Shown: positions 1 to 40,279 of the stretch, piece by piece
How positions within the stretch are numbered: the first letter of the stretch is position 1
How the letters are laid out: each line of letters starts with the position of its first letter
Source of the DNA: a virus
Lineage: Duplodnaviria; Caudoviricetes
Virus record (IMG/VR): IMGVR_UViG_3300027863_000008
Coordinates: 1 to 40,279 of that record
Direction: 5' to 3' (one strand)
DNA length: 40,279 nt
Made by a program: the position numbers and the translations under genes
Notes under the pieces: model-generated
Seen by the model: the letters and a program-made list of their open reading frames with translations, nothing else
Database searches by the model: none
What the model was told of the DNA's origin: nothing

Positions 1-127
1 CAATAAAGTCCCATATACATACCTGTTAAATCGTTCACCCGTAAACCCCTTTTTTCTTGCTTCAGCTTTTAACTTTCTTTCTAACGCCTTTGGCATGTCT
101 AATCACACCTCCTTATTGACGACGAAA
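1..127. repeat. Direct terminal repeat, copy 1 (circular-assembly overlap)
   Basis: 1-127 is identical to 40153-40279. The length matches a common assembler k-mer (127), and ORFs read through the junction. Confidence 0.95.
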
Positions 128-295
128 CCTCGTAGAAATCTTTTTCAGCCTACGAAATACATTATGCGTCCCCTTTACGCCTATATAATCTAATACATAC
201 CCAGAACCACCTGCACTATATATTATATAATGCAAGAAACTAAAATCTATTAGACTATATAAACTACTTAAAAGCGCAGATAAAATCTTTATCAT
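113..295 (-). CDS. Small hypothetical protein (hydrophobic N-half, basic C-half)
   Basis: 60-aa ORF with an ATGA overlap onto the upstream pyruvyltransferase stop. It fills the gap in the late operon. Confidence 0.6.
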   Translation of the reverse strand: MIKILSALLSSLYSLIDFSFLHYIIYSAGGSGYVLDYIGVKGTHNVFRRLKKISTRFRRQ

Positions 296-1215
296 CTTTT
301 ATACTCTTCTAACTTGTGCAAAAAGTTTACAAAATGTGTCTTTATTAATTGCTTCCTATATTCTATATCATTATTAATTTCATTATATACTTCATTAAAT
401 ACAGAAATCTTATGTAAAAACTTACAAAAATCATCATTTATCTTTATATAATGATCATACATTTCACCATAATAATATTTCATACCAAAAACATGCTTTA
501 TATTACTTTGAATAATAAAACACGGCTTATTATAAGCAAAAGCTAATACAATACCATGAAACCTATTCGTTATAATATAATCTACCATACTATAATCACT
601 TAACTTAAAATCACTTGACTCGTGATTTATAAACAATAATTCTTTATCTATATACCCATTATATATACTCTTTATTGCATCATACCAATCAGGCTCATAT
701 AAAGATACACCTACTAAATTAAATACTTTTGAATTACCATGCTCATATCCAACAAACGATAAAACATCAGGACATATACTTATATCACTTTTATTTACAC
801 CATATTTATTTACCGCTTCAACACAATCATAAGAAGTCCTTAACCCTATCAAAGAACAATGCCGAAACAATTCTGAAATCTCATTATGCCTATGAGCATT
901 CACAGTATCATAAAAATCAAAATTAAAACCAGTTGTCATCATTATAATAGGACAACTAAAATAATTATATAATAACCCATTAAATACTGGAAACATATTG
1001 ACATTCTGTAATATACCGCCATTACCAACTATTATCAAATCAGTATCACAACAAAACTTCTCAACATCTTCCCTACTACTAAAATGTGCATTCTCATAAT
1101 TAACTAATTCAGAATTGCAATTTAAGAAAGTGTCAACATATCCCTTTAATAATTTTGCTGATAACCTATCACCAATATTAGCAAACTCGCATGCTGATAC
1201 TATCTTTACATTCAT
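292..1215 (-). CDS. Polysaccharide pyruvyl transferase family protein
   Basis: Motifs NIGD, DLIIVGNGGIL, IGLRT, CPDV and IITNRFHGIVLAFAYNKP are characteristic of the PS_pyruv_trans family. Likely start is MNVKIV at 1215 (ATGA overlap, GGGGAG SD). Confidence 0.85.
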   Translation of the reverse strand: MNVKIVSACEFANIGDRLSAKLLKGYVDTFLNCNSELVNYENAHFSSREDVEKFCCDTDLIIVGNGGILQNVNMFPVFNGLLYNYFSCPIIMMTTGFNFDFYDTVNAHRHNEISELFRHCSLIGLRTSYDCVEAVNKYGVNKSDISICPDVLSFVGYEHGNSKVFNLVGVSLYEPDWYDAIKSIYNGYIDKELLFINHESSDFKLSDYSMVDYIITNRFHGIVLAFAYNKPCFIIQSNIKHVFGMKYYYGEMYDHYIKINDDFCKFLHKISVFNEVYNEINNDIEYRKQLIKTHFVNFLHKLEEYKR

Positions 1216-2192
1216 ATCTCTCCCCCAAATACAAACCAATCAATAATCTCATTAATAATCTCATCTGATAACTTCCCATCTTTTATAACAAACCATTTAC
1301 AAAAATCTTGATTAAGTCCCCAACAAGTAGGATTATTATTAGCTTTAATAATATCACTCCAATATTCATTACCATCAGTAAGCTCAGGCAAAAAACATAT
1401 AGATCGTTTCCGTGCAAAACTTGCTGGTAAAAACATACAACTATGCGTCCCAATAAATCCTTTACTAAACAATACCAAATTCACCGCAAATCGCACAGTA
1501 GCCCTATTAACTAAATTCACTACATACTCATCATCATCACGATCATATATCTCTAACTTTAATGACTTGTTATTAACCATATTACGCTTGTAACTTCCAC
1601 CAACAATAACTACATTATATCCAAACTTAACTAACTCATCTATAAGTTTGTCATACTGATCTTGATCCAATACTTCCCTATTCTTAGCACCCGCAAATGG
1701 ATGCAATACAATATAATTAGAAGCAGTAATAAAATCAATAAACCGCTTTTCCTGCTCCTCACTATAATTCATATATACTTTTGGATATGAAGGAATATAC
1801 TCTAAATAAGAATTATTATCAAAATTATCATCATTCAATAAATGTATATTTTTATACCCATCATACTCTCTCATATACCATTCAGGATCATCATTACTAT
1901 ATTCAATTAAATCCACACGCTCAATACAAGGATGATATTCAAAAAACTCTTTTACTGCGAAGTTATGACATTTTGCTTTAACTATAATACTTGCGTCTCT
2001 ATGGTATCGCTTAAAGTCCTCTAATCTCCTAAACCATATACTTGCAACATTATCCGACGCTGGAAACTCATTAGGACATTCCTTCATCATTTGTAACCAG
2101 TGATACTGAGGATTAGCAAAATAATTCTGTATAACATCACCTAATCCACCACCACAATGAATATATACTTTTATTCCTTTATCGCTAAACAT
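1212..2192 (-). CDS. Glycosyltransferase family 9-like (heptosyltransferase-type GT-B)
   Basis: GGLGDVI, YIVLHPFAG, VVIVGG, VVNLV and GFIGTHSC match the GT9 pattern (GxGD...vlhP...fig.DSg). Confidence 0.75.
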   Translation of the reverse strand: MFSDKGIKVYIHCGGGLGDVIQNYFANPQYHWLQMMKECPNEFPASDNVASIWFRRLEDFKRYHRDASIIVKAKCHNFAVKEFFEYHPCIERVDLIEYSNDDPEWYMREYDGYKNIHLLNDDNFDNNSYLEYIPSYPKVYMNYSEEQEKRFIDFITASNYIVLHPFAGAKNREVLDQDQYDKLIDELVKFGYNVVIVGGSYKRNMVNNKSLKLEIYDRDDDEYVVNLVNRATVRFAVNLVLFSKGFIGTHSCMFLPASFARKRSICFLPELTDGNEYWSDIIKANNNPTCWGLNQDFCKWFVIKDGKLSDEIINEIIDWFVFGGEI

Positions 2193-2689
2193 AATAAATT
2201 ACTCCCCCCATCCGACCCAATACTTTGTATCTTAAATCCTATCTTTTCAAGTAAAGCCCTTAATGTATATTGATCAAATGCCCATTTATGATTATCATAT
2301 ACATTATCCGAACAAGAATATGCAAATAATAACTTAGCTACTTCTTCACCATCTAACCAATGCTGTAAAGAAGTAGGATTTTCAAGCACTCTACAATATC
2401 GCTTACATATAACCTCTAAATCAGGAACTTGAATAAATAACTTACCCCCATGCTTTAACTTATCATAACACTGCTGTAATACAAATTCCTGCCTATCACG
2501 ATATATATACTCTAAAACATCTTGCAAAACTATCTCTTCTACCCAACCATTTTCAAAAGGCAACTCTTCCTCAGATATGTCTAATACTAAATCAGCACCA
2601 TTCTTACGAATAGCATCTATATTAATATAACCATCTAATATCTTACCACCACAACCCAAATTTAATTTTATACTTTCTGTGCTAAACAT
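2171..2689 (-). CDS. Class I SAM-dependent methyltransferase (glycan-locus type)
   Basis: Motifs KLNLGCGG..GYINID, LPFE, DVLEY, LKHGGKLFIQVPD and LLEKIGF. Confidence 0.9.
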   Translation of the reverse strand: MFSTESIKLNLGCGGKILDGYINIDAIRKNGADLVLDISEEELPFENGWVEEIVLQDVLEYIYRDRQEFVLQQCYDKLKHGGKLFIQVPDLEVICKRYCRVLENPTSLQHWLDGEEVAKLLFAYSCSDNVYDNHKWAFDQYTLRALLEKIGFKIQSIGSDGGSNLLCLAIKE

Positions 2690-3327
2690 AATAAAGTCTC
2701 CCCTATACTAATAGCTTTAACAACAAATCCTGCCTTCTCCAAAGTGCTAATTAATAGCTCTTTATTATACATACATAAATGAAAATCCCCATCCACACAA
2801 CCATCTATAAACTTCGTAGTAGAACAACCAGAATATAACTTAAAGTTTAACCATTTAACTAATACACAAGGATCATCTGTCTTCAAGTCTGGATGCTCCG
2901 ATATGTCAGCTTTACCAGTCAAATATAAATCAATAATATAGTCTATATTAGGCGTTTCTATAAATATGTATCCATAATTATTAAGCAAAGAATTAAACCA
3001 CTTAAACATTAAATCTTGATATATCCATTCTATATGTTCTATTAAATGTTGTAATTTAATATAATCATAAGTCTTACCGTCAAACTTATGATATTTACCT
3101 AATATACCACCTTGCTTAAAAGCAGGTTTATGTTGAATATATACAGGAGCAAACATTTGCCTAATGTCAAAATTCCATGTCGCTTTACCATGCTTATCTA
3201 TCGTAACAAAATCATCTCTTAACTTTCCCGCCCCTATCTCTAACTTATTTTCCCTGCTAAACTTACTTTCCGTATCCTTTAATAACTTAAAAAATGTTTC
3301 AACACTTAATTCAATAATATCACTCAT
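2668..3327 (-). CDS. Class I SAM-dependent methyltransferase, paralog of 2171-2689
   Basis: Motifs KLEIGAG, VTID, HLIEHI, GYIFIETPN and LEKAGF. Shares the C-terminal LLCLA with its neighbour. Confidence 0.85.
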   Translation of the reverse strand: MSDIIELSVETFFKLLKDTESKFSRENKLEIGAGKLRDDFVTIDKHGKATWNFDIRQMFAPVYIQHKPAFKQGGILGKYHKFDGKTYDYIKLQHLIEHIEWIYQDLMFKWFNSLLNNYGYIFIETPNIDYIIDLYLTGKADISEHPDLKTDDPCVLVKWLNFKLYSGCSTTKFIDGCVDGDFHLCMYNKELLISTLEKAGFVVKAISIGETLLCLAQKV

Positions 3328-4334
3328 TTTCGTCTCCCCACATAATTAATAACATTATTAAACCAAAACACATCATCAGCAACCTTTTCCATAGATATAG
3401 ACTTCATACAAAACCTAAAAATACACGGATGATACCAGCATGGCTTACGCTTACAACGATTATATCCACTATACCACATACTATTATTGTAACCACTTAA
3501 CCGCATAGCAGGATCAGTTGATCCAAATATACCATACACAGGCACGCCTAAACCACCAGCTAAATGAACACCCATGCTGTCTACACCTATAAGCAACTTA
3601 CTGGAAGCAACAAATGCCATTACATATCGTAATGGAGTTGAAATAACATTAACTATATTCTTATACCGCTTTAACCTATACTTCCAATCATGCGATAAAA
3701 GCACTAATCCATATCCAATATTATCTAACCGCTTAGCTAATTCTATTGCTAATGTATCAGCATGAAACTTTGGCAAATCTCTTGCAGGAGAATTTGACCT
3801 GACATGAAATACAAAATAATTCTCATAAGGTATAGCATGCTTTATTTGATTTATCTCGTCATCTGTTACATAAAGATTACAATCACCTTTATTATATTTC
3901 ACCCCACACGCTTCCGCAAACAATTCCTGTCTGCTCTTTTGGATATCCGGCTCATTAAAAGCCTCATAAACAGCCGACGGACATGGATGCGATAACCCCA
4001 CAAACATAGCACCAGCCCTCTCAAAATATTCCCTGCATATCTCTTTACCACTTCCATAATCAATTGCACCATCCGCATGCACCCTATCAAACTTAGAACT
4101 ATCAACTATCCAATCAATATCAGGATTATTAAAAAATACTGGAGCACAATACGGAATAGTTGCAACTATAATTTTTATGCTTTTACCTAATTCTCGCCTT
4201 AATCCCGTTATAGCACCAGTTATCATTACCGCATCGCCTATACCACCTATATCCCTATATAACACAATAGCTTCTTTGTTCTTAATATCATCAGCGACTA
4301 CATGTATATCACTGAACCCTAAATTATAACCCAT
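3324..4334 (-). CDS. Glycosyltransferase family 9 (ADP-heptose:LPS heptosyltransferase-like)
   Basis: GGIGDAVM, NNPDID, LLIGVDSMGVHLAGGLGVPVYGIFGSTDP and a C-terminal Cys cluster (C..KPCW..PC...CM..IS.EKV) are hallmark GT9 motifs. Confidence 0.92.
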   Translation of the reverse strand: MGYNLGFSDIHVVADDIKNKEAIVLYRDIGGIGDAVMITGAITGLRRELGKSIKIIVATIPYCAPVFFNNPDIDWIVDSSKFDRVHADGAIDYGSGKEICREYFERAGAMFVGLSHPCPSAVYEAFNEPDIQKSRQELFAEACGVKYNKGDCNLYVTDDEINQIKHAIPYENYFVFHVRSNSPARDLPKFHADTLAIELAKRLDNIGYGLVLLSHDWKYRLKRYKNIVNVISTPLRYVMAFVASSKLLIGVDSMGVHLAGGLGVPVYGIFGSTDPAMRLSGYNNSMWYSGYNRCKRKPCWYHPCIFRFCMKSISMEKVADDVFWFNNVINYVGRRK

Positions 4335-4353
4335 ATTTCCCCTCCACACGCTA

Positions 4354-4782
4354 TTATGTAAAGGTTATAGCACAGCGAATATTTATACTTGCATTGTATT
4401 CTTTGTATATCTCCTCTATTAAAAGCCATCTTGCACCTAACCTTCCCCCAGATATAGCGTCAAATAACCCAATCTCTCGTATCCAAACATCACCCTCAGG
4501 TTCATCTATATAAAAATCAGCCTCTACAAAATAAGTATTATCTATTACGGTTACTTCGCCTCTTTTACGATAAAGCTCATGCTCTAATTGAGTATCCTCC
4601 GTTGAAGGCTCAGTTACACCATCACCTATCGCTATAAATGGCAACCATGCATCAGCATTAGACCCAGACCCTAAATGCTGAGCACAAGACTTTACCCCAT
4701 CAGAAGTAATAACATCTATTACTTCCCAATCTTCATCGTCTATATACAAATCTAACTTAGTTTTAACACGATCATTAATCAA
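4354..4782 (-). CDS. Virion structural protein, tail-collar/fibre-base-like domain (paralog 1)
   Basis: IAIGDG.TEPS.EDTQLEHELYRK ... IREIGLFDAISGG motif, as in tail-collar fibre N-terminal domains. Confidence 0.7.
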   Translation of the reverse strand: MINDRVKTKLDLYIDDEDWEVIDVITSDGVKSCAQHLGSGSNADAWLPFIAIGDGVTEPSTEDTQLEHELYRKRGEVTVIDNTYFVEADFYIDEPEGDVWIREIGLFDAISGGRLGARWLLIEEIYKEYNASINIRCAITFT

Positions 4783-5272
4783 CTGACGCTCTCCTCATCC
4801 TATATTCCAAAGATTGAACTGGCGTTATTCCAGATACCCAAAACCCTACATTCTCAGCATCCTTTGCCCGAACTATCCTATACTGATACACATTCTCCGC
4901 AGGCACTTCATTAATCTTTAACTTAAATCTATATATCTTTTCTAATCCTTGCCTTGTAACAAATAAACTATTATCATCAGGCAAAGGCTCACCAAAACTT
5001 CGCATAACATTAGCATATTCAGATGGTCTCAAATCAAAATATCCATTGCACCCATCCCAATGATCCTGAACCATAAACGATATGTCTAATATCGCAACAA
5101 ACTTATCAGGGTCAATCTCTATAATATTAGGCTCAAACCGCTTTTCTTGCTCCTTTTGCCATGTCTCTATATCAGTCTTGTGCGCTGATAATACACGATC
5201 TAATATTATTTCCAATTCAGTATTACCTATTTTATCATCACTTATATTAGTCTTAACTTCTTTATCCGCCAT
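4775..5272 (-). CDS. Hypothetical protein (late operon)
   Basis: 165-aa ORF with a GGGAG SD, just downstream of the capsid-region terminator. Confidence 0.75.
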   Translation of the reverse strand: MADKEVKTNISDDKIGNTELEIILDRVLSAHKTDIETWQKEQEKRFEPNIIEIDPDKFVAILDISFMVQDHWDGCNGYFDLRPSEYANVMRSFGEPLPDDNSLFVTRQGLEKIYRFKLKINEVPAENVYQYRIVRAKDAENVGFWVSGITPVQSLEYRMRRASVD

Positions 5273-5286
5273 AATAACTCTCCCTA

Positions 5287-5315
5287 AAATTAATGTAGGG
5301 GCTTATCGCCCCTAC
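5287..5315 (-). terminator. Intrinsic terminator after the capsid/decoration genes
   Basis: Perfect 8-bp stem GTAGGGGC-gataa-GCCCCTAC followed by ATTAATTTT on the minus strand. The U-tract is weak, so read-through is likely. Confidence 0.7.
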
Positions 5316-5324
5316 TAAACTAAA

Positions 5325-6173
5325 TTATGCACTTGCCATAAGGGCTGGATTACTCCTCAAACAAACCAATGCTTGACGATTAACCGTGTCACTTGCTACA
5401 CCCACAAGCGCGTATGCAAGAATAAGCTCTGGGTTTGAAGAGCTTCCATTGGTCAATAATCCACTATTCGCACCAATAAGTCCTTTTCCACCAGTTATAG
5501 CCGTTCCCGCTGCAACTACACTTGCACCAACCGCATCGGCTTCTATACATACCCAACCCATATAACCATCTGGTAACCCATCAGGAGATATTACAATACC
5601 CCTGAAATTAGCCATTACTGCACCAGAAGCACCAGTAGCAACATGGGCATTATAGATTATTGTCAAGTCATCATTAGCTGCCAATGAAACTGGCAAATCA
5701 GGCTGGAAATATAAAGTATTAGCATCATTTTTCCATATCTGTGCAAAATATCCTTCTGGAGATGCACCAGCACCACCAGCGTCATCATGCACATATACTA
5801 ATCCGCCAATCTCTTTGTTAGCTGTAAAAGTTGACGCCTTAGTAGCATAATTCGTCCCACCAGAGTCAACATTAGTTATCACCTGATTAGCTCTACGAAC
5901 AACGAATTGTCCTTGTGTCAAATCACTACCACTATTATTCCATACCCACATAAAACGAGCACGACCAGCTACACGAACATTACGATATACCGTTCCACCT
6001 AAAAACCCATTCTCTTCACGAATAGCTCCCAAAGGCGGAAACTCTAATGTCTTTTTAGCCCCCGTCCTATTCCAATAATCCGTAGCTAATATTATATCCT
6101 CTAAATTATTAAACCACTGTTTCGGCTGATACGGATACGTATCAAATCCTGTTATTTGCTTATAAAACGCCAT
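5325..6173 (-). CDS. Putative capsid decoration/cement protein
   Basis: Gly/Ala/Thr-rich beta-type protein directly after the MCP and before a terminator. Start MAFYKQ at 6173 has a strong AAGGAGG SD. Confidence 0.6.
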   Translation of the reverse strand: MAFYKQITGFDTYPYQPKQWFNNLEDIILATDYWNRTGAKKTLEFPPLGAIREENGFLGGTVYRNVRVAGRARFMWVWNNSGSDLTQGQFVVRRANQVITNVDSGGTNYATKASTFTANKEIGGLVYVHDDAGGAGASPEGYFAQIWKNDANTLYFQPDLPVSLAANDDLTIIYNAHVATGASGAVMANFRGIVISPDGLPDGYMGWVCIEADAVGASVVAAGTAITGGKGLIGANSGLLTNGSSSNPELILAYALVGVASDTVNRQALVCLRSNPALMASA

Positions 6174-6229
6174 ATCCTTTTCCTCCTTTAATTGCATATA
6201 AAGGCACGACACCAACTATATGCACTCTA

Positions 6230-7342
6230 TTACGCCCAAGCTGTTATACCTTGCAATACGCCATGTTTATGAGGTAATAAATTGACCAACTGACCTCTAA
6301 ACATTAAGTATCTTACCCTTGCGAACTGATTATATGGCACTCTCTCACTTGACCAAGTAAACCAAGCAGTAGAGTCAGTTCTCAATTTGAGATATTTAAG
6401 ATTTATCGCTCTTATAACACCTGACTCAGCACCATTCTGAACAGTATCAAACAATATCGGAATGCCTCTAAACTGAGCACCACCAAAATTCCATTTCACA
6501 ATATTGTCATCCTGACTATATGCAATTGTAAAACTTGGTAAATATTGAGGTATCTCACAATACTGCTCATAAGTAACTTGATCAGTCAACAATATATAGT
6601 CAGATAATTGCTCATTCATAGCTATACTATTTATCATCGTCCCCATAAGTTTCAAAGCAGTAGAATACTTATTAGTAATACTACCAAATGATCCTACATT
6701 AGCAGGAGCTCCAGCCGAACTATCTATTGGGTGACGACCATAACTCAACGAACTATTATCCCAATACCAGTTACGCCACCAATATCTCGTTGACCTATCA
6801 AATCCAGCCATTATACCACTACGAGGATCTGTCGGGATCAAAAAAGGAATACCATTCAAATCTTTACCATCATTACCAATAGAAGACTGCCAAAACATCG
6901 TATTAAATGCCTCCCTTGCGTCCTCTATCAATGCTTGAACCCTTTGAGTAACAAGATCAATGATGGCTTCCGAACCACTATTCTCCTTTTCCTCTACCCA
7001 GTCAACAGCCCATTCACCCGCAACTTGCTTAACATTCCAATATGCAAATCCTAATAACTGCGGCTGCGACGGCGTTCTAACCTCACCTTTACCAAACGAT
7101 TTCACATTAGAGTATTTTCCATATCTAATAGGCGTTCTAATCCTCGCACCACCAGTGAACTCCTCTTTATACTTATTTGTCTCTAACATATTAAATATAG
7201 GATTACCTAAAACCACTTGATTATATATAACTGGCAACATTTGATCTAACGTAGTCGCAACACGTTCATCTGTCAACGAGTCAGTTATATCTTCATCTGC
7301 CATACCATATAATATATGTAAAACATCAAAATTGATAACCAT
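6230..7342 (-). CDS. Major capsid protein (HK97 fold)
   Basis: 370 aa. Motifs ATTL, GGARIRTPIRY, IIDLV...ED, NGIPFLI and F.GAQFRGIPILFD...RAINLKYL. Sits after a scaffold-like gene. Confidence 0.88.
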   Translation of the reverse strand: MVINFDVLHILYGMADEDITDSLTDERVATTLDQMLPVIYNQVVLGNPIFNMLETNKYKEEFTGGARIRTPIRYGKYSNVKSFGKGEVRTPSQPQLLGFAYWNVKQVAGEWAVDWVEEKENSGSEAIIDLVTQRVQALIEDAREAFNTMFWQSSIGNDGKDLNGIPFLIPTDPRSGIMAGFDRSTRYWWRNWYWDNSSLSYGRHPIDSSAGAPANVGSFGSITNKYSTALKLMGTMINSIAMNEQLSDYILLTDQVTYEQYCEIPQYLPSFTIAYSQDDNIVKWNFGGAQFRGIPILFDTVQNGAESGVIRAINLKYLKLRTDSTAWFTWSSERVPYNQFARVRYLMFRGQLVNLLPHKHGVLQGITAWA

Positions 7343-7343
7343 T

Positions 7344-8105
7344 TTATTTCGCTCCTTTCAAAAACTTCATAGCAATAGCACGCAATCCCATGCCTTGCTT
7401 GTTTATTTCCTCAGCCCGCTCACGCAAATTCTTCGCCCTCTCAACAAGTAACTTGCTTTCCTCTGAACCAGTCATAGGCGAACGCTTGCTTGATTGCTCT
7501 AATATCGGCGGTTTACTCATGCTTCTCTGCTTGTTAGCATTCAATAAAAAAGCCTCCTCCATAGTTAAAGTAGGATGACGTGCAAGCGTATTCAATACAG
7601 TATTCAATCCAATTCCCTTAACTGTAGGATACTTACTTTTGACTATATTGAACTCCTGTATCGCTTGTTTCTCGTAATTCTCCTCTAACAATGGCTGTAA
7701 AGTGCTTTGTAAATTGCCCAGCTCACCACGCACTACATTGCTAACCTCATTACGAACCGCATCAGCTACTAATTGCTTCAAATATCCAGCTGGGTCTTTT
7801 ATCGGATCAATATCAGATTGCTTCATGCTTTCCTGATGTTGAGTATCAGCACCTTCCCCAAAGTCACCTCTCGCTATAATATCAGCTATCTTTGGTATGC
7901 TCAATAAATACTCTAACTCTTCCTTAGCACGCAACAAATCCTCATAATCCGAACTATCAATCTCATCAACAACCTCATCATCAGTCTCTTCAACATCTTC
8001 CTCAGGAGTATATTCATCACTTGACTCCTGACCCTGCTCCTGATCAGAATTATCAGTGTCATCACCAATATCCGTAAATAACCAAGTCAAATCATATAAA
8101 AACAT
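7344..8105 (-). CDS. Capsid scaffolding protein
   Basis: Very acidic N-terminus, helical middle and basic C-terminus. Immediately upstream of the MCP, with SD GGGGAGG. Confidence 0.7.
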   Translation of the reverse strand: MFLYDLTWLFTDIGDDTDNSDQEQGQESSDEYTPEEDVEETDDEVVDEIDSSDYEDLLRAKEELEYLLSIPKIADIIARGDFGEGADTQHQESMKQSDIDPIKDPAGYLKQLVADAVRNEVSNVVRGELGNLQSTLQPLLEENYEKQAIQEFNIVKSKYPTVKGIGLNTVLNTLARHPTLTMEEAFLLNANKQRSMSKPPILEQSSKRSPMTGSEESKLLVERAKNLRERAEEINKQGMGLRAIAMKFLKGAK

Positions 8106-8157
8106 AATTTCCTCCCCTACTTACTAATCCCCCGCTTTATATGCAAAAACGGCGTTA

Positions 8158-8185
8158 ATAATATCACAATTATCCGTAAAATCAA
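8158..8185 (-). promoter_or_regulatory. Candidate sigma70-type promoter for scaffold/capsid genes
   Basis: TTGATT-16 nt-TATTAT with extended -10 TG, in the 93-bp intergenic gap. Confidence 0.45.
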
Positions 8186-8198
8186 TACTGCTATCATA

Positions 8199-8450
8199 TT
8201 ACCTATTATCTTTAATATCATCAATATCACCTGATATATACTCCCTTACAACATTCGTTATAAAACCTCCAAATGCCCCCAAAGATATTAATAACGACTT
8301 ATTAACATCCTGCGTCTGCGAATATGCAACTAAAAACGATCCCAAAGATGATATTATACTCAATATTAAACTTATACCAATCTTCCTCAAAGTCACAATG
8401 TCAAAACTATTCCTAACTTGCTTCACTACTGCCCCCTCCCATTTATCCAA
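8199..8450 (-). CDS. Holin-like membrane protein (2 TM)
   Basis: Two hydrophobic segments (IGISLILSIISSLGSFLVAY; LLISLGAFGGFITNVV) with a charged C-tail. Confidence 0.55.
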   Translation of the reverse strand: MDKWEGAVVKQVRNSFDIVTLRKIGISLILSIISSLGSFLVAYSQTQDVNKSLLISLGAFGGFITNVVREYISGDIDDIKDNR

Positions 8451-8692
8451 ACAATGATCGCTTTAACTATTAAAGTCAATAACGGTGGAAACATTAACAA
8501 TATTGCCGTCCCTAAAATCTTTACCTGCGTCTTCAATATTATCACATCCATACAATACTTATTCTTTATCTCCGCTAACAATTCCTTTATTTCTTGATGC
8601 TCACGCTCATTCTGACGAAAGCACTCCTCTATGTATTTCTTATCCTTTATATACCCATTGTCATTCTCACCCATAACAAAATCCTCATCCAT
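8426..8692 (-). CDS. Small membrane protein (coiled coil + C-terminal TM; holin/XhlA-like)
   Basis: N-terminal coiled coil (QNEREHQEIKELL) followed by one TM helix. Confidence 0.5.
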   Translation of the reverse strand: MDEDFVMGENDNGYIKDKKYIEECFRQNEREHQEIKELLAEIKNKYCMDVIILKTQVKILGTAILLMFPPLLTLIVKAIIVWINGRGQ

Positions 8693-9089
8693 CTATATCA
8701 ACACCATTAGTCTCTACAACCCCATCAGCATCCGCTTGAATAGCCCATCCACTATCTTTACGCTTCTCAAATATACTCCGCTTATCAGGTGGACGCTCAC
8801 CACGCCGTATAGCACGCTCCTCAGGTGTAAGTCCCCCAACTGGAACTATATCATCAGTCCGAGAATTCGTCTCCCATAATACCTGCCTCAAATGACGCCT
8901 GCTCTTTATCACTACCCCCAAAGACTCATTATAATGCTCTGGTATATCACCTATCGTAGTAACACGCATAGCACTAAAATCTTTATCCATATATTTCCCA
9001 CAATTAGGACATCGCATATTAGACGAATTAAACATATATACATCTTTAATACGTGTCCCACATTCACACACAAAATCATATATCGGCAT
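8685..9089 (-). CDS. FmdB-like zinc-ribbon protein
   Basis: MPIYDFVCECG...CPNCG..M.K.FS signature. This family is commonly found after podoviral portals. Confidence 0.8.
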   Translation of the reverse strand: MPIYDFVCECGTRIKDVYMFNSSNMRCPNCGKYMDKDFSAMRVTTIGDIPEHYNESLGVVIKSRRHLRQVLWETNSRTDDIVPVGGLTPEERAIRRGERPPDKRSIFEKRKDSGWAIQADADGVVETNGVDIDG

Positions 9090-9091
9090 AC

Positions 9092-10753
9092 CTAAAACTC
9101 CCCTATCCCTGCTGATACATCAACTTCATTAGAAGGGGCTGGCGTCGGTTGCTCAGTAACGCCAGCACCCTGACTACGACCACTTGTGGAGGGGATCGTA
9201 GAATTGTTTCCTTGAAATAACATCAAATCCCTATCATTCAACCCAAATCCCAAAGCATTCATTATCTGCTTCACTAATTCTACACGATTAACCGTATCTG
9301 GAAATAGTTTAGCAAATAATAATAACTTATTCAAGTGAGAATTACGATACTCTACCGCCGTTGACCCAAACTTTACACTTAATTTCATTCTATCAAAAGG
9401 CTCTATCGCACTTGCCATCTCTATCGGTATCCCTATCATCTCCGCTATCCGCTCAGGTCTTATATATTCACTCGCTAACCGCAACATCTTACTCATAATA
9501 TTCTGTATAAACATAGATAATAATAAAGCACGATCCTTTACCCTAATCTCACTCGCCTCAGCTATCATCTGTGCCTCACCCAAAGTCTCTACACCAGCCT
9601 CATGCGCCCCCCTATCCATAGCACTTACACCACTTAATAACCTTATCTGTCGCTCTATCATCCCAGCCTTCGCCTGCCAATCAAATGTCTTTGAAGGAAC
9701 TACTAACTTACGTATCGGATCAGCACCCATTCCACTTAAACCATCTATCGGTATTATAACTCTCGGCTTACGTGACTCTAACATCTTTACCGCTTTGTCA
9801 CCTATACTGCTATCTATTAAAAATATCTCCCTCGCCGAACTCTCACTCTCATTGTCCATAAAAGTATTTATCTGCGATAACCTTATCAGTAACTCCTCTA
9901 ACGTCTGTGCAATAGATTTACCCCAAAACCGCTTAGGTCGGCTCGGCGTAAACTCTAAATAATCATACGGACATACCGCATAATCATCCTCATACCTCAA
10001 AAATTTATTATGCCCCCTACTTATAACCATTAACCGCCTATTATATAAATCATGTATCTCTATCAAACTTACTAACTCATCACCCTTAATACTATTCTCC
10101 CTGCTCGGCTTGTCTATACTATCAGATAAATGCAAATTCCCCTTTAACCCATCCTTATTACTATATAAAGGAGAGTCCATTACCACTTCCAATGGACGTA
10201 TGTATTCCTCCGCTATCCATAACTTCTCATCCCAATCATTAAACCTGTAATCCCATAATATATTCTTTGGACTAACCGCACAAGATACTAACATCTCATC
10301 CATTATCACATCTTGCAATTCCTGATCAACCGCATAAGTTATCCCAGTCTTGTGAACCCCTCCACCAAATAATAATGCATCCATTATTATGTCACGCATA
10401 ACATTATACATACCTAAAACTTCATATACCCTAACCGCAAAAAATTCATATAACATCGCCGATACCGAGTCACGACTATATATATCCTCTACCTCAAATA
10501 TAGGCATATTGAAGTTTATTCTCGGGATCATTGACATCACTATTGACTCTAACTCATTAATCTGCGTCGCACTATTATAATATGTATTACGCTGACGACG
10601 AACCTCCTTACCAATCGCATTCGCCCATAAATTATCATTGAATATATTCTCATAATATATCCAATCTATTAAGTATTGCTCACGAACCGATACCGCCATC
10701 TCCACCCTCGCCTTCCATATCCCTAATTCCTCATCTCTACTTATCCTCGCCAT
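9092..10753 (-). CDS. Portal protein
   Basis: 553 aa. Motifs DALLFGGGVHKTG, VSPKNILWD, FWGKSIA and LSGVSAMDRG..ETLGEAQM resemble P22/podovirus-type portals. Confidence 0.85.
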   Translation of the reverse strand: MARISRDEELGIWKARVEMAVSVREQYLIDWIYYENIFNDNLWANAIGKEVRRQRNTYYNSATQINELESIVMSMIPRINFNMPIFEVEDIYSRDSVSAMLYEFFAVRVYEVLGMYNVMRDIIMDALLFGGGVHKTGITYAVDQELQDVIMDEMLVSCAVSPKNILWDYRFNDWDEKLWIAEEYIRPLEVVMDSPLYSNKDGLKGNLHLSDSIDKPSRENSIKGDELVSLIEIHDLYNRRLMVISRGHNKFLRYEDDYAVCPYDYLEFTPSRPKRFWGKSIAQTLEELLIRLSQINTFMDNESESSAREIFLIDSSIGDKAVKMLESRKPRVIIPIDGLSGMGADPIRKLVVPSKTFDWQAKAGMIERQIRLLSGVSAMDRGAHEAGVETLGEAQMIAEASEIRVKDRALLLSMFIQNIMSKMLRLASEYIRPERIAEMIGIPIEMASAIEPFDRMKLSVKFGSTAVEYRNSHLNKLLLFAKLFPDTVNRVELVKQIMNALGFGLNDRDLMLFQGNNSTIPSTSGRSQGAGVTEQPTPAPSNEVDVSAGIGEF

Positions 10754-12582
10754 TATACCTTCCTCACATCAAAATGTATCGCTAACACAGTTGTCTGCGC
10801 CCCACTTACCGCACTTACCTTAACATACCAATCACCAACAACTACATCAGACGGTATGTTAAAATGATACCTATATGACCCTATACCTTCACGATATAAA
10901 TTATTTACATCATATCCCACACGCTTTACACCCTTACTATCATATACCTCTATACTATGACTATCAGGATCAATTAATGTGTCATTCTCAAACTCCCTAA
11001 CCTTCCACTTCACTACCACAGTCTGATTAGGATAAAAATGCATCTCAGCACCCCCATATATCCGCAAATCCCCTATTACATACTCAGGATATACCTGACC
11101 AGCATCAAAATATATCGGTATAGTATGTATATACTTTATTATATCATCTATGTCAATAACATCTATTCTCGGTCTGCCTATACGACCAATATATAAATCT
11201 ATTAATTCTAAACTATCCTGTATTATTAAACTTCTATCACCAACTACAAATATTAATAAACTTATCTGATCACTCTTTACTACCTTGACGACCTTACTAA
11301 CACTATCAGTAAGCCTCATCTTTTCCTTCATTATTTGTAAATATAACCAACTACCTCGCCTGTGTAAATACTCAAATAAATCATCTACCTCCACCTCTTC
11401 ACTAACAGGCTTACTAAATAACTTACTAACACTATCAACTATATTCGCTAAACTCTCCGTTACAATCACTATCGGAGGCTTTATTAACTCAAATACCTCC
11501 GCTATAACTAAACTATCACTTACAACCTTACCAACACTCTTACTAATATAATCATTAAAATATATCTTATCATAATCTATATCATATCGCCTAACAAAAG
11601 ACACTAAAATATTTATCAAAAAATCTATCGCACTATCTATCCGCTTACCTATACTCTTCCTAATACTATCAACTAATCCTATACTACTTAAAGGATATAA
11701 AAATATTGACTTAGCAACTACCTCATAAAAATATATAAAGTCCTTTATTACATCCTTACTCCCCTCCAAAGAATTAAAATCACTTAACCCTAATTCCTCT
11801 ATTATTATCTTTGATAACTTTATCGCTATGTTCTCATAAAACGCTATATAATCCCTATACAAAAATCCTAATGCCGTAATATCAGAAAAATTTATACTGC
11901 TATCAATATACTCTTCCTTACTTGGACCCACTAAACTTGCTTCTACTTCTAACCAAAAATAACTCCCATCCCCAATACCACCGCCAACTAAATTAGCAAG
12001 TGCTATCTCATATAAAAAATCATCAGATAAATTATCACCAGCATGCGGAAGCTCTGCAACAGCCGACTCTGAAAAAACATCACCAGTAGAATTAGTCTGC
12101 GTCTGTGTCGGCGGCGCATATGTAATTGTTACCTTAATATAATCTACATAACAAGTTACAGCAGTATCACTATTACCTCGTGTTGACCGTAACCTAATAC
12201 TAAAACCATCAGAACTATTATCATTTATCCACGATAACTTCCAATTGCCATTACCAGTTGACTTAGTAGTTACAGTCGGCGTAGTTGGCTCAGATGTAGT
12301 GGTATATTCCGTCCCCATAGGCGTATTACCCATATACGCCTGTATCCCAAAAGTATGTATAGACACCGTAGTAGATAAAAACCACTCTACTTCAATTTCT
12401 ATACTATCAATCCCACTTCCATCTGGTATACCAAAATCAAAATTATACCACTTCCCAGTTATAGTGGAATTCTTAGCAGGAGACGCCGAAGCATATAATC
12501 CATCATCCGCATAAGCATTACTGGCATTCGTAAACCCACTATCATTACTCTGCGGATACTTCGTAACTGTATATAAAGCCAT
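10753..12582 (-). CDS. Putative fibre/appendage protein: N-terminal beta domain, ~19-aa internal repeats, C-terminal Ig-like domain
   Basis: N-terminal jelly-roll-like segment (NAYADDG...YVDYIKVTITY). Repeated D-S-[IV]-S-K...K.[VI]SD units. C-terminal IDP..IEVYD..GSYRY..GDWYV. Confidence 0.6.
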   Translation of the reverse strand: MALYTVTKYPQSNDSGFTNASNAYADDGLYASASPAKNSTITGKWYNFDFGIPDGSGIDSIEIEVEWFLSTTVSIHTFGIQAYMGNTPMGTEYTTTSEPTTPTVTTKSTGNGNWKLSWINDNSSDGFSIRLRSTRGNSDTAVTCYVDYIKVTITYAPPTQTQTNSTGDVFSESAVAELPHAGDNLSDDFLYEIALANLVGGGIGDGSYFWLEVEASLVGPSKEEYIDSSINFSDITALGFLYRDYIAFYENIAIKLSKIIIEELGLSDFNSLEGSKDVIKDFIYFYEVVAKSIFLYPLSSIGLVDSIRKSIGKRIDSAIDFLINILVSFVRRYDIDYDKIYFNDYISKSVGKVVSDSLVIAEVFELIKPPIVIVTESLANIVDSVSKLFSKPVSEEVEVDDLFEYLHRRGSWLYLQIMKEKMRLTDSVSKVVKVVKSDQISLLIFVVGDRSLIIQDSLELIDLYIGRIGRPRIDVIDIDDIIKYIHTIPIYFDAGQVYPEYVIGDLRIYGGAEMHFYPNQTVVVKWKVREFENDTLIDPDSHSIEVYDSKGVKRVGYDVNNLYREGIGSYRYHFNIPSDVVVGDWYVKVSAVSGAQTTVLAIHFDVRKV

Positions 12583-12594
12583 ACCTTACCCTTG

Positions 12595-13350
12595 CTATGC
12601 TGAAAACTGAATTTCTATTATGTAATGAAATGTCGCCCTATCAGGCGATACATCTATCGTTACAGCAGGACTTACTAAATCACGAATTATATAAAATAAA
12701 TTGGGAGTGTTAGTATAAGCAACACACATACCCATTTCTTTAACAGTTACCGAGTCTACTGTATTACCAATAAATAATCTACCTACATCAGTTGACCATA
12801 CTTTGTTAGAACCATCATAAAATACCCATTGTGTTGGATTATTGTATTGAAGCTGACCAGAACCAGTCCCACTCCCAATTCTACTACCTAACTTATAATC
12901 AGTCTCCGAAACCGCAGTATCACTCGTTCCTACTTGTATAGACAAGCTAGTTGACGTATGCTTATACTGTTCAGCACTATAATAGCGAAATATTGTTTTC
13001 AACGTGTTTCCATATATAACAGTCCCAGTAGTATCCTTGATATTCAAATATCCTTCCGCCCAAGTAGACTCATCCGCATTCACAAAAAATGCGTGTTGCC
13101 TTAATACATTATACCAATTCCGTAAATAACTATGCCCTTCCCATATATATGATAACTCAGGAATAAACCTACCTCTCTCATCAACACGCTCTACTCCACA
13201 AAACAACTTAAACATACTATCCGATATGGTATGTATTCCACGCTTCCTCATTACATAATTATTATCAAATACTTTGCCAAAAAACGATTTCCGCTTCGGT
13301 CTCGTCTCTAATACAACCATATCTCTAAACGTCTTAGGAACTTCTGTCAT
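12595..13350 (-). CDS. Virion structural protein, collar/fibre-base-like (paralog 2)
   Basis: IQVGTSDTAVSETDYKL ... VTVKEMG ... IRDLVSPAVTI. Similar to 13334-14113. Confidence 0.65.
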   Translation of the reverse strand: MTEVPKTFRDMVVLETRPKRKSFFGKVFDNNYVMRKRGIHTISDSMFKLFCGVERVDERGRFIPELSYIWEGHSYLRNWYNVLRQHAFFVNADESTWAEGYLNIKDTTGTVIYGNTLKTIFRYYSAEQYKHTSTSLSIQVGTSDTAVSETDYKLGSRIGSGTGSGQLQYNNPTQWVFYDGSNKVWSTDVGRLFIGNTVDSVTVKEMGMCVAYTNTPNLFYIIRDLVSPAVTIDVSPDRATFHYIIEIQFSA

Positions 13351-14113
13351 GGTATAATATATACCTCCCTCTTATCTGATAACCATATGGAACAGTTATG
13401 GCTGTTGGCAATACATCCCGTGCCACCATAAAAGTATAATAATCCGATGAGTCAGAAAACTTTCCATATAAACATATAGCACGCACTACTACATCACTCT
13501 GGTCAGTAGTAGCATTCAACGCATACCGTTCCCACGTGCATGTAAAAATACCACTATTATAATTAGTTACTGGTAATAAAGTATCACCATATTGCAAACA
13601 CCCACTACTCGTCCCATTAACAATCAAACTAACAGCTGATGTCTGCTCAAAACTATAAGCAGTATCAGAACTATCAAATACAATCCCCCTAGCTGTTGAA
13701 CCACTCTCACCACGAGCACCCGTATATTCAGAAAGACTCTCAAGATTTGGCTCACTGGAATACATAAGGTCAAGTGAAATTTGTGTTGTATAACTATTCC
13801 CTGAAACACTCTTAGTTGTCAAACTCCCAACACCATAACCGCCCATACTATAAGTTGATGGTCTAACCTGCAACATCTTCTGTGCTAATATATTATAATA
13901 ATTCCTAACAAAACTATCTACCCTCGCACTTACTACATCACTCACCTGCTTTCCATCCTTGAATAAACATACATCTAACCTGCCCTCAACATAACTATGA
14001 CCTCGTAACTTACATAATAACTTATAATATGCCCAATCTAACTCACGACTTAAACCACTAAAAAATTTATCCTTACCATATCTCAATCTTGGCAATACTA
14101 CCATAATATTCAC
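13334..14113 (-). CDS. Virion structural protein, collar/fibre-base-like (paralog 3)
   Basis: SFVRNYYNIL, SSDTAYS, NGTSSGCLQY and ARDVLPTAITV align with 12595-13350. Confidence 0.65.
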   Translation of the reverse strand: MNIMVVLPRLRYGKDKFFSGLSRELDWAYYKLLCKLRGHSYVEGRLDVCLFKDGKQVSDVVSARVDSFVRNYYNILAQKMLQVRPSTYSMGGYGVGSLTTKSVSGNSYTTQISLDLMYSSEPNLESLSEYTGARGESGSTARGIVFDSSDTAYSFEQTSAVSLIVNGTSSGCLQYGDTLLPVTNYNSGIFTCTWERYALNATTDQSDVVVRAICLYGKFSDSSDYYTFMVARDVLPTAITVPYGYQIRGRYILYHDRSS

Positions 14114-14520
14114 TCCCTAGTCAAAAGTCTTGCCATATCTACTTCTAACTCTAATTCAAATATCTTCGCACTCAATCCCGCAATTATCTCATTAACCCTC
14201 TTAGCTAACTCATTCTTAGCCTCATCATATGTTAAAAATATATCTCTAACATTACAAGTAATACCATCACCCAATCTAACTGTAACATAAAGATTATTAG
14301 TCTCATCTATCTCAGGACTATCAGAAAAAACATCCTTTAACAATGCCTCCCTATAACTCCTAACCGAAATTATTCGCCCCGATACAATAATATCACCCTC
14401 CGTAATACCATATACAACCGTCCCATCACAAATCAATTCCTTCAACTCATAATAAGTCACGTGCCTCACCGCCCTATCATATAAAAGCATAAAATACCTA
14501 TCCCTATGACCTACTACCAC
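14110..14520 (-). CDS. Hypothetical protein with C-terminal coiled coil
   Basis: 136-aa ORF overlapping both neighbours in the operon. Confidence 0.65.
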   Translation of the reverse strand: MVVGHRDRYFMLLYDRAVRHVTYYELKELICDGTVVYGITEGDIIVSGRIISVRSYREALLKDVFSDSPEIDETNNLYVTVRLGDGITCNVRDIFLTYDEAKNELAKRVNEIIAGLSAKIFELELEVDMARLLTRE

Positions 14521-15019
14521 ATTCCAATGTCCATGTTATTATAAGCGTATCTGCTGCATCCTTAGTAACAGTCCCACTAAAATCATACCAACACATTAAT
14601 GTCCCACCTGAACCAGCATTGAATACTCCAGCCTCTTTCAATGCACCAGTCCCAACTCCAGGACTAAATGTCGCTACCCATGTCACCTTGTTGTCATTAC
14701 TTCCACTACCCTGCGTAGTGCTATCCAATGCCACCCTCGCAAGCTCCGCTTGCAAAGTAGTAGAAGTCACAGTCTTACTCCCACTCGCAGTCCCAACAGC
14801 CATGTGCGAAGGCAAACTTACTCCCCTATCACTCATCGCATCAGCCACTATCGCCTGACCACTATAAGTAACAGTATTCCAGCCAACCTCACTATATACC
14901 ACCTTCCCATCACGACATAACTCTATACGACATATGCCCCGCATCTCCATACTATCGCCTCCTACCTTGCTCATCCCTTTACCTATATAATCCATTACAC
15001 CAAAACCATCTCTCATCAA
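14504..15019 (-). CDS. Virion structural protein, tail-collar-like domain (paralog 4)
   Basis: NTVT..G, HMAVGT, TTLQAELARV, ATFSPGVGTGALKEAGVFNAGSGGTL and KDAADTLIITWTL. Confidence 0.75.
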   Translation of the reverse strand: MMRDGFGVMDYIGKGMSKVGGDSMEMRGICRIELCRDGKVVYSEVGWNTVTYSGQAIVADAMSDRGVSLPSHMAVGTASGSKTVTSTTLQAELARVALDSTTQGSGSNDNKVTWVATFSPGVGTGALKEAGVFNAGSGGTLMCWYDFSGTVTKDAADTLIITWTLECGSRS

Positions 15020-16563
15020 TATAACCCTCCATATACCATCCGCCTACGATCATAACGATCATACTCAAACGGATGACGATCATTAACTAAACTATTCAAT
15101 ATATCATCCATCGTCTCCCCACGACTAATACGCTCCACCCTCTCAACACTTACACCTAAATTACCCATACATATATACCGTAAAGCATCACACGCATGCT
15201 TATACTTGTCATTCGCTGGCATCCTCGTCCCTATGCCCTTATGCTCACCCCAACTATGATTTCCTATCGCCTCTATCAAATGACTACATCCCTCACTTAT
15301 ATATAACTTCGGAGGATTACTCCCTAACCTGCTCCGAACCCTGTCTATACCAACATGAACATCATTGTCAGCTGGAACTCCAAAAATACCATACTTAGCA
15401 AACTCCGCTACGCACTGCCTATCCTCTGGATCAATATATACCACCAACCCATCACATATACTACCACTCCCAACTAAACCCTTCCACTCATCTAAATCAT
15501 AATTACGACCACTAACTAAACTCCTATGCCTTAACCCATAATACCCCATACGACGACGCCATATCTCATCAGCATGCTCCTCATAAGTCCGCTTACTAGC
15601 AAAATACTCATCTACTATGTATAACTCACCACCATACCCAACAACTCCAGCTAACCAATAAAACTCACCACTATACCCTGGATCTATCGCCTCAAACCGC
15701 CTCCAATGCAAAGGATAACGCACACCACTCGGAACTATATGTATCCCCTCATCAAAATTGTCATATATCGCACCACTAAATACTACAAACTTACCCTCAT
15801 ACTGCTCCTCAAATACCTTAGGACTCATCCACCTCCTTATCTCTTCCACATCCTCAGTAAAAGCAGGATTATCCCAACTCGCCCAACTCACACTATAATA
15901 ATCTGGATCATCACCACGCAACCCACGCTCCACTAACTCATAAAACCATCCATCAGGATCATAACTGCTTACACGACCACTCGGCGTCCCAGCACATACC
16001 ATCCGACCATGACGACTCGCTAAACGTCCATAAAGCACTCGCTCCCATACACGCTTAGGATACTTTATCTGACCTGGCTCACATAATACTAAATAATCTA
16101 CCTCCTCACCAAACGCACCAGCACCCTCACGATTCTCTAAACTTATACACTTTACCTCACTACCCCATACAGTCCTTATCTGCATATCACCACCCTTCTC
16201 ATTATATACACACTTCTCTAAACTCCCAACACCATATATGTCCATATACTCCCTGCTCACTATCCTGTCATGTATATACCTAAACTCCTTCTCACAAAAC
16301 TGATAATTCTGTCCAACTAACCATACCCTACACGCACCTATAAGTAAAGGAACTACCATCTCCTCACCAACACAACGACTCTTACCACCACGAGTCCCAG
16401 CATTCACCACCCTATGACGAGCTAAACTCTTGTGAAACTTCATCTGACCAGCATGCGGTCTATACCCAACACGCTCAAACCACGCCCACTTGATCGCCTC
16501 AACCATCCTGTCACGATCTCGCCAATCTAATACCACTGTCGTCTGCGGCCTTAAAAACCTCAT
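15016..16563 (-). CDS. terL: Terminase large subunit
   Basis: RPHAGQ..FH, Walker A AGTRGGKS, Walker B variant YLVLCE, motif III AGTP, SWDNP, EEQYEGKF, and nuclease motifs AIDPG and HACDALRY. Confidence 0.95.
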   Translation of the reverse strand: MRFLRPQTTVVLDWRDRDRMVEAIKWAWFERVGYRPHAGQMKFHKSLARHRVVNAGTRGGKSRCVGEEMVVPLLIGACRVWLVGQNYQFCEKEFRYIHDRIVSREYMDIYGVGSLEKCVYNEKGGDMQIRTVWGSEVKCISLENREGAGAFGEEVDYLVLCEPGQIKYPKRVWERVLYGRLASRHGRMVCAGTPSGRVSSYDPDGWFYELVERGLRGDDPDYYSVSWASWDNPAFTEDVEEIRRWMSPKVFEEQYEGKFVVFSGAIYDNFDEGIHIVPSGVRYPLHWRRFEAIDPGYSGEFYWLAGVVGYGGELYIVDEYFASKRTYEEHADEIWRRRMGYYGLRHRSLVSGRNYDLDEWKGLVGSGSICDGLVVYIDPEDRQCVAEFAKYGIFGVPADNDVHVGIDRVRSRLGSNPPKLYISEGCSHLIEAIGNHSWGEHKGIGTRMPANDKYKHACDALRYICMGNLGVSVERVERISRGETMDDILNSLVNDRHPFEYDRYDRRRMVYGGLY

Positions 16564-17159
16564 CTTATCCCTTCCACCATCTTCGGCATACCAACTATAT
16601 CAGGAACATAAGGATTTACCTTGTTCACTACCTTTACCACTCCACCACTACGAGGAACTATACCACCACTAAAAGCCCTATCCACACTCCTACCTATACG
16701 CTCTATACCTTTAACACTACGATATTGCCTCGTATATACACCAGTCTTTATCGGCGTATTCACCTTAACCTTTAACCCCTCTAAAATATACTTCTGCCTC
16801 TCTCCCATATCACGATTGCCAACCTTCAAAAACCCTAACCTGTCACGCTCTATCGCCCTAACTATCGCCCTAACTGGCTTGTAACTCATCGCCTTGCCTA
16901 CCTCCGCACCAGCACGATATATGTTCGCTAAATCCATTAACGCTCCATACGCCATTCCACCAGCACCAATAGCACGAACTATACCATTACCCAAAACAGC
17001 ACGACCTATACTACTACCAACCCTTATACGACCACCCTTAACAACATTCCCCATAATTATGTTGTCAGAACTTATACGTCCACGCCGTATCATACCCTTA
17101 CTTACCCTAACCTTACTCGCCACTTCCAGTTCCCTCCATCTCACGCAAAGCATCAGCAT
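16560..17159 (-). CDS. Highly basic Arg/Gly/Val-rich protein (start uncertain, probably shorter)
   Basis: ORF between the TerS candidate and TerL, with an ATGA overlap onto TerL. Very few acidic residues. Confidence 0.6.
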   Translation of the reverse strand: MLMLCVRWRELEVASKVRVSKGMIRRGRISSDNIIMGNVVKGGRIRVGSSIGRAVLGNGIVRAIGAGGMAYGALMDLANIYRAGAEVGKAMSYKPVRAIVRAIERDRLGFLKVGNRDMGERQKYILEGLKVKVNTPIKTGVYTRQYRSVKGIERIGRSVDRAFSGGIVPRSGGVVKVVNKVNPYVPDIVGMPKMVEGIR

Positions 17160-17478
17160 TGCGATCCATTAACTCACTTACTATCCGACCCATGTCCAAC
17201 CGCCCCACTACATCTATCCCCTGAACAGGATCAACAGTCTTACGCAAAGCTAACCTCCCCAAAAAACTATACATCCGCTCATCACTTATCCGTCCATTCC
17301 CATACGCCTCAAACATCACCGCCATCCCAAATATACCATATATGTCATCTATATTCCCACCATCTACCAATATCTCCTCTATCCGCCTACGCAAACGATC
17401 CCCTATCATCAATGCCAACCTACGTAATCCACCCTCATCTATGTTAATAATAAAATCTATGTCCTCTCGCACCTTCAT
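17113..17478 (-). CDS. Putative terminase small subunit (first late gene)
   Basis: 121-aa helical protein with a C-terminal PVQGIDVVGRLD strand. First gene after the leftward promoter and two genes upstream of TerL. Call is positional. Confidence 0.45.
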   Translation of the reverse strand: MKVREDIDFIINIDEGGLRRLALMIGDRLRRRIEEILVDGGNIDDIYGIFGMAVMFEAYGNGRISDERMYSFLGRLALRKTVDPVQGIDVVGRLDMGRIVSELMDRNADALREMEGTGSGE

Positions 17479-17607
17479 ATAAACACCACCTAATAAAACT
17501 ACCTATATAAAAGTAAATGACTATAATCCCCACCTACTCGTAAAAAAATAATTAAATATACAACATCCCATCCCTAAATAAATAACCCATACTATCACTA
17601 TACTATC

Positions 17608-17636
17608 ATTTTAACTCTACAGCATCCATCTGTCAA
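17608..17636 (-). promoter_or_regulatory. sigma70-type promoter of the leftward (late) operon
   Basis: TTGACA-17 nt-TAAAAT, preceded by A-tracts (UP-element-like) at ~17640-17692. Confidence 0.8.
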
Positions 17637-17914
17637 GAACTTTTTATAAAAATTATTAAACTTTTTTTAATTTCTTTTTAACTTTTTTTTAACCCACACC
17701 TCACCACCATCCCCTCAATAAAACTATACTAAAATTCTTTCCCAACTTTTTTTACCCCATTTTCCCTTGTCAACCAGTCAAATCATAAAAAAATATTAAA
17801 AATACTATTAATATTGACCACTTTCTGAACAATTCTAAAACACTTTTATTATACACTCTATTAATAAGTGTTGTAAAAATGATACACTTTTCATTGTCAA
17901 CCCGCTAAAATCAA

Positions 17915-18182
17915 TTTGTAATCGCTCTATCGCTTACAAAAATTCTCTCACTTTTATAATCCATACATCGCTTACAAAAACCACTTTATAAGCCCTCCAT
18001 CGCTTACAAAAATCCCTAACCTTTATAAGCCATTAAACACTTATAAACCAATTTTTATAATCGCTCTATCACTTACAAATATAACCAAAATTTATAAGCC
18101 CTCCATCGCTTACAAAATGTTTATAAGCCTTTCATCGCTTACAAAAATCCCTAACCTTTATAAGCCCTCCATCGCTTACAAA
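17915..18182 (+). repeat. Array of eight 26-bp dyad repeats TTTRTAA-N12-TTAYAAA
   Basis: Copies start at 17915, 17953, 17985, 18022, 18054, 18091, 18120 and 18157. Three are identical (TTTATAAGCCCTCCATCGCTTACAAA). Confidence 0.95.
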
Positions 18183-18820
18183 CCTCCACTACCCCACCTC
18201 CCTACCTATACCCCATCCCCCATACCCTCTAACCTCTACTATATCAATTACCCCTAATCCCTATAATATAAAGCACGGGAAAGTATTAAACCCCGCTTGC
18301 CAATATCCCACCGCACCGACGCTTTTCGCTTGCTGGCAAGCTCACTTAAACCCGCATGCCTATTAGATTTGCTGGCATTTTGACTTGCTTACTCGGAAAC
18401 CTCTCCTATCTGATACCTTTCTACTTTCTCAATGTCAAAATATAAACTCGGTATAAAGCAAGTATTCATAAGGGTTTGCATACAATCAGACTTATTAAAA
18501 ACAAACCATATAATACAAAGTTCCTTTCTATCACGACCTACCACCTTAAAACACATCACTAAAATCATTTCTAATGCGTCTATCTTTCGTTTTAACGCTT
18601 GTTCAACCAAAATAGGTATAATTCACGGCTAAAAATCAAAACGTAAGTAAAATCAAGGTTTACGGCATTTTGGTTTGTAAAAGACGACGCTTAAAACGCA
18701 TTTTAGAATGTTCGTTTATGCAAATTGTGTTATCCTCCAAACCCTTTTCAAAGACATAGTCCCTCAAACCCTTGTCCTGTAAAGGTTTCAACGAAAAAAT
18801 GCGGATTTACAGCCTCTTTT

Positions 18821-18962
18821 TTTTCCGTTCTCTGCGTTTGAAATTTTTTTCATTAGAAATTTTTAACTAATTTACAAATACATTAATACATTAATAAATA
18901 AATAAATAAATAAATAAATTAAATTTTTCCAATGAAAATTTTTTCAGTTCAAGATCGGAAAA
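18821..18962. repeat. AT-rich inverted repeat enclosing (TAAA)6; candidate DNA-unwinding element/origin
   Basis: Arms 18839-18866 and 18919-18946 match 22/28. Outer TTTTCCG/CGGAAAA pair. (TAAA)6 at 18895-18918. Confidence 0.6.
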
Positions 18963-19003
18963 TTCATCTCTACTAATTTAATAGACTTTATAGAGATTAA
19001 AAT

Positions 19004-19019
19004 TGGCACGAATTTTGCT
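19004..19019 (+). promoter_or_regulatory. sigma54 (-24/-12) promoter, rightward
   Basis: TGGCACGAATTTTGCT is a full match to TGGCACG-N4-TTGCW. Confidence 0.75.
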
Positions 19020-19026
19020 ACTTACT

Positions 19027-19042
19027 TGCAATTTTTATGCCA
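19027..19042 (-). promoter_or_regulatory. sigma54 (-24/-12) promoter, leftward
   Basis: Minus strand reads TGGCATAAAAATTGCA, with exact GG-N10-GC spacing. Confidence 0.7.
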
Positions 19043-19073
19043 AGATTTGTTGACACTTTGCTAATCGTGTTTT

Positions 19074-19086
19074 TATCAATTTGTTG
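19074..19086 (+). promoter_or_regulatory. IHF consensus site
   Basis: TATCAA-TTTG-TTG matches WATCAA-N4-TTR. Lies between the sigma54 boxes and the NtrC-like boxes. The motif is short, so chance is possible. Confidence 0.4.
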
Positions 19087-19176
19087 ACAGCTGGCGAGTT
19101 GCAAAGAGATAGCACAATTTGGATATACGGTTATTTAACAGAATGATAAAAATGCTTAACATATGATAAGTAAAAA

Positions 19177-19305
19177 TGCACCATATGGTGCAATTTTGGA
19201 GAGTGGATGCACCAAATGTGGCAAGTTGTGTAAAGCTTTTATTTATAAGGGTTTGATGGCGATTTGGCATAGAACTTGTGGAAAGTGGATGCACCAAATG
19301 GTGCA
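19177..19305. promoter_or_regulatory. Three NtrC-like palindromes TGCACCA-N2-TGGTGCA
   Basis: 19177-19192 TGCACCATATGGTGCA, 19208-19223 TGCACCAAATGTGGCA (degenerate) and 19290-19305 TGCACCAAATGGTGCA. Confidence 0.6.
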
Positions 19306-19422
19306 TTTTATTAACCGAATATGCGAATTGTGGAATGAAAAAATTGCATAAGGCTTGATGGATAAAGGGTTTGAGGGGCTTTAACAGATGTGAAATGGTA
19401 GGGATAGGTTCAAAACGCTTTA

Positions 19423-19448
19423 TTTGTAAGCGTTTAAGCGATTATAAA
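19423..19448 (-). promoter_or_regulatory. Ninth, inverted copy of the 26-bp dyad (candidate operator)
   Basis: Reverse complement is TTTATAA-TCGCTTAAACGC-TTACAAA. It ends 3 bp before the sigma54 -24 box. Confidence 0.75.
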
Positions 19449-19451
19449 AAT

Positions 19452-19467
19452 TGGCATGGCAATTGCA
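19452..19467 (+). promoter_or_regulatory. sigma54 promoter of the rightward (early) operon
   Basis: TGGCATGGCAATTGCA has exact -24/-12 spacing and lies ~190 bp upstream of the first early gene. Confidence 0.7.
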
Positions 19468-19556
19468 TATATATATAGGCGTTGTTAAAAATTTAATAGT
19501 TTTTTGGAAATGCTGGTGTATCCGAGATTACGCCAGATTTGGTATTTTACAATAGA

Positions 19557-19636
19557 GGGCAGGCGAGCCTGTAAAAGTGGTAGAGGTTTGGTGACTGCTT
19601 TACTTTATTGCTTATTATTTTATTAGATAAAGCAGT
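19557..19636 (+). ncRNA. Structured 5' leader, copy A (hairpin + predicted H-type pseudoknot)
   Basis: Homologous to 20311-20387 with pairing-preserving substitutions. Directly upstream of SD AAGGAG. Confidence 0.6.
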
Positions 19637-19656
19637 AATCAGAAGGAGAAGGGAAA

Positions 19657-19839
19657 ATGAAAAAATTTGGTGCTGGACTTACAGCTGATCAAATCAAATT
19701 AGCAAGACTATTAGAGAAATTTGAGATCACAACTTATTCTCAAGCTGTTAAAGCTATGCTTAGAAGAGATAACGAAAAAATATCTCAGATGAAAAAACAG
19801 CTTTCTGAAAAACTTTCAGATGAAGGAGGTTCAAGATGA
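19657..19839 (+). CDS. Small ribbon-helix-helix-like DNA-binding protein
   Basis: Strand KKFGAGL, helix TADQIKLARLLEK and helix TYSQAVKAMLRR follow the Arc/CopG pattern. Strong SD. First early gene. Confidence 0.5.
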   Translation: MKKFGAGLTADQIKLARLLEKFEITTYSQAVKAMLRRDNEKISQMKKQLSEKLSDEGGSR

Positions 19840-20219
19840 TTAGAGGCGAAAGTAATGTTACTTCTGTGGCATTTAGTCCAGATGGAAAGATACTGGCAAG
19901 TGTAGGTTGGGAAGATGTGGTCAAGCTATGGGATGTGAGAAGAGGCGTATTAGTCAAGATACTTTCGGGACATACGAATTATGTTCGTTCCGTAGCATTT
20001 AGTCCAGATGGAAAGATACTGGCAAGTGGAAGTTTGGATGGGACAATCAATTTGTGGGATGTGGAAAGTGGGGCGTTAATCAGGACGCTTTGGGGACATA
20101 CAAGAGGGGTTGCTTCCGTCTCATTTAGCCCAGATGGAGAGGTATTAGCAAGTATTGGTTGGGATGGGACAGTTAGGATATGGAATGTGGAAAGGGGGGA
20201 GTTGATTAGGACATTATAA
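19836..20219 (+). CDS. WD40-repeat protein with exactly three repeats
   Basis: Three 42-aa units SV[AS]FSPDG..LAS...D..[VI].[LI]W[DN]V..G.L[IV]. A 34-bp identical DNA repeat occurs at 19869-19902 and 19995-20028. SD AAGGAGGT. Confidence 0.95.
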   Translation: MIRGESNVTSVAFSPDGKILASVGWEDVVKLWDVRRGVLVKILSGHTNYVRSVAFSPDGKILASGSLDGTINLWDVESGALIRTLWGHTRGVASVSFSPDGEVLASIGWDGTVRIWNVERGELIRTL

Positions 20220-20233
20220 CATTATAACAAAAG

Positions 20234-20387
20234 GGCGCTGACTTGATGTCGGCGCTAATGCCAGCGGGGCGAGCTTGCTGGTGGTGCTGGTGTAAGTCCC
20301 TTTTGAAAAGGGGCAGGCGAGCTTGCGTAGAGTGATAAAGGTTTGATAACAGCTTTACTTTATTGCTCTTTAAGGATAAAGCTGTTA
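20234..20387 (+). ncRNA. Hairpin-dense intergenic region including structured leader copy B (20311-20387)
   Basis: Hairpins at 20234-20256, 20260-20282, 20296-20314 and 20313-20326, followed by the pseudoknot module. Confidence 0.6.
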
Positions 20388-20403
20388 GTAATGGAGGTAA
20401 AAA

Positions 20404-20766
20404 ATGGAGAAAGGTCGTTTTTTTATTGAGCGGACAAAAAGTGGACTCACATCCTTTTGGGAAGAGGGTGGCGGAATGACCAATACTGGTCATTCCATAA
20501 TAATTGCAGGTCGTGATGGAGAGAGATTGAAACCAATTTATGTAAAGCGGAGAGGATCTCTTGCCTGTGGACGGCATGCGCTTTTTGTAATTCACGATGG
20601 TTGCACAATTATTTGTGCTAACCATCATCGTGGGGATTTTCAAGTTATTGTTTATGTTATAGAAAAAATAGGAAAGTTATTAGGGACGGACATGGAGCAA
20701 GCTATTAGTTTTTTAGCTTTTAGTTTTTTAGCTTTTAGTTTTTTAGCGTTTTATTCGTTTTATTAA
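20404..20766 (+). CDS. Hypothetical protein with C-terminal (AFSFL)n repeat
   Basis: GGAGGT SD. Globular-looking N-part (WEEGGGMTNTG, GRHALF). 15-bp tandem repeat at 20701-20747. Confidence 0.8.
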   Translation: MEKGRFFIERTKSGLTSFWEEGGGMTNTGHSIIIAGRDGERLKPIYVKRRGSLACGRHALFVIHDGCTIICANHHRGDFQVIVYVIEKIGKLLGTDMEQAISFLAFSFLAFSFLAFYSFY

Positions 20767-20778
20767 GGAGTAAGGCAT

Positions 20779-21111
20779 ATGGGTATAGTAAATGTAGGAG
20801 CAGATCGGATATTTTGTATTTTAAGTCGGATATTATCAAAGCGGTTGTTGGAGTTAGGATATAGGGGTAGATATAAGTTCAGGGTATATGTTAAGGTGGG
20901 AAAATATAGGTATAAAGTATTGATAGGGGGTGTAAAATTTAAGAAATTTTGCCAGACCGATATAATAATGCGGGAAATATTGGTTGGCATATATCATATC
21001 GTTTTAGAGATGATAATGGAGTTCAATCGGTATGGTGGGATTGTTGATTTTACAACTGAGGTTGGGGGTAAATCGCATATAAGTATAAAGTTTAGGGATT
21101 ACGATATATAG
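20779..21111 (+). CDS. Hypothetical basic protein
   Basis: 110-aa ORF with AAGGAG SD, in the early operon. Confidence 0.7.
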   Translation: MGIVNVGADRIFCILSRILSKRLLELGYRGRYKFRVYVKVGKYRYKVLIGGVKFKKFCQTDIIMREILVGIYHIVLEMIMEFNRYGGIVDFTTEVGGKSHISIKFRDYDI

Positions 21112-21142
21112 TCTGGAATTGGCATAAAGAGGAGGTGTATGT

Positions 21143-21412
21143 ATGAATAGTTACGATAGTTACGTGTTTAGGGAGAAGGTATTAGAACTTGTTGGTAATG
21201 AGAAGTGGAGTATTAAGTGTGATCGTGTAGTTCGGTTTTTGAATAAGTATGATTTAGACATTGATAAAGTTTATCTTTTATCTACTACTGATGGCAAGTA
21301 TTTTTACAGGAAGAGGAGAGAAAAGAAGTATTGTTGGGATATAATAAAGGCGAGTGGGGGTAAATGGAATTACTTTACTTTTGTATATGCTGATAAGGAG
21401 GATGCGAAATGA
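21143..21412 (+). CDS. Hypothetical protein
   Basis: 89 aa, AGGAGGT SD. Confidence 0.75.
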   Translation: MNSYDSYVFREKVLELVGNEKWSIKCDRVVRFLNKYDLDIDKVYLLSTTDGKYFYRKRREKKYCWDIIKASGGKWNYFTFVYADKEDAK

Positions 21413-21594
21413 GTTGTGAGCATGTATGGCGATTGAGTTTTGACATAAGTATTGACTTTAAGACTATATTTGTAACATACTTTTGTATAAAATGTGTAGA
21501 GCAACATGTCATAAGTTATGACATTGTTAATTTAGAGGATTTGGATGGTGTGGTAGGGTATGGAATAGAGGTTGAAAGTTTAATGAATAGATAG
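21409..21594 (+). CDS. Small zinc-finger-like protein (CxH...CxxC)
   Basis: CEHVW...YFCIKC, ATGA overlap, AAGGAGG SD. Confidence 0.7.
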   Translation: MSCEHVWRLSFDISIDFKTIFVTYFCIKCVEQHVISYDIVNLEDLDGVVGYGIEVESLMNR

Positions 21595-21682
21595 GCGAAT
21601 AGTATCTCGTGGGTAGTGTATAGCGAAAGGAGGAAATGATCCGAGCTATTCACGGGATACTTTATAATTCAAGGAGTGAGGT

Positions 21683-23689
21683 ATGCAGATAAAGGTAAAG
21701 CATAATAGGGGATTGGATAGTGTTGCGATAGTTGGTGGAGGGGTGTCGTATAACACTCATTTTGAGTTAATGAGGTTAGGTGCGGTATATAGGGGGAAGT
21801 GTGATAGATGTGCTGATCCTATGATTTCTGGGACTCATTATGAGTTTTCTTTGCCGATAGCTAATCGGTTGATAGAGGAGACGGAGTATAGGATAGCGGA
21901 GACGAGGGAGTTTGGGAATGGTGATAGGGATGATATAGTGCGGACAAAGCCTCCTGAATTTATGCGTAACTGGCGTAGTGCAGTAATGACTGATGAATTT
22001 TATGAGTTATTAGATAATGAGGTTATTCCGAAAGAGGTAATGGAGCGGTTAAATGAATATCGCAGGTTTGGGATAGATGAGGAAGCGATAAAGCTGATAG
22101 AGAGGTGGAAGGAATTTGAGAATACTTTTAAGCGGATAAAGGCTAATGATTTAGAGGTTATAGATAGCATTTTATTTCGTAATGGGATAGATGATAAGTG
22201 GTTTAGCAGGTCGCCTTTGCTTCATCAAAAAGCTGGGATAGCATTTTTTTTGTTATCATTAGAATATGGGATGGGTCATATATGTTTGTTTGATGAGATG
22301 CGGACTGGTAAGACTTATCAAGCGATACATATAGCGAGGTATTTGTTAGAAAGGAAGTTGATAGATAGTGTATTAGTGGTAGTTCCAAATACGATAAAGC
22401 GGGTATGGCGTCAAGAGTTGATGATAGATGGTGGGTTATATGGAATGTTTGTTAGTATTATTGAGGGTGATAAAGCGAGGAAGCGGGAGTTATGGAATAG
22501 TAAAGCATTTTTTTACATAGTGAATTATGAGTGTTGTCGGAGTGATAAGGAGTTATTATATAATTGGGAGAGGGGCAGAAGGTATTTGATGATATGTGAT
22601 GAGTCGCACAAGATAAAAAATCCTCAGGCACAGCAGACACAAGTTATTTGTGGGTTAGAGCCTAATTATAGTATTTTTATGACGGGGACGCCAGTTGCTA
22701 ACAGACCTGAGGATGTATTTTGCATGGTAGATTTTGTATGTAGTGGATTGCTGGGACGTGACTTATATGATTTTTATGAGCGGTTTGCTGTGCGTGGGGG
22801 GTATGGAGGCAAAGAGATATTAGGATATAAGGATATGCCAGAGATAAGGTATCGGTTGGGGAATATAAGCATGCGTCGTAAGCGTGCTGATGTGATGTTT
22901 GATACGAAGGTGCGGACTGCTTTTGAAGGGGAATTAGAAGGTGATCAGAGGACTGCTTATGAGACTATGCGGACTGAATTATATGCTGAGGTAGTAAAGG
23001 AGTCAAATATGACTGTTGTATCGGTTAATAATAGGTTGGTGCAATCTTTGAGGCTAAGTCAAATATGTGATGGATACATAAGTCCAAGTTTTGATAAAGT
23101 AGTATGGTTAGAGAATAATTGGAAGTTGAGGGTGATAGATGAATTTTTAGATGAGTATTTAGCGGACATAGGCAAAGTGGTTATATGGTCAAGGTTTGTG
23201 CCAGTTGTAAAGTTGGTATGGGAACGGTATCGGGACAAGTATGGTGCATTGTATATAACTGGTGAGGTAAATACTAATGATCGTGTAGAGCGGATGTATG
23301 CATTTCAGAATGATATGAGTCATAAGATAATGGTTGGTCAGATACAGAGTGCGAGTTTAGGTATGGGGTTTCAGCCAGCGACATTTGCGATATTTATAGA
23401 CAAATGGTGGAGTCCGTCATTGAATTTGCAAGCGGAGGATAGGATATTAGGTATAAAAAATCCAGTGCCAATAACTATAATTTCGTTAATTACGAAGGAT
23501 ACGATAGAGGAAAGGTGGGAATACATATTGAATAAGAAGCGGGATTGGTCGGATGCTATAACGGGTGATGTGCAAGTGGATATAGTTGCTCCGCCGAAAT
23601 TTGATCGTGACATATTACTTTATTTATTAGCACCACCAAGAGAGGCAGAAGAATTTAGGAAAAAGTTAGAGGATAAATGGAAGATATAA
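21683..23689 (+). CDS. SNF2-family helicase/ATPase
   Basis: HQ, DEMRTGKT, IVNYE, CDESHKIKN, MTGTPVANRP, RRKR, LSQICDG, KVVIWS, WWSP and QAEDR. Confidence 0.95.
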   Translation: MQIKVKHNRGLDSVAIVGGGVSYNTHFELMRLGAVYRGKCDRCADPMISGTHYEFSLPIANRLIEETEYRIAETREFGNGDRDDIVRTKPPEFMRNWRSAVMTDEFYELLDNEVIPKEVMERLNEYRRFGIDEEAIKLIERWKEFENTFKRIKANDLEVIDSILFRNGIDDKWFSRSPLLHQKAGIAFFLLSLEYGMGHICLFDEMRTGKTYQAIHIARYLLERKLIDSVLVVVPNTIKRVWRQELMIDGGLYGMFVSIIEGDKARKRELWNSKAFFYIVNYECCRSDKELLYNWERGRRYLMICDESHKIKNPQAQQTQVICGLEPNYSIFMTGTPVANRPEDVFCMVDFVCSGLLGRDLYDFYERFAVRGGYGGKEILGYKDMPEIRYRLGNISMRRKRADVMFDTKVRTAFEGELEGDQRTAYETMRTELYAEVVKESNMTVVSVNNRLVQSLRLSQICDGYISPSFDKVVWLENNWKLRVIDEFLDEYLADIGKVVIWSRFVPVVKLVWERYRDKYGALYITGEVNTNDRVERMYAFQNDMSHKIMVGQIQSASLGMGFQPATFAIFIDKWWSPSLNLQAEDRILGIKNPVPITIISLITKDTIEERWEYILNKKRDWSDAITGDVQVDIVAPPKFDRDILLYLLAPPREAEEFRKKLEDKWKI

Positions 23690-23795
23690 TTATTCGTCTT
23701 AACAAATTAAGGAGGAGGTGGTAATAATGATTAAGTTATGTTGTTAAAGTGATATTGTTTTAATGGTATAGTTTTAATGTAAGGAGGGTTTTATA

Positions 23796-24020
23796 ATGAT
23801 TGGAATAGTTGAAGCTGAATTAATTAATGATTTAGAGGTAACTTTGGTATCGTTAGCGAGGTCTATTGAGGCGTTATGTATATTACTTCGTGAGAGGGAG
23901 ATATACATATCGCAGGAGACGGGGTTAAGAACTATAAATGCTTTAACAGATGTGGTAAAGTCTTTAACTACTATTATAGAAGGAGTAAATGATGAGGCAA
24001 TTGAAAGAGTTAGCCAATAA
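23796..24020 (+). CDS. Hypothetical helical protein
   Basis: 74 aa with AAGGAGG SD. Candidate extended -10 promoter (TGgTATAGT) just upstream. Confidence 0.7.
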   Translation: MIGIVEAELINDLEVTLVSLARSIEALCILLREREIYISQETGLRTINALTDVVKSLTTIIEGVNDEAIERVSQ

Positions 24021-24426
24021 TTATGTAGACTTATATGATGAGGTTCGGGAGTTGGAGGGGATATTAAAGGTTCGTAAAGAGATGTTAGAGCAGATCAAGG
24101 CAGAGCTTTGGGAAGCTATGGGTGACAGTAATATCAAGACTTTTGATGAGGGTCGGGTATTGATAACCAGATCATATCGTAGTTTTCCAAAAGTTACTGA
24201 TTATAATGCGTTACAGCATTACATAATTGATGTGCTTGGTGACAACATAGTGGAATACACGAGGTTACAGTTTGAGCCTTCCAAACTTAAAGAGCTTGTA
24301 GAGCAAGCCCAGAAGGTGGCGGTTAATACTGGTAAGCCGTTAGAGGAAGTATTGCCGTCTGGGTTAGAGGTTAGTATATCTGAGATAATTTCGGTAAGAC
24401 AAAAGAAGGAGAATAACAATGAGTAA
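23989..24426 (+). CDS. Coiled-coil phage replication/recombination-module protein (Gp157/Gam-like)
   Basis: N-terminal coiled coil followed by PKVTDY.AL..YI and LPSGLEV. Typical neighbour of SNF2/SSB genes. Confidence 0.5.
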   Translation: MMRQLKELANNYVDLYDEVRELEGILKVRKEMLEQIKAELWEAMGDSNIKTFDEGRVLITRSYRSFPKVTDYNALQHYIIDVLGDNIVEYTRLQFEPSKLKELVEQAQKVAVNTGKPLEEVLPSGLEVSISEIISVRQKKENNNE

Positions 24427-25243
24427 AGGAAAAGAAATTGCGGTTATTAGTAGTGAAGTGGAACAAGCATTAACGGATGCTATGGCGGATAGTTTTGAGC
24501 CACAGCCTATAAAAGTTAGCATAGTGCATCCAACTGCGGAGTTGAGTGTTGAAGGGTTGCCAAGCCGAAAGACATTCAAAGGCGTAGTTCTTGCGAGCAG
24601 AAAGGCGAGGGTATTTTTTCCGAAGTTTGGCAACAAAGAGCTAACTGATAAGGTTTTAGAGTTTACGGAAAAGCGTCCATTTTGTCATAGTGATAATGGT
24701 GTAATAGGTATCTTATATGATACTGACTGGGATAGCATAGCTCCCAATATCAAAGATGCGGTAGTTATGATAAAGGATAAGATTGGTTTAGGCGGTCTTA
24801 TATGCAAGAAATGTCCGTTATCTGCATTTGGGTCAGTATCTTTGTTTGGCGTGAACGGGAGAGGTCAGGCGTGTAATGATTTAAGACGATTGCTTTTGTG
24901 GAGTCCTGGACTTTCCGTGCCAATGATCTTGACTTTACCTCCTACGTCTATACGACGCTGGGATAGTTATTGTTCTACATTGATGGCGAGTAATCTTCAA
25001 TACAATCGTGTTATTACGGAGATAAGTTTGGAGAAAATAGGCAATGGTGGAACGAATTATTCAGTTGCAAAGTTTGCCTATATGGGCGAATTGCCTGCTG
25101 ATTTTCTAATGGAATTAGGCACGCAGGTATCTCATGATGGGGTAATGAAGCCTCTTGCTAAGGCATTGATAGATATGTTTAGTGCGAAAGAGGTTGAGGT
25201 TACTGATTATATTGGCAATGGTAATGGCGATGAGGAGTTTTAG
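24419..25243 (+). CDS. Putative ssDNA-binding/annealing protein with Cys cluster
   Basis: CHSDNG..G, CKKCP...FGS, GQAC, LTLPPTS and an acidic aromatic-ending tail GDEEF, as in phage SSBs. Confidence 0.55.
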   Translation: MSKGKEIAVISSEVEQALTDAMADSFEPQPIKVSIVHPTAELSVEGLPSRKTFKGVVLASRKARVFFPKFGNKELTDKVLEFTEKRPFCHSDNGVIGILYDTDWDSIAPNIKDAVVMIKDKIGLGGLICKKCPLSAFGSVSLFGVNGRGQACNDLRRLLLWSPGLSVPMILTLPPTSIRRWDSYCSTLMASNLQYNRVITEISLEKIGNGGTNYSVAKFAYMGELPADFLMELGTQVSHDGVMKPLAKALIDMFSAKEVEVTDYIGNGNGDEEF

Positions 25244-25249
25244 AAGTCT

Positions 25250-25393
25250 TGCACGATGAGTTTAACCAACATTGATACTGGCAGTTCCAGCGGTATCAAG
25301 ACCTTTTTCCTTACTCATCGTGCATATTTCGCCTTTGCAGGTTATGGTTAGAAACTTTATATCTTATGCCTTGATTACGAGACCTGCAAAGGC
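25250..25393 (+). other. Two adjacent long stem-loops in an intergenic region
   Basis: Perfect 12-bp arms at 25250-25261/25313-25324 and 25331-25342/25382-25393. Confidence 0.75.
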
Positions 25394-25414
25394 TTATTAA
25401 AGGGGGTGATAAGT

Positions 25415-25639
25415 ATGGCAAGATCAGTGGTTTATTATGGAGCGGTTGGAGATAATACTTATTATAATTCTATCTTTCAAGATGATATTGGTAGAATGGA
25501 AATAGTAGTTATTTCATCAAGTTGTTATCAGTTGCGGTTATTTCAAAAGGGCGTAACTGATGATTATGTAGTTGAGGGTGAGTATGAGACATTAGTTGAC
25601 GCGCAGAAACGGCGTAAAGAGATAGAGGATATGGCTTAA
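25415..25639 (+). CDS. Hypothetical protein
   Basis: ORF MARSVV... with GGGGGTGA SD. Confidence 0.7.
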   Translation: MARSVVYYGAVGDNTYYNSIFQDDIGRMEIVVISSSCYQLRLFQKGVTDDYVVEGEYETLVDAQKRRKEIEDMA

Positions 25640-25748
25640 TCTTTTATAGGTAGGGGTGGGTGGGGTATTAAGGAGATGTATGTGTCAAGAATGGTATTCC
25701 TGATATAGACTATGAAGATGTTTGTTTTTATAAGAAAGGAGTTTGAAA

Positions 25749-26051
25749 ATGAAGTTTAAGGGTGTTAATTTTCCAAGAGAGTTTCTTGACAAGCTCGCAA
25801 TAGTTGCAAGATTACAGAATAAGACTATTAGGGGTTTAATTATTGATGTTGTAGAGAAGTATGTATTGAAGGGGGGGAATGAAGTAGTGAATGTTAGGTG
25901 TCCATCTTGTGGGCACGAGTTTGAGACGATTGTTCAATTAAGTGAATATTCGGAAGTAGTTGAAGCTATTGATAAAGTGATAGCTAAAAAGGATAAGGAA
26001 GAGGTTATAGTTGATATAGATATAAAAGGAGGAAAGTATGTCAAATGCTGA
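25749..26051 (+). CDS. RHH-like DNA-binding protein with zinc ribbon
   Basis: FKGVNFPREFLDKLAIVA...TIRGLIIDVVEKY (RHH pattern) plus RCPSCGHEF. Confidence 0.7.
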   Translation: MKFKGVNFPREFLDKLAIVARLQNKTIRGLIIDVVEKYVLKGGNEVVNVRCPSCGHEFETIVQLSEYSEVVEAIDKVIAKKDKEEVIVDIDIKGGKYVKC

Positions 26052-29049
26052 ACTCTATGTAGAGGTTCATGGTTTTAATGGTAGTAAGCCGTTGCCTAAG
26101 TGGGAACGGATACCTATATCAGAGATAACTACGTGGAGGGGAAAGAATGAGCATTTGACGGTTTTATTGAAATCAGTTCAGTCGTTTGTGAATAAAGAAC
26201 GGGGGGGTGATGACCCCCACATAGCTCCTGTGTATTTTGATTTTGATAGTAATGATCCAATATTAGCTTTATCAGACGCAAGGAGTTTATATCAGCATTT
26301 AGTATCTTTATATGGTGATTTAGATATAAATATTTGGTTTAGCGGGAATAAAGGATTTCATATATTTATTAATCCTGAGCATTTTGGCATAAAGATACAC
26401 AAGCATACTACATATCATATCAGATACATAGTTGATCACTTTGTTAAAAAGTTGGATTTGACTACTGCTGATTTAGGTGTATATACTATTCCTCGTCTTT
26501 GGAGGATAGCTAATACACCTAATAAAGATCATTACAAAATTCCGATCACTATATATGAGTTTTTGAGTTGGGATTTTGAGAGCATAAAGAAGTTGGCAGA
26601 GTATAAGAGAGATGTAGATTACTATGATAATGATTTTAAGATGATAGAACTTATACCAGAGCTAAATGAATTATATTTATCTGCTGTTGATCAGTATGGG
26701 CAGTCAAAATCAATCATTGCTCCAATTTATGATCCAGTAGAGATAAATGATCAACTTCCACCGTGTATAAAGTATATCTTTAACCATCAAGGATTGCTGA
26801 AATTAGGGTATCGTAATAGAACATCGGTAGTTTTGTCGGCATATTGTAAAGACGCTGGTAAAGATATAGATCAAGCTAAGACATTCTTGAATGAATGGTT
26901 ATCTACAATTCCTGATCCCTCGCCTTTAACTTCTACAAATGGCAATGCAAGGATAACGGAAGCTATGGCAGTAATAAAGACTGTATATGCTTCTGAAAAG
27001 TATCATTTTAGCTGTGGGTCAATATTAGATTGTGGTGTTCCAAGAGATGTATGCACAAATTGCGAGTCGTTAGGTGAGAAAGTTAAAGTTATAGAATTCA
27101 AAGATTTTGCTGAGAAAGATAATATTGGGGGACAACTTTTAGAGTTTGAAGCTGATGTTGTAGGTAAGGATAAGATTGAAATGCTTATTCCTAAAAAGAT
27201 AACGGGGCATTGTGTATTTGACCCTGATAAGAATGCTTGTATAAGTTGTCCTATGGCTGATTATTTTGATATAGAAAAGCGGGAGTGTAGTAGGACAGTT
27301 AATGTATCAGCTAAGAGTAAATGGATAGTAGAATTGCTTGATCAGCGGGCAGGGAATATAGATGTTATAGTTAAGAAGTTGTTTGGTGTATATGGCAAAA
27401 GTTGTGGGTTATTCCAATATGATATAGAGTGGCAGAATGCTCAAAAGGTGCATTTAGCTACTGCGATAAACAGGTCATATATAGATACAACTGATAAGAA
27501 GTATTATGCTGGGACGGGCTATGTGCTTTTGCATGGGATAGAGATGAATAGAGGCTATCGTATGCGGGGAAGGGTATATCCTAATTTTCGTAACCGAGAG
27601 GCGACGCTCATCATAGAGTCAGCTGAACCGTTACAGACACTTATAGACAACTTTGTTTTGACGCCAAGAGATGCGGATGAATTAGAGGTGTTCAAGCCGA
27701 GTAAACTTACGCCTGATGGGATATTAGAAAAGATACGGGATATACATAGTTGCTTTCGTGATAGCTTTATATTCATATTCGGTAGAGACGATTTGATATT
27801 GGCGGAGGATTTAGTATTTCATTCTGTAAGAAAGTTTTATTTTCAAAGGCAATTAAAGAAGGGCTGGTTAGATATACTTATTGTTGGTGATACCAGACAA
27901 GGAAAGACTGAGATAGCAAAGAAGCTAATGGATTATTATCAAGTAGGGACTTTTGCGTCAGGTGAAACATCATCAAGGACTGGTTTACTTTATACTATAC
28001 AGATGACAAAGGAAGAGGCTAACTGGGTGCGGTTTGGGTTAATGCCTCGTTCTAATGGTATGTTGTTAGTAGTGGATGAGATACACGGGATGCCATCTGA
28101 TGACTTTAAGGAGTTTACACAAGTAAGATCGGAAGGGGTATTAGATGTCATGCGTGCTGGGGTTGGCAAAACGCCTTGTGAGGTTAGATTGATTTGTATC
28201 GCTAATCCAAGGACTGGCGCGTCTATGTCAAGTTATGGTTATCCTGTTCAAGCTATAACAGAGATACCAGCTTTTTCTTCGTTAGAAGATGTTGCTCGGT
28301 TTACTTATGCTTATGGGGTAAAGGCGGGTGAAGTGTCAGATGATGACTTGAACCGAGATGTAAATGAGATACCAATCAAAGAGCACCCATATACACGGGA
28401 AAAATGCAGGAATTTAATTTTATGGCTATGGACTTTGAAACCAGATGACATAATAATTTCGCCTGATACAGAGAAACGGGTCTTGACGCTTGCTAAACAG
28501 ATTTCATTAGAGTATGTGCCTGATATTCCTTTAATAGAGAGTGCTGATGTTAGACAAAAGCTAATGATAGTTGCAACTGCTATTGCTGGCAGGACATATA
28601 ATTCAGATGGTAAAAGGCTTATAGTATTGCCAGCACATGTTGATACAGCTTATAATGTCTTGAATATGTTCTATAAGTCAGAAGGGTTGGATTATTATGG
28701 GTTCAGCGACGACCAAGCTCGTATGTTGTTATCAAGCGAGCAAGTTGAGCAGATAGAGGAAAAGATAATGAGAGAGATACCAAACTGGGAAGGGGTTATA
28801 AGGTATATGATAGCCTCTAACTCCTTTAATAAAACTATCCTTTATCAATCAACTGGAATAAATAAAGATGTGGCTGATAGGCTGATAACATTGTTTTTGA
28901 ATTGCAACTTTTTGCAGTCAAGACAACACTTTTTAAGGAAAACCGCACAAGGCAGAAACTTTATGAGGAATATGGTTAAAAAGTATGGAATGTATTCTAA
29001 AAAAGAAATAGATAGTATACAAGAAATAATAAAAGATGATGATTTTTAA
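26038..29049 (+). CDS. AEP primase-polymerase + PriL-like Cys domain + MCM-type AAA+ helicase fusion
   Basis: AEP motifs YFDFDS, FSGNKGFH, D.GVY and RIANT. LPPCI...HFSC...C..C. MCM-like ILIVGDTRQGKT, GETSSRTGL, VVDE, ANPR and DVARF. Confidence 0.85.
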   Translation: MSNAELYVEVHGFNGSKPLPKWERIPISEITTWRGKNEHLTVLLKSVQSFVNKERGGDDPHIAPVYFDFDSNDPILALSDARSLYQHLVSLYGDLDINIWFSGNKGFHIFINPEHFGIKIHKHTTYHIRYIVDHFVKKLDLTTADLGVYTIPRLWRIANTPNKDHYKIPITIYEFLSWDFESIKKLAEYKRDVDYYDNDFKMIELIPELNELYLSAVDQYGQSKSIIAPIYDPVEINDQLPPCIKYIFNHQGLLKLGYRNRTSVVLSAYCKDAGKDIDQAKTFLNEWLSTIPDPSPLTSTNGNARITEAMAVIKTVYASEKYHFSCGSILDCGVPRDVCTNCESLGEKVKVIEFKDFAEKDNIGGQLLEFEADVVGKDKIEMLIPKKITGHCVFDPDKNACISCPMADYFDIEKRECSRTVNVSAKSKWIVELLDQRAGNIDVIVKKLFGVYGKSCGLFQYDIEWQNAQKVHLATAINRSYIDTTDKKYYAGTGYVLLHGIEMNRGYRMRGRVYPNFRNREATLIIESAEPLQTLIDNFVLTPRDADELEVFKPSKLTPDGILEKIRDIHSCFRDSFIFIFGRDDLILAEDLVFHSVRKFYFQRQLKKGWLDILIVGDTRQGKTEIAKKLMDYYQVGTFASGETSSRTGLLYTIQMTKEEANWVRFGLMPRSNGMLLVVDEIHGMPSDDFKEFTQVRSEGVLDVMRAGVGKTPCEVRLICIANPRTGASMSSYGYPVQAITEIPAFSSLEDVARFTYAYGVKAGEVSDDDLNRDVNEIPIKEHPYTREKCRNLILWLWTLKPDDIIISPDTEKRVLTLAKQISLEYVPDIPLIESADVRQKLMIVATAIAGRTYNSDGKRLIVLPAHVDTAYNVLNMFYKSEGLDYYGFSDDQARMLLSSEQVEQIEEKIMREIPNWEGVIRYMIASNSFNKTILYQSTGINKDVADRLITLFLNCNFLQSRQHFLRKTAQGRNFMRNMVKKYGMYSKKEIDSIQEIIKDDDF

Positions 29050-29173
29050 TTAAATCATCATTAAGGGGTCTAATAATGGATTTAACGCATTTTGATATTA
29101 ATAGACTATAAATTATGCAATGTATGTTAAATATCATTATTAGGGCTAAAAATGATGGATTTTTTGGAAGGAG

Positions 29174-29452
29174 GTGACAAAAAAAATGATTGATTATACA
29201 GCTGAAAGAATAAAAGCTATACAAGTTGAAATAGATAATCTTAATCCACCAGAAGAATGGGCAAAGCTATACAAACAAATAAAAGGAATAAAACTCTTTT
29301 TCAGTGAGTATAGCTGGGATGAACTAATCAGAGATGTTACTCTTGGATTAGGCTGGGTTCAGCAGTGGAGAGAAAATCCTAAATTCAAACAATACTATAA
29401 ACTAATGGATCAGTTAGACCAACTGAATATATTAGCAAGAAAGGAGGACTAA
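29174..29452 (+). CDS. Hypothetical protein
   Basis: ~90-aa ORF with AGGAGGTG SD. Start is probably the ATG a few codons in. Confidence 0.7.
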   Translation: MTKKMIDYTAERIKAIQVEIDNLNPPEEWAKLYKQIKGIKLFFSEYSWDELIRDVTLGLGWVQQWRENPKFKQYYKLMDQLDQLNILARKED

Positions 29453-29797
29453 ATGTATTATAGGCGAAAGGAAGATGATATGGAAAAGAAATTAGTGAGT
29501 AAAGGCTGGAAATTAATAGAAGATACAGCTCGGCGTAGAAAATTCTGTGCCGATAGAGTAATGGAACGAAATGATATAACCTTTGTTGTTGACCATAAGT
29601 CTACCAGAGGAACATCAGAAATAAACTTTAAGCGTGACTGGTATTCAAAAGTTAAAGACGAAGGCAAAAAATATGATGAAACCGCTATACCACTAATTAC
29701 TATGTCATTTAGAAACTCTTCAAAACTATATTTAGTAATTGAATTAGACGAATTTAACAAATTAATAGAAAAACTAACAGAAGGAGATAAAAAATGA
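29453..29797 (+). CDS. PD-(D/E)xK nuclease, Holliday-junction-resolvase-like
   Basis: G.K.IE...AD...VVDHKST...SEINFK.DW..K..EG...IPLI. Confidence 0.6.
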   Translation: MYYRRKEDDMEKKLVSKGWKLIEDTARRRKFCADRVMERNDITFVVDHKSTRGTSEINFKRDWYSKVKDEGKKYDETAIPLITMSFRNSSKLYLVIELDEFNKLIEKLTEGDKK

Positions 29798-30207
29798 AAC
29801 GAATTGATTGGAAAATCCATCTCATTAAAAATGATGGGATCGTTACTGAAATAATTGTTTTACAACAAATATATGTATCAAAAAATGATCTTGTCATTTA
29901 TAATGATAATAAAGATTACCTAAACGAAATATTCTTATCAAATAACTGGACTATATTATCTGAAAGCGTAATAGATAAGTTTAGTTTAGGCGAAACTGAT
30001 AAAATCATACATACCTTTGATAAAGATGTATATTTACAGCTATTAGACGCTTATTTCCGTCAAGCATTCCGAGTATGCTGTAAAAAGAATATAGAATTCC
30101 TTACAAAAGGATATAAGATTATACAAACTTTTGTAGGAATGAACTATATAACTTTGCTTTATGATGTCCCTGAAAATCTATGGAATAAGGAGAATAAAAA
30201 TGAATAA
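29794..30207 (+). CDS. Hypothetical protein
   Basis: 137 aa, AAGGAG SD, ATGA overlap. Confidence 0.7.
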   Translation: MKRIDWKIHLIKNDGIVTEIIVLQQIYVSKNDLVIYNDNKDYLNEIFLSNNWTILSESVIDKFSLGETDKIIHTFDKDVYLQLLDAYFRQAFRVCCKKNIEFLTKGYKIIQTFVGMNYITLLYDVPENLWNKENKNE

Positions 30208-30430
30208 TGATTGGACTGATGAAATGGCTAAACGCATTGGCTGGCTAATAATAAGAGATAACGAAGCATTAGCTCTCAATCTTTGGAAAAAAGTATTAGA
30301 GGAAAAAAACAAAGTTATAGAAAAGAATAGTATTTATAGAGATCAAGAAAAATTAACTGAATACTATCAGTCAATAAGAAACAACTGGAAAGAATGGTTC
30401 AAAGATGTAAAGGAGACAAAATATGTATAG
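30200..30430 (+). CDS. Hypothetical protein (last early gene)
   Basis: Start MNNDW after an AAGGAG SD. Confidence 0.65.
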   Translation: MNNDWTDEMAKRIGWLIIRDNEALALNLWKKVLEEKNKVIEKNSIYRDQEKLTEYYQSIRNNWKEWFKDVKETKYV

Positions 30431-30584
30431 CTGTTATATATGCCAGCTAATGAAAGAATTGTTCAATTATAATAAGTGTCTCAAAACTGACCGATCCGAT
30501 CTTACAAAACTTCTGGTTGATCTCACTTTGATATATATGGGATCACCAAGAGATAAAGATGGAATTGTGGAGGGTAATAAAGAG

Positions 30585-33500
30585 TTATCTTAAATGTCTT
30601 ATATGTCTTCCAGCTCGTCCTTGTCGTATAGGACGAGCTTTGATAGGCTTTACTGGCTTAGCCTGTAAGATTAAACTTCTTGCAGGCTTTTTCTCTTCCG
30701 CCACCTGCATTGAAGCTCGCCACATTGCCCCAGCAGGAATTACTGTTGGTAAATCATATTCTATCAATCTTTTTAATGCTTGATTATATCCTTCATTGTT
30801 TCCTGACATAGCCCCATCTACAAGACCGCCCAATGTAAAAGCTATATCAGTTCCAGTAGCAACTGGTGGTGATACAGGAACAGCAAAACTATATCCACCT
30901 AACTTACCAGTAGTCGTAGGGAACATCCAGCCCATATTAAACCCTAACTTTGACCCCACATAAGCTATACCAGCCATCATAGAAGCATACCCTAAAACTG
31001 AATACCTTTGAAGCTTCGTCCAGCCTAATTTCATACCATATGGCGTCTCTCCCTTTATCAACATTTTGAATAAAGCAGGAATGTATGCCGTCCAAAAATG
31101 TTGCCACCAGTTAGAATACATTAATATAGTCTTACCCATACTTGATGTCAAACTTGCTGGCAAATCCCACTTATTGTATGCAAACTGCGTGAACTTTATG
31201 TTCTGCGTTGCCCAATACACTACATCTTTGAATAATCCGTCCTCTATCGCTTCACGCATAATACGCCAAAATTGAAAACCTTGTATACTTGCGGGATCAT
31301 ACCCTTTACGAATAGCATATTTAGCTAACTCCTGCATTCTCGCAGTTGATGAAGTCATCAGCTTCCATATAGCACCATTACCCGCACTCGCACAGTTAAT
31401 ATAGAACTCAACTGCTTGGTTAGGCAATAATCCTATTCTATCAAAAGTTGATAAGTCAGTAATATTAAAACTTTCCAGAGGCATTCTGCCTATCATAACA
31501 TCAAAGTTTTTAAGTATTGCCCTGCCATCAGCAGAAAACATACTCTCTATTCCAGCCCAAGTTGACTTAGAACCAAGAGTTGAAATTGAGTGCATAACTT
31601 GAAATAAATTTTTAGTCAATACTCTAATATTAGCTGATAAAGTCCCTCTTAAATATGCTTTCCGTAAAATACCCGTAAAGTTATCAAATGCCCGTTCTCT
31701 ACTACGCCATACTAATTCTTTATTGATACCAGCAACCTTAGGCAAGTTGCGAATGGGAGTTTCATTTACTACTTTACCAACAGCTTTTGATAAAGCAGAA
31801 AACAATTCATTAGTGGTTTTATCACCTTTGGCTTCCATGCCCCTTGCCATTAAAGCAAAACGACGAAACATCTTTCCAATAACATCTTTACGCTCCGACG
31901 GTGGTAAAGACTTAATGAAATATGCCCCTTGCTCTAATACTGGTTCAAGAAACAATTTCCTCATCTCTGACCTAAATGCCATACGAAAAACTTCTATCGC
32001 ATCTAAACTAAATGCTTTATTATCTTTTACCCTCTTTAAGAATTCAGTAGCGGTTATCTTTGAAGGAATACTCTTCTCAAAAGCTCTTACACTATATCCC
32101 TTCATTAACTCCTTAAACCAAGCGTCTCGGTTCATTGCCTCAATGTAAGAAGGAACTTTGTTAGCTTCAGCCATTATGTTATCAGCTAAAATTTTGTGAG
32201 GATAATAATTCTTTATATATACTGGCGGTAAATCCTTTATACGCTTTTTGACTTTCTGTATATCCCTATAAACTTTGTTATATTCAGGATCAGTTTTATC
32301 TAATGATTTTAATTTGTTCTGCATACTATCAAGCAAATTATTAAGGTTTTTTATCTGTGTATCATCAGGCAACATTTTTCCTTCTTTAATTGCTATTTCA
32401 GCTAACTCATCAAACCTCTTTTTGTATCCTTCCCTGATAGCAACGAGTTTATCTAACTGCTCACTACTGAACTTTGCAACTAATTCTTGCGGTGCATCAG
32501 CTGGAATTCTCTCGCCAGTGTTAGCTATATAAGCTAACATCTCGCTCTCATCTTTGCCCCATCTTTTGCCAAAAAGCTGTCGCCACTCAGACTTAAAAGT
32601 AGAAACATAATTATCTAACTCATTAGTGGCTTTCGTTATTCTTACTAACTCACTCTCTACTGTGCTATGCAAAAATGGGACGCCAATTCTTTTGAATGCT
32701 AACCAGTCAGGCGTAAAGTAATTAAGCGATCTAAACAATATATTCATATTATCTGGCAAGTTCACTCCACTAACTAACATATCCCTTAAATTCTCTAAAT
32801 CAGTCAACATCATTCCAGATAAATTATCTGTCTCACCATGCGTCATACTCTTAATTACATTACGCACCATCTTGCCATTCAGCTTAGCAGTCGGTAATAA
32901 AGGAATACCTTCCTCTTCCAGCCGTTTCATTACACGCCTTGATGGCTTTATCATATTTTTTATATCATCTATTAATATCTGACGTTTTATCAAGTCTTGC
33001 GTAAACGCTTTATAATCATCAAGTAATTTTATTCCATCATTTATCCTTGATAAATTGTAATCTATCGTATATGGAAATGTCCGTTTTTCTATTATAGTTG
33101 ATATATCCTTTATTTCACTTATATCCCTTGATATATTCTTTTCCCGCCTTAAACTATCATATACTTCGTCTAAAACTTTCTTTTGCCTTAATGCTATATC
33201 GTCTTTTAATGTCAATGATTTAGCTAATTCATCTGATATTGACTTCCGTAAAGTTGCCTCATCATGTATAGCTTTTAATAAGTCATCTGCCTGCTTAGCT
33301 AAATTCGGCAATTCAGATAATATCTCTGACTTAGTTTGGTCAAGCTTAGCTTTATTTATCTTTATGTCAATATTCAAATTATTAATCTGATCTGTTATGC
33401 CAGTTTTCGCATCAGCAGTTAGACCCTCGTCTCTTAAAGACTTTTTAAGCCCTTTACGCAACTCATAATTTGATCTATACCCCTCCATAGTGTCATTATA

Positions 33501-34469
33501 AGTTTTGTATTTCTTAACTAACTCATCATATTGCTGTCGTAATGACACAACTTTTTTAGCTTCATCTTGTGCAACCTTTAATGCCTCATCATCTACTTTA
33601 ATACTCTCCATAGCATTATCTATTACCCGCTGAGAAAACTTGAACCTATTCACTGGCGTAACATATCTACTAACAGCTTTAATCCCCCGACCAAAAGCGA
33701 AACTACTTAATACACCAGCAACTATATCACTCCCTATATCACCAATATTGTAAAGCACTTTTGACACAGGTTTATTATCTAATTCTCTTGCAGTCTCTTC
33801 ATTCCAATCTTTGAATGGAAGATATTTGTCTTGCTTACCTTGTAAAAGCGAAATATTTTGCTTAGCACGAGCAACAAACTTAAAAGGCGTCATAGCACCA
33901 TATTCACTCTCACCCTCGCCTTTTAATGCTGATTTTAATGCCTCCGATAAAGGAATAGACGGATTACCTTTGGTAACTAATGCTTCCTCCGACCAATCAA
34001 GAAAAGCTAATGGAATTCTATATGACGCACCACTCATTTTTAGACCTTTTGCAACTAACTTTCCAATAGGAGAGTCGGCTATCTTGCCCAAAGTCTGTAT
34101 AGTCAATACTGGACTCTGCTTCATCTTATCTACTAACGTTAATGGCGTCTCATTAACCTGCTGTGAAGTGATATTATTTATTATAGTATTAGCTATATTA
34201 ATGTCTTTTTGTGTTTCTAATATTACTTGATCTCTTGGCTGGGTCTTTATAAGCCGTTCTTGTAATTGTATTGTTTGCGGATACCTTAATTTAGATAACA
34301 TCTCCTCTTTACTCGGTAAAGTCACATTATTATCTTGCGTCTTGTTTTGATACACTTTTAACATAGTATCCTTTGAAGGAAGTATTATTTCACCCTGCGT
34401 TTTATAATATTTCCTTAATATCTCCTCTTTGCTCGGTAACTCTTTTACCATGTTATTTCCTCTCACCAA
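30585..34469 (-). CDS. Large internal virion (DNA ejection) protein
   Basis: 1294 aa, helical/coiled-coil, last gene of the late operon. N-terminal LPSK repeats, NYYPH motif and a C-terminal helical region, as in podoviral ejection proteins. Confidence 0.65.
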   Translation of the reverse strand: MVRGNNMVKELPSKEEILRKYYKTQGEIILPSKDTMLKVYQNKTQDNNVTLPSKEEMLSKLRYPQTIQLQERLIKTQPRDQVILETQKDINIANTIINNITSQQVNETPLTLVDKMKQSPVLTIQTLGKIADSPIGKLVAKGLKMSGASYRIPLAFLDWSEEALVTKGNPSIPLSEALKSALKGEGESEYGAMTPFKFVARAKQNISLLQGKQDKYLPFKDWNEETARELDNKPVSKVLYNIGDIGSDIVAGVLSSFAFGRGIKAVSRYVTPVNRFKFSQRVIDNAMESIKVDDEALKVAQDEAKKVVSLRQQYDELVKKYKTYNDTMEGYRSNYELRKGLKKSLRDEGLTADAKTGITDQINNLNIDIKINKAKLDQTKSEILSELPNLAKQADDLLKAIHDEATLRKSISDELAKSLTLKDDIALRQKKVLDEVYDSLRREKNISRDISEIKDISTIIEKRTFPYTIDYNLSRINDGIKLLDDYKAFTQDLIKRQILIDDIKNMIKPSRRVMKRLEEEGIPLLPTAKLNGKMVRNVIKSMTHGETDNLSGMMLTDLENLRDMLVSGVNLPDNMNILFRSLNYFTPDWLAFKRIGVPFLHSTVESELVRITKATNELDNYVSTFKSEWRQLFGKRWGKDESEMLAYIANTGERIPADAPQELVAKFSSEQLDKLVAIREGYKKRFDELAEIAIKEGKMLPDDTQIKNLNNLLDSMQNKLKSLDKTDPEYNKVYRDIQKVKKRIKDLPPVYIKNYYPHKILADNIMAEANKVPSYIEAMNRDAWFKELMKGYSVRAFEKSIPSKITATEFLKRVKDNKAFSLDAIEVFRMAFRSEMRKLFLEPVLEQGAYFIKSLPPSERKDVIGKMFRRFALMARGMEAKGDKTTNELFSALSKAVGKVVNETPIRNLPKVAGINKELVWRSRERAFDNFTGILRKAYLRGTLSANIRVLTKNLFQVMHSISTLGSKSTWAGIESMFSADGRAILKNFDVMIGRMPLESFNITDLSTFDRIGLLPNQAVEFYINCASAGNGAIWKLMTSSTARMQELAKYAIRKGYDPASIQGFQFWRIMREAIEDGLFKDVVYWATQNIKFTQFAYNKWDLPASLTSSMGKTILMYSNWWQHFWTAYIPALFKMLIKGETPYGMKLGWTKLQRYSVLGYASMMAGIAYVGSKLGFNMGWMFPTTTGKLGGYSFAVPVSPPVATGTDIAFTLGGLVDGAMSGNNEGYNQALKRLIEYDLPTVIPAGAMWRASMQVAEEKKPARSLILQAKPVKPIKARPIRQGRAGRHIRHLR

Positions 34470-35580
34470 AGATTATGTCTAATGCAACCTTTACTTCCTC
34501 AGGTTTGAACCCATTATTTATTAACTGCGTCTCAGCGTCCTTACGCTTCATCTTTGATATATCAGATGATAAATTAAGTATTGCTTTAATATTATCATTT
34601 AATAAAGCATAATCACTAAAAAATGTAAGTTTAGCTTTATCAGGAAGCAAAGTCCTTATTTGTTTTTGATATATTAAAGCACCACTCGGCGGAATAATCT
34701 CAGCTACACGATCAGGATACTTCCTCACTAATGCTTCATAAGTTGCCATAATGTTATTGCTTCTTGATATGAGCATGTTTTGGTCGTCTTCATTTAATTT
34801 ATCTAATCCTGCCATAGAGGCTTTCTGTAATTCAGTTTCAAAAGCTGATCTTACTTTTTCATATTGACTTCTTGCGGAATTAAAAGTCTTATCCTCTAAT
34901 CCAGCTTTTGCTTTATCTACTTCCCTCTCTGCGTCAGCATTGATTTTTAATAAAGTCCTTTCCAACGCACCAGTCTGTTGAAGTTTTGCTCTTGCCATCT
35001 CACCAGCTTCCCTTGTCTGAACTTCTTCCATTCTGCCAGTATGTCGTAATTCCTCTAACTTTACATCGTATCCAAACTTCTCTTTCATTACTGCACTCTC
35101 TACTGCTTGTTTCAAAGTCGCCTTTAATTTCTCCTCTTTTTCTATCCGATCTAAATCAGCATTATTTATTATATTCCGTATGTTTTCAATATATTCAGGC
35201 GATTTAGTCTTTACTAACATTAACAACTTCAACTTATCAATAGTGCCTTTATCTATATCATTCTGTAACTTTTTGTTCAACATATCTAATTGTGCATTCT
35301 TGTATGCTATATCAGCTTCTGTCTGAGCTTGACGCAAGCCTAATTCCTCACCTTTAAGTCCAACTTCTTGTGATCGCAACATTACACCTTGCTCTGCAAC
35401 ATTAGCCATACGATTTCTATAATCCTCTAAACTCTGAACTTTCATCTGCTCTAACATATTTTTTAATTCATAAGCTCGCCGTGCTTCTTCCTCTTTTTTC
35501 GCATTTTGTATCCCACGAAGCAAACCATCTAATATAGCTAATCTCTTATCAGGAACTAATTTATCAACATCTATCGGCAT
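34453..35580 (-). CDS. Putative ejection protein (coiled coil)
   Basis: GLLRGIQ start followed by a long Q/E/K/A-rich coiled coil. Located between the nozzle and the large ejection protein. Confidence 0.6.
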   Translation of the reverse strand: MPIDVDKLVPDKRLAILDGLLRGIQNAKKEEEARRAYELKNMLEQMKVQSLEDYRNRMANVAEQGVMLRSQEVGLKGEELGLRQAQTEADIAYKNAQLDMLNKKLQNDIDKGTIDKLKLLMLVKTKSPEYIENIRNIINNADLDRIEKEEKLKATLKQAVESAVMKEKFGYDVKLEELRHTGRMEEVQTREAGEMARAKLQQTGALERTLLKINADAEREVDKAKAGLEDKTFNSARSQYEKVRSAFETELQKASMAGLDKLNEDDQNMLISRSNNIMATYEALVRKYPDRVAEIIPPSGALIYQKQIRTLLPDKAKLTFFSDYALLNDNIKAILNLSSDISKMKRKDAETQLINNGFKPEEVKVALDIIFGERK

Positions 35581-36515
35581 TATTCTAACCCCCATACTGC
35601 TGGATCAAGTAAATCTATATCATTAGTAGTTCCAGTAGTTCCAGTAGTTCCAGTAGTGCCAGAACCACTTAAATTCAAAATCATATCTAAAATCAAACTA
35701 TTCAAATCAGTTCCAGTATCAACCTCTTCAGCAGAAGAATTAACCTGTGGTGTATATACAGGCGTTGGTAAAACAGATGGCGTCGCTGGCGGGATCACAG
35801 GCTCAGTTTCAGGCAAAGATGTAGGAACATTTTGTTCCCCATATAAATAACTCTCTAAACCCTCACTACTTATATCAGTCGGCTCTATACCTTTACCAGT
35901 AGGATTTGTAAGCAACCTCTGAAATATCAATGGTGCTAACTGTTCACTTATACTTGACATTAATTCTACATCGCCAGATTTCTTAGCTAATTCTAATTGT
36001 GCTAACTTTAAGTTGTATTCCTTATTAAATTGATCAATATTCGCCTTTAATGTCTGTGCTTGTAAAGCCGTTCTTGCAGTAGCCTCACCTATTGCCTCCA
36101 TAGCTTTACCACGCAATTCATCTTCTCTTGCTAACCTTGCACCAGTTCTATATACGCCTGATTGTGCATACTGACTACCTATCTGTTTTAACGACTCCTC
36201 TAATTGCCTATTAACTTCTTTTCTTGTGGCTTCATTCTGCAACTCCATAGCGGTGTCAATCTTTTGTAAAGATTTACTTTCAACCATCGGCTTCATACGC
36301 TCAGCTATCCTATTCAAAGCAGGATTACGAGACTTTGATAAATACTCGTATTGTGCTTCCTCAGGAGTTAAAACACCTGAATTGACACGATGCTGTATAT
36401 CCTGTTTTAACGTTCTTTCATATTCTTGACCCTGCCGTATCTCATTAAACTTCTTACCACCATACTGCAATCCTTGTAATAATAAAGCGATTTCCGCACC
36501 AGTCATTAATCTCAC
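35580..36515 (-). CDS. Putative ejection/pilot protein
   Basis: YAQSGVYRTG motif, Pro-rich linker and a (GTT)n repeat encoded by a 9-bp tandem at ~35624-35660. Confidence 0.6.
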   Translation of the reverse strand: MRLMTGAEIALLLQGLQYGGKKFNEIRQGQEYERTLKQDIQHRVNSGVLTPEEAQYEYLSKSRNPALNRIAERMKPMVESKSLQKIDTAMELQNEATRKEVNRQLEESLKQIGSQYAQSGVYRTGARLAREDELRGKAMEAIGEATARTALQAQTLKANIDQFNKEYNLKLAQLELAKKSGDVELMSSISEQLAPLIFQRLLTNPTGKGIEPTDISSEGLESYLYGEQNVPTSLPETEPVIPPATPSVLPTPVYTPQVNSSAEEVDTGTDLNSLILDMILNLSGSGTTGTTGTTGTTNDIDLLDPAVWGLE

Positions 36516-36646
36516 CTGCCTTTATCTATTCTAATGACTTGAACAGGAACTACTTTCTCAGGAGGCGTATAAGTCTTGTTTAGTATTCTTTTTCTGCTTG
36601 GCGGAGAATGCCTCTCTGCTAATGATCGTATCCTTGCCTTTCTCAT
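36512..36646 (-). CDS. 44-aa basic protein (below the ORF-track cutoff)
   Basis: MRKARIRSLAERHSPPSRKRILNKTYTPPEKVVPVQVIRIDKGR. ATGA overlap and AGGAGG SD. Fills the gap exactly. Confidence 0.65.
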   Translation of the reverse strand: MRKARIRSLAERHSPPSRKRILNKTYTPPEKVVPVQVIRIDKGR

Positions 36647-38475
36647 CTTATTACCCTCCTTAAAAAGTATATGTATATTGACTCTAACTCACCAATAGTC
36701 CATCTTGCCTGTAAACTCACTAACCTCGCAAAACAATTATTATTAAAATCCATACTTGTATCATTACTATCAATAGCAAAGATGTCTATCGGCTGTTGCT
36801 CTTCTTCGTTATATGCACTTATAGTAAAAAAGCCTGATCTATCCTTAGCATTAATCATTATATACCTTAAAAGTCCCCCAGTGTTTCCTTCCTGTAAATC
36901 TACCCAATGCGTCCTTATCATAGCTTCTATAAGCGCGTCATTATCCGTATCTATACCTTTTACATAATACTTATTCAATCGTCCATTTTTTCCACCAATC
37001 ACTTCACCATTATGATTAATTATGTAACATCTGGAATACATATTAGTATCTTTTACCCAACCGCCTAATTCTATATCATATACCCACGCTATACCAGTTG
37101 AATAATCAGCTAAAACATAATAATATCTACCATTGCTGTCAGAATAAATAAATCCTACTGGATTGTCCAGTCCTCTGATTTGATCTGATATATTCGTGGA
37201 TATACATTTTATTCCAGAGTTAGATAAAGACCAGACGCCGTAAACCTTTGAATAAAAGTATGCCGTATCACTTATAACAGCAACAGAACGGGGGGCGGTG
37301 CAACCCAAACCAAATTCAGTCTGGGTGGGGGAGACATCTGAACCCGTCCTTACCTCCATTAAAGGAACAGCGTCTGGATCACCCGTCAATACCCATATAC
37401 TCCTATTCTTAAATATATATAGTGACTGCCCTAATACCGCACAAGTCACTATATAATCACCATCATCCCTACGAACATCTATCCAATTAGTGTAACTCCA
37501 TTTTTCTGGATTACCTAAATCCGAATACCATAATAAAGACGGATCGTCACTGGATATGCCATATATCCTGTCTTTATAATATACTAACTTATTCAAACCA
37601 TTAATATTCCCTATAAAATCATCACCTATATATTCCGTATAACAACTTTCTAAATATTCGTCAGTTGCATTATCTACCACATTACCATCATCATTTTCTA
37701 TCGTGTATAGTCTATAAAATTTTGTTTCAGGAGTCGCAGGGTCAGTATAAAACTTTGTTGCCCAGATTTCTATATGCGTGCAATTCTCATCAGGCGACTT
37801 AGTATAAGTTAGTTGTGCATACTGATCTGATAATATCGCCGTCTGCTTATCACTAAAAAGTGAATGTGCTATAACTATACCACCATTCTGCTTTACATAC
37901 CTATACATGTAATCTCTTCTACCTGTAAATGTCCCCGCAATATTAGATATACTTAATGCTACAGTAGGTGCAGTAATACTTACATTACTACTTAATAACC
38001 TCGTTCCACTTGCAGTTCCATCAGTCCTTATAAGCTCATATCCATTAGTTATATAACAATAATCTAAATAAGTCAAACAATATATATCATCAGAAGTCAA
38101 CTCTATACCAAGTCCCGCTGTAATATCCCATATATCATTGTCGCCTTCACCGTCCCATAAATAAAGACCTTTATCGGCACTGAATATATATGTCCTATAA
38201 ACATCTATACCATTAACGCCAGTATACTGCCTTGAATACTCATATATCCCACCGATTGAAGGATAAACCTTTGTCTCATCATCACCTAAAAATATATCTT
38301 CATCTATATATTCCTGTCCGTCACGAGGCACTATCGTTCCAGTAGATAAACGAACATTCTCAGCGTCTAATAAAGCAGTCTGAGCCTCCGCTCTACCAGC
38401 CACCATTCCAGCTGAGATAATGCCTAAATCCCATCTACTGAACTTCCTATAATAATATCCTCCACCACGCCTCAT
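36643..38475 (-). CDS. Tail nozzle/stabilisation protein (P22 gp10-like, beta-propeller)
   Basis: ENV..PRDG, YKDRIY, LWYSDLGNPEKW, LYIFKNRSIW, GCTAPRSV and WVYD..GGW. Confidence 0.75.
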   Translation of the reverse strand: MRRGGGYYYRKFSRWDLGIISAGMVAGRAEAQTALLDAENVRLSTGTIVPRDGQEYIDEDIFLGDDETKVYPSIGGIYEYSRQYTGVNGIDVYRTYIFSADKGLYLWDGEGDNDIWDITAGLGIELTSDDIYCLTYLDYCYITNGYELIRTDGTASGTRLLSSNVSITAPTVALSISNIAGTFTGRRDYMYRYVKQNGGIVIAHSLFSDKQTAILSDQYAQLTYTKSPDENCTHIEIWATKFYTDPATPETKFYRLYTIENDDGNVVDNATDEYLESCYTEYIGDDFIGNINGLNKLVYYKDRIYGISSDDPSLLWYSDLGNPEKWSYTNWIDVRRDDGDYIVTCAVLGQSLYIFKNRSIWVLTGDPDAVPLMEVRTGSDVSPTQTEFGLGCTAPRSVAVISDTAYFYSKVYGVWSLSNSGIKCISTNISDQIRGLDNPVGFIYSDSNGRYYYVLADYSTGIAWVYDIELGGWVKDTNMYSRCYIINHNGEVIGGKNGRLNKYYVKGIDTDNDALIEAMIRTHWVDLQEGNTGGLLRYIMINAKDRSGFFTISAYNEEEQQPIDIFAIDSNDTSMDFNNNCFARLVSLQARWTIGELESIYIYFLRRVIR

Positions 38476-39221
38476 AACAATTCCTCTCTAATATATAAAG
38501 ATTTGTATGCCTCCCTACTCATTGAACTATACGACCCATCCTCATGAATTACTAATACATCACCTTTGTTTACTACATGCTCTCCCGCCATATCAGTATA
38601 TACCGTCCCATTAGTAACAACTTTAACTGTTACTGGTGGAAACTCTATTGGTTTGCGTCTTATAGTTATTACACCATTACTATCTATTATTCTACAAGCA
38701 TCATAGAAATTTTTCACTACATAATCCGCATCTGTTTCTATATCATTATTACAATCAAACTTAGGCAATACTTGTATAGTTATACACCCACACATCTTAC
38801 CAGCTTCTATATCACTCTTACTATCACCAATGAACCACTTCTCATAGTCTAAATGATTAGTTATCAAAGTCTCCATTATCTTAGCCTTAGCCTTTGCCCG
38901 CTCTAAATGCTCTGAGTCTATATCCGTTATCCTAAATCCCTTTATTACTTCATTATAGTTTATACGCTTAATCAATGCTTGATTAGCATTCCTACATATT
39001 CTATAATTTTCGTCTATATTACCATCTAATAACCATGCCTGATTAGTTATTATATATAAATCTGTATTATATTTGGATAATAATTTGATCCCCTCTGGAA
39101 CTCTATCAATAACATCTAAGTCATTGACATCACGATTAAATACACGACCTTTACGCAAAGTCTTATGATTATGAATTAATACGCCATCTCTATCACAACC
39201 AATTAATATCCTTCTATTCAT
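38472..39221 (-). CDS. HAD phosphatase, GmhB (heptose-bisphosphate phosphatase)-like, with extra C-terminal domain
   Basis: DRDGVL, IITNQ, FIGDSKSDIEAG..GC.TI and ADY. Lacks the CxH/CxCRKP Zn loop of many GmhB proteins. Confidence 0.8.
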   Translation of the reverse strand: MNRRILIGCDRDGVLIHNHKTLRKGRVFNRDVNDLDVIDRVPEGIKLLSKYNTDLYIITNQAWLLDGNIDENYRICRNANQALIKRINYNEVIKGFRITDIDSEHLERAKAKAKIMETLITNHLDYEKWFIGDSKSDIEAGKMCGCITIQVLPKFDCNNDIETDADYVVKNFYDACRIIDSNGVITIRRKPIEFPPVTVKVVTNGTVYTDMAGEHVVNKGDVLVIHEDGSYSSMSREAYKSLYIREELL

Positions 39222-39224
39222 GTT

Positions 39225-39920
39225 TTACTCTCCCCAAGTAATACCCATACCAGAACCATCTATTAGTCCATCAAAATTAACCTTAATACCTTCCTTCTCA
39301 AATTGACTACTGCGAGTTATTACATTCTTGACTGTGTCTATCTGTTTGCACATCATTATTATATCCTTCCATAACGCAAGCTCCTCTGCTTTTGTTATCT
39401 GTTCGTCTACTTGTGCAATCCTGTTCTTTACCGCTTCAACAAGATATACATGCGTCTCTACTGGTAAAGACGGCACATCATTATCAGATATAATCCTCGT
39501 TGGTGTTCCATAAAAAAATAACCATAAATCAATCCCCTCCGTATCAAACTTAGGAAATATCCATAACTCTTTACGACCACTGGTTGACCATATAAACGCT
39601 TTATATGGATTAGATGATGTTTCAGTCTCAGGATTACTTTCACGACCATATACTTCACTCGGATTAGATACTATCTTTATCAATCTATTATTACCACCAT
39701 TATTATACCATAAAGTATTAATAGCAATAAGATTTGACGGCAATAAGTATCTCTGCTCCAAAGTAGATGAAAACTTATAAAAATCCTCTACAACTAACTT
39801 TAACTCTATCGCCATGCGATTTTGTATGAGATTAATAATATTAATTATTCGCTCATCATTCCAAAACCGCCTACTATTAACATCAGCTTGTATATAATCT
39901 ATCATATCTCTTATAGTCAT
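39225..39920 (-). CDS. Head-tail adaptor/connector protein
   Basis: MT..DMI...FWNDERI..IIN, RYLLPSN, ELWIFP and DVPSLP.ETH.YLV pattern. Upstream of the nozzle gene. Confidence 0.7.
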   Translation of the reverse strand: MTIRDMIDYIQADVNSRRFWNDERIINIINLIQNRMAIELKLVVEDFYKFSSTLEQRYLLPSNLIAINTLWYNNGGNNRLIKIVSNPSEVYGRESNPETETSSNPYKAFIWSTSGRKELWIFPKFDTEGIDLWLFFYGTPTRIISDNDVPSLPVETHVYLVEAVKNRIAQVDEQITKAEELALWKDIIMMCKQIDTVKNVITRSSQFEKEGIKVNFDGLIDGSGMGITWGE

Positions 39921-40066
39921 ACCACCCACTCCTGCAAAGTCTCAATATCAAACATTATATACCCCTTTCGCTTGAAACACCTACTGCAATAAAATCTATA
40001 CTTTATAACTTTACCTGACATCCAACCAGTAGCTCGTATCCATTCAGGCTTGCATAAACATCTCAT
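39917..40066 (-). CDS. 49-aa zinc-finger-like protein (below the ORF-track cutoff)
   Basis: MRCLCKPEW...FYCSRCFKRKG. ATGA overlaps at both ends. Confidence 0.65.
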   Translation of the reverse strand: MRCLCKPEWIRATGWMSGKVIKYRFYCSRCFKRKGYIMFDIETLQEWVV

Positions 40067-40248
40067 TTTTTGCCTCTTTTGACACGAAGCATACGACGCT
40101 TCAATCTCGCCTTAGCTTCTTTGCCCCATCGGCTCGGTGTCCAGCCTGTCTTCAATAAAGTCCCATATACATACCTGTTAAATCGTTCACCCGTAAACCC
40201 CTTTTTTCTTGCTTCAGCTTTTAACTTTCTTTCTAACGCCTTTGGCAT
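40063..40248 (-). CDS. Small highly basic protein
   Basis: MPKALERKLK...YVYGTL.KTGW.P, with an AAGGAGGTG SD. Confidence 0.85.
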   Translation of the reverse strand: MPKALERKLKAEARKKGFTGERFNRYVYGTLLKTGWTPSRWGKEAKARLKRRMLRVKRGKK

Positions 40249-40279
40249 GTCTAATCACACCTCCTTATTGACGACGAAA
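40153..40279. repeat. Direct terminal repeat, copy 2
   Basis: Identical to 1-127. Confidence 0.95.

Follow-up and report, generated by a model that had tools for sequence, protein, structure and literature searches.

Between the divergent gene arms of an uncultured phage, we observe a cluster of three sequences that look like true sigma-54 sites, the first two of which face each other. In related phages, such boxes occupy the same place in varying layouts, and sigma-70 and sigma-54 promoters appear to be exchanged at one position ahead of the early genes. The reading that we favor, tentatively and at somewhat under an even chance, is that the boxes bind the sigma-54 polymerase of the host, that box 3 starts the early genes with a host activator bound to nearby palindromes, and that the face-to-face pair is a site for capturing one polymerase at a time.

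The window, i.e., the whole 40,279-bp stretch of DNA that was analyzed, is an entire podovirus-like phage record and is circular in contigs of two hot-spring runs. Its genes include those for an SU10-type portal and adaptor, a major head protein, a terminase large subunit, an SNF2 helicase, and a primase-MCM fusion. The structural genes run leftward from 17478 and the replication genes rightward from 19657. The 2.2 kb between these arms contain no ORF with a family match (nor any Rfam match in 17200-20500), and hold the boxes, palindromes, a boxA-like leader, an AT tract, and a sigma-70 promoter. The features of this region and of the genes bordering it are as follows:

17113..17478, minus strand: first structural-arm gene, 121 aa, with homologues in four relatives
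17608..17636, minus strand: sigma-70 consensus promoter, TTGACA-17-TAAAAT, ahead of the terminase arm
17915..18182, no strand: eight copies of a 26-bp quasi-palindrome of the type TTTRTAAGC-N8-GCTTAYAAA; a ninth (19423-19448) abuts box 3
18314..18330, no strand: CGACGC(T/C)T motif, flanked by the terminase arm and the boxes and found in the corresponding position in 3/5 relatives
18876..18925, no strand: the 50-mer with the highest AT content in the genome (96%, AAAT repeats), next to the skew minimum; candidate unwinding element
19004..19019, plus strand: sigma-54 -24/-12 box 1, TGGCACGAATTTTGCT, the top-ranked match genome-wide, with a start predicted at about 19030
19027..19042, minus strand: sigma-54 -24/-12 box 2, reverse complement of TGGCATAAAAATTGCA, facing box 1; predicted start about 19016
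19177..19192, no strand: perfect 16-bp palindrome TGCACCA-N2-TGGTGCA; candidate enhancer, NtrC-like
19208..19223, no strand: second palindrome copy, with 2 mismatches and located 31 bp from the first
19265..19280, plus strand: near-miss box, GT for GC, with a weak score; possibly a decayed site
19290..19305, no strand: third palindrome copy, also perfect, preceding the predicted box 3 start by about 180 bp
19452..19467, plus strand: sigma-54 box 3, TGGCATGGCAATTGCA; predicted start about 19478
19541..19552, plus strand: boxA-like element with 2 mismatches in the leader that follows box 3, aligning with better copies in three relatives
19657..19839, plus strand: first early-arm gene, 60 aa, with no family in an atlas search

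On position alone, the 121-aa product is likely the terminase small subunit, and the 60-aa product looks by eye like a ribbon-helix-helix protein. The second early gene (19836-20219, plus strand) encodes 127 aa comprising just three WD40 repeats, which alone are too short for a propeller; it has no match among the stretches of the relatives that were compared, and a search with this ORF for clues to the host returned generic repeats. The primase-MCM helicase fusion (26038-29049, plus strand; 1003 aa) has 27-29% identity to Bacillus and Microbacterium phage proteins and is the sole protein shared with cultured phages, at <60% identity, the 20 matches listed lying at 27-29%. After the capsid and tail genes, a minus-strand block at 292-4349 encodes a pyruvyl transferase, two GT9-like glycosyltransferases, and two methyltransferases; this block is common to relatives L461 and L474 and may serve virion glycosylation. 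Neither CRISPR-like loose ends (positions beyond 14000) nor any RNA record of this sequence appeared among the matches listed.

All three boxes have the GG-10 bp-GC spacing and the TGGCAY..TTGCW consensus. Boxes 1 and 2 are separated by 7 nt (ACTTACT), corresponding to a gap of 9 nt from TTGC to GCAA. With +1 set twelve nucleotides past the conserved C, following the register in PMC4591121, the pair has predicted starts at 19030 (plus) and 19016 (minus), each within the opposite box and 14 bp from the other. The predicted transcripts would thus diverge without overlap, making the pair a set of overlapping divergent promoters. An earlier sequence-only reading of this DNA had described the facing boxes 7 bp apart, the third box at 19452, and the placement of each start inside the opposite box, and all of these were recovered. 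The distance to the downstream gene is 190 nt for box 3, 640 nt for box 1, and 1.5 kb for box 2, whose predicted start points into the AT-rich tract and non-coding repeats. Immediately to the right of the pair, TTTGTTGACA occurs twice (19046 and 19080), and it occurs three times near the boxes of relative G002; these copies may be -35 hexamers or a protein site.

The clustering is well beyond what shuffled sequences yield. Across the genome, TGGCA-N7-TGC matches 4 times, compared with a mean of 0.71; none of 100 shuffles reached 4, and three of the four matches fall inside 463 bp. In a rough weight matrix, self-built on the sigma-54 consensus, the three boxes reach 20.3 bits (the maximum), 17.4 bits, and 16.6 bits and rank first, second, and joint third, the tie being with a fourth match at 3771 (plus strand) that lies antisense inside a glycosyltransferase gene and was missed by the sequence-only reading. 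The control region contains 3 matches of at least 13 bits, while 5000 local shuffles have a mean of 0.027 and none reached 3. Similar-scoring hits scattered evenly through the genome had been named as an outcome that would speak against the boxes; instead, the boxes are three of the four best matches and are clustered. The near-miss at 19265 is present with GT for GC as had been described, but at 9.3 bits and rank 21 it is within noise.

No gene for sigma-54 or a bacterial enhancer-binding protein (bEBP) was found in the six frames of the window or among its 51 ORFs, in agreement with the earlier view that the genome has no recognizable activator. The phage therefore likely relies on those of its host for early transcription, an indication that the host is bacterial and rpoN-positive.

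As a single query, the terminase identified no relatives in viral contigs, and capsid alignment yielded 8 viral loci at 54-68% identity. TGGCAY-N5-TTGC occurs in 4/4 near-complete records and 2/4 partial ones, with the match in G007 lying inside the primase gene. We compared the gap between the terminase and early genes in five relatives (G001-G004 and G008, with capsids 55-68% identical) and observe 2-5 boxes in each of the five, with a layout that varies. G002 and G008 have early-pointing boxes only, G003 has one back-to-back and one tandem pair, and G001 has two boxes pointing to the terminase. G004 is the sole relative (1/5) with a face-to-face arrangement, having two such pairs with gaps of 4 and 3. 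Conservation among relatives, which had been put forward as a check, thus holds for the location of the boxes (5/5) but not for their face-to-face layout.

The promoters of the two arms behave differently across the family. In all six members, a separate sigma-70 promoter with 0-1 mismatch precedes the terminase arm. At the early arm, G001 and G003 have a perfect sigma-70 promoter and no boxA, whereas in G002, G004, G008, and the window, the last sigma-54 box is followed 59-89 nt on by a boxA-like word that aligns across the four. We found no good sigma-70 promoter for the early arm of the window and no good sigma-70 site at the pair. This swap of sigma-70 and sigma-54 at one position is the best evidence that box 3 may be a working early promoter, and box 3 is likely the main one. 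BoxA is described as a GYTCTTTAANA-like element on the sense strand of the leader (PMC5725501). G002, G004, and G008 have near matches to it, the copy in the window is weaker, and the pattern was chosen after sight; after the boxes of other phage loci, a boxA-like word shows no enrichment (3/365 sense, 3/365 antisense). A generic promoter scan yielded 12 sites with 11.8 expected, i.e., a chance level, and only two 11-of-12 matches were therefore used.

The 16-bp palindromes, which the sequence-only reading had missed, lie 180-290 bp upstream of box 3, a long distance for an enhancer, and 168-281 bp upstream of the leftward start. Shuffles of the region yield a mean of 0.011 and a maximum of 1 TGCACCA-N2-TGGTGCA palindromes. 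The NtrC site is given as a 17-bp TGCACCA-N3-TGGTGCA (PMC8743547), and we rejected the identification of the palindromes as NtrC sites because all copies in the window are 16 bp with N2, one base short of this consensus. No exact IHF consensus stands out, and with one mismatch allowed the control region is not enriched (12 of 110 matches). The 16-bp form is found in 0/5 relatives, and among 121 sampled viral loci that have it, none has a strict sigma-54 box; the 16-bp palindromes of viral contigs are often coding repeats. In the phylum of a Geobacteraceae metagenome-assembled genome (MAG) whose group is reported to be rich in bEBPs (PMC12316311), the exact palindrome with a W-W center occurs in 2 of 401 genomes, one copy being coding and the other doubled (L615). 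The L615 palindromes follow a REC-Sigma54_activat-HTH_8 gene and lie about 80 bp from a one-mismatch sigma-54-like box, which shows in this one case only that the 16-bp form can occupy the place of an enhancer. The overlapping TGCACCA-N2-TGGTGCA copies at L615:1420-1545 precede a pterin-binding methyltransferase gene and are a candidate enhancer of an unstudied activator. The palindrome is not enriched in 7 genomes of the order of L615.

Other phages have other palindromes near their boxes. G001 (L483:2691-3060) and G002 (L484:6141-6310) have several 17-bp TG-N4-A-N3-T-N4-CA palindromes unlike those of the window, and this difference suggests that each phage uses a different host activator. 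Canonical 17-bp NtrC sites occur within 300 bp of a pair in 7/78 phage loci and none lies beyond 600 bp, an excess that is absent for other spacers, with the 7 loci representing only 2 of 36 linkage clusters.

Beyond this family, the face-to-face pattern TGGCA-N6-TTGC-N(0-30)-GCAA-N6-TGCCA matches about 900 IMG/VR stretches (an estimate from 123 loci in 9/64 parts), compared with 79 in the whole collection for a control pattern with one extra base. Gaps of 3-7 are seen in 108 of 141 distinct viral face-to-face pairs, and the first two unspecified positions of the 141 are 97% C/T and 96% A/G, matching the sigma-54 consensus, whereas the mis-spaced control has neither base bias nor gap preference. 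The arms of the pairs lack hairpin complementarity (131/141 have no more than 3 of 6 spacer matches). Back-to-back pairs (about 690) and head-to-tail pairs (about 1700 over two strands) are as common as face-to-face ones and have their own preferred gaps; half of the tandem pairs (73/146) are only 10-14 nt apart, a spacing that dense capture arrays would fit better than independent promoters. Because all orientations are frequent, each with its own gaps, the phenomenon is one of clustering with spacing rules, and face-to-face is one form of it. The gap of 9 found in the window is seen at only 6 loci (4 sequences) in the entire viral collection, making the window an atypical example.

In a set of 80 flanked loci, 22 lie inside a naive ORF call and 10 have one side missing, leaving 48 callable pairs, which are located between divergent (29), co-directional (14), or convergent (5) genes, two contigs entering the count twice. 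Linkage groups the 80 loci into 36 clusters, of which 23 have a pair with a gap of 3-7. A sigma-54 DNA-binding domain was found in 0/55 records, which include those of 50 of the 123 loci and are in many cases fragmentary. The single Sigma54_activat match among 50 phage records, in L612, was rejected as an activator, having no GAFTGA-like motif and appearing RuvB-like by eye. In other phages, namely L016, L023, L032, L041, L051, L059 (about 3000-3170), and L634, three to four face-to-face pairs are arrayed with a 46-50 bp period. Among bacteria, about 1400 stretches in GTDB genomes (596 Gb) match the face-to-face pattern, with flat gaps and no sigma-54 bias except in a Leptospira repeat, and in the 401 genomes of the Geobacteraceae MAG's phylum a face-to-face pair at a gap of 3-10 occurs in 1. 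The gap-4 matches in Leptospira were considered as phage control regions and rejected, as they belong to a dispersed repeat that is also on plasmid p74. This repeat is about 180 nt long (L412:2501 and 4334, L362, L366, L371, L380, L403, and L613:6081).

The surroundings of the pair also have features of an origin or genome end. The coding strand is G-marked across the whole genome, and the cumulative GC skew is lowest at 18973 (plateau 18929-19095); since skew everywhere tracks the direction of the genes, it cannot separate replication from transcription here. The contig piece 18137-19898 has a depth of 19.9 versus 13.6 in one run and 23.7 versus 13.9 in the other, 1.5-1.7 times the rest, which, as one figure per contig, is a hint of a terminal repeat of about 0.8-1.2 kb or a packaging start. 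CGACGC(T/C)T is a candidate terminase or end signal. The 26-bp quasi-palindromes, which have a tenth match elsewhere in the genome, are possible binding sites of a phage protein.

These features raise the rather unlikely alternative that the pair belongs to a replication origin or genome end, where the holoenzyme would distort or transcribe DNA by the AT tract. Its roles could then be loading of the primase-MCM helicase, priming of replication, or marking of a terminal repeat for packaging or entry. The skew plateau brackets the pair with the AT-richest 50-mer 80 bp off, the skew minimum and AT tract of G004 sit between its two pairs, and 4/5 relatives have an AT tract at a distance of 70-180 bp from a box. 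Among the 71 proteins scanned, terminase large subunits are encoded beside pairs at 6 loci, and the closed complex is described as distorting DNA downstream of -12 (PMC5505868). The depth excess is seen in two runs, but both may be the source of this DNA. Moreover, the four pair-less relatives have skew minima away from their boxes, and no paper with such a role for sigma-54 was found. It is still less likely that the boxes are instead untranscribed decoys or repressive sites that soak up holoenzyme or block overlapping sigma-70 starts, although dense arrays in all orientations, TTGACA hexamers after the pair (19050 and 19084), and the retention of boxes in G001 and G003, where both arms have perfect sigma-70 promoters, would be consistent with this. 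Three boxes are few for a sponge, and the early arm of the window has no good sigma-70 promoter. The roadblock or decoy role had been raised by the sequence-only reading; a roadblock to elongation is disfavored by E. coli data, in which no roadblock repression is reported (PMC4591121), while competition between overlapping promoters is possible, repressive RpoN promoters having been described (PMC8743547).

The main proposal of that reading, an either/or switch in which the pair sets leftward (structural) versus rightward (early) transcription under a host activator, appears distinctly unlikely. The geometry implies that the two boxes cannot be occupied jointly, and to this extent mutually exclusive occupancy would be expected. 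The palindromes are also located upstream of the leftward start, divergent genes flank 29 of the 48 callable viral pairs, a rise in skew across the pair is seen in 40/60, and competition is described at activated sigma-70 bidirectional promoters (PMC12825309). What is unsupported is the choice between programs: both in the window and in 5/5 relatives, a sigma-70 consensus promoter is dedicated to the terminase arm, so that the two arms would not both depend on competing, conserved promoters. In addition, three relatives lack either the pair or any leftward box (none in G002 and G008), the gap of 9 is rare among viruses, and box 2 is set apart from the first leftward gene by 1.5 kb of repeats. 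We consider it very improbable that the inverted pair is an operator of another dimeric protein, from phage or host, or a hairpin that is merely sigma-54-like. The pair does fold weakly as DNA (-6.5 kcal/mol), and a 34-nt stretch of the dispersed Leptospira repeat fits the same pattern, but only the positions conserved for sigma-54 pair, spacing and orientation vary freely, single boxes appear to suffice in relatives, and none of the 55 records searched has a sigma-54 DNA-binding domain.

In the favored reading of capture and early transcription, closed complexes of the host sigma-54 holoenzyme would load onto the cluster after entry, and a host enhancer-binding protein on the palindromes would open box 3, from which a transcript with a Nus-type leader would run through the early arm. 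The pair would hold one holoenzyme at a time, raising local polymerase occupancy, and it may fire short divergent RNAs either way, the leftward ones into non-coding DNA only. The pair likely serves to capture or retain polymerase next to what is probably an origin or a genome end. The 16-bp palindromes being outside the NtrC form, the post hoc nature of the boxA pattern, and the long enhancer distance all count against this reading.

The boxes resemble glnAp2/NtrC-type RpoN promoters in having GG-N10-GC with full flanking consensus and upstream TGCACCA/TGGTGCA palindromes, two of them 31 bp apart (the glnA enhancer spacing is about 32). They differ in being phage-borne, in pointing in both directions within 460 bp, in the 16-bp length of the palindromes, and in the lack of an activator gene nearby. 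The pair is also similar to sigma-70 bidirectional promoters, in which binding events are exclusive and divergent starts are close (a predicted 14 bp here, and 16-20 bp for the gaps that are common in phages). In that class, a start spacing of 18 bp is commonest (bioRxiv 2020.01.31.928960; PMC12825309), and the 14 bp of the window, a predicted value only, compares with the 7-25 bp of the Warman/Grainger definition. The pair was nonetheless rejected as a member of that class, as it consists of two separate -24/-12 boxes that need an activator, with no shared -10 element read by sigma-70; sigma54 has no term match in PMC12825309.

Sigma-54-driven phage programs had been called rarely described, and the searchable literature bears this out, with one mapped sigma-54-like start in Pseudomonas phage YuA (promoter P015; bioRxiv 2023.10.13.562163) and two genes annotated as sigma-54-related in phages phi1422 and Q19 (PMC3391216, PMC7693777). 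A sigma-54 hypothesis also appears in connection with Htm (bioRxiv 2026.10.06.757011). YuA is likewise a phage with a sigma-54-like host promoter and, in the accessible text, no reported sigma-54 of its own, but the promoter described there is single, with no face-to-face pair or cluster at an arm junction. Repressive RpoN promoters and silent E. coli sites similarly hold inactive holoenzyme, with possible sigma-70 competition (PMC8743547, PMC4591121), and most E. coli sigma-54 sites are reported as bound yet silent (PMC4591121); as presented in the accessible parts of these sources, such sites are chromosomal and single rather than arrayed. We found no literature on face-to-face sigma-54 boxes or clusters in phages in a search of openly accessible main texts. 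New here are the family comparison (the sigma-70/sigma-54 swap and a late promoter distinct from it), the putative enhancers, and the rules of spacing in all three orientations.

More broadly, uncultured phages might build their origin or entry end from fixed-spacing arrays of host sigma-54 sites, with a stalled, DNA-distorting closed complex and a host enhancer protein together acting as a licensing device, an idea that we hold to be rather doubtful. If true, replication and early transcription would proceed only when a particular host signaling pathway is active, and face-to-face boxes would represent an origin opener or a sigma-54 type of bidirectional promoter, nearly absent from bacterial chromosomes. 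The spacing rules are sharp (3-7 nt face to face, 10-14 nt in tandem) and hardly used by bacteria, which makes the packing of sigma-54 holoenzyme a testable question. For phages that are unassigned, the boxes are a marker of rpoN-positive bacterial hosts. Finally, the family seems to use sigma-70 in some members and sigma-54 in others for the same early promoter; the onset of infection would thereby be tied to a signal of the host, for example its nitrogen, envelope, or carbon status.
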